From Oopsacas minuta (taxonomy: Eukaryota > Animalia > Porifera): a DNA stretch of 64,000 bases. The stretch's first letter is position 1, and each line of letters starts with the position of its first letter. A program made the position numbers and the translations under genes. This document shows, piece after piece, positions 1 to 64,000 of the stretch. The stretch spans positions 186,001 through 250,000 of the forward strand of contig JAKMXF010000343.1 of assembly GCA_024704765.1 (NCBI GenBank), written 5' to 3'. Below the pieces are notes generated by a model. The model saw only the letters and a program-made list of their open reading frames with translations, had not been told where the DNA came from and did not search any database.

Positions 1-598
1 AAGATTCAAAACTATCGTATGAGTATTTATTAAATGTATTCTCTTAATATTTTTGGCCTTAAAGTTGGGCTGATTAATGGCTAATGTATTATATTATCAA
101 ACAGATACAGTAGACTCCGTTCACTTCTGGATCAGGCAGGCCATTTTGACCCGATTTCTTATAGCTATTTACATTTTTTAGCCACTATACAGGAATTATG
201 GAAAATATTCGGTATTTGTTGGCTATTGTTGGCTATTATATGCAGGAATAGGAAAATATTTATGTTATTTTCATTTAAAATTAGAAATCCAGGGAATAGG
301 TCGGTGAGTATGAATTTGATACTATTTGTATGGTGTTTCTGGCCTTCAAAAGTTGTACAATAATTACCTGTGTATTAATTCCAAGAAGTAAATGCACTAA
401 AATCCAGTCAACTTCAGTTATATCTAACACAGATATACTGAAATACCCGTTTATATGTAAGTCTGAAATTGTGCTAATATCGAGGTAATTATCGCGTTTC
501 TTGAATAACAGAAGTTGACTGTATTTCAATATTCCTGAAGCCGGTGTGTATCAATATTGCATGTACTATATACACTATTTGTTTGGTATTTAGATAGT

Positions 599-3500
599 AT
601 GGATATTACTAGTGTTACAAATGATGCAGTATCTAGTAATGATAAAGTTTTGAAAGATGAAACAAAGAGGTAACAATTTAATTCTTATGATTATTTACTG
701 AAAATATATTTAGCATATGGTGGAACCTGCATTACCCACACCTGTATAATCCGTTAGACCTCTATAATCTCGCTTCTTACCTGTATGTGACAGCTATTAT
801 TCGAGTTAATCTTGCGTGTACGCTTTCATATCCAATAATTACCATATATGGTAGTGTCTTCCTATCAGCAAAAGCAATTCCAAATTTTTCACGTACATTG
901 AGTGCATTTTGGTATTTTTAAATAGTCGCATAATAGCAAATTCGCGTATTAGCAAATACGAATTGCTAATAGGCGAACATCACTGCAATATGTATGTATA
1001 TTCAATAGGAAATCAGCTACTAAGCTTCAAATACAGAATTACTTCATAATGCTGACGCAAGGCTGTGGTGATCATCTATGTACCAACTCAAATTGCGTTA
1101 CAGCTAATCCTGATAGCAAGCTCTCTCCTAACGAGGCAGCAATTAAGTCTATTACCCTTTTCAAAGCAAAATCTCCTCTCTGTCAGAAGTATAAGACAGC
1201 TGGGAGAGTTCGAGCTGGTGGCCTTAAGAATAGAGTTAACCATCCAAGAGTGTAAGATTATAACTTTTAAATAACTACAGTAGAACTCACATAAGACCCG
1301 ATGGGAAACATAAATGAGTGCGAGTTGAGAATATGTTTCGAGTAAAGTTCATATTAATTAGCCGAGTTCTGCTGTATATAGATTTTCATATTGATACCAT
1401 TTCTTGTGTATGAATTCCAACATATAATTGATTAGAAATATTATTCATTTCTGTTTTAGAATGCAAGAAACTCCCATTGATATGGAGATTGATGGACGTT
1501 CTACTAATTCACTTCCTACTAATTCTACTGCTAGTCAGAATGATCCATTTGTAAGTAACACCTTTAAGAAATTTGCTAACTGGGCCACTCAACCCCCTTT
1601 TATTGAACACAGATTTGTCGAAATACCCGAATAATTCGATTGTACAAATATAGTCCCAAAACCTTCAAAATAATATATATTTTATCGGTCATATCGAAGG
1701 AATTTTCCTGGTCCCTTGAGCTTCGATTATTGTATAATAATATAATATCAACAGTAACATACAAATAAATAATTAGAAACATTGCAATGAATAGTTAGAA
1801 TTATCAGATAGAACAAAAATAATTCCTAATTTAGAGATATCAATACCACATGGATAGATGAACTCTCCTTTCTTCTTTCCCTCACGTCCTATGGAGTGAA
1901 TAAGTTTTCCTGATTGTGTGAATATCTTGATACAGTGGTTATTAGTATCGCTTATGATAATATTACTAGCTAGGTCTAAACAGAAGAATCGTGGAAGACA
2001 TAGCAAACAATTTTGTTCCTCTCCTTGAGAGATACAAGAGCTGAGATAGTCTCCATTTCTAGAAAATAAATGCACACATCTAGGACTCAAGTCTAGCACC
2101 ACTACACAATCTTGAGTAAGCTTAACATCTTGAGGACAGTCCAGCTGTTTAGTACCTAAGTTTGATTTGAATTGTAGACGTGTAGAGAAGATGGAAACTC
2201 TGTGCTTGTGCCTATTCGCTATAAACACATCTCCATTTGTGTCTATACATAATCCTTTAGGTGATGCTAACTTTTCTTCTTCTTCACTGTCTGAGTTATC
2301 AGTTCTGTTCAGAAGATAAAGTTTGTTCTTACAAAACTTGAACAGAGAGTTATGTATCATGTCAGTTATGAAGATAAATTCTTTATTCACAACTATTCCG
2401 TATGGTTCCTTCAGGATATCTTGACCGAAATTTGTAAGGAATTCTCCCTCAAATGACATAACTTGTACTCGATTATTCCCGAAATCAGCTATGTATATTC
2501 TATGATCATCTTCATCAAGGAATAAACCAATAGCATTAAGTTCATTCTTATCCTTTCCTATCTTACCAGTTGTTAGAATAGGTACTTTCTTCAGTGAATA
2601 GTCTGGTACCTCCCACTCTTTGACCTCTCCGAATTCTGAGATAGCTGATTGAATTGTTTGTAGTGTGGGACATAGGAAGAGAAGATATGGGAGTTTTGTA
2701 GGAGCTTCCAGATCCTGGAGACCTTGTTGATACACCATAGTAGCTTGGTTATGTACTGGAATGTTTTTATTTACTTTCAAACTCATTTCTTCCAATTGTT
2801 TTCTAGTTTTATCTAGCTCTTGAATTGCTGCCTTGCGAGTAGTCTCCTTGGTAGTGTAGTCCTCTCTGAGCTGAGAAAGTTGGTGCAGGAGAGCATCCCT
2901 CCTCTCGATCAGCAAGGTAATGAGAGGATTGAATGTCTGTAGAATTTCTGAAGCGACAGCATCGAATTGTGCCATCTTGTCGATTTGAATATTCGTGGGC
3001 TCATTAGTCGCCATTTTAGTGATTAGTAGTTAGTTCGATTTATTTGAATGTAAAGATTTAGTTAATTCTGACTCTATTTATATTTGTTTAACTTGAGCAT
3101 ACCATAATACCTCATTGGTTGTTATCGAAAGTGTTTAGAACGTAAGAGATATCTCGCGGTAATTAAATATTCAGGATATGATGATAGCGTTTCGTAGGAA
3201 GTGGTTTGGTGGTTTTCCACAATTTCTGATTTGAATTTTAATATTAATTATACAAGCTTGCAAGCTCTAAGATGTCTCTCATATACAGTCGAAATCTTTT
3301 TTTCTGCCAGGTTTTTGCTACTATTCTTGTGCATTGTGTGTGTCAAAAATACTCAATTTGGACTATATTCGTAGTACATGTATTCATTGATGCAACTAGG
3401 GTGATTTTGGGTCGGCATATGCCCACCCTGGAATTTTAGGGCTCACCCAGATTTGACTACACCGCAGTGGCCTCGTGCTATATGTGCCTGGGGCCTGGCC

Positions 3501-6500
3501 CCCCAAATATTCTCAGAGCTCCCACATCATTGCTCCAAGGGACCAGAAAAATGTTAACAATCTGGGCTTATTGCAAATCAATGGTTATTTCTTGCGAATT
3601 GTCAGTATTCCTTGCGGTCCTTGACCTTTCTGACTGTTTCCAGCGCCCATAGACCCTCATTCAGAACTTGTTGCACACTAGATTGAATTTGTGCCTCCCA
3701 GATTTCAAAGCAACACGACGCCACTGCTCCACCGTAATACAAAAAGTATATGGCGGGTGGACATGACGTCATCTTTGCCCCACCCTAACTTATGAGCCTA
3801 GTTCCGCCAATGAATGTATTTGTTAAAGTACTAAATGTTGTGAAGTAATCTAACCAAAATCCCCCCAACATGATGAAAATAGAATCACGCGTTTTGCTAG
3901 GTGAAGAAACAGGTAAGATTTGTTTTGAGTATACTCACACGGGAATTTACAATATTATTAATTACTAATTACATTGGGTTCTGTGAAGTAATATACTTGT
4001 TTCTCTTCCTCTTCTGTCCCGAAATTTGTGCCCCCTCTGGAAAGATTTTTTTGTATTTTTACAGATATAATTGGAGTATCTTTATTATGACCAAAATATT
4101 TGGTCCCATAGAGGTTCAGAATAAGCAACCGTGACTGCAATTAATTCTGGAAATTTCAATTTTTCAGGTAGCTACTAACTCAGTGACAAGGCGTAGAGTT
4201 GGAAGATGGGACTCAGTAGATAGGACAGAGGGCAGTGAAGGAGAGGGATATGACGTTCCCCTTGAGAACCTGTATGATTATGAGTACTTTGATGAATCTC
4301 CGCCAGCAGAAGATCAGATAGATTATATATCATCTACTGGTTAGTTGATAGCACCATTTGTTATGTGCTAAATGTTTATCCTTATAAGGACAATCGACTG
4401 GCCTTTGTTCGATAGCAGTTTAAACTAATTATCCGAAAAATATTTACGTGACAGTATAATTTGGAAAAGACTTACCTCTTCGCCTTCAGAAAACAAAAAT
4501 TAGTACGTACTGTTATTCGTAGGTCCGTCAGATCCTGGTGGAGCAGAGAACCGTTCGGATTCAGACAGAGACAGTGAGGGAACTGCTAACGGAGTAAGTA
4601 CAGAGAGTAGCAGTACAGATTTAGTAATTCCTCCCTCAATACTGAGAGATCTGATCACTGGTCTGTCTACAGAGCCTGAGCATAGAGGTCGTAGGAATAA
4701 GAGAGCAGTCAGGAAGAGAGATAAAGAATACAGATTATTAACTCTGGGTAAGTAATATAGTACTGAATTATAACGTGAACGTACATACATAGTTCACATT
4801 ATAATTACTTACGAACCTCGTGAATATGAATTTCTGGATAAGAAGTACAATTACTTGCGAAAATACAGTTCGTATTACTCCCGTTAGTAGTAACTCCAGA
4901 TTAAGCGAACACATTTGACCGTAGTTGGTGTTTGTATTATTGAGGTTCCACTGTATGTATTTTGACAGATCAGATAGCAGAGCTCCCGTTTATCAATGAA
5001 GAAAAGCTATCAACTCTACTGGCTGCAGAGAGCTCAATACCTGAACCTGAATCAGATGAAACTACACCCACAAATTCCCACCCTTCAGATAGAAATAAAG
5101 ATCTAATTTCTCTATTAACAAACGTATTTTCTAGCCCTTATGCTTTGTCAAAGAGTTTCCTTATTCAGAAGGCCAATACATCAATGGATATATCTACAAA
5201 TAATACTAATGCTAAGCATAAGATTACTCCAGAAATAGCAGTAGATGTTGTATCAGTGTGTAAGGTCAGTACTGTTTGCTCTGCGTTTAAAAGATTTTTT
5301 CAATTTTTGAAAATACAAAATATTTTGAGGAAATTATCCGAATTTTTGCATTGTTAAGTGTGGCTAATTTCCGTCAGTGACACATTTGTCCTTACTTTTC
5401 ACTATGAATTAAATACACGTACTACTTTGCTTTAGTTAATATACTATAAAACATGAATAGCTATGTCTTTAGTGGCGAAAATGAATAATCATTCGCTATA
5501 ACCGTTCAAAATATGCTATTCCATTTTCGAAGTTCTATATTACCATTGAAATATATGTATGCTACTTTGATGGTTGGGATCATATTTGTACAATTCCAGG
5601 CTTCGAGATATCCGTGTTTGACATAATGAGAGTTGACTGTATATTTATCATGTAGTCATACGCCCTACTGGAATCCCTTGGGGATGAACAGATTGAAAAA
5701 TGTCTCTCCAACTCAATCCATAAGATGGGAAAGGAATTATACAGAATTAATAGGGAACTTTCTAGAAGCAGTAGAGGTTCTATGTCTCTACCTTTCCATC
5801 TTTTAAACGTATACGTCATTATAATGGAATGCCCTTTCCTTGCTACGCCCAGATTTATTCATCACGGGTTCCCTTATCTCTGTCAAGCTATTGCCACACT
5901 GGGATCACGTGATCAGGAAGATTTAGTTGTTTGGTTCTCTAAATATTCGAAAGAAAATTTATTGAGAATTGTTCAGGGCTTCCAACAGGTAAATTGTATT
6001 TATATAAACGGAGTGTCGTGAATTTATTTCTGGTATTTGTATCAAGTCCATATACGTATTTTCCCGATACTTTAGAGGATTTCTTACTGCTAGAGGCTGT
6101 TCTAAGCAGCGCCGAAAATCATACATTTATAGGGCGTAAGGAGTTATCGCATCCACCAGGTTCCTTCAAAATTTAGCTCAATTTCCATAGCAACTTTGCG
6201 ATAATCATGGTTATCTCCATATGAATATCCTTGGGATTAGCAAAATATGTTCTCATAGCTGGTATACATTACATCTTGATTCATTTCCTTTTCTTTTTTG
6301 AAGTGAAAACACACCTTGGTAAATATATATTCTCTGTTCATTTCAGTTAATTACCTACCGTATTCTCGAATTGGACTCAGATGAATATTTCGAAGTGCAG
6401 AGTGATGACGTCATACCAGTAGCAGTGAAATCTCTGAGACTATTCTACCTAGCTAGTCTATTGTATTCAAAGAACCATGGATTCATAAGACCCTATAACA

Positions 6501-9500
6501 AATCTCGTGTTGCTATTGATGATAAATTTCTTCTAAGTTCAAGATTTAATGACCCGATTATTGAAAAGTTTGGGATTTATCCGAATGCGATAACTAAGCC
6601 TGCTGCTGGTAAGTTGTTGGTATCGTCCTTCAGTCTAGGATTAGGATGAAGAAAGGGGTTTGAAAGAAACTTTCATACTTACCAACTCTTTAATCATTTC
6701 CAGAGATTTCTAATAAATTCCGGGATCTTCGAAAGTTTCCTAGATTTCCAAGTTTTACATCTATAAATTTCAATTTCCAGGCTATTATTTTAGACAAAAA
6801 GGCACATAAATTTGAAATATTTCGCTGCATTTACTGTAATTCCGGGATAATCCAGAGATCTCGGAGGGTTGGCAAGTATGCTATTTGTGTGGAGTCCCAC
6901 TTTTGCCACGTTTTGCGAGACGCGAATATCAATATTCCCCCCGCTAACATTTAAAATGTTGGAAAAATGTATAGAATTCCTTAACAATTTACAAATCAAT
7001 CCCTTTAGCGTTTGAGGATTTCTACAACGAATCGCTTAACAATATAATAGATATCCAGATTGATATAGAGAATGCTCTGGCTAGTACAAGAAAATTCTCT
7101 TTCTTAAAATATAGTTTCGTATTAAACGCGGCAACGAAGGTCCTGAAATTATTTTTTGAAAGCAAAGTTCAGATGATTGAGGAACGAAGAAGAACTGTAT
7201 TTAATCTTATTCTATCTGGAGGTGGTGGAGACGATCATCCCTTCCTTAATTTACAAGTTAATAGGAATTCTCTTCTATTAGATACTTTAGGGAATGTAAG
7301 TTCTCTAGCTTTTACTATTTACATTAGAACTCGGATAAGACATACGAACTTACTAACCGAAGAAGTCATTTCGGGTATTTTTCCTTTCAGTTAGTACAAG
7401 AATAGAAAATCAGTTTTGGGGAAAAGAACTTACTAACTGAGTTCTACTGTATTCAAATTTTAACGCAGCTCCTATAAGGAGATGCCCTAATGGCAAGGAA
7501 CGTCTGTACGACATTCGTCGGTTGTATACTTTTGAAGGTATAGATATGGACAGAGCCAGCGCTTTTTAACTGTAACTTACTAATCCTGTAAAAATTTGAG
7601 CCTCACTTTCGGAAATATTGTCGTTCATGGCTGCCGAACTGGCACTTTTAAAACCCCGCACCCGCCAAGCACCTATCTGGAGTATGAATATATTCTAATA
7701 ATGTGAAATATTCACACCTTTCAATTTTGTTTATTTGTTAGTTCGTCATTATCTTAACTTATAGATCGAAGCAGTAGCTGACATACGTCCTGAAATGTTT
7801 AAGAAACAACTTAGAATTAATTTCGAGGGGGAAGAAGGTCTAGATGAAGGAGGACCTCAAAAAGAGTTTTTCCAACTATTAATAGAACAACTTTTTAACC
7901 CAGATTTTGGTAAATATACGTATAATGAATAATCTCTATTCTAATATTACGTCTTTCTCGATATTTATAATTCATATATTTGGGTTTCAAGTAATAACTG
8001 ATCCCAGAATCCCATACCTCCCACGGTCCACGGCAGCTATGGATTGTCCCTCTTCTTAAAATGATCAACTACACACAAGGGTGTAGGAACAATCGAGTAT
8101 GTAAATTACTGAGACAACAGAGGGATTAAGGATCACAAATTTTGTATTGCAGTCTATGGGAGGGGTCCACAGAATGTGTTAAATGGTATATGGGGTCTAC
8201 CGGTCCACGGATGGAAATGTTGGGAACCACTTGGCATAGAAAATGACCTCTCCCACTAGCATGGTCACTAGAGACCATCCATAGCTGTCGTTTATGAATG
8301 TTAGGGATGCTACGTTTATTATACTTGTATTTCTTTAGGAATGTTTTACGTTATGGACAATGGAACTGATTATTGGTTCAACATGTTTTCATTTGAGAAT
8401 GAAGCAAGCTTCCGGTTAATAGGAATTCTATTAGGACTTGCCATCTACAACTCTATAATTCTGGATGTACATTTTCCTATTACAGTATATAGAAAATTGC
8501 TTAATTGTACTCCTACATATGATGATCTGCATGATTCTCATCCAGTCAGTTTGATTGTTGTTTGTTTGTTTGTTTGTTTGTTTGTTTGTTTGTTTGTTTG
8601 TTTGTTTATATAATTTATTCTGTAGCAAATGGCTCGTAGTTTTGCGGATATACTTAGCTATAAAGGAGAAGATTTTGAAGATACATACATGCTAACATTT
8701 ATGATAACCTACACTGGACCATTTGGAGATAGTATTGAACACAATCTTAAAGAAGATGGTGATAATATTCCTGTAACGAAAGATAATAGAAAAGTTCGTA
8801 TAACTAGTCTAGCTTCTTGATAATCAATGGACCCTGAATACCTGAGAATTACTTCGATATGACTGATGAAGTATATGTTACTTTGACGGTTTGGGACCTT
8901 ATTTGTACAATTTCAGACTTTGATATAAGCGGGCATTTCAATGTATCTGTGTTTGGTATACGTGATAATATATTTTCATTATTTTGCCTTTTAAATATAC
9001 AATTATTAACTCAGTTTCTGTAGGAATATGTAGATATGTATACTGACTGGCTACTCAACAGTTCTATAGAACTACAGGTATGACTAACTTGTTACCGAAA
9101 TTATCTTCTCAGTGTTAATTTGATTCGAATTCTTTAGTTCGCTGCATTCAAGCAAGGATTCGATATAGTTATGAAATCTAATTATTTAGACGACATGTTC
9201 ACGGCTGAAGAGGTGGAGCTGCTGGTTTGTGGAAGTCAGGTGTGTTTCATAAATCTTCAATTTCTATAACAATTGTATAGTTCAGTTCCTATAGGAGTGT
9301 CTATGAGTTTAGTTCCTATATGAGCTGTATAGTATCCGCACCATAGAGTTTGTATTAGTTACTATTACTGGCTATATGATATTAGTTACAGTGTTAGTCA
9401 GTGGAACGTCGTTAATATGCACACCAACGAAAGGTCAAATTTTGTACGTATTAACCAGAGTAATTCCAATTGAATAATCATTGTGAGGACCTGATTATGT

Positions 9501-10172
9501 GTAAATTTCTTAATGTACTATCCGGGAATTCGTATTCTTATTTACGAGGTGTGTTTACTTGTGAATTTCAACTTTAGGATTTTGATTTCAAAGAACTCGA
9601 AAAGACAACTTCCTATGACGGATTCACTCCATCACACAAACTTATGATGTATGATTATATTCTTGACCTGCTTGTTTGCTTGTTTGTTTGTTTGTTTGTT
9701 TGTTTGTTTGTTTGTTTGTTTGTTTGTTTGTTTGTTTGTTTACACCATGTTATATACAGATATTTCTGGGATGTAGTAAATAACTTCCCTGAAGAAACAA
9801 AGAGAAAATTACTACAATTCATAACGGGAACAGATAGAGTACCTGTTGGAGGATTATCAAAGATCAAAATGGTTATTGTAAAGAATGGACCAGATTCTGA
9901 TAGGTGCGTAATTCTTTTAGCTACATTCCTATTACCATATTGGTTGTCATGATGATTACTATGGAATATAAGCTGAAGGAAACAATGAAATTCTAGCTAA
10001 ATATGATTGTGCTGGGTGTATTATTCTCTAAGATTCCATTACTTCCCTTAGGTTGCCATCTGCACACACATGTTTTAACGCGCTTCTCCTCCCAAACTAC
10101 CCTTCCAAAGAAAAGCTAACAGAACGCCTAATGAAAGCGCTCAAATTTGGCAAAGGATTCGGCATGATATAA
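599..10172 (+). CDS. UBE3A: HECT E3 ubiquitin ligase UBE3A/E6AP ortholog, ~18 exons
   Basis: Exons joined at GT-AG: 599-669, 1009-1251 (AZUL zinc finger [15 protein letters not shown]...LCQ), 1460-1550, ~4168-4338 (junction unresolved), 4523-4747, 4969-5264, 5656-5988, 6347-6608, 7009-7295, 7765-7909 ([25 protein letters not shown]), 8339-8544, 8626-8793, 9024-9077, 9138-9239, 9578-9648, 9760-9903, 10052-10172 (catalytic LPSAHTCFN, ends GFGMI*). Confidence 0.93.
1278..1374. mobile_element. Tc1/mariner-type MITE, CAGTAGAACTC family
   Basis: TIRs CAGTAGAACTC / GAGTTCTGCTG flanked by TA on both sides, inside a UBE3A intron; relatives at ~7328-7450, ~14417-14635, ~31300-31480, ~46642. Confidence 0.75.
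1773..3014 (-). CDS. Intronless coiled-coil + NHL beta-propeller protein (TRIM/NHL-like, no RING or B-box), nested in UBE3A intron
   Basis: 413-aa ORF; N-terminal coiled coil then NHL motifs ([41 protein letters not shown]). Confidence 0.88.
   Translation of the reverse strand: MATNEPTNIQIDKMAQFDAVASEILQTFNPLITLLIERRDALLHQLSQLREDYTTKETTRKAAIQELDKTRKQLEEMSLKVNKNIPVHNQATMVYQQGLQDLEAPTKLPYLLFLCPTLQTIQSAISEFGEVKEWEVPDYSLKKVPILTTGKIGKDKNELNAIGLFLDEDDHRIYIADFGNNRVQVMSFEGEFLTNFGQDILKEPYGIVVNKEFIFITDMIHNSLFKFCKNKLYLLNRTDNSDSEEEEKLASPKGLCIDTNGDVFIANRHKHRVSIFSTRLQFKSNLGTKQLDCPQDVKLTQDCVVVLDLSPRCVHLFSRNGDYLSSCISQGEEQNCLLCLPRFFCLDLASNIIISDTNNHCIKIFTQSGKLIHSIGREGKKKGEFIYPCGIDISKLGIIFVLSDNSNYSLQCF
3465..3726. 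mobile_element. hAT-type MITE
   Basis: TIRs CAGTGGCCTCGTG / CACGACGCCACTG; 8-bp TSD ctacaccg / ctccaccg (1 mismatch); GC-richer than flanks. Confidence 0.8.
8550..8607. repeat. (TTTG)n microsatellite in UBE3A intron
   Basis: Run of tttg units seen directly. Confidence 0.95.
9672..9740. repeat. (TTTG)n microsatellite in UBE3A intron
   Basis: Run of tttg units seen directly. Confidence 0.95.
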
Positions 10173-10409
10173 TCACAAGGCATCAACTATGTTATACTAG
10201 TTCTATATGTACAGTACCGTAGTTATATCTAGTGGTTACATTTGTGATATACTGGATTGTGTCACGTGATAATTTACAACTAAAATGTGATAACTTTTCA
10301 ATAAATATGGCCAAAGGTTAATTAGTAGTTCTATGATAATTATTGAGTTTGTGATGAGCAGATCATCAGTTGGAAAAAATATATTGTTTATCACGGAAAT
10401 GTATTGCAC

Positions 10410-10556
10410 AGTGAAACCTCCACAAACTGTGACCTGTGGAAACGGGAACTTCTGGAAACGGAGTGAAAATATTTAGAGCGAATTCCTCCCATACAAATGA
10501 GGAAACGGATTAGCATTTTCGGCGTCCTGGTACCTCGTTTGTGCAGGTTACACTGT
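10410..10556. mobile_element. Tc1/mariner-type MITE, CAGTG(T/A)AACCTCC family
   Basis: TIRs CAGTGAAACCT / AGGTTACACTG; shared internal motifs (GGGAACTTCTGGAAAC, GCATTTTCGG) in copies at ~30481, ~31708-31860, 44293-44396, ~46749. Confidence 0.72.
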
Positions 10557-10918
10557 AATACAATGTGATAAGGTAGTAATTTATGAATTAATGAAGTCAG
10601 TGATGAGTTATTATTGGCTCGATATTCACTGAGGAGTGCTCAAACATATGAATTTTCGATTGGCCATAAAGTAGACCATTGTAAAAGTTAGCAAAAATCT
10701 AAAATTGCAATCTGTGCCGACAGCTCAGTACATTTATTGAATTTGTGTAAAGTGTCACTATTAATTGGAGGCACAATAAAATGACAATTTAACCATTTGC
10801 ATTCGGACATTATTTGTCACCCCCTTGGGTCGAAGTTTAGGTCCACTGGATGTGAATATAATAAATTAGAATATTTACACACCTTTTGTTGTATCTATAC
10901 TATAGCTATATAATACCA

Positions 10919-13900
10919 ATGGCCAGTAATGCTGCTTCGCTTGACAGCGTAAAAACACGAGTCAGTCGTATAGAGAGTATGCACATATCTCCAACGTACT
11001 CAGATCATTACACACACCCTTACTACTCTACAATGCCTTCTAAACACACAATATACTCAACTCCACCTCCAGTCAAATCTCATAAATATGTTAAGCTAAA
11101 CATAGGCGGTATGTTGTATGTTACAACATTGGATACTTTGACACGTGAGGATAGTATGTTACGTGCTATGTTCTCTGGGAGGATGAATATGGATAAAGAT
11201 GAGGAAGGTTGTTCTTAGTGATATTAGTCGTTTATTGGAATGTATGTAATGTTGTAATGGCCTATTGGATTGGAATCGACAGTCCGTTCGTCCATCACGC
11301 GGTCATGAGAAATCTTGTATCAAATTGACATGAAAATATGCATATGGGTACCTTTTTGGGTGTAGATAATTCTTATAATATGAACGATATTTTTGACACA
11401 TTTTTAGGTTGGGTGTTGATTGATAGAGATGGAAAGCATTTCGGATTTATTCTAAATTATCTCAGAAATGGAGAGATATCACTTCCTGAATCAAGACAAC
11501 TTTGTGAAGAAATTCTAACAGGTTTGTGTTAGGTTCACTTCTTCTCCATAGGACAATTACGAATCAAGTTGCTATTTCCTAAAGGAGAAAAGTTCCTGGA
11601 TTTTCACTTTGTAACGTCATAGAATAATATCTCATTATTTATGACGTTACGCGGTGGCCATTTCATTGAAATACTTCAAAACTCTACTTCGAAATATGTT
11701 AATTAATCATATTCCCATAGAAGCAAAGTATTACTTGCTAGATGGTCTAGTTGAAAGACTATCGCTTCATTGCAGGAAATTACTAGAAGATCTGTCTATA
11801 TGTAAGGTCCCTGTCATATCTAGTCCTGAAGAGGAACAGCTACTACTATCCTCCTCTGCAAAGGTTTGTAATTTCAAATTCACAGTAGATACAAATCCTA
11901 CAATCAATACATTCGTTATATCGCAATACCAATTCGTTATTACAGATTTTTAATGGATTTTGCTCTATTTGTTGTCCTGATTGTTGTCTCAGTGTTTTAC
12001 TGGGCTAAAACATACTATATACCCGAGTTAATTGGAGAACAGGAGGATAACTAGTCGTTACACTGGAAAATATTCGTGTGTGTATAATTATATCCTCAAC
12101 TCCCGCTACATCATAGCTCAAGAGACCGCGATAATTACTTCGATATAACCAATGAAGGATATGTTACTTTGACGATTTGGAACCATAATATATCCGTGTT
12201 CGATATAACAGGAGTTGACCATTGCCTTTTCAATCATATTCCTTTCAGATATCATACATTCCTTTGTAACTATGATGTAACCAGGATAATAATCAATATT
12301 AAGTTAGAAACCTAAAAGATAGAAATTCATTGAAAACTATTTCTGTTACATTTCCTGCCTCTTGAGTAATTATAGCCTAATGAGGCCTGATTTTCCATAA
12401 AATAGGCTGAATTAACTTTAAGAAAGTTAAAATGGAGAATTACTCGGTGATTTCAGAATCGGGCCCTAACTGTATATAATTTCACGGTTTTTTGTGGAAA
12501 TTTTAATGGGCAATTATGCGAAATATTACGGGTTTTTAGGAAGAATCTCGCGGATTCATGATACGCCAAGCTAGCATTTGTGTGGACCCCTAAAACCCCA
12601 CAGAAAATTGTCAAAGTTTAAAGTAGTTGGAAACAGTTTATTTATTATTTTTCTAAGTGAAAAACTGACTACAACACAGCATAAATATCGTATGATACAC
12701 TGCGAAGTTATTCCCCTGATCTCTGTATTGTGCATCGCTTCTCCTTGTGTTTATCTCCGCCCGAGGTTGGAGATTACTAAATTCTTACTCGTGATTCTTA
12801 TCATCTATAATATTTTTACTGTGTTATTCTCTTCTAGCCTGTAATAAAGTTCCTCTACAACAGAAATAATAACAAATATTCTTATACAAAGTACGTTATC
12901 TTATACTTGTGTCTAAACATAATGTGCATTTGGCTGACACTAAGTCTTCGCAATCCGCGCAGCGCAAGCAAGCGAAACTCCCTGTTGTTTCAATAAATTG
13001 TTGAATATCTTATCAGCCAGATGCTGTAACTAATATCTATCTGAACTGAAACAAGCAATTCCATAATTATCGTGAACTATGTTTAGTTCCCTATTTCCTA
13101 ATCCTTTAGGAACTAACTACATACATAATTTTACTACTGCCACTATATGGCTAGCCAAATTCTTGCGTTAGTGCTGGTTACACTGGCAGAGTAAGGATAT
13201 GATAGCTATTACGATTTGCAACTAAAATACATCTGGTTGTTAGGGAAAATATATATATCTGTACCGTGATTACCATACTTTGTATCAAATCTCATTTTCT
13301 AGTTCTTTATTTTCATTTGTCCCAAAAGTATTTATTTTCGAAATTATTTCAAGTTACATATGTTACTCTAGTCTTTATATTTGATATAAAACGCGTGATA
13401 TGCCTCGCTCCATGTTTCAGTCGTTTCTTATAACCATTAATTAATCTGTATATTACTATATACAATGTTCCCGCAAATCGCGTTAAGCGCTTCATTTAAC
13501 GCGCTTTAAGCCGTGAGATGACTTGCTTTCCCAATCTAGACATTTTGTATTGCGATCTCTATATATAGGAAATAATACGGGATATGCGGCAGAGGTGGCA
13601 CTCAAACAAAATATTGAGCGCTTTACTAAAATCCTTAGGGAAATCCTGACTATACGTCTCCCTTTGTGAAAGAAATTTTTACGTACGTCTTATCTGAATA
13701 TATTCCTATACAATTAGTACAAGAATAGAATATCTTTATATGAATTTCTTCGAATTTCATTAATGAGGGAAGTCAGAAAATTAAGCTTTCGTCAGATTAG
13801 TGCGAAAATAATGTAAATATTATATAATTACATTTATTATTGTTTAGTAATTCTGATGAAAATTTCCTAAGAAACATTGAACTTTTTGACAAACTATCTC

Positions 13901-14244
13901 TCCGTTTCTGTGGACGAGTCCTCTTCATCAAAGACGTGGTTGGACACAGTGCTCACGGAGCTGAGATTTGTTGCTGGTCCTTCTATGGGCACGGTAAGAA
14001 AGTATCTGAAGTAGAGTGTGAATCAATTTCATACGGAACCGAGAAAAAACAAACAAAAATCGAGTTTCCAGAAGCAAGAATCCTAGAAGAAACATTAAAC
14101 ATTATGCTCTACGAGGATAATGTACAGGAAATAAGTCGTACACGCGCGGCGAATCTTCGAGCTGCGAACCGGGCAGCCCGGGCCGCGGCAGTCCGTGAAC
14201 CGGAACCTGTTATTATAGACGATGACCTCCTTGTAAGTAGCTAA
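10919..14244 (+). CDS. KCTD10: BTB/POZ CUL3 adaptor, KCTD10/KCTD13/TNFAIP1 (BACURD) family, 5 exons
   Basis: Exons 10919-11207, 11408-11521, 11721-11863, 12838-12890, 13848-14244; [12 protein letters not shown]...[17 protein letters not shown]; C-terminal [42 protein letters not shown]. Confidence 0.92.
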
Positions 14245-15423
14245 ACTGTCACACACCTCCCCTCTTTCTCTCTGATTCAAATTGCATGTAAGTTTAGATG
14301 AATTGTAATTATTTTCATTCTCATAAATAATTCAGTTTTGGTATTTCTATTCAGCTCTGTTATTACATTTGACACATTAATACGTATAGTAGCATTCATA
14401 TACTATTCAGATTATACAGTAGAACCTGCATAACCGTCACCACCCGTATATCCAGAAGATTGTCGAATCAGGATACATATATTTTGTTTTCAAGACAGGT
14501 ACGAATTTCCGAATAAGACAAAAATATTTACACAAAATCAAGTCCTTGCATAGATATTTAATTGGTATTACTCCAGATAAAGCAAACACATTTTGACCGT
14601 TCGTCTGTGTTCGTATTAACGAAGTTCCACTGTATACGTAATTTCGACGCACTTACCGAGTATTGGAGTGTGGATTCACCATGGATCAATGTGAGTACCA
14701 GGAACTAGACGACGTCGTAGAAATACATGTAATGACTTCCTCAGGATATCAATTCCAATTATTACTAAATGAATTCTAATTAGTTCTAGCCATGTATTGT
14801 ACTGGTAGCAGTATGTGCTTTTTTCCCAATGCAGTGATTTTCAGGTTTCTTTCCTACTAAATGCAAAAATATTACAACAAAAATACCTTTCAGTATAATT
14901 AGTAACTAAGGATTCTTAACTAGTTTTGTATAAAAATATATTCTCTAAAAGTCATTGTAATCTCCTTCTATAGTCAAGAGTACATTGCACTTGAAAGTAA
15001 TGGTTTTTATTTTAAAATACTTCCATGGTTTCTAATAAATGAGATATTTCACGACACAGAATGTCGGTCATGTTGTCTCTCCCAAATTTCATTTTATACA
15101 CTTGTTTTGAATTTTATTGATGGCAGATTTCCCCTTCTAATGAGTAATATCATTTCAGTTTTTTTTCTTATCCATAAGATGGCTTAATATTGAGTTACTT
15201 TTATTCAATCACAAATCTTGGCTTCCACATATCTATTGCAGGTTCTCATCTCCATTCATATGTTTGTGGATTTGAGATTCCTTACATTTATCTACAATTT
15301 ATCTAATTTTTCCTAATATTGCAATTGTTCTATTAAATTCTTATTTAACTTGAATTATAGATAATGTAGATTCCCTAATCCCATTGTTGATCAATCGAAT
15401 GAATAAACAAATACTAGGATAGG

Positions 15424-17226
15424 ATGGCCACTAGCGATGTCAATAACAACAATCCATCACCTCATCTTGGCACATCTCTCCTCCATGCAATAAGACCAAC
15501 TTTCCAAATGTTCGCTAAAGGCAAATTTCTTTTCAAAGCCGAATTAATAAAGGCGTTTCGAGCTCTGCAGTTAGAAGTAACCCTATCCGAATTGGACCAG
15601 TTGCTAGCTGGAGCTTGTATCGCAGCACGGCGGGTAGAAGCAGACTATTTAACATGTGGAGAGTTCGCTTTATCAGCTGTCGAATTCGTAAAGTTTAAAC
15701 GCGTACAAAAGCAGAGTGTTGAATCAAGGTTATCATCACTCCAACATAGTGAAGCAGATAATACTGGTGATGGCAACCATTATAGTGTATTCTTAGGAGG
15801 TTCTTGTAACCCCACGACTTGGAGAGTTGAAACAGCTATCCCGTACTTTGAAAAAGTTAAAGTTTCATATTACAATCCACAAGTAGACAATTGGTATCCG
15901 GAATTAATACAAATTGAGGAAGAAGCGAAAAGGAATTCAACGATAAAATTATTCGTTTTTGACTCAGAAACACGCGCACTTGCTTCCCTCGTAGAAACAG
16001 CATTCATGGCTAGTATTGGCTGGCGACTTGTCGTTGTATTACATTATCTATCTGAATCAGATGAAGTTAAAATAGCTGGAGAAACTCTCACAAAACAAGA
16101 AGTGAAAGATCTAAACAGAGGGAGAAGTTTCTTGTGTGATATCCTAGAGAAATCAGGTATACCTGTATTTGATAATCTTGAGGAAGCTTTGAAGTTAACC
16201 AGTGACCTCGTGCAAGGTAGAGACTCATACGAGCGAATTTTGCAGGCAAAGAAATGCACTACACATCATTACGGTACATGGCTAATAGAAATAAGGGAAA
16301 TATTTGATAAATTTAGCACATTGAATGTCAATCGTCGCTCCATCAATGATACACCAGGTTTTGATCGAAGATCGTTGCTATCCGCTAAACGACTTTCTGT
16401 ACCAGATATTCTAGACATGGATGTACAACGCAGCAAGCTACAAACCAACAAACCTGTCCCGTCGCTTAGCCCGAATGCAGCTATTTCAGCCTTAGAGCTA
16501 TTTCTGGAAACTCGTAGTCTGAATTCTTCTATCCAAAAAGGACTGAGTTTCTTGGATTTAGTTGGGTTACCCATTGACTATGAAGTATTTTGTCAGTTTA
16601 CTGCAGAAGCCGCTTACCAACATTATAACAGTATTTGGATATGGAGTTCATCCATTATGACTAATTTTTTTCGACACACATATTCTCTTCTGAAAAATGC
16701 GCTCAATCAATCTTTGGATTTAACCTCAGACCCTGAACCGCTTCAAGAGGAAGATAAGTCATCAGAATATGACGTATTTCTAGGCGGAACATGCGCTAAT
16801 ACGACTTGGAGGGAGGAAATAGGAATTCCACTTTTAAAAGCTAACAAAATATCTTATTACAATCCGCAGTTACCGCAAGAAGAATGGAGCGTTAGGAAAA
16901 TGGCTGATGAACATCTCGCTAAGCAAACAAGTAAAGTTCTCATTTTTATGATTTCTAAAATTTCTCCATCGATAGCCAGTATGACTGAAGCTGCCTACAT
17001 GATGACATCATCAAAGGCCGTGTTTCTAACAATTGAAGATATTAACCTTGAAGATGATAATTTCGCGTATCCCTTGACAAAAACCGCATGTAAAGATTAC
17101 AATAGAGGTAGAGCGTATCTGAAGAAAACCGCAGAAATATTCAACATACCAGTTTCTCACAATATAGAAGAAACTTTAGATTCGATTGTCAAACATTTTC
17201 AAGTTGAGACGCCAGTTTCAAGTTGA
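15424..17226 (+). CDS. Raw/OLRN-1-like protein: EF-hand-like regions plus two nucleoside 2-deoxyribosyltransferase-like domains (paralog A)
   Basis: Intronless 600 aa; motifs VFLGGSCNPTTWR..YYNPQVDNW..RALASLVE and VFLGGTCANTTWR..YYNPQL..SIASMTEAAY resemble Drosophila Raw repeats / Nuc_deoxyri_tr2 family. Confidence 0.8.
   Translation: MATSDVNNNNPSPHLGTSLLHAIRPTFQMFAKGKFLFKAELIKAFRALQLEVTLSELDQLLAGACIAARRVEADYLTCGEFALSAVEFVKFKRVQKQSVESRLSSLQHSEADNTGDGNHYSVFLGGSCNPTTWRVETAIPYFEKVKVSYYNPQVDNWYPELIQIEEEAKRNSTIKLFVFDSETRALASLVETAFMASIGWRLVVVLHYLSESDEVKIAGETLTKQEVKDLNRGRSFLCDILEKSGIPVFDNLEEALKLTSDLVQGRDSYERILQAKKCTTHHYGTWLIEIREIFDKFSTLNVNRRSINDTPGFDRRSLLSAKRLSVPDILDMDVQRSKLQTNKPVPSLSPNAAISALELFLETRSLNSSIQKGLSFLDLVGLPIDYEVFCQFTAEAAYQHYNSIWIWSSSIMTNFFRHTYSLLKNALNQSLDLTSDPEPLQEEDKSSEYDVFLGGTCANTTWREEIGIPLLKANKISYYNPQLPQEEWSVRKMADEHLAKQTSKVLIFMISKISPSIASMTEAAYMMTSSKAVFLTIEDINLEDDNFAYPLTKTACKDYNRGRAYLKKTAEIFNIPVSHNIEETLDSIVKHFQVETPVSS
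15968..16235. repeat. Left arm of 268-bp inverted repeat (pairs with 18577-18844)
   Basis: Reverse complement of 18577-18844 matches with 2 mismatches. Confidence 0.93.
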
Positions 17227-17435
17227 GCTTGTTTTTCTTTCATTTGTTCTGTAATTGTAATATTTGATCTTCCTATTTTCCTTTGGGTATATCATTGAAT
17301 TATATTACGGATCGTCTTATATCTGGATATTCAGGGGTGTATAGAGTCTCTCGAAGAAGCTATGTAAAGATATTAGATTTCTAATGGCAGTTTTTTGGGC
17401 ATATACTATTTGTATTAAGCTGGAGTTTTGTTGTA

Positions 17436-17600
17436 CAGTCAACTCCCCTTATATCGAAGCTCAAATGACCGCGATAATCGCTTCGATGTAAGCAGAGTTC
17501 GATATACCCAATGAAATATAAGTTACTTTGATGGTTTGGGACCATATTTGTAGAATTTCAGACTTCTATAAAAACCGGTATGAATCGGGAATATTTTTGG
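17436..17600. mobile_element. MITE family A (TIR CAGTCAACTCCCGTTATATCGAA), representative copy
   Basis: TA-flanked CAGTCAACTC end; same core (AGCTCAAGGGACCGCGATAA..TTACTTTGACGGTTTGGGAC..TTGTACAATTTCAGAC) recurs at ~435-525, 1610-1735, 5560-5640, 8835-8965, 12098-12220, 24217-24410, 30843-30969, 37318-37490, 44611-44779, 52198-52378. Confidence 0.8.
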
Positions 17601-17768
17601 TTATTCAAAAATACAATGTAAGTAACTAAATTGTACTTATTTCCCTCTTTGGCTTAACTTGTTACTACAATATAATGAATATTTATTTAATTCAGATCAC
17701 ACAATTGTCACAGTGAAAAGGAATTTTAATACACAAAATTTAAAGTAATTAATTCCATTTTTCAACAC

Positions 17769-19331
17769 TCACTTATCCTTAATAATCGCAGAAATCGCTT
17801 CATTAATAGTAGAGAATGCAGGAACTGAATATGCTTTCGCCGTGCCTCGAATATACAGTCTAGCTCGTTTATTATCTTTCTGAGCAGTCGCTGTCATTGT
17901 ATACGGAAAATCCTTCGAACTTACATCGAGATCTTCTACTACTAAATACACATTATGACCTACACCCATTAAATATGCTGCCTCAGTCAAGCTACCGATA
18001 GATGGCGAATCCTTTGAAATTACGAAAAGTACAGTTTTGCTTGTTTTCTTTGCCAAATTCTCTTCAGGAATTTTCCTAATATTCCATTGATCAACCTTTA
18101 ATTGCGGGTTATAATACGTAATATTGTTCTCTTCTAACAGCGGAATTGCTTTATCATTTCTCCATGTTGTATCACCACAGCTACCTCCTAAGAACACGTG
18201 GTAACAGTTATCTTCTTGATTATTCGATTCTCGATTCGGGGATTTTACCATTGAGCTTGTGTATTGTAAGAAACTGCCTAATAAAGACATACCCCATGTC
18301 CATAGACTGTTGTTGCATTGGTATACAGCTTCCGCAGTTAAAATGCAGAACATATCGAATGAAATATTGCAATTAATGAGATCTAAATATCTTAGACCAT
18401 TTCTGGTGGTTGAGGGAATGTTTTGTGTTTGTAGAAATTCCTGAAGGGCTGATAGAGTTTGATACGGTGTGATAGAGTTTGAATCATTTCCGGCCATTTG
18501 TTTGTTGAAAATATTTCTTAATTGTATCAGCCAATTTCCATACTGATAATCAGTTCGTGTATTTTGTGCTAGAATCCGCTCGTATGAGTCTCTACCTTGC
18601 ACGAGGTCACTGGTTAACTTCAAAGCTTCCTCAAGATTATCAAATACAGGTATACCTGATTTCTCTAGGATATCACACAAGAAACTTCTCCCTCTGTTTA
18701 GATCTTTCACTTCTTGTTTCGTGAGAGTTTCTCCAGCTATTTTAACTTCATCTGATTCAGATAGATAATGTAATACAACGACAAGTCGCCAGCCAATACT
18801 AGCCATGAATGCTGTTTCTACGAGGGAAGCAAGCGCGCGTGTTTGGCTATCAAAAACGACAAATTTCAGGAATGAATTTTTCTTTGCGCTTTCTTCGACC
18901 TGGATCAATTCAGGATACCAATCGTCAACTTGTGGGTTGTAGTAAGTTATATCTTCTCTTTCCAAATATGGAATGACAGTGTCTTTCCTCCAGGTCGTCG
19001 GGTTACAAGATCCAGCCAAAAATACGTCATATTTCCCTCCACTTTCTCTTAGTTGTTTTGTACATTGTTTCGGGACAGCTGATTGTAATTGCTTGTTATG
19101 TGTGAAAATTTCCATGACAAGAATCACGAATTCGCTATAAGTTAAGTAATCACTGGAAATTCTAGGATTCGCTTCACCCGCTGCACATAACATCTGGTCG
19201 ATATTCCCTGTAGAAGAACTTGTATTCAAAACGTTGAGTGCCAATTCGATATTTTCTCTGTACAACTTTTGATCATTCGCAAATGTATTGAATGTATCGC
19301 GAAATTTTTTGTTAAAAAACGAAACTGACAT
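17769..19331 (-). CDS. Raw/OLRN-1-like protein (paralog B), convergent with paralog A
   Basis: Intronless 520 aa; VFLAGSCNPTTWR..YYNPQVDDW and VFLGGSCGDTTWR..YYNPQL..SIGSLTEAAY; same domain order as paralog A. Confidence 0.8.
   Translation of the reverse strand: MSVSFFNKKFRDTFNTFANDQKLYRENIELALNVLNTSSSTGNIDQMLCAAGEANPRISSDYLTYSEFVILVMEIFTHNKQLQSAVPKQCTKQLRESGGKYDVFLAGSCNPTTWRKDTVIPYLEREDITYYNPQVDDWYPELIQVEESAKKNSFLKFVVFDSQTRALASLVETAFMASIGWRLVVVLHYLSESDEVKIAGETLTKQEVKDLNRGRSFLCDILEKSGIPVFDNLEEALKLTSDLVQGRDSYERILAQNTRTDYQYGNWLIQLRNIFNKQMAGNDSNSITPYQTLSALQEFLQTQNIPSTTRNGLRYLDLINCNISFDMFCILTAEAVYQCNNSLWTWGMSLLGSFLQYTSSMVKSPNRESNNQEDNCYHVFLGGSCGDTTWRNDKAIPLLEENNITYYNPQLKVDQWNIRKIPEENLAKKTSKTVLFVISKDSPSIGSLTEAAYLMGVGHNVYLVVEDLDVSSKDFPYTMTATAQKDNKRARLYIRGTAKAYSVPAFSTINEAISAIIKDK
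18577..18844. repeat. Right arm of 268-bp inverted repeat (pairs with 15968-16235)
   Basis: Direct base-by-base comparison. Confidence 0.93.
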
Positions 19332-21909
19332 TTTTGGTTCAAATAATTAGCTTGTCGATATGTTTGATACTTGGTTTCTCCAATTAACTTCTATTTATAT
19401 GTTTTAAAGCAAAACCTATTTTTCTATTATATAGCTGACCATTGAAACAAGATGAGAATGCTTTCTATGGAATCTCAAGTTGTATAGAACTGTGCCTTTG
19501 GTTGATCATTCAGTTTCAATTCCTTTCTATTATAATGGATGTGCTTGATGCTTGCCTTTCTTGTTCCATTTTATAAGGAGAAAATGGCTGACTGTCATTT
19601 CCTTCCAATTTAGAAACAAATCTGTATTCGGCTTAACAATTTAAGTCTTCCTGGCGTAATTAATTTTTCAATTATATATGAACTGATAGCTTAATTCGAG
19701 GTTAGATACTTACTATCCAAAATCATAACCAGAAGTAGTAGAGTCGTGGAATATGAACTCAGCAATTGAATAGGAACGGAAATAGCCGCTCGTTTGACAT
19801 GGTGAATCCTTCCAAAGCCTGGGTTCTGTCAAACCAGAGGAAGAATTTCATCCTTACCAACCCCTTTGAATAATTTTCCGGGATTTATTTGCTAAAACTT
19901 GGGATTTTTGACTAATTCCCTGATTTCTAAGTTCTAGATTCGTAAATGCAATTATTTGGGTAAAAGTCACAAATGCAGAATACAGTGGAGCATAAACCGG
20001 AACACGAAAATTTTGTCGGATTATACAATGTCGGGTTATGCAGGTTCCACTGTATTTGCGGATATTTTCTTGTATTTTCAAATTATGCCAGGTTAAATCA
20101 CCGGATAATCCAGCGTTCCCTGTAGGGTTGGCAAGTATGCATTTTACTGTTTAGTCTAAAACAGTCCACGTCCCTTTCATTATGTATTCCGTCATTCCTC
20201 TTAGAATAAGGTAGTACACGCATGTGTATGATTTCGTCTACATTGTTTATGTAATTGTCTATTAATATAATTTCCAATTCAGGAAGAATTCATGTTTTTA
20301 TACTTATGACTTTACACATATGTTTTCTATTATCTCATTGTTGTCTCATATACGCATGTGACTCCTCATCTGGAGCTACGTATGTGCATGTGTGTTTCTC
20401 TTTTGTTTCTGATATTTTGTACATTTGTATTAGGATTTCAATCATAGTTATGGCAGGTTAAGTTCTTGCAGTATTTGACTCATAATAAGGTGATCTATTC
20501 GTTACTAGTACCTCTTGAGCACTAGGCGGACGAATATAATTCAATATGGAAAATTTCTTGTTTGAAATTTCTTATAAATCTCTTTTCTCTTACGTACAAA
20601 TTCAATATTGTATAATTGACTGATGTGTAACATTATTCGATATGGCAATCGTTTCCATTTTTGGTGTATAGATTGTTCTAATACTATTACACAATTTCCT
20701 GTTTGATATTAACAGTTACTTCTGTAATTTTTTGCTATTCATTATTACGTTCTTGTATTTAGCTAGAATACATTATATTGGATTGCAAGGTCACGAGTCT
20801 TTTATATCGTTGTATTCCCGACAGATTTATTTAATTATTAGACTATCTAGCTGATATGAATTGTTATTGTTAGTATAATTTACAAAACAATATTTTAATA
20901 TAATTACAAGTTACGAGTGAATACTTGAATCAAATAATTATTCATTATCGTATTGAGCGTCCCAAACAACAGACAAATACAGATTAATAATTAATAATCT
21001 TGGTTACAACAAAACAGCACAAATATTAAATTAAATTTGGACTTCTGGTATCAATCAAAAAATTCCTGCAAATACAGCTAATATTTCTGAGAAATTCCGG
21101 TGGTTCTGCTTTCTAATTTTCCTACAACAAATTTCCTATACTTATAGTACATAGCAAGTCTAATATAAAACCGAAGTAATAAATGTATATACCTTGCAAT
21201 TACAGGTGTTTATGACCGCGTTTATGGTTAATTTTCGCATTTATATTCTTCTAATCTCTATTATTATAATCAATAATATTCAGAGACTTTATTTGTGCAT
21301 AGTAATTGAGAGTTTACCACAGAGCTAATGTAATAAAATGTGATCATTGTCTGCTTGATTATATCTATCGAGTGCTTTTGGTAACAATGAGATTTCAATA
21401 CTTTGCTACTCGAATATCAATATTATTGAAAGTTAAATACAGTAATGTAGAATCTCGTTATTACGTAGACTATATGACACCAGAAGTAGAAATTCTTATT
21501 CCTTAGCTGATACGTTTTACAATGGTGTAGCCAGGATTTCTCACTGATGGGAGTTATAGCATCTAACTAGCGGCCTCTTGGCCTGTACGCTCCATTGACA
21601 TGAGAAAAGTTGGTGGAATCTAAGAACTGTTTGTTTCATTACATTAATCTTCAAATATTTTAGGTTCCAATTACTAATCCGCACATTGAATTATAAATAT
21701 TGTAACAAATATTTCTTTATTAAAATGCTGCCTAGGAATACTTGCCGAATATGCCCCCTCCCTCTATTCCCCTCCCCCTAGCACTAGGAGGGACAAGAGT
21801 GAAGGGGAGCATCGCTGCTGATTAGCCAAAGTAATTTTCATTGACACTGTTGATAATCGTTGAACAGGATATTTCATAATATACAGATTCTATAAACTAG
21901 CTTATTATC

Positions 21910-24900
21910 ATGACAGAAGAAGAAGTGGATTTAGTAACTTTTATTATTGATTTCCTCAGTTCGAAGGAGACAATAGGATTTCTATGTGGATTTATTATGT
22001 CTGTTGGCTTGGTTGTTTGGTTTGTATTGCCTCGACATAAAAAGGTTGTTGAAGAGGTGGAACAAACAATTGAACCGGTTGTTAAAAAGCGCAGAAAGCA
22101 ACAGGAGCAAGGGTTAAGTAGGAAACAACTTTTAAAATTGGTGGAAGGGAAAAAGTTAGAAATTCAATTTTCGCATCCTTCGCTTGCGGGACATCTCAGA
22201 GGACATCAGGACAATTTGACAGATTTGAGTTTTGATGATAGGGGTCGTTATCTTGTAACAGCTAGTCAGGGTAAGTTGCCGCATTGCACTGTACCGACAA
22301 CTCTGATTACTGTATCACTGAACAGATGAATATTATTATCATATTCATATGTTCAGTGATACATTATTGTGTCTATGAACTCGAACTCTTGCATAATTGT
22401 CGTATCCCTCGATACTTTTCACAGATATGAGGGTAGGGATGATATGCTATAATTACTGTAATATTATACGATTGCAATATCGATTCTATAATTCAATTAC
22501 AGTGATATGAGTGTATGCATATGCGTAGTAAATCAGCAAGAATTCTGCAGAATATCTATTCAGTGATAATAGTAGGTTGTCTGCAAATATTGAGATATTG
22601 TGAGAAATTGAAGGTCAAAGTTCGAGTTGTATAGCTTAAATCAGCGGTTCTCAACTTGGGTTACATGGCCCCTTGGTGGTCTACTGACGACAGCAGGTGG
22701 TCCACAGGATCTTAAAATTGGTATTGCAGTCTATAGGAAGAGGTCGACGGGTGAATAAGGTTGGGAATCCCTGTCTTAAAAACACAATTTTGATATCGTG
22801 AATCAAATTATAAATTGTTATGGCTGATACTCAGATAATATTAATCTAAAAAATTAACTAAGAATTACATTTGTTTGATAATTATGTATCTTCCTATTTA
22901 GATCGGTCAATACGTATTTGGTACTCAAAGGATTTCTCCACAAATGATCATAGGTAATTAGCATATTAATAACGTAATTCAAATACAGTATCTAGATATC
23001 TCACATTTGCTGGTTGCAGTGCTTGCGTGCAAATTGCCAGATATGCTGACTCACAATTTCATACACCAATCTTGTAAGAGAGACGTTTAGTTTTAACAGA
23101 GCTGTATTTTGTTTCAATGTAATTTTCTAGAATTTTATTGAACTCATAACGACACTATATAGTACAACACATACTCTACATTTACCGGATGTATGTGCTA
23201 GCATGTGCACACAACGAATCAAAAAGCTGAATTGTCCAACTTTTTCCGAGCACACTAATACTAAATTTTCACGTCCCCTCCAATACCACAATAACCTAAT
23301 GTTCCAGTACATTATAACATTCCATCCAGCTCTCTTCTCTACTCCGGTTAGCATTTATTTGCTACTAAATATATTTGTTTATTGTCTAGATATGCACGTG
23401 CTTCAATACAACTTGATTTTGCTCTCAAAGTGAGAATCAGCCCAGATTGCAAGTTAGTGTTTAGAATAGCTACAAATACATCAGATATATTATAGATATA
23501 ACATTATACGTAGAGCCACTGCGCTCATAGCAATGTATGTGACTGTACTCCAGTAATCCTATTCCTCAATTATCAATTAAGTCTAATTAGTGTCAATATT
23601 TTCGTGAAGTACTAGATTATGAAATTATGTGTGTTATGAAAGTATTTGATTTATCGTTTGAAATAGAATATACAGTAGACACAGCCATCTGTTAAACGAA
23701 GTCTACTGACATAATATATTTTTATCTCTTTTAAGTTCAATATTTTTGTTATTCGCCTATTAATTTGTCATTTAATTAGAGCTCTTCTTGCATACACGAA
23801 TGAAGCTAGACATTTGAACGTTTACAGACTTAACAAGAATTCAAATGGCAACATCACTACTAGCTATGCTGGTGATTTCCCTTTGGTAACACAATTAATA
23901 TTTGTCTATCCAATCAATCGCCATGTCGATTTATTTTAGAGTAATTCTATCTCAAACACGTATACACTCCCTGGCCAAAAGTATTGGAACACCATACCAC
24001 TAATGACACATGTGGCATATGGAACTTTGTGAGAATATATGCATTGAATAGTCTGTGGATATATCAGAAAAGGCGATTGTAATGATAATATTAATGATAG
24101 AATTAAGTTCACAAATGTTTGAAACTATCTTCAGCCTATACAACTAAAGCAAATGCATATTTGTGCCAAATGTCAATTGTGGCCGAGTGTTCCAATACTT
24201 TTGGCCAGTGAGTGTATACTGAAATACCCGCTTATATCTAAGTTTGAAATTGTACAAATATTGTCCCAAACTATCAAAGTAACTTAAATATAATCGGTTA
24301 TATTGAAGTAATTATCGCGGTCCCTTGAGCTACGATATAACGGAAGTCGATATAACCGATGAATATATGTTACTTTGAAGGCTGCAACCATATTTCTTAC
24401 AATTTTCAGGCTTCGATAAAATGATAGTTGGCTATAGTTTATTCTGCATTGAATATTCAACTATTGTGTTATACAATTTTTAGGATCATAAAGGTGATCT
24501 GATCAGTCTGGACGTAGCTAGTCTAGGTACTTACATATTAGCTGGATATAGTGAGGGACGTATTTCTGTGTATTCAGTCAAAGGCAAGCAGTTATACACT
24601 AGGGATCTGGGAGTGAGTATTTTTAATAATTTAGTAGTGTACACGATAGAGGAAATGTAATGAAACGCTATTTCCAGAACTTTTTACACACTTCAGTCCG
24701 TCACCCACGTGATATTATCCATATAATCTAGGCTTATGAATAGGATTCTAATATATATGCATATATGCGGGGTGTCACGCCGACTCACGCCCCATCGAAA
24801 CGCCACAAGTGAAATTGTCTCGTTTGTGATGACCTACATGCTCCAGTCCCAAACAAATCTCCCACTAAATAATTCTATTCCATTTTTAGACTATAATAAC

Positions 24901-27900
24901 TGTTGTTGTATTGAGTCCATCATCTGAGAGATTCTTCATTGGTACTCCAGAAGGTCATATACTGTTATTTACGATAAAGCTTACTGAGAGCAGTTATTTC
25001 CATTCTGTAAGTATAATTGTATTGAATTTATTATTATTAAACTAATTGTGCATTGCTATTGTTTTCAGATGTCTTTTGAATGTAATCTGAAAGGACACAC
25101 GAAAGGAATTAGAGATCTGGCTATATCTGGTGATACAACAAGGTTATATTATATTTAATGTGCTCTTTTGTATTACACCTTGACTGACATTTGTGGACAT
25201 GGCTGTTGTCCTTTGTAGAGAAGCGGTGAACTTCTATATAGTTCGCTTGTCTACAGAGTTAAATGACGAATGCACTACAAATTCTAGTCTGGTGGTCGGC
25301 AGAGTTCATGTTTGGATTATCGCGGAATTAATCACACGTCTCCAGCCCCGATTATCTATTAATTTACAAAATCTCTGTGAGGAGAGTTACCCGTTTACAT
25401 ATGTTGTCCGCTTTGAGGTTCCGGAATTTAAATCGAAAGATTTATTTGACTCTCGGCTTGTTTGAGCTAAGTTACAAAATCCAATATGCTTTGCACCTTC
25501 AATATACCTCTAATGACATGTTAAGCCTTCATGAACCTTTCTTCCTCCAGGCCTCTTTAGTGAAGCGGGACTATGAATAATAAGAAAGCACTAATTACCA
25601 TGAACAATATCTCATAACTTCATCCTTTTAGGTTAGCTAGTCTTGGAGGAGATGGAAAATGGATAATTTGGGATACAATGAAGTCCTATACTGACAAAGC
25701 TATTATTAAGCCCTATATAGCTCAATACGAGTATGCTAAAGCTCCTCCTCCATTGTCTGCCTCTGCTATAAAGAAGGGGAAGAAACAGGAAGAAATACAT
25801 GGATATATTGCTATATCTCCTGACACACACGTTACTGTTGTTATACAGAAATCGCTTATTAGAATGTTTAAGACTATTGATGGTAGCTTATTGGAAACTA
25901 TAGAGTCTACGGAATATGGTAATTATTATATTGTATACAGTAGGCACTGTTTAATATGGCAACTTCGGGACCAGGACCATGGGCGTAGGGGGAGCCTGAA
26001 CGGGTCAGGAGCACATTTTGTTATGTCAGGGAAATGTGGTGGCACACTTAACAGGGTTCTGACACATACAGAGATAATTTAGTAAGTCATCTTGCTGTAT
26101 GTAGTTATGCAATATTTTAACCTGTCACGAATTTTGTTGCTCCAATCGACTGAATTATAGAAATTTACGTTTTTAAGTCGCTTCAATTATGTTCTATGTA
26201 AAATTTGACTACCTAGCCGGGTCTAAAATCATAAATTATTACCACTTGCGAAGATATATTGAAATTGAATGAATTCTAACAATAGATTAATTCAATTGCT
26301 TATTCTTGGGCTACACTTACTGAATGCAATAAAATCGATTGCAAATGATACGATACTATTCCAGATGTCACCATTATAATATGGTATAATGCAAAGTATA
26401 TCCGGCGGAGAAATCCTTACAATTTGCTAGATAATAGTATTATCATTACTAACAGCTGCTGTAATAATCTATATGTGTAATGAGAACTAAAATGCTAGTT
26501 CAATCCCGATTACTGGCAAATCTTAGTTCAAATTTACTCAGCTTTATTATACTATTGCCCATTACCTTTATCATTGAATATAATTGGAAGTATTACCATT
26601 TATATGAACAAGAACAACATTCACCATAGCTTTGCCAGTTTTCGACACACCATAACATTGGCTAGTTCTTATTTGAACTATTCAGCTTCTCAGAGATTAT
26701 ATCATCTTGGAATTAGTGTTGATTCTGACAAGATTCTACCTCATTTGAACTATCAAATATATAGAAATTATACGAAGAGACATGATTTTTGCGAATTATT
26801 ACAACAACTTGATATTTCCTTACAGCCAGGTTGGGGTAATTAATGTATAAGCGACAAGACTGAAGCCAGTTGGAAAATATGTTACAGACTTTGGAGTTGT
26901 TTATTGTTTTACCTCTGGCAAGTTATGGCATGATTTTTCGAAATGACTTGCAATAGATTTGAACCTAGGTCAAATTCTAATTTATGTAACATTCGTTTAT
27001 CTCCCTCTCGATTACATATTCGAACTTACAGGCCTAAACCTTCCAAATTTAGAATTGGACCCTAAAAATATTTGTTATATAGTTATTCTCCTATTATATC
27101 GGAATATATTTACAGATGAGATAGATAGAGTATGCTTCTCACCTGATGGTCATTACCTTATAACAATGAGTTCAGTTAATGAAGAGAACCTTGCTCGTAT
27201 TTGGTATAATCCGCATGGTTTACAAATGGAGTTAGTCTTGGTAGAGAGACAGTTACATGGAGAAAGGGAAAGTTATATCAGAGATAGGTTGAATAAGCGA
27301 GTAGAAGAAATCAAGTAAGTTGAAACTTAGGCACATTCAGTGGAGTTCGTGTATTAGCAAGTCGTATTTTGCACGAATTTCCCATGCTAATGCGCTAACT
27401 TGCTATTAGAGGAATTATTTCCAATACGAAACGGAATCTAACTCATTGAAAATGTTGCTATTAGGCGAATGCCACATACTTGGCTTCTATATACTTTATT
27501 GTATGACTTTGTGGCTTAGTAGAATATACACTGCCCTCCGCCTGTTGGCAAATACAGTAGAGGTTTGGAGTTAACGAATGCCCTAAGTACCAAAAGGGAA
27601 GTGAATATCCGTTCAAGATAACGAAAGTTCGAGTTAATAGATGTTGATTGTATTAGTACGTTTTGATATCAATTCTTTTTTTGGTACATAGAGTTCATTT
27701 TCCTCGCTTAAAAGTGTTTGATCTCCAGGATATTTTGCCTGAATTTATCACAGTTTTCCAAATGTCCTACCCCCGAAAATTAGAGGGAACACTGTCCAAT
27801 AAAATCTTACAAATACGATATGGCATCTAATTGGGGAATTTTAACTGTACTACAGATGATTTCAATTTGTGTCCTTCTTACACTTTTGCTTTTTGGCACA

Positions 27901-28070
27901 ATTTTGATATTAGCCGCCGCCAAATAGTTAGACCCTTTCATTATCTTTGCTTTTGTTTTGGAGGATAGTTCCCTTATGCTAAGAGTCAATGATTTATTAT
28001 ACGTATGTTTCTATATTTCAGAGGGCAACTACGAGAGTTATCAAACAAAAAGAAGGTCAAAAGCAAATGA
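21910..28070 (+). CDS. TBL2: Transducin beta-like protein 2 (N-terminal TM anchor + WD40), ~10 exons
   Basis: Approximate exons 21910-22270 (TM; FSHPSLAGHLRGHQDNLTDLSF), 22902-22952 (DRSIRIWYSKDF), 23390-23453 (KVRISPDC), 23780-23886, 24485-24612, 24889-25007, 25069-25143 (LKGHTKGI), 25632-25918, 27114-27314, 28022-28070; order of motifs matches TBL2 including the C-terminal coiled tail. Confidence 0.85.
22642..22773. mobile_element. hAT-Charlie-like MITE
   Basis: TIRs CAGCGGTTCTCAAC / GTTGGGAATCCCTG, degenerate 8-bp TSD gcttaaat / tcttaaaa; relatives sharing TTGTATTGCAGTCTAT at ~8000-8235 and 41081-41232. Confidence 0.7.
23965..24214. mobile_element. Tc1-type MITE (250 bp)
   Basis: 28-bp TIRs CACTCCCTGGCCAAAAGTATTGGAACAC with 1 mismatch, TA target duplication, no ORF. 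Confidence 0.9.
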
Positions 28071-28623
28071 GGTCTATCATTGAACCTTCAGCTAAGTTGT
28101 TATGACTTTAATATATTTCTAATTAGAATTGTATTTATGATATACTTCGTTATTTGATATAATTAAATTATTTGAAAACAGTTCATATTTGTAAAGGGCA
28201 TTTTACCCCTTTATGAAGTATTCCATACAGTTGGAGAATGGATTAATTTGTGAATTCAGCTATTGCTCACAGCAGAATAATGATTGTTTCACCAGTGTTA
28301 CTTAACGCAAAAATTCCCTAAATTTGATCCCCTTCGGTATCACTTTGCATACTACTCTCCTTTCCTTAGCATTACGTATGTTACGTTTGAATGGCCCCTT
28401 ATTTGTAGCTAATCTAAATGCCAGAACTCTAAGCAATGCTTAACTCTTCTGTAACCATGGATTGTGTGATAACAATGCAATATTTCGGTGGTGGAATTGA
28501 AACTGATTAGAAACCACTTCTATTCTTATCTAGCCATAATCACTATTCAGCAGTCCAGATTATCAGATATGTTTTTCAAGATTATCATCAAATATTATAT
28601 TTTGGTGCCTTAAGAATTAAGTA

Positions 28624-30093
28624 ATGGCTACAGCCCACAATCACGCTAATGCATTTCTCCTACGAATACCGGAAGTTAATTTCAAGAAGTTAAATGGTAT
28701 TCTATATCTGTATGATACGAAATTAGTTTGGAAACCGGATACCAAGAATGAACCGGAATTTTCCGTGCCGTATATTGATATAAAAATACAGAAAATTAGT
28801 TCAGCAAATACCAAAAAAGTCAAATTACAACTTGTACTTGACAATGAAAATTCTCCAACTTTCTACTTCAATTCTTCGCAAGCCTTGGAGCAGAGAAATA
28901 CGCTGAAAGACCAGCTACAAAATATGATTTCCGGTGTCAAAACCCAACAGGTCGATTTAAATGCAAAAATCCGTAAATTGAAAGAAGATGCTTCGCTATT
29001 GAAGTTATACAATGAACTCGTTGCTTCGAATAATCCGGTTTTAAGAGCTGAAGAATTCTGGACAATACACAGTGATTCTCTGTCCACTGATCCCCCACAA
29101 GACACAGGCATACCAACATCTCTTCTAACTGAACTACAAACCACGGGTGATGGGGACCAGCATAAATACACGCTAACACAAGACACAACACAGCATATTT
29201 TCAAAATGTATCCTGCTGTTAGGAAAAAGCACGTCGAACTTGTTCCGGATAAAATTAATGAGGAGGCCTTCTGGAAGAACGTCCTTCAATCTCTACAATT
29301 CCATGGTATAGACAGTTTAACAAGTTCTAATTCCAATTTCCTTGAAGCCACGAAACATGACGAATCATATCGACTTAAAAATGATATCAAACGTATTAAA
29401 CTATCGAATACAACTTCGATTGGGGAAGATATTGACTATTTACCGTTATCAACTGAGCAAATTGTCCAAGAGCAACCACGGTTCACCAAACTATGGATAC
29501 AACGTTGTAATTATCAAAACAGGATGATAGTTGGTGGCAATCAGCTAAATGATTTAGAATCTATCAACAGCCAGGAAGTAACAGCTATTTATAACGAATT
29601 GAATTTAGCACCGAAACCTATTCAATCACAGAAATCTGATTCACAAGAAACTTTCTCATTACCATCTTTGGAAGATTGGAGACCGAATTTACTCGATCCG
29701 CTCCATCCAGGAGTTGCGTTACAAATGCTAACGGATTTAAGTCCAGGCGGATCTATCGTACAAACTTCCCCTCCCCTTCCTACTCTTTCCAGCCCGGCTA
29801 TGAAATCAGATCTGGTTAATATGTACCGATCTTGCTCAGAGTTATTGCGTCATCTATGGAGCTGTTTTCCTGTTACGAATCCATCAATAGAGAATAAACT
29901 TAATCGTCTAATAACTAGCTTACGGAATTTCCCACAAACTCAAATTAAACCATTTGTTGATAAATACGGTGTGTCTGGTGACCAGGTGACCAGACAATTA
30001 CGTTTATCCGTCTCTATGGGTGTCAAAAAATATGATGTTTGGGCTAGTAAGAAGAAAGGAACGCCGCATCGTGCACCTTTTAAGAAACAATAA
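28624..30093 (+). CDS. GTF2H1: TFIIH p62 subunit, intronless
   Basis: N-terminal PH-like domain (GILYLY..LVWKP..IKIQKIS..KVKLQLVL), BSD domains (IFKMYPAVRKKH..EEAFW), C-terminal ELLRHLWSCFP. Confidence 0.9.
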   Translation: MATAHNHANAFLLRIPEVNFKKLNGILYLYDTKLVWKPDTKNEPEFSVPYIDIKIQKISSANTKKVKLQLVLDNENSPTFYFNSSQALEQRNTLKDQLQNMISGVKTQQVDLNAKIRKLKEDASLLKLYNELVASNNPVLRAEEFWTIHSDSLSTDPPQDTGIPTSLLTELQTTGDGDQHKYTLTQDTTQHIFKMYPAVRKKHVELVPDKINEEAFWKNVLQSLQFHGIDSLTSSNSNFLEATKHDESYRLKNDIKRIKLSNTTSIGEDIDYLPLSTEQIVQEQPRFTKLWIQRCNYQNRMIVGGNQLNDLESINSQEVTAIYNELNLAPKPIQSQKSDSQETFSLPSLEDWRPNLLDPLHPGVALQMLTDLSPGGSIVQTSPPLPTLSSPAMKSDLVNMYRSCSELLRHLWSCFPVTNPSIENKLNRLITSLRNFPQTQIKPFVDKYGVSGDQVTRQLRLSVSMGVKKYDVWASKKKGTPHRAPFKKQ

Positions 30094-30687
30094 TATCGAT
30101 TTCAGTCACAATTACTATATGCTGATATTCTCTTATATGTTTGAATTTTGTAATTTGAATTAGGTTAGAGCTCTTCACATTCTATTTGATAGAATTTTGA
30201 GTATTTTTACATTTTTTTGCAATGGAATTCAATGATCTGATCAGGCGTTAGCGAACGATGACGGCTCTATGGGTCACAATTTATCATGTCAAAGATATGA
30301 TTGAGGCTTTTCATTATTTTCATTTTCATTTATTTAGACACAGGCAAATAGTATAATGACTTTTTATGCCATTTACTTATTTCAAAAGCTTTCAATTGAT
30401 CCTACAACCTTGATCCAACCTACTGATATTTCAGAATTGTATTTTCTATAATTTTTGCTTCTGATTGCATCATAAGATTATAGTGTAACCTCCACAATCT
30501 GGGCCTGCTCAAACAGGGAACTTCTGGAAACTGAATGTAAAAATAGCGAATTCCTAGTCCCAAACAATTGAACCTCCTTAAACGGCATTTTTCTGCATTC
30601 CTGGCACTCCGTATATCCTTTATGGTGCTCACACTCAGTTTAAATCTCTTTTCACATATTTATTAGTAGAATTACAAATCTCTTCAG

Positions 30688-33600
30688 ATGAATTCAGATA
30701 CTGCTCACAGGAAATCTCTATCTAATCATGATTTGATTATGTTAGACACAGATACTGAGGATGAAGTTTGGAAGCGTCATAAGGAGGGTTATAAGACATT
30801 AGTGGTATGTACGTATAGCCATTGAATATCTGTTAAGATATACTATCAAGTCCCGTTATATCGAAGCTCAAGGGACCGCGATAGTTCGATTTAACCGATG
30901 ATGTTTATGTACTTGTACGAATTCAGACTTCGAAATAAGCAAGTATTTTGATATACCGGGAGTTGACTGTAGAATGCCTTTATTTCGTATTATTATCAAA
31001 ATCAATAGTTTTGGGTTTTACTCGAAATGTATTATTAGCGAGGGGAGCTCGTTGCTAGTGAAATGGAGTTCTTTGACACTATTCCAGGCTACAACATTCT
31101 GTCATTATTTAATCATATTTCATGAATATTTTAGTATTCATAGCATATTGTAATGTTTTGTAACTTGAACCCAGATATTTCCCACTCTCACTCTCTAGGA
31201 TGATTATAGAAATCTTACTAAACAGAAGCTAGCCATCACTACTTTAGAAGCTAAACTCAAGAAAAACTGTACTACCCTCAAGAAGGACATATCAAGGTAC
31301 AGTAGAATTCAGATAAGACGTATCCCTCGAGAAACGAGAATTAGTACGTACTTCTTAAATCTCTTAATCGCAGTACGTCTTATCTGAATATTCATCCCAT
31401 ACAATTAGTACAAGAATTGAGAAACAGTTTTAGAGAAAAGTACGTCTTAAGCCGAGCGAGTATTAACTTAGTTCTACTGTATTTATATTCTTCTCTATTC
31501 TAAGCTCAGTGGCTGTCCGAGGGGGAACCGCTCCTGTTCAAACTTCAAGTTTACTTTCATTCTTTATATATTAACTTGTATTTAGCTATAAGAAACCAGA
31601 GAAACAGGATTGCATACGAGCAATTGGTTTATTCTGTGATGAAACTATTCATAAACTTCCTTCTCAGGACAATGGGTATATATTCATTCATTCACTTCTA
31701 ACATATAGTGTAACTTCCATAGGGAGGGACTGTGGAAACAGAGTGAATACAAATTGAGCAAATTCCTAGTCCCATACAAATGAACGTGGGAATTGGCAGG
31801 AAAGGGGAAACTGAGTAGCATTTTCGGCCTCCATGGCACCCCAGTTTTGGGAGGTTACACCTTATGTGATTTTATTGAAATATCAGCTGATTTTCTTATA
31901 GATTCCTTCTATGGATAGTAATCGGCCACATCAATGTTATATTTGATGACTTTGACGTAAAGTAAGTCAATTTGTTTCTATAATAATGTAGACCTCGTTT
32001 AATAGGATCATTTCTAGACCAGGCCAATTTGAGCCAATTGAGCGATATATGGCCCTTGTTCATGAGAAACTTGTTTCTGAACCATATGATCTCCATATAA
32101 GCATACGTTATCATAAGGCAATGTCGCCTAATTGATGCGGGCGGTGGAGCTGAAAAATCTTATTAACAGTGTCCTGAAGGTTTGGCCCGATTAACCAGTG
32201 AATCCTATTAAGTAGAGTCTACTGTCTATTCAATTCAAACATTAACGTACATTTCCATTAGAATGCGATACAAGAAAGCTTATGAGAGATTTAAACTATT
32301 CAGTAACGGAGTATCTATAACTCTCATCCTAATGACATGGTTCCTACACATACCACAGATTATACTGTACTCTATGTTGGTATACTATTACTTCTCATTG
32401 ACTATTAGGGAACACATTCTTATTAAAAACGGATCCAAGTAAGTTTATAGACACACTCTACACCCCCTGATTCTATATATACTACTCTAGCGGGTCTGAA
32501 TTACCTCTTATTTCTAGGATAAAATTTTGGTGGTTGTTACATCACTATTTAACCATCATTATCACTCTGTTATTACTTACCTGGTGAGTTGTATTATGTC
32601 ATAGTTGTACTTGTAACTCCAAATATTTCCAATTCAAACTGTTGATAATCCTACTGACGAGCGATTAATTTTGGTGTTAGTATATTTATTCTGTTACAGG
32701 CCTCCTGGAGAATGTTATACGCAATCACATGATGTGTTGATGTTCGCTTCTCTTATGACAAGTTAGCTTATTTTAATGTTTACAGGCAATTTTTGATTTA
32801 TCCGTGCTGAGTTGATTAGAAATTGCATTTTGTTCGGCACCATTTTGGCACTGACATTGACAATTATTTCAAAAATACAAAATATATAACGTATGGAAAC
32901 CTATTCCCTATAATTTCTCAGGTGTAATACAACTTGTTCAGTTCTTCTATCAACGTAAGACAATAGACAGGAATATTATGATGGGAAAAGACAAATTCCT
33001 TCGTACTACAGATGGTGAGATTAAATAAATGTATACCCGAATATTTTCAAGTTTATTATTTTGTACTTTTCTATAGAGGGCATTAGATCAAAAATGTTCA
33101 GCGATTTGATATACATTGTTCCTCTGTTAATATTTCTATACGTGAGTTCTATTGCATTTAGATTAAGTATTTTGCATTAGCCACTGTTATTTGAAAATTT
33201 GTTTCAGCTTCACTGCTCGCACCAAGTTTGTCAATATTTCACCATTTCTCAAGGAAATTCAATTACACAATATATTTACTAACGTGAATAGAGTTATTCA
33301 TCTTCACAGATCTCCTTTAACACGCTTAATTAACATATTTCGAAGTAGATTCATGAAATTTGCTATGAATGGGCCACGTTGTATTATGATAACGTCACAA
33401 AATAATGAGATAATTATAATGAAATGCAGCCCGCCTGCATGCTTAGATGGACATCTGAAACAAGTTTCTCATTTACTGGTCCTGATATAATATTTAAAAA
33501 CTATAATTACAGATTGTACAAGCCTACACTTCATTCAGATTATTCTACAACTGGTATTATGGTATCTGTACAGAATATCAAGTTCCTATTCTAGCTAGCC

Positions 33601-33695
33601 TATTCATATTCCTATGTCTTGGTAACTGTAGAACTCTCATACAAATTCTTAAAGCCAAAGCGAGCCTTGCGAAAGGGAAACCGAAAATGTCTTGA
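30688..33695 (+). CDS. TMEM120: TMEM120/TACAN family multi-pass membrane protein, 10 exons (not in ORF track)
   Basis: Approximate exons 30688-30805, 31199-31297, 31586-31675 (LPSQDNG), 31902-31960 (VIGHINV), 32262-32438 (YKKAYERFK..YYYFSLTIREHILIKNGSK), 32519-32584 (IKFWWLLHHYLT..LLTW), 32701-32762, 32922-33016 (QLVQFFYQ), 33077-33142, 33513-33695; start codon tentative. Confidence 0.85.
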
Positions 33696-33952
33696 TTATG
33701 TATACCATAGTTGTAGTTAACGAATTTTTACGCATAGAGCTTTTTAATTTATTTCTATGATTACTTTTGAGTTGATTACTTGGTGCTGTATATTATATTA
33801 TATAGAATTGCTATTTCAAATTCTTTCCTCTTCGCTTAAGTCAATAACTACCAACTTCAATGTTGTAAATTTCTATGAATATGGTCACTGTATTTCTATT
33901 TGATTATTTTGATTAGTCAAGGGCTACGCCTGCCTCACCAGATTAAATCAGT

Positions 33953-35119
33953 ATGGGAAATTGGTCAGAATTAGAGGAATTTGTGAATTACATTTTTGAT
34001 GAATTAATATACAAACTAAATGATAGAAGAGTGTACATTTTGAATAAAATAGCGGAACAAAAGGTTAAGCATAGGAAAATTAAGCGTTCCATTAGTCATA
34101 TTGAAAGCACCATGGATCTACTACAAGACCAGCAAAAAGAGAAAGTGACGGATTTAGAAAATGGATCGATTTGTGAATTGAATAGAAAACTTTCTTGCCT
34201 TGAAATACAAGCAAATCAAACTACAGATAATTATGAATTCTTCTGTGATATGAAAGAGTTTGAAAGATCTCTGTCTAATCTTGGCACAATCGAGAAATCA
34301 GCTGTCCAATATTCCAACAAAAATGAACCGAGATATCTGTTTGACAAAATTCAGAATATTCACGACATGAATAGAATATCTGTACAGGAAGGTGTAGGTA
34401 TGGTTTCTGCTAGCGATTACCTGGGGAAACAAATTCACATTTTCACACTTTTAGGGAAAGTTATTCACATCCTAAAACATGACCAAATCAAAGGGCCAAC
34501 TGCTATAAAACTTATCAGTAGTAGAGAACTCATTGTGTCCGATTTTATTACAAATTCGCTTTACAGAATAGAATTTGATATGTTTAAAGAGAAAAAGTGT
34601 AAAATACCAACGACTAGAAATAATGCAAATTTCATTACAGCTATAGATTACGACATAGACACTGACTTAATATATGTGACGTCATTAAAATCCGGTACTA
34701 TAGAAATCCTCAACCGAAAAACGTTAAGTTTAGCTGGGAAAGTTGCTCAATCGTTTATATACCCCAAAAATATAAATATTACAAAAACAGAGATATTCGT
34801 TCTTGATTGTAACAACCCGTGTCTTCACGTACTTTCTAAATCAACACACCAACCAATACGTTCTATCCTCCCTCAAGGTATAGGATTGAATTTCAGTAAC
34901 CCCCAAGGATTCTCTCTAGACAAAGATGGGAAGATAATAATCTCACATTTTCATGGTACAGATAATTCAATACAAGTGTATTCACCTCTTGGTCAACTGC
35001 TACACGCCTTTCCAAATGACGGCTCGTGTATAGTCAGACCAACAGCTGTGCATGTAACAAATAATTATGAGGTAATCGTGCTATTGAGAGATTCTTCTCA
35101 TCAAATTCAAATGTTTTGA
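33953..35119 (+). CDS. Intronless coiled-coil + NHL/6-bladed beta-propeller protein
   Basis: 388 aa; helical N-terminus, then IKGPTAI, FIYPKNI, FSNPQGFSLD, VRPTAVHV blades. Confidence 0.8.
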   Translation: MGNWSELEEFVNYIFDELIYKLNDRRVYILNKIAEQKVKHRKIKRSISHIESTMDLLQDQQKEKVTDLENGSICELNRKLSCLEIQANQTTDNYEFFCDMKEFERSLSNLGTIEKSAVQYSNKNEPRYLFDKIQNIHDMNRISVQEGVGMVSASDYLGKQIHIFTLLGKVIHILKHDQIKGPTAIKLISSRELIVSDFITNSLYRIEFDMFKEKKCKIPTTRNNANFITAIDYDIDTDLIYVTSLKSGTIEILNRKTLSLAGKVAQSFIYPKNINITKTEIFVLDCNNPCLHVLSKSTHQPIRSILPQGIGLNFSNPQGFSLDKDGKIIISHFHGTDNSIQVYSPLGQLLHAFPNDGSCIVRPTAVHVTNNYEVIVLLRDSSHQIQMF

Positions 35120-35561
35120 TATTTTTTCCCTGACCCCCTACAAAATCAAGGTTGGAGTATGTATACATTCTTTATTTGGTATTGAATTACGATATTACTT
35201 TTGTGTATATAATCTTTACTATTTTGACTTACTTCATAAACTCATATTGTAACGCATTTGATTGACTATTTTCCTGCAATATCTTATCGTTATCATTAGA
35301 CATGCCCCAAACGACGTCTCCAAGCCCCCACTTTAATCGTTTAGTGTAGCCCGGTTTTTAAAATGTGAAATCTCTGGGAAAACTAGAAATAAATTGCTAT
35401 TACACCCAGGGGGCCCCAAACCACAAACTAGGTGACAACACTTGCCCTTCTTCAGATTTCAAAGCATTGACAACAACTGGTCCTTGAAATTATTATTAGT
35501 AGGTCAAAAATTATAAATAAACATTAGTAAAACTTCAACTTGTAGAATTAGAATTTATATA

Positions 35562-37058
35562 ATGTCAGAATGTGAAGAATACACCAAATCATTCACCTCA
35601 GTTCGTAACCAAATCATAGAAAATTTCGAGTATATCTTCCGATTATTAGTAGGGCGAAGAGAAGATATTCTCCGTCAATTACAATCACTACAAATTAGCT
35701 ATGAATCGAAACTTGATTCGAAACTGCAAACAATGAAAGAATTGGAAGATATGCGGAAACAAATGGCAGCTATGTATATCCATCAAAACCGAGCAGCTCA
35801 AGTACAAGAAGCCGCCCTTTTACCCATAAACAAGGAAATCCAAGCAATCAAACTCACACTAGACGAGTACAAAATTGATTTCAAACTGGATTTAAATACA
35901 TTTGAATATAGTATTTGTAATCTTGGTGAAATTGTGGAATCGGAATACAGTAGTCTAGACGTGGTACCAAAAGTACCCCCGCGTACCAACATTTCCAGAT
36001 CTAATTCACCTAGTTGTAACTCCCCAGGGGAGTACCTTTCAACCTCTGCAATAGAAGATAATACGTTTCTCAGGCCGAATATCAAAAGAGCTATTTCTAT
36101 TCCAAACCATTCTGGAAGTCGAAAAAGAATTTCTGATCGCGGAAAAGTAGATCTTTGTACTGTAATACCACGTGTTGTATCCAGCCCGCAAATATGTGAA
36201 AAACCGCAATTATCCTATTCATTTCCATTTAATAAACGGAAAAAACCGATTTTTGCCACTTGCGAGCGAGGCTATGAATCGGAAGAACTGCAATCACCAA
36301 TGGGTCTGGTTTATCACCCTAGATATGACTGCATATATGTTGTGGATCAGGTTTTACGTAAAGTACTCGTGTTATCTAGTAAGGGAGATTTCCTAATGGA
36401 ATTCGGCCATGATTTTCTTGTGAAACCTATTTCCATCGCTGTTCGTGACGGATTCTGTTGTATTACAGATGAAGGCTTAAACGGTGTAGTTAAGTACAAA
36501 TTGTTTGAAAATTTGTTGACCAAAGATATCGCTAGTTTTCCTCAAGGATCAGGTCATGGTGAGTTGTCTGGACCGAAAGGACTTGATTTTGATTCAAATT
36601 TCTGCATTTATATTGCAGATAGTGGGAACAATAGAGTCTGTATTTTGGATCCGAATATGATATTTCTAAAGGGAATATTTGAGGGAATATTCCAATCGCC
36701 TCAAGATGTTAAAATTATTAACGAAATAATTTACGTCTTAGATCGAAGCTCATTGAATTGTTTGCATAGTTTCACTCAATCTTGTAACCCAGTTCAATCT
36801 GTTATTTCTCCGAAAAATGATGTAAACTCGCCGAGTTTCTTTTGTTCTGATTTTACCGGAAAATATTTATTCTTCACGGACCAGATTACAGACAACGTTA
36901 AGGTATTTTCCTTAGACGGCGATCCGATTTGCAAAGTTGGTGAAAATACTATAGAATGGGAGGCTGGCGTAATTGAACCTACTGGCGTATGTGTAACGAA
37001 AGATAATAAAGTTGTTTGTGCGTTCGGTAAAGGTGAAAGCGTTATTTGCTTTTATTAG
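35562..37058 (+). CDS. Intronless coiled-coil + NHL protein with Ser/Pro-rich linker
   Basis: 498 aa; LQSPMGL, LSGPKGLDFD..IYIADSGNNRVCIL, FQSPQDV, IEPTGVCV NHL blades. Confidence 0.85.
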   Translation: MSECEEYTKSFTSVRNQIIENFEYIFRLLVGRREDILRQLQSLQISYESKLDSKLQTMKELEDMRKQMAAMYIHQNRAAQVQEAALLPINKEIQAIKLTLDEYKIDFKLDLNTFEYSICNLGEIVESEYSSLDVVPKVPPRTNISRSNSPSCNSPGEYLSTSAIEDNTFLRPNIKRAISIPNHSGSRKRISDRGKVDLCTVIPRVVSSPQICEKPQLSYSFPFNKRKKPIFATCERGYESEELQSPMGLVYHPRYDCIYVVDQVLRKVLVLSSKGDFLMEFGHDFLVKPISIAVRDGFCCITDEGLNGVVKYKLFENLLTKDIASFPQGSGHGELSGPKGLDFDSNFCIYIADSGNNRVCILDPNMIFLKGIFEGIFQSPQDVKIINEIIYVLDRSSLNCLHSFTQSCNPVQSVISPKNDVNSPSFFCSDFTGKYLFFTDQITDNVKVFSLDGDPICKVGENTIEWEAGVIEPTGVCVTKDNKVVCAFGKGESVICFY

Positions 37059-38080
37059 TTAATAATATAGTGTCCTGCATGTAATTGAAGTGAGTAATAT
37101 TTTTGATAATTTTCTTATTTACGAATTTCTATGTGTATATATTTTAATGTATATTATTCGGTGATAATATTGCTATAGGATAATTGTAACTATTTATTGA
37201 TCTGACACACTGTGCTACTTTTATGCTACTTTTAAACACGTCAGCAAATAATTTTCATATTTTTGTTTATATGTTCCGAACCCGAACACGATTCCAACTC
37301 TGATTTGCTCATTAAAGTCAACTCCCTGTTATAAAAAACATGGAAATGCCCGCTTATATCGAACTGTGGAGTTGTACAAATATGTCCCCAAACAGTCAAA
37401 CTAACATATATTCACCGTTTATATAGAACTCCGCTTCTATGGATATTATTATCGCTTTCCCTTAAGCTTCGATTTGACGGGAGTTAACTCTATTTTAAGA
37501 ACTAGGAATTCTGTACGTATCCTTAATGGACAATTTCGCGAAGCGGTATTTGTGAGAAATTTCCATTTCAATACAAAGCAGCCTATCAAACATTTCATAG
37601 ATTTTCTACTGTAATATTCCCAATAGCACGAGTAATGCTCACGTTGCAGAATTTCTGCCCTGAATTAATTATACAAACTATTACTCATTGTAGACCTTAC
37701 AAGTTATTTAACCTATGACTATAATTAGCTTATGTAATTGCATATCTGTGTAGTTCTTGATAAGTTAATCTCTCTTAAACGTAATAAGATAATCGTGTTA
37801 AGAATACTGCTGATATCTATATGACCATGTAAAGTACTATACTTGTTTCTCATCCCCTCCTGTCCTAAAATTTGTCCCCTGTCAGGATATATTATATTTG
37901 CTTTTTTAACAAATGAAGGATAATTCTTTGATCAAAGATTGTGCAATACGCGTCCCTCTCATATGAGTTCTACTATCTTAGCTAGTATTCTATCTTTGTA
38001 GATTTCTTTTTCCGATTCAAATTTGCCAATTTTTCTTTTGCTTAATAACTTCTAAAGACACTAGATCTTGAATATTTTAT

Positions 38081-39349
38081 TTGTCTTTGGTATTCATGGC
38101 TAGTTTTATTTCTCCAGCAGAAAACCGCAATCCATTTGATGCAATAAAAAGTTCGATAATTTCTGATTTTGACTCTCTAATACAGCATTTACGATTGAGA
38201 CAGACCGAATTATTGAGTCGCTTGGAAGAACTTAGATTGGAATGGGAAAATCGAAATGAAAAACATATAAAACCAATTGAAAAGCTAAACACAATGAAGA
38301 ATGGTATTGAAGCTCTTTGTATTAAAGATAATGATATGGCACTCATACATGAAGCTACTCTCAAACCGATTTTAGAAAATTTAGCTCTGCTGGAAGAAAA
38401 AGTCCAATTTCCCAGAATTGTCTACAAAAACCACGAAATAAAGTCACTGTCTGATAACTTTAATAAACTGGGAGAGATATGTGATGCATCTGACGTACCA
38501 ACAATAAAGAGTGAATCTGAAAAAAATACCATTCTAAGAATTTATAGAAACCGCACCGAACCTATTACTACCATTGACGAACAAGGTCTTGTTTATGGAC
38601 AACTAATTGACATAAATGCAATGTGCTATAATCAAAGTAATAAATATTTACTCCTCACTTCAAGACTAAGAAATACAGTATCCTGCTTCACAATTGAGGG
38701 AGATTTTGTCAATGCATTTGGCCAACAAAACCTTACAGAACCGTATGGATTATTTTCAAATTTAGATTATTGCTTTGTTATCGACAAGTCGTTGAGAGTT
38801 ATTAAATTTAACATTTATAAGCGTAAGTTGGTGAACTCTAGACAATTTAATACTAAAATTAAAGCCCCTGTAACGACTCTTAATGCAATTGATGGTGATA
38901 TTGTTAATAATATTATTTACTTGTTGGATTCACGTAATAATAATATATTATTATTGTCATTTGACCTGGAATTTATCAAAACAATTGACTTGAAATGGTC
39001 TTTAGATTCTGATATCCAAATGGGAATATTCAATAATTGCATTTTCATACTCAATATAAGTAATTCAATTAATTGCATTCATGCGATTAGTCTTGAAGGC
39101 GAACAATTGTATTCTGTTGTCCCTAGAAGTTATTTTTCGGATGTTGGAGTGCCACAGGATTTCTGTATTGATTCTTACGGGAATTTTATTATATCTGAGA
39201 CATCTGATTGTTCTCTAAGAGTTTTCTCAAATGGTGGATATTTTGTTTGTTCAATTGGTAGTAAAGTTGGTCCTCCCTCGAAATCTGTTTGTTTTGCGGA
39301 TGGTAAAATAGTGTGTAGTTACGCAGATGGCAGTATTAAAATGTATTGA
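38081..39349 (+). CDS. Intronless coiled-coil + NHL protein
   Basis: 422 aa (start may be the second Met, MASF, at 38096); LTEPYGL, VPQDFCIDSYGNFIISE blades. Confidence 0.8.
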   Translation: MSLVFMASFISPAENRNPFDAIKSSIISDFDSLIQHLRLRQTELLSRLEELRLEWENRNEKHIKPIEKLNTMKNGIEALCIKDNDMALIHEATLKPILENLALLEEKVQFPRIVYKNHEIKSLSDNFNKLGEICDASDVPTIKSESEKNTILRIYRNRTEPITTIDEQGLVYGQLIDINAMCYNQSNKYLLLTSRLRNTVSCFTIEGDFVNAFGQQNLTEPYGLFSNLDYCFVIDKSLRVIKFNIYKRKLVNSRQFNTKIKAPVTTLNAIDGDIVNNIIYLLDSRNNNILLLSFDLEFIKTIDLKWSLDSDIQMGIFNNCIFILNISNSINCIHAISLEGEQLYSVVPRSYFSDVGVPQDFCIDSYGNFIISETSDCSLRVFSNGGYFVCSIGSKVGPPSKSVCFADGKIVCSYADGSIKMY

Positions 39350-39947
39350 ATTATTTTTAAGTATTTATCCGAAAAAATTATTTCATATTTGTTTATTTTA
39401 TTATTTATGTATTGTTTTCTTTATGGAATGTTAAATTATTATTCTATATTTTATTTCTATTATTTGAACACGAAATACGCACTTTTCATGGTAAACAACT
39501 ATTCAAGATTTGCCCATTTTTCGGTTGCTTAATAATTTCTAAAATCATTGTATGTTAATTCTATTACTGACGGGCTCACAGCTGATCCGCTTGCATTATT
39601 ATGCTAGCGATAGCTGGACCAGTTTCATGAGCTCTGGGTTCGGCGCCTATAAGTATACCCATATAGTTGCACCAGGTGTATTTAAGTACAGTAGAACTCA
39701 AGTGTTGTCAGATTATGAACAAAGTAATAGATTTGGGCTTTGGCATGAATTTTTAACTTTGGCAAGATACCAAGAACTATGTGAGGCTGTGAGCACATGA
39801 TCTTGCAACCCCAAAACTCAGATAATAAGTACATACAATTTATGCTACCCGGGGTAGGTCTTATCCAAGTTATAACAGTGGATTAATACTATAACACCTA
39901 CTGTTTTCATATATCTATAGAACAGGTTAGTATAAACCCTCTGTATT

Positions 39948-40895
39948 ATGATGGGTATTAACCATTCTAAATGTGCCTACTGGGCTACGATAGACGGAAG
40001 AGAATCTGATCTTAAATTTCACATATCAAATGGAGCAGAGCTATCACGGGTAGACGCAACTACAGGGCGATCCTTGATTCACATAGCGTGCGAGAGAGGT
40101 GACGTACGCTGTGTTGAGTTAATTAACCAATGCACACGCGGACGTCATCTTAACCAAATGGATCGAGATGAGAATACTCCATTGAACCTGGCTGTATACT
40201 GGAATCACTTCAATACAGTTTGCACTCTTTTAAAACTAGGTGCTGACCCCAATTTCGTTCAAAAACGTTCCCTCCGTTTCCATAGAATGCCACAACACAT
40301 AGCGGCCACAAAACGCTGTATGCTTATCCTCCAGGAACTAATACATCACGGTTGTCACATCGACGTACAAGATAGTTGGGGCTGTACACCATTAATGGTA
40401 GCTATCAACTCGAAATCAATAGAATGTGTTAAATTACTATTAGTCCATCAAGCAAACGTAGAATTGCGTGATTATCTGTATAACGCTACACCACTACAGA
40501 TAGCTATACATAGTAAATATTATGATGTCATACCGTTGCTTCTTTATAACGGGGCTGAGATTAACGTTAGTGGAGCGAAATTCTCTACTCCTCTCGTACA
40601 AGCGGCGGAAATTCGGGCCGTACATCTTATTCAGACACTACTCGAGTTTGGTGGCAAACCAAATGTTCTAGTGCCATTCGCGAATAAATTACATCTTGCA
40701 GATCTCATTGAAGAGTATTCACAACCCCGAAAATTGTCAAGTTTGTGTCGAATCGTCTTAAGACGGAAATATAAATCGCAATTGCCTCAAATTGTAAAGA
40801 ATATATTTTCTCCAAAAATATGTGAATATATTTTGGGAATAAATATGGAGTTTTCTGGTGAATCTTTGGAAGAGATGGAGGACAGTAATCAGTAA
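39948..40895 (+). CDS. Ankyrin repeat and SOCS box (ASB-like) protein, intronless
   Basis: About six ankyrin repeats (NTPLNLAV, GCTPLMVAI, ATPLQIAI, STPLVQAA) and C-terminal SOCS box PRKLSSLCRIVLR..LPQIVK. Confidence 0.85.
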   Translation: MMGINHSKCAYWATIDGRESDLKFHISNGAELSRVDATTGRSLIHIACERGDVRCVELINQCTRGRHLNQMDRDENTPLNLAVYWNHFNTVCTLLKLGADPNFVQKRSLRFHRMPQHIAATKRCMLILQELIHHGCHIDVQDSWGCTPLMVAINSKSIECVKLLLVHQANVELRDYLYNATPLQIAIHSKYYDVIPLLLYNGAEINVSGAKFSTPLVQAAEIRAVHLIQTLLEFGGKPNVLVPFANKLHLADLIEEYSQPRKLSSLCRIVLRRKYKSQLPQIVKNIFSPKICEYILGINMEFSGESLEEMEDSNQ

Positions 40896-41316
40896 TTAAT
40901 CATATGAAGATTTAACTAACTATTATATTATTGATCAGTATGAGATAATTTGTGTTTGCTTGTCTGTTTGTTCGTGTTTTTGTTCGTGTTTATGTATAAT
41001 ACATTGATGCACACATTTCTTGTCGTTGTGATTCTATAATTCACTTGATCTCAATAGGATGCATTTAATCTTACCAACCTCAGTGGTCCCAAACCTGAGG
41101 TTCATGGACTCCACGGACTACAGCAGGGGTCCATAGTATTTCAAATTTTGTATTGCAGTCTATGGGAGGGTTCTACAGAATGTTTTAAAATTTGTATAGG
41201 GGTCTACGAGTCAAAAGGTTGAATCGCACTAGATTTATCCAATCGATCTCTCTAACAAAAATTTCTATATATTTACACGTTTTGGATATTTCAAAATTCA
41301 AATAATTTGCCTGCTG

Positions 41317-44300
41317 ATGTTTTTCCATCCTATTAGCATGTCGAGTGGTAGCAGCATGGGAACACGTTCTCGTCGCACCCGTACTCCTCAGGTACTAGAA
41401 CTAGAGCCCCATATGAGTCTACAACGTCCCTCTTCTGCTTGGTCACAGGATATAGCTCATATCCTGGACAGATGCTTCGGGGCTACTTTCTCTGAACAGT
41501 CAATTGAGGTTGAAACTATTCGTAACTTTACTCCTGGTTCTGATGCTGGTACATATCAAAGGAGGTTGTTAATATTTATATATCTGATTTATATTTGTTT
41601 GTTGGGATAGGGTTTATAATCGCCGACATATAAGTAAACTGATTTCTAAAATTTTGTACATACTTGAATCATACTTTGTATATCTTCACATAGGTACGCA
41701 GATCGTCTCAAGACGGCACTCCATCAGTTCGATACACTGAACAATTTACTAGATTCAGCTGACAAGAGAAATTCAGATCTCCACAGTGCATTTATAAGCC
41801 TATTCGCTTCTGAACAGTTTGAATCTCCGGCCTCTACACTTAGTATACCGCCTAGAAGTGCTCCGGATAAATCTTTATTGGATCTGTCTCTGTTTGAGCA
41901 GACTTCTCTTATTTCTCCAGATTCTTATTATCCGTTTGTGTTCACTAGGTAAGTGGGGGTTCTCACTTATAGATATTGTTTTCACAGATTTTTCATGTTT
42001 TCGGAAAGTGTTTCAACAAATCACTCCTATTTATACTTTTTCTATCCAGGTATCATCCTCCTACACGAGACCCTAGTGTAAGACCGAGCTACGAGAATGC
42101 AACACAAAATTGGGAAGAAAAGGGAACAGCTTTACCTCTCATAAAAGACACAAATATAATTCGACAACAACCGCATTCCAACACCTCTCGCACACTCAAA
42201 TCGCAAGTTAAAAACAGACCTAAAAGAAGACACGAAGTACTAACGCGAAATTTAACACCTCAACCCGCTAAACCATCTGAAAACTTTATTTCAAGTGTAA
42301 ACAGCGATAATTATTTCATCTCAGAACCGAGTGAGCTGATATTTGATTCTTATGAACCACATAAAACATACATAGGGCAAATTCTACTCAGAAATGTTAG
42401 TCGCTATATTAGAGAATTTCGCATTTTTACACCAAAAACTGAATTCTTCGCACTGGCTGAGGAAACAACGAATTTTAATATTGCACCAGGTATGACGTCA
42501 CAAATTTCTGTTGCATTCACACCTGATTCTTTTGGGAATTATTTTGATCAAATTAAAGTTGTTTCTGAAGATAATAAATCGTTTTTTATCCAGCTAACAG
42601 GAGCTCGCCCCTCCCCTGTTTTGTCGCTACCTTATACGCTTGATTGTGGTAATTCCATCGTGGATGTTGAGAGGAAGATTTGTTATACTTGTACTAATTC
42701 AGGGGGCGCTGGATATTTCGCATTTTCGCTGGAAAATATTTGGTTTGATCCTTCTTTACCGAATGAAAATATGGAAAAATTTGTGGTTTTAAACAAGTTT
42801 GTTATTTCACCAGTTTTATTTGAGCTAAAAACAGGAGAATCATTGGATATTAATATACACTTCTCTCCAGACTCTGAAAATGAATTTTTGGAAGAAATAT
42901 TCCTTCATTGTTCGAATAAAACTACAATTTCGTTTGAACTATACGGACTAGCACATTATCCAAAAGTTGAAATATTTTCATTGAATCAAACACAGACTAA
43001 TCTTGATATAGACCCAGCAACCATAAGTGAAAATGGAATCCAGATTACGTCACAGATATTTAAATGTTTACCTGTAACACTAGGGCATAAATCCCACCTA
43101 GAAATTACAGTTAAGAATTTAAGGCCAATTCTACTGAACGTAAAATGGGCTATAATTGCCCCAGAAGATCAAAACGAAAAGGAAGATTCTATATTTAAAA
43201 TCACACCAGAAAACACTACTATCGACCCATCTGAAAATCATGATTTTTGTGTTACATTTACACCTCAAGTTGTTTGTACATATTATGGTTGTTTACAACT
43301 TCTGTTGTTGACAGAATCGTCACCTATCATTGCTACTCTATATCTTGAAGCTGAGTGTCAGGATGTTTGTATTGTACCGCTACCCCCTCTTATAGAGTCC
43401 CCCGGTACACATTTGATTGGTTCAGCCATTTCACATAGTATTCAATTATGGAACCATGGATGTTCGCCTGTTGCTATTGAATGGGTCACTCAACCTTATG
43501 AAAATGATATTGAAATCACTCCAAGTACATGTGAGCTTGCTCCCGACCAGTATTTATACTTTTCTGTCCATATTTCAAGATCGATTCCTGGCGTTTCTGA
43601 GCATATTTTAATCTGTAAAATTGAAGAAAACGATACACTTATAATTCCGTTAAAATGCCAATTCAGAGCTGCGGAAATTTCAATCGATCAAATTGATTTA
43701 AATCTTGGATTAGTCCCGCATGACGTCACGATAAACCATACTTTCTCTATTACAAATAAAGACAATACTAAAGCATGTGTTGACTTAAACACGCGGGATT
43801 TAACATTACACTCTAATACACTCATAAAAGTCAATCCAACCCAGATAGAAATCGGCGCTTTTTCGAGTTCTCAGATAGAATTAGAGATATCAACCGTGGG
43901 TACAGGGGAAATTGATTGTATTATAGAATGTATTGAACGTATTGGAGGCTCTATTGCCCTTCTACCCGTCACTGGATTAATACAACGACCTATTGTTGTA
44001 GTTGAAAATTCTCCTATCATTTCTCTTGGAGACATATTTGTGAATGTTCCTAACGTTACTATGGTTACACTGAGGAATTTGAGTAAACTACCTGCTGCAT
44101 TTGGATGGAACACTTCTGTACAGAATTGTGAATTTTGTGATGAATTTCGAGTCAATTTTTCATCGAAAAATGGTAGAATTGAAGGATTGGGATCTTGTGA
44201 AGTTGAAATTGAGATAACTTGTTTGAAAATATTGGGAATTATAGAAGATATTTTGATTGTTTGTAATGTGGAAAATGCAGGTTAGTTTGATACAGTGTAA

Positions 44301-47300
44301 CCTTCACAAAAGGGGCCTGTGGAAACGAGGAAATTGGCAGAAACGGAGGAGCATTTTTCGGCGTGCCTGACACCCCGATTCTGGAGGTTACACTGTATAG
44401 ATGCGTGGAAAGTTCACCTTGAATTGTTTCACTTCCCTTTGATCAGCTGTTGTGAAAATACTAGTTTATCTAACTTCATATAAACGTGTAAATCCAACAG
44501 TTAAATACTCCCTTTTAGATTCAACGCCATATATGGTATCTATTCAATATATGGATAATATTTGGGGGAAATTCCTAACTACTTGTTAGGAATTTCCAAA
44601 AAAAGACATACAGTGAACTTCCGTTATACCGAACACGGATATTTCGAAATACCCGTTTATATAGAAGTCTGGAATTGTACAAATATAGTCCAAAACCGTC
44701 AAAGTAACATATATTCCATCGGGTATATCGAAGTAATTATCATGGTCGCTTGAGCTTCGATAATAACAGGAGTTGACTATACATACAGTGCATATGATTA
44801 TCTGTCTTATATAACTAGATAATCCTGTATACATGTGTAGGAATTAATAATTATAAATATTCTGCTTTCTAGATGAGCCCGTTATCTTGAGTATATCATG
44901 TGAAGTAAAAGGGATGTCAGTTACATTCTCACACAACCAACAACCTCTATCTCCACAGCCAAATGGATTACCCCTTGATTTTGGCACTGTTACTATTAAT
45001 AGCAAGAATATTCTGGAATTTATTGTGACCAATAATACCGATATTTCTGCTCCAATAAAATTATGGGTGGATAAGTTTCCAGCTGATGAATCAGCTGGTC
45101 AAATTGCTAGAGGATATAAAAGGCCTGGTCAGGAATTTGATGTTTATTTGGGAGAAGATACACTCAAGAAGAGGTTAGAGTTTGATGAAAAGAGGTAAGA
45201 TTTTGTATATATTAAGACCAAATATCCTCTAACTGTAATGTCCATACTACCGCTAAGGATCTCAAAATGTGGTAAATTAGTAAAGGGGTCGACGGGTGAA
45301 AAAGGTCCCCTGACTCCCATAATTAATAATCAATTTCAAATACTGATAAAGTTCGCAAGAGTAACAACTAAAATATAATTCTAGAAAAAGAAACAATTTC
45401 TAAAGAGGATCAATTCAGTGTACTAAATACACAATCTAATATCTGTGTAGGGGTTGGGGATCTAGAGGGATGGACGGACTGGATCGATTAATATTTTCAA
45501 AATCAGCGTATTATCTTTATTGTATTTCTCATCCAAGAGAATGTCAAAAGGAATATTTGTAATCTCCGATCTATAGCCATTATTTGTTATTTGAAATTTG
45601 TCTATCGTGAAAGTCCATGAATCTTCTGCATTTATTTGGTTTATCAGAATGAGTGTACATTTCCCTGTGAGAGGCCATTGTACGTATTGAACACACTCTC
45701 CGATGTTATAGGATTGTAACACTAAGTCCGCATTTGGTATCTTTTGGATTGTCAACTGTGGGTAAAGATAATAGAAAGAATGAACTACAAACCTTGGACC
45801 CTGTACATTTGTACCATTCCAATTAGAGTAATTCGCATCTCCCCCGTAATTTGCGGTATAGGGATTTACCTTACCTGCTATTGCTATTTCTGGTTGACCT
45901 CTTAAATTGTATATTTTGTTGACGATGGCGTGTCGATCTTTAATTGTCCAGATAATTCCATTTACCTTTAGATAATCCTTAATTTGAATGAACTCGTTTA
46001 ATGCAGATTCTAGTTTTTCTATTTTTATTGTCTGTTGACGTTTCTCCTCCTCCAATCTCTCCACTTTATCTGCCATAAACACGCTTACAACTTCTGTATG
46101 ATATTCCTTCGCTTCCTTTCTATGATTCTCTAGCTCTCCTCTCTTCAATTCTTTCTTACACCCGTATTTAATATACGGACACTGCAATATAAACTGGTCA
46201 CACTCTTCAAGGTGCTGTACTAAGCCCCCCAATGTACCCTCCCATTCACAACCTCGCTCTGACAATGCGCATTTACAACTTATCTTGGCTATCATTGATC
46301 GAATTGACCCTACAAGTTGATGGTTTGTTTCCTTACCCACACAACTTTCACATACTTGAGCTAGTCCCCCCTTTATGCTACAAGTATTATGCATTATACC
46401 CTCGCACACAGAACACACTACAAGGCTCTCTTCTAGCGACGATAAATTCTGTATCACCAGCTCCATTTTATAACCTCCCCGTTTGAAACATGTCCCTGCT
46501 GTAGTAATGTATATAAGATCCTCTATCTTGTCTAACTGTGATCTCTTCTCAGCCATTTGTCTTAGTTTGCTAGATTATATTAGAAATAACTATTATATCG
46601 TGTTGACTATTGAGTGCATATACAACTTGTGTAATAAGGTATACAGTAGAACTCAGATGGGACATACTTCTTCGGGAAAAGAACATTTACGTATTATCCG
46701 AGTGTACGTCTTATCGGAATGGTAGAAAATTTTTGATTGAAAGAAGTACAGTGAAACCTCCACAAACGGGGAACTTCTGGAAAGTAGCGAACTCATATTC
46801 CCAGACAAATGAACTTCCGCAAAATGGGAAACAGGGTAGCAATTTTCGGAGTCCCTGGCACTAAATTTTAGCTGAGTGTACGTCCATCCCGAGTTCTCGT
46901 GTAGTATGATGGACATTTCTGCAACTCATCATATAAATCATAAAATGTACTTTGTTACACATATTTGTGGAATGGTAAATAACTTTAGGCAACACGTATC
47001 ATGACATCATGTTGTTACAACACTGTTGCACAAGATCAAGATCAAGTTATATTTCTATGCAAAGTGTTGCAGAGTGCTCGACAAAATAAAATTTGATGGT
47101 GGTTATTACCCACCATTTGGAATTTTTAAACTAAGGTCATGCATGAAGGTAATTATTTTGGTGGTTTAATTAAGCCATCAGATTATAGGCTCAGGATTTG
47201 GGTGGCTAATATATAATTTTGTAATAATCAGAAGCTTCGAGTATCTCGGAGGTTAACCAAATCAGGAGGCCACCAGCCCTGGCATTTCACGAACAATCGC

Positions 47301-50300
47301 CCTAGTCCGAATTTATGTTACAACGTATATAATCAGATAAATAGTGTATTCATTAGTTAACTATTTGATACTCTAATCAGCGATTAAAAGGTTATAACAC
47401 TTATAACAGGCTTCTTGTTCGAAATATGTAGTCGTGTAATGCTGAATAGGCTATCATTCACATTTAAATGCACTATACGAATATGTATATGCTTAGCATG
47501 CAATTGTATATCGTTGTTTCAATAGTTTGCAACAAGTCTCCCTGTACAGAACTAAATTTGTTCTTTGAGATTACTGAGCGAATAATGCTGTACACTAATA
47601 TAATTTCCTTATAGTATGATTCCTTGCATATTTACATATGTCCTGTAAGATAAATTCTGTTAGAATGTTAAACTCTGCGTGTACCTTCATTCAGGAATAT
47701 TATAATAGTCTATACTCACAATGACTTAACTATTGATGGTTATGTAACATACCCAAACTGATTGATATAATCCTATTTCATTGAGTGATTACAATGTGTA
47801 GGTCGCCATACATCTGGTGTAATATGTACTTGGTTAGGCGATAATTGTTATAAATCAACTTAGTTTTTCCATATCACTTTTCTCTAGTATAAAAAGGGAA
47901 GGTAATAGTGTTATAGTCTCTAAACCTTTGTTTTTATCATGACGAGTGAAAAACAGAATTCAAAGGAAGTATACGAATTCACTCGGTATCAAAGTGTCGA
48001 AAACGGATCAGTTATCAGAAAGGCCCCGAAAAGAGAAGAAACGAATCATACCCCTCACATTAAAAACTTCCTTAAAACACATGGTTTTCGGTATTTGAAT
48101 TTGCTGAGATTAATATTCAGTGTAACCTGTTGTATCCTATATATCCTTCAAACAATGGACCTACCTGATAGGAATTACTTATATCCTCCTCGTTGTTGTG
48201 GTATTGCAGAACACACGACACAGCCGTGTAGAAATGACAGCTATAAACTGGGTACGATCGGTTGGGCTATGAGGAATTCGGGCTGTCTTCATGTAAACAA
48301 TATTTATATAATAAACAAGGATGGGCAATCACATTATGCAATGTCTAGGGCTAATAAAGGAAAATTATCTGAGCCAATAGCATCTCAACAGTGCAGGAGG
48401 TATTGTAATATCGGAGACCCCGGATGTAGCAATGACGTAATCGATACATGTCGTTGCTCTATCGAATGCGGTGATACTCTATACTGTGGTAAAGTGCAGT
48501 GTGAGAGTTGGCACTACATGAAACTGATCTTCTATGAGAAAACTCTATGGTTGTATATACTCCAGGTATTGTTCTCATTACTGACAATGTTCTCTGCAAT
48601 TATACAAGCATTCAGTGCTCATTTTATACGTAGAGTTAGAACATTTAACTTAATCGAGCCCAATTTATTTTTCGACTGCCTAAACGGTATTTTAGCTCTT
48701 GCCAGCCTTGCGTACGCCCCATGTCTTAAAGATTTATACATTCCATTATTCCTGGAGTGTTTCACAGCTAGGATGATCCTAAAGCAGTTATTATACAGCA
48801 TTGACTTGAATAACATTTCCAGTAAATTCCTTACCCCAGTCATACAGAAAACTTTAGCTGCGCTACTTGGGCTAGCCGCAATACTATTCTCATTCACATG
48901 TGTAGTGCATTATTTCGAGAGAGTTGGCTGTCCGGGCGATTCGCATGTTACAACGTTATTCGACAGTATTTGGTTCATTATTGTAACCATAACAACCGTG
49001 GGGTATGGTGACAAAAGCCCTAGTACACCCCTTGGGAAGCTCTCAGTAATTTTCCTAATCCTCATAATCCTATTTTTTCTACCAAAAACGCTTGCAAGCA
49101 TTTTAGAATTGATAAATAATTCGAAACAAGATTATCAATCCTATCATTGTCGTACTCCAAAGAGACACGTTTTGCTATGTGTATGTAAACTCGACCTGAC
49201 GTTGATTGCAGATTTCTTAAACGAATTCTACTCGCAAGAAGAGAATATTTGGTTCAATACAGTTGTGCTTACAGCCGAGCATGTCCCTCCAGCTGTTAAT
49301 ATTCTACTCAAAAGCCCTGCTTGGAGAAATAAAGTCCTTGTTATAATTGGCTCAGCTCTGAAAGAGAGAGACTTAGAACGAGCTAATATACGTTTAGCAA
49401 AAGCTTGTTTCTTACTGCCTGATCGTATTACAGATGACGCACGTATGTCTGACCACGAGACAATGCTTCGTGCCTCCTTCATACAAAACTATGCTCCACA
49501 TATTGATTTGTATGTACACATATTTATGGCGGAAAATAGAATGAATGTGAATTTCGCGAAACAAGTTTTATGTGAAGGAAGATTGAAGCAAGCGTTGATG
49601 GCGAATAACTGCATTTACCCGGGGCTTTCGTCTCTGTTAACTATCTTAATGCATACTACTAGCTCAGCTAAATGTGGTAACTACAAAGATCATTCACAGT
49701 TATATAATTCTTGCTCTGCAATGGAAGTATACGCAATTATACTCAAGGATAGTTTGTTATTCCGAGCCCTAGCCGGTCGAACATTCCTTTGCGCCTCTAT
49801 ATTTATACAGAGAACAACGGAAGTATTAGTAATCGCGGTCAAACCTGCAGACACGGATCAGATCCTCCTGAATCCGGGGAGAAGACATACACTCTCCGGT
49901 GAAGATACTATTTACTACGTAGCAACGGAGAAAGAGGAAAATATTTACAAAAGCAACCATATAAGTAATGAGGATTTGCAACTTAATATGGAATTGATAA
50001 TGCGTCCGAGTAGTGTTAAATGTAGAGATTCTCACTATCCTATTGGGATAATGGAAATATTGGATAAGTCGTGTACTCCTTTATGTCCCTCTTTAAACTC
50101 ACATCCTTTGAATATCGCGACAATTGACAGCACAGCTTCATTATTCACGGCAAGCTCTACTCCGGATATAGAATTGGCACCTCGAGCTTGCAAATTTCGC
50201 ATGAACTCTGAGACTGAGTCACCACTCAAAAACGAAGCGAAAAATGTGAACCAAAAACCAAGCGCATTTACCCGCCAGGTCAGTAAGATTTTAGATAACA

Positions 50301-52086
50301 CGAAACAAACTTCACAAATTAAAGTCCTTAACACAAGCGGTGAAGAAGATATCAACTGTTTCACGGATTTATTGAATAAACAAGAATCAGAACTGACATA
50401 TATTTCATTGAATCCCCGTCCAACTTACTTCTGGGTTAAGGAAACAGTCCGTCATATTTGTAAAGAACCTCCTAGCTTATGCTGTCTCCAAGCCGGTTGG
50501 AAGGTAATCTGTCATGAAGAAACCGTTCCAGTGACTTCTATCCAGCAGCCGGACGAAATGGTGGACCGTGCGCTTTTTCTCACCGGGTATGAACGTCCGT
50601 TAATTGTATGCGCTAGTGAATCCGGCTCACAGCTATACGAATTTCTATTACCCCTCAGAGCTTATCATATCCCTACAGAAGAGTTAATACCAATCGTACT
50701 GTTATTACCTAGCATTCCTGATACCGCATTCCTCGAGGCTATATCCAGTATCCCGTTTATAAAGTTTATCGTAGGCCGGCCGGAGTCTGTGGATGATTTG
50801 TTAATAGCCGGGGCGCTGGACGCAACGGGGGTTATATTATGCCTCGGAGATGGAGTGCCGGAGATTAAGGCGGAGGCACATATGTCAGATGCGAGTCTTA
50901 TCAGTACAGCACAGAATATTTCACAGATTTTTGTTAATACGAAGATATACGTCGAATTGACTGAGATATGGAGTATGCGATATTTGAAATTAGAAAATGG
51001 ACGTATGTCTTACACATCTAGCAAGGAAAAGAATTCCAATTGGACTAAACCTGTCGCTAGAGGAGCGATGGATTTCATACACGCACCGTATTTCGTGTCG
51101 AGCCAGGCGTTCGCCCCATCCCTCCTAGATACACTGCTATACCAGTGTTTACAGAAAGATTATATTCTTGAATTAGTGCATTTGTTCCTAGGATTACGTC
51201 AGACCCCGGGATCCGGATATATCGGGAAAGTTTCCGTCACAGAATCTGATATACAGAATTTCGACACGTACGGGGAATTAATACTAGATTTAGCAGTTAA
51301 TAATGACCAGCTAGCACTAGCTATATACAGAACGATAGAAGTAAAGTGTGAAAATGAAGATACAGAAGTTAATCAATTCTCAGCTCCCAATTTGTTTCTA
51401 CAAAGAAGAGCAATTTGTCTTGGATTAGCCAACGACGTATTTGCCTTGAATAGTGCCAAGAATGTTGAAAATTGTCATATATTAGTTAATCCACCAGCAG
51501 ACACCCCATTGATGTCAAGAGATATTATCCTAGTGATAAATACTTGCTCAACGGAGCAATACAAGATAATACATCGATCTTATTCCGAGATAAGACGAAG
51601 TTCTATGTATCCAATTTCTGAGTGCTCGTCAATAGCTGATAGTTTTTCCCCAGAAATTACCGACCAATCTTTTAAATTTATTAATAATTCACTACATAAT
51701 CGTAATTCGTCTAGACCAAAAAACGGCCCCAAAAATCGCCCCCAGCGACCAAAATAAATCAAAAATTACGGGGCATTGATGGATCTTCTCCAAATTCGAC
51801 GAAAGGACATAAATATGTGAAAAGAACTCCCAAAAATAAACTGTTACAGAAAAGGACAAGTGGGTCTGATGTTATTTTATGAGTGAAATAGAAAATTGAG
51901 TTGGAAACTGTGCCAGATTCTGAGCAGATTGACTCTTGAATTGTATTTTAATAACTTTAGTATAATTGTTATTTATATTTGTACTGCCCCTATTAATTAT
52001 TTGTATCTGAGACTTATTTTATGGCAATTTTTAGTGCAGCTCCTATACGGAGATGTCATAATAGCATGGATGATGTGCGATACGCC

Positions 52087-52133
<47 letters not shown>

Positions 52134-53964
52134 CTAACAGCCCGATTAAGTGAATTCTTCGTTTAGGGTAATCAATTGCCTCATCCCCCGTATTTTATAA
52201 ATACTCTACATACCTGCCAACTCCCGTTATATCGAAGCTCAAAGTAGCGCGATAGTTTTTCGATATAAGAGGAGTCAATATAACCAAGACAAAATATGTT
52301 ACTTTGTGGCCAAATCTGTACATTTCAGGTAAGCAGGTATTTCCATATATACGTGTTTGATATAACGGGAATTGACAGTTTATCGGAATGTACTTATGAA
52401 TATTTTTTCTATTTATAGTATCTGGAAGGCCTATTTATCAACAGGACAAGGAGTATGTTTCCTCGCCCAATCAAATAGCCATACCATCTCTCCACACTCA
52501 TCTACAACGATATCACTCATAGCATTCTCTAACATGTGGGGAGAATACACTGATACTCTATACTGTAAAATTGATGGAATAGAACAAACTTTTTGTTTCG
52601 ATTTCAGAATTAATGTTATCGGTTCTCCGATTAAATTCCACTCCATGCCATCCGGTCAACAACCAATTATTCGTTTTGGCAGTCACCTTTTCGAAAAAGC
52701 TCGAGTCACAAGAAAGATACGTCTCAATAACTCATCACCATGTGATATACGTATAGATTGGCGCGTTTACACACAGATTTCTGACCAATTAGATCACGAT
52801 GTGGTTGATATAGAATTGACTTATGGTAACCCTCTCCCTTCACATTTGCATACAGTAACTTTTTCCGATCAAAATGTATTAGAATCTGATTTAATACAAC
52901 TTTTCGTAAATCCACATGATTCTATCCTTTCTACAGACACTTACACTATAGAACCTGCACAATGTGTTGTCCCTAGAGATGGTAATATCACTTTGGAATT
53001 TATATTCTTTCCTACTCCTGAGAATTTAGCTAAGTTCGGTGAGAATATTAATGGACATGCTCTTGGTTATTTAAGTTTAGATTATCCCCCGGTTCATCTA
53101 GGAAATATTATTAGACCCCAAGGGAAATTTGTCGAACCGTTGAGGATCGATTTTAATGCCGGAATAATTCATCCTAAACTCGAAATAATGCCGGTTAATT
53201 CCCAACTTGAAGAGGAAATTTTAGGATTCGCATTTCCAGCCTCAAAATTAATAAAAATGAATTCACTTGGACAGTTTCAACCTTTCAAATCTTATCAAAC
53301 ATTTCAAGAAATAACAATACAAAATCCAACCAAACAGAAATTGAATTTTGATATTATTTTGCCTTCTCAATTAAACATCGCTGATCTTTCACAAATCCCA
53401 ATAGATACTCTTACAAATCTTTATATTTTAAAACCGAATCAACTTGTAACTTTAACAATAAACTTCGCAATAGAAACGAAACAAATGACTTCATCGTTCG
53501 TAAATGAACAAACAGATTGGGCCATCCAAACCAAGAAAGAACGCAGATACTTAACTTACAAACAAAACATACAAATTGAATTTCCCTCACAACTAACTCA
53601 GCATTTGCCAGTAGAAGCTCGTATTGAATTGCCACTATTAAAAGTGTCAACTGATGCGATAAATTTCGGTTCGATAGATATAGGAGAAGTATTTAGTCAA
53701 CAATTTTGTGTTTACAATTACGCAAGTAAGTGTTACTCAAAATGGAAGGCAGCTATTCGCCCGGACAATTCAATTCTTACTCTTGATTCGGACCATGGAA
53801 TTTTACGTGGATTTGATGAGGGATACGATTACAGTGCTATAACTCTTCTAATTTCGTTCTCACCTTTGGAAGAGAAGGACTATGAGTTTGAAGTAGTTAT
53901 CACTGGTGAATTTCTTGAAATTCCTTTGTATTTGAAAGTACAAGGGAGTGGTAGATACAGGTAA
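41317..53964 (+). CDS. DLEC1: DLEC1/CFAP81 ciliary ASH/Ig-like repeat protein, 5 exons
   Basis: Exons 41317-41564 (RPSS..SQDIAHIL), 41694-41948, 42050-44280, 44873-45194 (LDFGTV), 52419-53964 (SNMWGEYTD..LNNSSPCDIRIDW); all four junctions are phase-compatible GT-AG. Confidence 0.88.
45462..46556 (-). CDS. TRAF-like protein (degenerate RING, TRAF zinc fingers, coiled coil, MATH domain), nested in DLEC1 intron
   Basis: CSVC..CESC RING remnant, CALSERGCEWEGTL..HLEEC, CPYIKYGC..LENH, coiled coil, GIIWTI..GPRF..QWPLTGKCTLILINQ MATH-like region; intronless. Confidence 0.85.
   Translation of the reverse strand: MAEKRSQLDKIEDLIYITTAGTCFKRGGYKMELVIQNLSSLEESLVVCSVCEGIMHNTCSIKGGLAQVCESCVGKETNHQLVGSIRSMIAKISCKCALSERGCEWEGTLGGLVQHLEECDQFILQCPYIKYGCKKELKRGELENHRKEAKEYHTEVVSVFMADKVERLEEEKRQQTIKIEKLESALNEFIQIKDYLKVNGIIWTIKDRHAIVNKIYNLRGQPEIAIAGKVNPYTANYGGDANYSNWNGTNVQGPRFVVHSFYYLYPQLTIQKIPNADLVLQSYNIGECVQYVQWPLTGKCTLILINQINAEDSWTFTIDKFQITNNGYRSEITNIPFDILLDEKYNKDNTLILKILIDPVRPSL
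47939..51757 (+). CDS. KCNT: Slo2/KCNT-type potassium channel, intronless, nested on the same strand in DLEC1 intron
   Basis: 1272 aa; pore DSIWFIIVTITTVGYGDKSP; RCK1 RHVLLCV..DFLNEFY..GSALKERDLERA..DHETMLRA; RCK2 LLPLRAYH..FLEAI..LLDTLLYQ; uncharged S4 as in Slo2. Confidence 0.92.
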   Translation: MTSEKQNSKEVYEFTRYQSVENGSVIRKAPKREETNHTPHIKNFLKTHGFRYLNLLRLIFSVTCCILYILQTMDLPDRNYLYPPRCCGIAEHTTQPCRNDSYKLGTIGWAMRNSGCLHVNNIYIINKDGQSHYAMSRANKGKLSEPIASQQCRRYCNIGDPGCSNDVIDTCRCSIECGDTLYCGKVQCESWHYMKLIFYEKTLWLYILQVLFSLLTMFSAIIQAFSAHFIRRVRTFNLIEPNLFFDCLNGILALASLAYAPCLKDLYIPLFLECFTARMILKQLLYSIDLNNISSKFLTPVIQKTLAALLGLAAILFSFTCVVHYFERVGCPGDSHVTTLFDSIWFIIVTITTVGYGDKSPSTPLGKLSVIFLILIILFFLPKTLASILELINNSKQDYQSYHCRTPKRHVLLCVCKLDLTLIADFLNEFYSQEENIWFNTVVLTAEHVPPAVNILLKSPAWRNKVLVIIGSALKERDLERANIRLAKACFLLPDRITDDARMSDHETMLRASFIQNYAPHIDLYVHIFMAENRMNVNFAKQVLCEGRLKQALMANNCIYPGLSSLLTILMHTTSSAKCGNYKDHSQLYNSCSAMEVYAIILKDSLLFRALAGRTFLCASIFIQRTTEVLVIAVKPADTDQILLNPGRRHTLSGEDTIYYVATEKEENIYKSNHISNEDLQLNMELIMRPSSVKCRDSHYPIGIMEILDKSCTPLCPSLNSHPLNIATIDSTASLFTASSTPDIELAPRACKFRMNSETESPLKNEAKNVNQKPSAFTRQVSKILDNTKQTSQIKVLNTSGEEDINCFTDLLNKQESELTYISLNPRPTYFWVKETVRHICKEPPSLCCLQAGWKVICHEETVPVTSIQQPDEMVDRALFLTGYERPLIVCASESGSQLYEFLLPLRAYHIPTEELIPIVLLLPSIPDTAFLEAISSIPFIKFIVGRPESVDDLLIAGALDATGVILCLGDGVPEIKAEAHMSDASLISTAQNISQIFVNTKIYVELTEIWSMRYLKLENGRMSYTSSKEKNSNWTKPVARGAMDFIHAPYFVSSQAFAPSLLDTLLYQCLQKDYILELVHLFLGLRQTPGSGYIGKVSVTESDIQNFDTYGELILDLAVNNDQLALAIYRTIEVKCENEDTEVNQFSAPNLFLQRRAICLGLANDVFALNSAKNVENCHILVNPPADTPLMSRDIILVINTCSTEQYKIIHRSYSEIRRSSMYPISECSSIADSFSPEITDQSFKFINNSLHNRNSSRPKNGPKNRPQRPK
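52090..52127. repeat. (TA)n microsatellite
   Basis: Pure TA run in the DLEC1 intron. Confidence 0.95.
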
Positions 53965-54459
53965 CTAGTTATACGTTGTTTGTATTGTATTACTGCATTG
54001 TTATTTATCAATTATTTATTCCGTGATGTATTCGTATTATCTTATTATATGTGTATTTATGTGTTTGTGGGAGAATAGTTTATGGTTATGAGGGATACAT
54101 GCAGATCCAAGTTTGGTGCAGTCTCAGGATCTGGCAGACCCGGATTACAAAATCTCAAGCTGGGAAAATGCCCCGTTCCCCGTCTAAGACCACCACTGAT
54201 CCAAGATTTTAGGGTGAGGGGGCTAACAGATGATAGTTGGGAAATAGTCCTGGATTTCAGAACCACTTGAGAAATCAAAACAAGAATTTCTTTTGAATCT
54301 GTATTATTTCATTTCTATGCCCTCTTGGATAGAACTTTTGATAGAAATTCTTGGATTTAATTTGAATTTATTCCATAAACATATATACCAAATTTAACCA
54401 ATTCTGACTGTATGTATTAACATATTTCTTAATAACTATACTACTGTAATTAGTGCTAG

Positions 54460-57400
54460 ATGTCGGGTCAGGATTCTGAACTCATGGTACTCCCAGATGA
54501 TAACACTGATACTGTTAATGAAGGTAAAATTCAAGGTACAGCTAATCAAGAAGAACAGTCTGGTGATACAGATATGCAACCTATGGATGATTCTACATCT
54601 ATATCACCTAACAAGTAAGTCACTAATATTACAGTAATACACTCATAATATATTCATGCTATGATGAATCCATTCTTAAAGTATATTACTGTATTATTTT
54701 ATTGTACAAATCCTTTCGCGAAAGGATTCGCGAAATTCTGGATGATACATATACCATAAAACTCAGATAAGACATACCCTGCCCCTTACGGGAAACAAAA
54801 AGATACTATTCAAGCGTACTTCTTATCCAAATAGGGATTAATTTTTTGATCTGAAACAAGTATGCACTCGAGAAAATAGTTCAATTATAATACTCTATTA
54901 CAGAACAGATGCTCCTTCTTTACCTGTTACATTAACCTCTCCTAAGACACAGGATATCAGAGATATAGGCGAACTAACTAGATCAGGGGGTGGTAAAGAA
55001 GAACCTATGCAGATAGCAGAGCCTACTTCTTCTAAAGATATTTCTACTACAGCTGATAGGTCAGACACTAAAATGGATACAGCAACATCTAAGACACCTC
55101 AACATGTTGCAAATGTTGGTGGTATTAATTGGAAACAGGTGATTAGTTATAGAATAAGAGCAGATATTATCAGCTGATTGTGCTAGTCAACTTTGCTAGA
55201 GACTAAAACTGACTTTTTGCAGTTGGCAAGTACCATAGACTCCACTTAATAATGGTACCAGTAAGCATGTGTGGGTTAATTGGTTCACTAACAAAACCAT
55301 GCAAATAGCTCTGCTTAATCGGCCATACCAACCATGTAATTCCGCTAATCAGGTCAAAATGGCCTTGTCCCGAATTCTAAAGTACCCTATTATGCGGAAT
55401 CCACAGTATATGAAAGAAAGTATTAACTGGGACAGCTAGGATTTTTTGAATTCGGGAATTTGAGCACTATAAGCCATGGACAAACTCAATTTGAAGCAAT
55501 GGCGGAAGCAAAGAACAAATCCCTGTAGCCTACCCAACTGAACTGAGAAATAGTTTATACGTTAGACGTATATGTTTAATAAATATTCTCATACACAGGT
55601 ACCATCTACAACAGGACCTATACCACGTCCCAGGCACGGTCACAGAGCAGTAACTATAAAAGAACTGATAATAATATTCGGAGGAGGGAATGAGGGAATA
55701 ATTGACGAACTTAATGTACTCAATACAGGAACGAATCAATGGTTTGCTCCAGCTACAAGGGGGGAAGTACCGGCTGGTTGTGCGGCGTTTGGATTCATTA
55801 GTGACGGAGTGAGGCTGTTGATATTCGGGGGCATGTTAGAGTATGGACGGTATTCTAATGATCTATATGAGTTGTTAGCTAGTAGATGGGAATGGAGGAG
55901 ATTGACTCCGTTAGGTATGTACTATTGTTATACAGTGGAGTCCTATTAGCAAATCGTACAGTATTTTGCATCATATTATTATGCGACTATTTACAATACA
56001 AAAATGAATGTCCATCTAAACATGTTGGTGATAAGATAGCATCACTAAAGTCAAATTTGTCTATTTAAACTGCAGCCAATTTTGCCAATTCTTATGATGG
56101 CGAAAGCTAAGCATTGAAGGCACAGTCCAAAATATCGTACGAATCCAATTAGGTATTTAATTCAGTAGTAATATTGTCATGGACGTAATCCCCGGGGATC
56201 TGGCCCAAAAATGTACCCAAATTATTTGCTGCCTCCCCAATAATCGTTATCAGCTAATCCCATGAATATTCCCCCCAATTAACAACTGTTTCAGTGACAG
56301 CATTTTGTATTTGTAATAGTGCACAATAGAAACTGATAAGAAAACGACTTGCCGATCGTACGTTTTTCTTGTTTACTAAAATAATATTATTTGTATTTCT
56401 AATCTGGTTTCTTAGGTACTACACCATGTCCTAGACTAGGCCATACCTTCATAATGGTAGACCAGAAAGCTATTGTATTCGGGGGCCTATCCAACGAAGC
56501 TGAGGATCCTAAATCAACAAACATACCCAAATACCTAAACGATCTATTATACATCGAAATAAAAGAGGGAACAACACTAAGTTGGATAGCTCCCTCAATC
56601 TCAGGACAACCTCCATCCCCTAGAGAATCTCACACATCTGTAGCATACTCTGGGAAGAAAGGAGGTGAAAAGAAAATGGTAGTATACGGGGGTATGAATG
56701 GTAAACGCCTGGGAGACTGCTTTATGCTGGACAGCTCAAATTGGACTTGGACAAAACTGGTATTTAAAGGGCCAGTTCCGGTCGCTAGGAGCTTACATAC
56801 CGCGTCACTTATCGGTTCATTTATGTATGTTTTCGGGGGATGGTGCCCAAAAAAAGGGTGTGAAGAGGACCTCCCGAAAGATGTGTCAAAAATGGAATCA
56901 GTCTGGGAGTGTACAAACACGATTTCGCGGTTAAACCTAGATACAATGTCTTGGGAAACTATTGTATGTAATAAAGATGGAAATTCGCCGTTACCAAAAC
57001 CTCGTGCTGGACATTGTGCAGCTGTTGTGGATACACGTGTTTATATTTGGAGTGGAAGAGATGGTTTTAACCGGGGATGGGATGAACAACAAGTTTGTTG
57101 TGATGACCTTTGGTACCTTGAGACGGATATGCCCCCTGCCCCATCTAGGGTCCAACTTGTAAGGGCGGGTACAAACACCCTTGAGGTGTCATGGGGGTAT
57201 GTCTCATCAGCTGATGAGTACCTCTTACAAATACAACTTTACCAAGTTAAGAAAACCTCTGAATCACAGCCAAACCCCACTGAAAAACAACCTAATCCAA
57301 CAGAATGGTATAACGTAGATCAAGTCAAGAAAACTTCTATGTCTGTCTCCAAATACAAAGTTCATGATGACGGTAAAGATAATTTAATTGAATTACAGGT

Positions 57401-57881
57401 AGGAACCGCGTATAAATTTCGCGTTGCGGCTATCAATTCATGTGGACGTGGGCCATTCAGTGAGATGACAGCTTTCAAAACCTGTCTACCAGGATTCCCC
57501 GGAGCACCGAGTACGATTCGTATCACAAAAGTGTCTGAAGGTGCTCAATTAAGCTGGGAACCCCCGGCTAATTCGTTAGGGGATATACAAGAGTATACTG
57601 TGTATCTAGCTGTTAAGCCATCTAGTATAAGTCAACAGACAAATCAGCTGACTTTTGCTCGCGTTTATGTTGGCGCGCGGGCAACATGTGTAGTCAGTCA
57701 GGGTAATTTAGTGAATGCACATGTTGATACTAGTAGTAAGCCAGCTATACTATTCCGTATAGCTGCTAAAAATGAGAAAGGGTATGGTCCGGCTACACAG
57801 GTCCGTTGGTTACAAGAGAACGCTCCCAAGAGACCTGCGGTTGGCCAAGGTGATGACCCCAAAAAATCCAAAAGTAGTTAG
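54460..57881 (+). CDS. HCFC1: Host cell factor (Kelch repeats + two FnIII domains), 4 exons
   Basis: Exons 54460-54614, 54904-55138, 55599-55914 ([18 protein letters not shown]), 56416-57881 ([60 protein letters not shown], basic NLS tail). Confidence 0.93.
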
Positions 57882-59335
57882 CCCCCTTTCAATGCTACAG
57901 CTCTCTTTCACACAAGAACACTTTTTAGGCTAAAACATTCAATTTTAAGGAGTACCACTCACAAATATTTTGAATAAATTTATAATTAGGAATTAGTTTC
58001 AGTATTTAGTTTGTTACGTGCTTTGTAGTATCAATAATAATCTGTCAGGAATGCTTGTCAATATATAAGTTATCTCGAATTATTTGGTTACCCGTGAGGG
58101 TTCGAGGTGGCTGTCAAATGTCAACTGTAGTAGTTTTTAACGTTTTAGGGTTTGTTTCGCAACTTGGCTAACATTGTTGTCTATGGGCTATGGGAGGCGG
58201 GAGAGGCACATAATATTGATAAAGATGTACCTAAATATGTTGAGAAACACTTTAGGGTGTTCAATAGTTCCTTCATTTTGTGAGGGAACTTTTGAACACA
58301 AAACGACAACCTGAAGTAGCATGGTTGCCGTAGGAATGAAAAATCAATTCCTACAGGATTTCCCGTCGGGCTCCAATTGAATTCACACATCATTTTCACT
58401 GATTTTAATTAAATAAATAGGAAATGATATTACCTGTTAGGAGTGCATACGGTTACTAATGAATATCAATTAGTACTAAACCCAAATGATTTCCAGAAAT
58501 AGGACTTCCCATTTTCCCACACGAAATCCTGTGGGAAATCCCACATACCAAATAACATGAATTCCTTATATATCGCGTTTCAAAACCTTATGCCTACATC
58601 GAATTTCCCCCTTAAGTATGTATAATTTATGATACTTTGCTTTATAATATTTAATAATTCATAATATTATTATAATCGAATACATTCAGTTATAAATTTA
58701 GAATCTATAAATATCTGTGCTTGCTTATTGAACAACTGGAGGGGAGGCGTATTTGAGAGGGAGAGAGAATTGTACTTGCTTCTGTTTGTGAGTGGAGGGG
58801 GAGAGGGCTTGTGGCGTCGAATGGAGAGGTGTTAGGTGGTATAGAGACACTACATGCAGGGGAGAAATCAGGTTATATAGTTCAGTTATATTTAAGAATG
58901 AAGATACGAGGTAAATTGAATTGTAAATTAGATTAGGCGGTTGGTCCCTCAGGGGATGCAGCGATTTCGCTGTGAGTGCACTTGGGACACACTCCGTACC
59001 TTTCCCCAACCGCGAGCCTATACGATTGGAGAGTGACAAGGGGAGCATGCATCCCATAATTGGGATGCACCTTCCTAGCTGTTGTACCTATACGTTGCCC
59101 TTGTCACCATTACAGTTACCTAGGCTCTCGCTTCGTTAATTGTATATACATGGCCTACCCAACAGATCCACCCCCCACTTATAAACTGAAAGACCCATCA
59201 AACTTATCCACCTATAACTGAAGGTGTTACTAGTTAGTATCCGCCACCCAAGATCCATAATCCTCAAATAGTTGATCAGGCTAAGAGAGAGTACAGACCA
59301 TGGATGATGAATACCCTAGTGTTACGTGCGTTTCG

Positions 59336-59700
59336 TTTGACGTATTCGATTCGTATTCGATTCGATTCGTATTCCGTATTCGATTCGTATTTCGTATTCG
59401 ATTCGTATTTCGTATTCGATTCGTATTCGTATTCGATTCGTATTCGTAGTCGATTCGTATTCGTAGTCGATTCGTATTTCGTATTCGATTCGTATTCGAT
59501 TCGTATTCGTATTCGATTCGTATTCGTATTTCGTATTCGATTCGTATTCGTATTCGTAGTCGATTCGTATTTCGTATTCGATTCGTATTCGATTCGTATT
59601 CGTATTCGTATTCGATTCGTATTCGTAGTCGATTCGTATTTCGTAGTCGATTCGTATTTCGTAGTCGATTCGTATTCGTATTCGTATTCGATTTCGTTTC
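59336..59700. repeat. Mosaic simple satellite of TTCGTA / TTCGA / TTTCGTA / GTCGA units
   Basis: About 360 bp built almost entirely from these 5-7 bp units. Confidence 0.93.
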
Positions 59701-59808
59701 CGCGACACAACTCGACACAACACCGCGACACAACTCGACACAACACGACACACCACCGCGACACAACTCGACACAGATACGACAACAAACACCACACAAC
59801 ACAACACG
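59701..59808. repeat. Degenerate CACAA / CGACA low-complexity repeat
   Basis: ccgcgacacaactcgacaca occurs several times. Confidence 0.85.
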
Positions 59809-60265
59809 AATCATCTCCTGGGCATCAAATTCACAGGCGCTAATGAATGGTTTATTGGCCGTTTCCATTTCAACGTATGCAAATGGAATCTCCGAAGTAG
59901 TAGGCTGCTCGTAGTTGAATGACAAAGAAGATACGAAGTACTGCCTAGTTATTAATCTCTCCTATTTAAAGTTGGAATATTCTAGAAATGTATCTCTCTA
60001 TTTGACAAGAAATAAGTAATCATATTTGGTGAATGAACCCCATCATTAATTCACACCCTGTAGCCGTTAAGTTGTATTAATTTAAAGTCCACTGAGTGTC
60101 AAAAGTGGTTGTTCACCAAATCATTGCTTATTTGACAAATAAAACGACACATTTCTAAAAAATTCCAACTTCGTGTACTATAATATGTGGCTATTATGGC
60201 ATATATTACACGTAAGTGCTGCGTTACGTTGCTTCGTCGTTATGTTGCGTTGCGTTGATGCGTAG

Positions 60266-60299
60266 TGTATGTATGTATGTATGTATGTATGTATGTATG
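60266..60299. repeat. (GTAT)n microsatellite preceded by degenerate (CGTTG)n
   Basis: Seen directly. Confidence 0.9.
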
Positions 60300-60932
60300 A
60301 AAATATACATAAGAAATATCAAATTAGTTATATTTAGCTCAGCTATACTATAGCACAGTTTTTGTGTATTAGCTTTTCTATGTTCGAGGAAAGGTCATTT
60401 TGGAGATTAATGAAAGTCACATTTGGGAATGAGTGTATGGGGTTTTTGTATTGCAAAAAAACTGTAGTATACTATAGCTAAGCTAGATATAAGGAATCTC
60501 AAAATATATACATCAATACACCTGTGGATGACCTTTGCGCGATGCCCCCATCAATAAGAATACCAAAGGAGTAACATCGTAACCAAGGAAGAGCAAACAT
60601 CAATATCAGGACCAAAAGAGTAAATAACAAACATCAATATCAGGACCAAAGAACACCAAAAAGAGACATACAAACAGATAAACAGTTAATGTTATTTAAT
60701 TATAATAATACCAAAATAAATTCAGTAAAATTTGCTGCAAAATTGTTATAATTAAATATTAATTAACAAACAATCCATATTGATAAATACCAAACACATA
60801 ACAGCGCTATTACACATTTGGAATGTATTAATATGAGTATTGGATGGTAAATTAGTATTTAGTAAACAATAATGAAGTAAATATTTATAAATAATACAAT
60901 ATGACAAGGTGTTTGAATTAATAATATTATTG

Positions 60933-61302
60933 TAGCGGGACAATGAGTAACACATAACAGGGTGTTACTATTAACAATATATGAATCGGGACAATAAGTA
61001 ACACATAACAATATATGAATCGGGACAACCAGTAACACATAACAAGGTGTTACTATTAATAGTATATGAATCGGGACAGTAACACATAATATATGAATCG
61101 GGACAATAAGTAACACATAACAGGGTGTTACTATGAATCGGGACAATAGGTAACACATAATAATATATGAATCGGGACAATAAGTAACACATAACAGGGT
61201 GTTACTATGAATCGGGACAATAGGTAACACATAATAATATATGAATCGGGACAATAAGTAACACATAATAAGGTGTTACTATTAATAATATATGAATCGG
61301 GA
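60933..61302. repeat. Minisatellite with alternating long/short units anchored on ATGAATCGGGAC
   Basis: Anchor starts at 60981, 61015, 61066, 61093, 61133, 61167, 61207, 61241, 61292 (spacings 34,51,27,40,34,40,34,51). Confidence 0.93.
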
Positions 61303-62062
61303 TTTGATAGTCAAATATAATTTTGGCGAAATTTCAAAAAGATGATAATTACTTTAAAAGTGTACATCAAATTCGTAAATAAAATACATTTACAAGTTAC
61401 GTAACAAACTGATTATCCTGATTCCAATTTGAAGCCATGTCAGACATCAATAACAAACAAACAATCACGTTGACATCGATAAAAGACCAACTCAGTCTTG
61501 TAGAGGAGAATCGCGAGTAGTAGAATCTTCGTAACCGGTACCAAATAATATATGAAAAATCCGTTCCTATTTATACTAATTTCTCAGATGCCTGCAAAAC
61601 ACCTGCAAACAATTTCCTGACCACCTGCACCTAGTGCAACACCTGCAATAATTTTCTATGTAAAATATAATACTTTAAGACAGGTTGCAACACCTACAGA
61701 ACAGGTTACAACACCTGCACTATATATGTTACTATAGTAACGGTATAGTATTTGTATTGAATTAATACTGTAATGCAATTTCTATTGAAATTTTAATGCA
61801 AATTTCTATTGAATATTTGGGTTAATATTGCTGTCAATTAATTTGAATATTACCGAATATTTATTATTTATCTGAAGCTAACAATAGAGGGTAGGCTCTG
61901 CTTAACCCCTTCTGTGTACAATTAACCCCTTTCGTGTACAATTATTGTTTATAATTTTTCCTTATATTTCGTATTCATTTAATTCTGTGGCTCATTTTGA
62001 CAGGAGATAAGAATAACTTCTTATAAATTATATTTTCACATATTAGAAGATTTTAATTCTCA

Positions 62063-63340
62063 ATGCATAAACGTAATACCCGCAGAACCAAGAATACACC
62101 CAGCACTAAATCTCCAAAAGCACTCAACATAATCTCTTCCATCAAAAACTACATAGGAATCGATGAGAATTTTCTTCTCCAAGATCTCATATATTCTCCC
62201 TCTTTCTCATGGCTGACCTGTGCTATCCTACTGCCAATCGAGCTAATACTAAATATCCTAGTGATAAATCATGTGAAGTATACAGAAATAGATTGGGAAG
62301 CTTATATGCACGAAGTAGAAGGTTTTATCAATGGCACATTGGATTATGCTAAGTTAAACGGTTCGACAGGTCCTTTAGTATACCCAGCTGGATTTGTTTA
62401 TATATTTTCTGTGCTTTATAGTATCACAGATTGCGGACGTATTATACCTCTAGCACAGTATATTTTCGCCGGAATATACCTCGTAAACTTAGTTGTCATA
62501 TTTCGCATTTACTTGAAAAGCACTGATCTTCCCCCGTACATGTATTTGCTGCTAAGTTGTACTGCTTATCGAATTCATTCAATTTACATTCTAAGGTTAT
62601 TTAATGATACGATTGCAATGCTATTTCTTTACTCAGCTGTTTATGCATTCCTATCTAACAGATGGTTGTTAGGATGTGTAGTATATAGTTTAGGTGTGTC
62701 TGTTAAGATGAATGTGTTACTTTTCGCGCCTGGATTATTGGTACTATTGCTGCAGTTCAATTCACCGATTCGTACGGTTTGTTACTTGTCCGTTTGTGCT
62801 GTTACTCAGCTTATATTAGGTCTCCCTTTCTTACTGACATACCCTGTGAATTATATGAGCCGTGCTTTTCAGTTTAATCGAATATTCTTATACAAATGGA
62901 CGGTTAATTGGAGGTTTTTACCTGAAGAAATTTTCCATGATAGATTATTCCATATCACTTTAATAACTGTTCTTATTGTAATTCTATCTGCTTTATATTA
63001 CTTCAAATGGAGTAAACCAATATACTCCCCTCTTATTTGTTTTAAAAGAATCTCACAGAAAGGAGAATTCTCTAAAAGTGTGAATTGTCACATTTTGTTT
63101 GTTCTATTTACTTCAAACTTTTGTGGAATAGCATTTTCAAGGACTTTACATTTCCAATTTTATGTTTGGTATTTCCATACATTACATTTTCTGGTTTGGA
63201 AGAGACGCTGTCCTGTCGCGTTAGCAGTATGTCTTTTGGGATTAATAGAACTTTCTTACAAGATATTCCCTTCTACCTATTGGAGTTCTGCTATTTTACA
63301 GTTATCTCATGTTATTATATTGGTGATGCAGTTTTTCTAA
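62063..63340 (+). CDS. ALG3: Dol-P-Man:Man5GlcNAc2-PP-Dol alpha-1,3-mannosyltransferase, intronless
   Basis: KYTEIDWEAYM, GPLVYPAGF, RIHSIYILRLFND, SVKMNVLLFAPG, YKWTVNWRFL, FSRTLHFQFYVWYFH motifs. Confidence 0.95.
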   Translation: MHKRNTRRTKNTPSTKSPKALNIISSIKNYIGIDENFLLQDLIYSPSFSWLTCAILLPIELILNILVINHVKYTEIDWEAYMHEVEGFINGTLDYAKLNGSTGPLVYPAGFVYIFSVLYSITDCGRIIPLAQYIFAGIYLVNLVVIFRIYLKSTDLPPYMYLLLSCTAYRIHSIYILRLFNDTIAMLFLYSAVYAFLSNRWLLGCVVYSLGVSVKMNVLLFAPGLLVLLLQFNSPIRTVCYLSVCAVTQLILGLPFLLTYPVNYMSRAFQFNRIFLYKWTVNWRFLPEEIFHDRLFHITLITVLIVILSALYYFKWSKPIYSPLICFKRISQKGEFSKSVNCHILFVLFTSNFCGIAFSRTLHFQFYVWYFHTLHFLVWKRRCPVALAVCLLGLIELSYKIFPSTYWSSAILQLSHVIILVMQFF

Positions 63341-63690
63341 TTGTATTATTTGTGTCAATAGCTTTTGATTATAATTGTTGAGGTTTCAATAGTATACGAA
63401 TTTGCAATTCCTTCAATTACTCAAAAGTTAATGCTATTTTCATGCCATTTTCATAACAAGCTCATGTCATATGTAAACAGTACAAAAGTATATGAACTTT
63501 CTACACGATTTGCAATACTGCTTAGGACCCTCGTTGGTAAAGTTACGAGAAATATCCTATCATTTACAAAGGACAACTGCCCTGCAGCAGTGTGTCTGTT
63601 ATTCGGAAGTTCCGCTATACTTACATGTCCTTCGTTCCTATCATGCACGTATTACTTACATATAAATTCTAATACAATATAGCCTTTATT

Positions 63691-64000
63691 ATGGCAACAG
63701 AATCTACATCAGAAGCTAACGATGATAGTCTTATTATAGTCCATGTATACGGCCTACCTGATGAGAAAACTGATGGTTTCAAAATTAAAACTGAAGCAGA
63801 ACCTATAAATACTAATACCATGAAAGATACCGTGGGTAAGCCTATAGCTCCGAGTGATTTTTTGAAGCAATTTCATCCGTTTGGAGAGGAGAATAAATCA
63901 CTGAATACTCCAAAATTTAGCTCCAGGGATATTACAACAGACTCAATGGCTTCTAAACCAAGAGCTCCATATTTTCATACACCACGTCCTCACTTGTCTA
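63691..64000 (+). CDS. 5' part of an unidentified coding gene, truncated by window end
   Basis: ATG at 63691 (MATESTSEANDDSLIIVHVYGLPD...) stays open to position 64000; no family recognised. Confidence 0.5.
   Translation, partial: MATESTSEANDDSLIIVHVYGLPDEKTDGFKIKTEAEPINTNTMKDTVGKPIAPSDFLKQFHPFGEENKSLNTPKFSSRDITTDSMASKPRAPYFHTPRPHLS

What the first reader, a model, noticed from the sequence alone, without database searches (positions are those of the whole stretch)
48155..48538. Slo2/KCNT channel carries a ~125-aa, 12-cysteine extracellular insert between S1 and S2
Between S1 (LIFSVTCCILYIL) and S2 (TLWLYILQVLFS) the protein has aa ~73-200 with 12 Cys (RCCG, PCR, GCL, QCRRYC, GCS, TCRCSIEC, YCGKVQC). 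In vertebrate KCNT1/2 this loop is only about 35 aa with a Cys pair. An even number of Cys on the extracellular side suggests a folded disulfide-bonded domain, possibly a ligand, matrix or flow sensor, or a built-in auxiliary subunit. I do not recognise the domain. If the host is a glass sponge (syncytial, conducts action potentials), this could be a novel gating module of its excitability machinery.
Basis: partly seen in the sequence, partly recalled or inferred. Interest (0 to 1): 0.78.

Follow-up and report, generated by a model that had tools for sequence, protein, structure and literature searches.

The report
Cysteine-rich outer domain on sponge Slo2
A glass-sponge potassium channel of the Slo2/KCNT type carries a conserved, folded 128-residue, 12-cysteine domain on its outer face. 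No other known channel or protein family shows it, and these channels are candidates for the unidentified K+ current that ends the sponge's action potential.

Summary
A single-exon ORF (47939-51757, +, 1272 aa) is a true Slo2/KCNT channel. Residues 73-200 (48155-48538), between S1 and S2, hold 12 of its 45 cysteines.

The insert is coding, not an intron. It is kept at the same length, with the same cysteines, in about 20 glass-sponge relatives, including a Vazella pourtalesii transcript and Oopsacas minuta proteins. Non-synonymous change is held down while synonymous sites are saturated.

It is not peculiar to this gene. All five glass-sponge Slo2 clades have a homologous 123-147-residue loop with 9-12 cysteines. 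Six bilaterian lineages have loops of roughly 35-55 residues with few cysteines. Two other first-stage notes of this scan describe the same feature on paralogs elsewhere in this genome.

AlphaFold gives an ordered alpha/beta domain (pLDDT 72). It has no Pfam, PDB-sequence, Foldseek, VIA or Atlas match.

New here: a sponge-only invariant Cys262 sits at the S3-S4 outer turn, and Cys331 sits in the pore turret of clades A-C only. Counting them makes the outer-face cysteine total even in every clade (14, 12, 10, 10). This suggests the domain is disulfide-stapled to the S1-S4 bundle and, in clades A-C, to the pore.

Function is untested. Verdict: a real new variant of a known channel family, of moderately high interest.

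The parts
47939..51757 (+). Single-exon Slo2/KCNT-type K+ channel gene, 1272 aa plus stop
   Evidence: ORF listing. Pfam hits: Slo-like_RCK 3.6e-37 in two stretches, BK_channel_a 4e-15, Ion_trans_2 5e-14. PDB sequence search: KCNT1 8hir E 6.8e-117, against 8e-29 for the best Slo1 chain.
48086..48154 (+). S1 transmembrane helix (aa 50-72)
   Evidence: Hydropathy. AF2 helix at model residues 2-30, which is aa 46-74. Aligns to S1 of bilaterian Slo2.
48155..48538 (+). Extracellular S1-S2 insert (aa 73-200), 128 aa with 12 Cys and one N-x-S/T sequon (N99)
   Evidence: Cys count. Conservation across relatives. Against the syntenic ortholog, pN is 0.28, pS is 0.90 and there are no indels. AF2 gives pLDDT 72 and pTM 0.68 with an ordered alpha/beta core. 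No family or fold match.
48542..48628 (+). S2 transmembrane helix (aa 202-230)
   Evidence: Hydropathy. AF2 helix at model residues 159-187. The KCNT1 sequence alignment begins at query aa 192.
48722..48724 (+). Cys262 codon (TGT) in the S3-S4 extracellular turn (motif A-P-C-L-K). It is invariant in all 28 glass-sponge sequences tabulated and absent from the 7 bilaterian Slo2 sequences. It is the proposed disulfide anchor for the loop domain.
   Evidence: Cys table. Invariant column. Codon read.
48929..48931 (+). Cys331 codon (TGT) in the S5-pore-helix turret (motif V-G-C-P). It is present only in clades A-C, where it co-occurs with loop Cys97. It is the proposed second anchor.
   Evidence: Cys table. 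Codon read.
48995..49012 (+). K+ selectivity filter T-V-G-Y-G-D (aa 353-358)
   Evidence: Sequence. Ion_trans_2 hit.
49160..49840 (+). RCK1 region (aa 408-634)
   Evidence: Pfam Slo-like_RCK at aa 408-526 and BK_channel_a at aa 541-634. Aligned to KCNT1.
50585..51337 (+). RCK2 region (aa 883-1133)
   Evidence: Second aligned stretch to KCNT1, 132.7 bits. Second Slo-like_RCK stretch.

Best explanation
What it is (shown). The gene encodes a bona fide Slo2/KCNT K+ channel of a hexactinellid (glass) sponge. Its extracellular S1-S2 linker has been expanded from a short loop, roughly 35-55 residues in the bilaterian Slo2 compared here, into an ordered, glycosylatable, cysteine-rich alpha/beta domain of 128 residues. 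The domain is older than the duplications that produced at least five glass-sponge Slo2 clades, and it is under purifying selection.

How it most likely works (inferred). The domain is a built-in extracellular cap. It is locked by about five internal disulfides and covalently stapled to the channel body. One loop cysteine would bond the sponge-specific Cys262 at the S3-S4 outer turn in all clades. In clades A-C, which include this gene, another loop cysteine (most likely Cys97) would bond Cys331 in the pore turret.

Such a cap would fix the non-voltage-sensing S1-S4 bundle to the pore and shape or shield the outer vestibule. It would thereby tune stability, gating or pharmacology. This is what separate BK beta-subunit loops, or the S1-S2 domains of polycystin and mucolipin TRP channels, do for their channels.

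I put about 0.9 on the anatomy and about 0.35-0.4 on the stapled-cap mechanism. The confidence of 0.5 given for this field is a blend of the two.
For: Slo2 identity:
- Pfam domains.
- KCNT1 E 6.8e-117 against 8e-29 for Slo1.
- The TMD model fits chicken Slo2.2 (5u76) at Z 22.4, rmsd 2.2 A over 220 residues, against 15.6 for Slo1. About 130 model residues have no counterpart.

The insert is real and coding:
- Continuous ORF.
- Identical length, and all 12 Cys kept, in the syntenic ortholog on L002. pN is 0.28 against pS 0.90.
- Retained in a Vazella Trinity transcript and in a transcript-like 3.7-kb Logan contig.

Family-wide distribution:
- Clades A-C carry it; clades D and E carry it too.
- Bilaterian loops are short.

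Folded and extracellular:
- pLDDT is 72 for the loop alone. The same secondary-structure elements appear in the context of S1-S6.
- Sequon density is 2.41 per 100 aa in the loops and 0.54 per 100 aa in the rest of the proteins, over 28 proteins.

Stapling:
- Cys262 is invariant in sponge sequences and absent in bilaterians.
- Cys331 and Cys97 are present together in A-C and absent together in D and E.
- Cys156 and Cys163 were lost together twice (clade D and P0015).
- Cys87 and Cys188 are lost together in E.
- Outer-face Cys totals are 14 (A-C), 12 (P0012), 10 (D) and 10 (E), so always even. The loops of D and E alone have an odd 9.
Against: - No coordinates of the models were available, so no S-S distance could be checked.
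- The first ~28 residues of the loop, which hold Cys86, Cys87 and Cys97, have pLDDT around 45-52.
- The co-occurrence patterns rest on very few independent evolutionary events: one each for 97/331 and 87/188, two for 156/163.
- P0012 lost Cys156 together with Cys183, which does not fit a simple 156-163 pair.
- In clades A-C, Cys262 and Cys331 could instead bond each other.
- No fold similarity to BK beta loops, PKD2 TOP or TRPML luminal domains was found, so the analogy is one of position only.
- No expression data exist for this species. The runs that hold the locus are of unknown kind and are stored as contigs.
- No functional data exist for any sponge Slo2.
Confidence: 0.5

Rival explanations
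1. The domain is a receptor module. It binds an external ligand, a glycan, an extracellular-matrix or silica-associated component, or it senses flow, and it transmits this to the gate.
For: It is an ordered, surface-exposed, disulfide-rich domain kept for the whole history of the family. The loop evolves faster than the TM and RCK parts (54% against 75-83% identity to the ortholog) and differs in length and Cys pattern between paralog clades. This is what one would expect if paralogs recognise different partners.
Against: There is no similarity to any known binding domain. Pfam gave nothing for 15 loops, including no WSC, lectin or EGF hit. The PDB profile search gave 0 hits, and the best structural Z is 3.0. 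No binding pocket could be examined. The domain is never found outside Slo2 channels, unlike typical modular binding domains.
Confidence: 0.2
2. The domain has no gating role. It serves folding, ER quality control, surface stability or protease resistance of a channel exposed to sea water on a syncytial membrane.
For: There is a high density of N-glycosylation sequons and cysteines. Cysteine positions are strictly conserved while the sequence in between is only moderately conserved.
Against: Bilaterian Slo2 channels, including those of marine molluscs and a bryozoan, do without it. The sponge-specific cysteines in the S3-S4 turn and the pore turret imply an intimate coupling to the gating machinery, not a passive appendage.
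Confidence: 0.2
3. Artefact: the stretch is a retained in-frame intron, an assembly error, or part of a pseudogene.
For: The gene has no introns and sits in AT-rich DNA. RNA evidence for this species itself is missing.
Against: The stretch is 384 nt without a stop. It has the same length and the same 12 cysteines in an ortholog with saturated synonymous sites. It is present in a Vazella transcript and in 27 other family members from several genomes. Independent contigs from four runs are colinear across it with no joint.
Confidence: 0.02

Closest known systems
Vertebrate Slo2.2/KCNT1 (Slack) and Slo2.1/KCNT2 (Slick), e.g. PDB 5u70/5u76 and 8hir
   Same: The six-TM core has no S0 helix, a TVGYGD filter, two RCK domains and a charge-poor S4. 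The sequence E-value is 6.8e-117. The structural fit of the TMD model is Z 22.4, rmsd 2.2 A.
   Different: The S1-S2 loop is about 35 residues with two cysteines in the eel sequence compared here, against 128 residues with 12 cysteines. Vertebrate channels have no cysteine at the S3-S4 turn or in the turret. The activating ion of the sponge channel is unknown.
Oopsacas minuta 'Potassium channel subfamily member 1' and LOD99_4255 (automatic NCBI names)
   Same: They belong to the same glass-sponge Slo2 family and carry the same kind of loop (P0007, P0047, P0052).
   Different: They are paralogs in clades C, D and E, not the ortholog of this clade-A gene. The genome paper only states that Oopsacas K+ channels are not voltage-gated types and that the repolarising channel is unknown. 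It does not mention Slo2 or the loop (PMC10280926).
BK (Slo1) beta1-beta4 auxiliary subunits (from my own knowledge: two TM helices flanking a ~120-residue extracellular loop with four disulfides that forms a crown over the pore; PDB 6v22)
   Same: The layout is TM-loop-TM, with a disulfide-rich extracellular domain of similar size sitting on a Slo-family channel. This supports the 'built-in auxiliary subunit' analogy.
   Different: Here the two flanking helices are the channel's own S1 and S2. There is no sequence match and no structural match among the listed hits.
Polycystin TOP domain (PKD2) and mucolipin (TRPML) luminal domain (from my own knowledge: large folded S1-S2 insertions in six-TM tetrameric cation channels that cap the pore and influence assembly and gating)
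   Same: The insertion site (S1-S2) is the same, the face (extracellular or luminal) is the same, and these domains are also glycosylated and disulfide-containing.
   Different: They belong to a different channel superfamily branch (TRP, not K+). They are about 200 residues rather than 128. No fold similarity was detected. The top 50 hits of the TMD model are K+, HCN and CNG channels aligned through helices only.

Membership tests
Slo2/KCNT K+ channels | K+ selectivity filter T-V-G-Y-G-D in a P-loop between S5 and S6 | tested here: met
   Residues 353-358 (48995-49012). Ion_trans_2 E 5e-14.
Slo2/KCNT K+ channels | Two tandem cytosolic RCK domains forming the gating ring | tested here: met
   Slo-like_RCK in two stretches plus BK_channel_a. 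Both RCK regions align to KCNT1, at 260.8 and 132.7 bits.
Slo2/KCNT K+ channels | Closer to Slo2 than to Slo1; six TM helices without an S0 helix and an intracellular N-terminus | tested here: met
   KCNT1 E 6.8e-117 against Slo1 8e-29. Z 22.4 to Slo2.2 against 15.6 to Slo1. Only about 49 residues precede S1 and no extra hydrophobic segment is present. The sponge family is sister to bilaterian Slo2 in the tree, with SH-aLRT 100 in a quick search.
Slo2/KCNT K+ channels | S4 lacking the regular arginine ladder (weak voltage dependence) | tested here: met
   The S4 stretch at aa 264-285 holds only K264, R278 and K282. It aligns to the charge-poor S4 of KCNT1.
Slo2/KCNT K+ channels | Activation by intracellular Na+ (vertebrates) or Cl-/Ca2+ (nematode) | not testable with these tools
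   This needs electrophysiology. Ion-site residues were not examined.
BK beta-subunit extracellular loop | Sequence or fold similarity to KCNMB loops | tested here: not met
   The profile of the loop against all PDB chains gave 0 hits at E up to 10. The best structural Z is 3.0 and no beta subunit is listed.
WSC domain (suggested by another first-stage note, s1-270244) | Match to Pfam WSC (PF01822) or to a PAN/apple-like fold | tested here: not met
   No Pfam hit at E up to 10 in any of 15 loops. No WSC or PAN structure appears among the fold-search hits.
Polycystin TOP / TRPML luminal S1-S2 domains | Fold similarity of the S1-S2 insert | tested here: not met
   Neither family is among the 50 listed hits for the loop model or the TMD model. 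The searches use representative chains, so this is weak negative evidence.

The most novel reading that the evidence does not exclude
Glass sponges lack Kv channels. They may have built their repolarising K+ conductance from an expanded Slo2 family. A lineage-specific extracellular domain of new fold would be disulfide-linked both to the S3-S4 turn and to the pore turret. This would create a covalent voltage-sensor-domain-to-pore clamp on the outside, which could act as a built-in auxiliary subunit or as a redox- or ligand-sensitive gate. No other six-TM K+ channel is known to have such an arrangement.
Probability: 0.2. Interest if true: 0.85.

Novelty: new variant of a known kind. Interest (0 to 1): 0.62.

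Why it matters
Glass sponges are the only sponges that conduct action potentials. The Oopsacas genome paper found no Kv channels and states that it is unknown which channels reset the membrane potential, although repolarisation is sensitive to a K+ channel blocker (PMC10280926).

This work shows that glass sponges carry at least five Slo2-type clades, all marked by the same lineage-restricted extracellular domain. That gives concrete, clonable, intronless candidates for the repolarising current. It also gives a clear structural handle for experiments: loop deletion, C262 and C331 mutants, and reducing agents.

For channel biology, this would be the first Slo-family pore subunit with a large folded extracellular domain of its own. 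The domain sits where BK channels place a separate beta subunit and where polycystin and mucolipin TRP channels place their cap domains. It may represent a new small disulfide-rich fold.

Tried and rejected
- Retained intron or artefact: rejected on conservation, pN/pS, a Vazella transcript and colinear contigs.
- Known domain: Pfam on the window's loop and on all 15 aligned loops gave nothing relevant. This includes no WSC hit, which another reader had suggested. PDB sequence searches with the single loop and with the profile gave nothing.
- Known fold:
  - Foldseek against PDB: best E 0.066, TM 0.25.
  - ESM Atlas: TM at most 0.34.
  - VIA wide search and VIA second look: best Z 3.0.
  - Protein-atlas feature search: only unnamed clusters, at low recognition.
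- Domain elsewhere: the loop profile against 1.84 billion representatives found only two clusters, both in this channel family. A local control showed that the same profile fails to reach clades D and E at that database size. The blank therefore excludes close copies elsewhere but not very divergent ones.
- RNA evidence for this species: the five runs that hold the locus are of unknown kind and are kept as contigs. They show no joint in the insert but cannot prove expression. The joints reported at 49035/50596 and further downstream come from contigs of paralogs that share conserved words, not from splicing.
- Source of SRR2064712 (P0016): no paper mentions it. P0016 falls in clade D alongside an Oopsacas protein.
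- Literature: six searches found no description of sponge Slo2 channels or of this loop.
- Not done:
  - Model coordinates are not exposed, so cysteine distances could not be measured.
- The gene is a single exon, so no spliced model had to be joined.
Full report
**Observation**

The window holds one uninterrupted ORF at 47939-51757 on the + strand, encoding 1272 aa. Its translation has hydrophobic segments at aa 50-72 (S1) and 202-230 (S2).

The 128 residues between them, aa 73-200, map exactly to 48155-48538. They contain 12 cysteines, at positions 86, 87, 97, 116, 152, 156, 163, 171, 173, 177, 183 and 188.

The rest of the protein has 2.9% Cys. No other 128-residue window has more than six, and the binomial P for twelve or more is 3.6e-4.

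**Identity of the protein**

- Pfam finds Slo-like_RCK (two stretches, 3.6e-37), BK_channel_a and Ion_trans_2.
- Against all PDB chains the best matches are human and chicken KCNT1/Slo2.2, at E 6.8e-117 and 2.8e-115. Slo1 chains start at 8e-29. The KCNT1 alignment starts only at query residue 192, just before S2, so the loop has no counterpart.
- An AlphaFold model of aa 45-400 has pLDDT 76. It superposes on chicken Slo2.2 (5u76) with Z 22.4 and rmsd 2.2 A over 220 residues. Drosophila Slo1 follows at Z 15.6. Foldseek gives the same top hits over about 210 columns. About 130 model residues, the loop, are unmatched.
- The filter TVGYGD is at aa 353-358. S4 has only three basic residues, as in KCNT1.

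Membership in Slo2 is met on every feature that could be tested. Ion activation cannot be tested here.

**Host**

The word-index protein search returned 15 relatives. The named ones are Oopsacas minuta 'Potassium channel subfamily member 1' and a Trinity transcript of Vazella pourtalesii. Both species are Hexactinellida.

The closest ortholog, P0002, lies in a syntenic locus: TRAF-like genes upstream on the minus strand, and a CFAP65-like gene downstream on the plus strand. It is also intronless.

**Is the insert real coding sequence?**

Yes, on four lines of evidence.

- In the ortholog on L002 the loop has exactly the same length and all twelve cysteines. Synonymous sites are saturated (pS 0.90) while pN is 0.28. 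For comparison, pN is 0.10-0.17 in the TM and RCK parts and 0.25 in the inter-RCK linker.
- The Vazella transcript keeps the loop.
- A 3.7-kb contig that looks like a transcript, from run SRR2064712, also keeps it.
- Contigs from four public runs that hold the locus are colinear across it with no joint. Their kind is not on record, so they are not counted as RNA evidence.

**Distribution**

The loop alignment of 15 sequences has 7 invariant Cys columns. The other 5 are present in 13-14 of 15.

A tree made with a quick search and SH-aLRT supports resolves three clades: A (this gene), B and C. P0015 and a long branch, P0016, sit outside them. The whole sponge group is sister to bilaterian Slo2.

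Searching with P0016 revealed two further glass-sponge clades. Clade D includes Oopsacas LOD99_4255, and clade E includes Oopsacas 'isoform X21'. Both have a homologous loop of 134-147 residues with nine cysteines.

The insert therefore predates all these duplications and defines the glass-sponge Slo2 family. Two other first-stage notes of this scan (s1-231020, s1-270244) describe the same feature on paralogs elsewhere in this genome.

Slo2 proteins of eel, bryozoan, bivalve, chiton, snail and aphid have loops of roughly 35-55 residues with few cysteines. Non-bilaterian Slo2 outside glass sponges could not be sampled.

**Is the domain known?**

No match was found by any method.

- Pfam: nothing for the window's loop, and nothing relevant for any of the 15 loops at E up to 10. 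This includes the WSC domain proposed in note s1-270244.
- PDB sequences: nothing with the single sequence or with the profile.
- Structure prediction: AlphaFold with the 15-row alignment gives pLDDT 72 and pTM 0.68. The core is ordered, with two short helices and about six strands over loop residues 30-115. The first ~28 residues are of low confidence. The same elements reappear when S1-S6 are included.
- Fold searches:

| Search | Best result |
|---|---|
| Foldseek vs PDB | E 0.066, TM 0.25 |
| ESM Atlas | TM at most 0.34 |
| VIA vs 48,161 representative chains | Z 3.0 |
| VIA second look at Foldseek's list | Z 3.0 |

- Profile search: a profile of the loop against 1.84 billion cluster representatives found only two clusters, both from this channel family. 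A local control shows that the profile does not reach clades D and E at that database size. The blank rules out close copies elsewhere but not very divergent ones.

**Topology**

By homology with Slo2.2 the N-terminus is cytosolic and the S1-S2 linker is extracellular. Independent support comes from N-x-S/T sequons. They occur at 2.41 per 100 residues in the loops of 28 family members, against 0.54 in the rest of those proteins. The window's own loop has one (N99).

**New anatomical point: cysteines outside the loop**

I tabulated cysteines in all outward-facing segments across 28 sponge and 7 bilaterian sequences.

- Cys262, in the S3-S4 turn (48722-48724), is invariant in sponges and absent in bilaterians.
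- Cys331, in the S5-pore-helix turret (48929-48931), is present in clades A-C only. These are exactly the clades that have loop Cys97.
- Cys156 and Cys163 are lost together in clade D and, independently, in P0015.
- Cys87 and Cys188 are lost together in clade E.

Outer-face cysteine totals by group:

| Group | Loop Cys | Cys262 | Cys331 | Total |
|---|---|---|---|---|
| Clades A-C | 12 | 1 | 1 | 14 |
| P0012 (clade B) | 10 | 1 | 1 | 12 |
| Clade D | 9 | 1 | 0 | 10 |
| Clade E | 9 | 1 | 0 | 10 |

The total is always even, although the loops of D and E alone are odd.

The simplest reading is that every outward cysteine is paired. One loop cysteine would be bonded to Cys262 in all clades, and Cys97 would be bonded to the turret Cys331 in A-C.

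This is an inference with clear limits. It rests on few independent events. P0012 lost Cys156 with Cys183, which does not fit neatly.

**Mechanism**

Shown: a conserved, folded, extracellular, glycosylatable, disulfide-rich domain that is integral to the pore-forming subunit.

Inferred (about 0.35-0.4): it is a covalently stapled cap that ties the S1-S4 bundle to the pore on the outside. It would shape the outer vestibule and so tune stability, gating or pharmacology. This role is analogous to BK beta-subunit loops and to the S1-S2 domains of polycystin and mucolipin channels. It is analogous in position only, because no fold similarity was found.

Rivals:
- A ligand, glycan or matrix sensor (0.2).
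- A folding or stability appendage without a gating role (0.2).
- An artefact (0.02).

**Context and significance**

The Oopsacas genome paper reports no Kv or Nav genes. It states that the channel that resets the membrane potential after the Ca2+-based action potential is unknown, although repolarisation is sensitive to a K+ channel blocker (PMC10280926). [quoted passage not shown] I found no paper that describes sponge Slo2 channels or this loop.

An expanded Slo2 family marked by a private extracellular domain is therefore a concrete candidate set for that current. The genes are intronless and can be cloned directly.

**Verdict**

The feature is a family trait rather than a single-gene oddity. 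It is a new variant of a known channel family with a probably new small domain. Interest is 0.62.

The gene is a single exon, so no joined model was needed.

Noticed in passing
window 45462-46556 (-); L002 1-4853: A TRAF-type zinc-finger gene (364 aa, zf-TRAF E 1e-4) lies head-to-head upstream of the channel gene. The orthologous locus in another glass sponge has three to four such genes in tandem. The neighbourhood is conserved, and the TRAF-like copy number may differ between species.
   Followed up: partly
window 52372-53964 (+); L002 10615-12057: A long open frame with HYDIN/CFAP65-like Ig domains lies downstream on the same strand, and this is conserved in the ortholog locus. Another first-stage note (s1-226772) reads the channel and TRAF-like genes as nested in a 7.2-kb intron of this ciliary gene. 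I only confirmed the flanking domain hits, not the exon structure.
   Followed up: partly
relatives P0001-P0022 and P0045-P0053: Glass sponges carry at least five Slo2-type clades. Members of different clades often lie on the same contig: P0005 with P0011, P0012 with P0013, P0014 with P0015, and P0002 with P0022. This suggests linked duplicates. Given the reported absence of Kv genes, the expansion deserves a study of its own.
   Followed up: partly
window 47888-47899: A TATA-like element (TATAAAAAGGGA) sits about 40-50 bp upstream of the start codon at 47939, which fits a very short 5' UTR.
   Followed up: no
window 48500-51900 (run X5, organism B): A second, closely related organism holds copies that are mostly 95-99% alike. 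They show one in-frame 3-nt deletion at 51367 and one inserted A behind 51717, near the C-terminal end of the ORF. The gene is thus kept in a sister taxon, although the very C-terminus may differ.
   Followed up: no
window 48986-49035 and 50596-50766: Public-run contigs break, or continue into unlike sequence, exactly at the filter-coding region and at a conserved RCK2 stretch. This is the signature of paralogs sharing identical 31-mers, not of splicing.
   Followed up: partly
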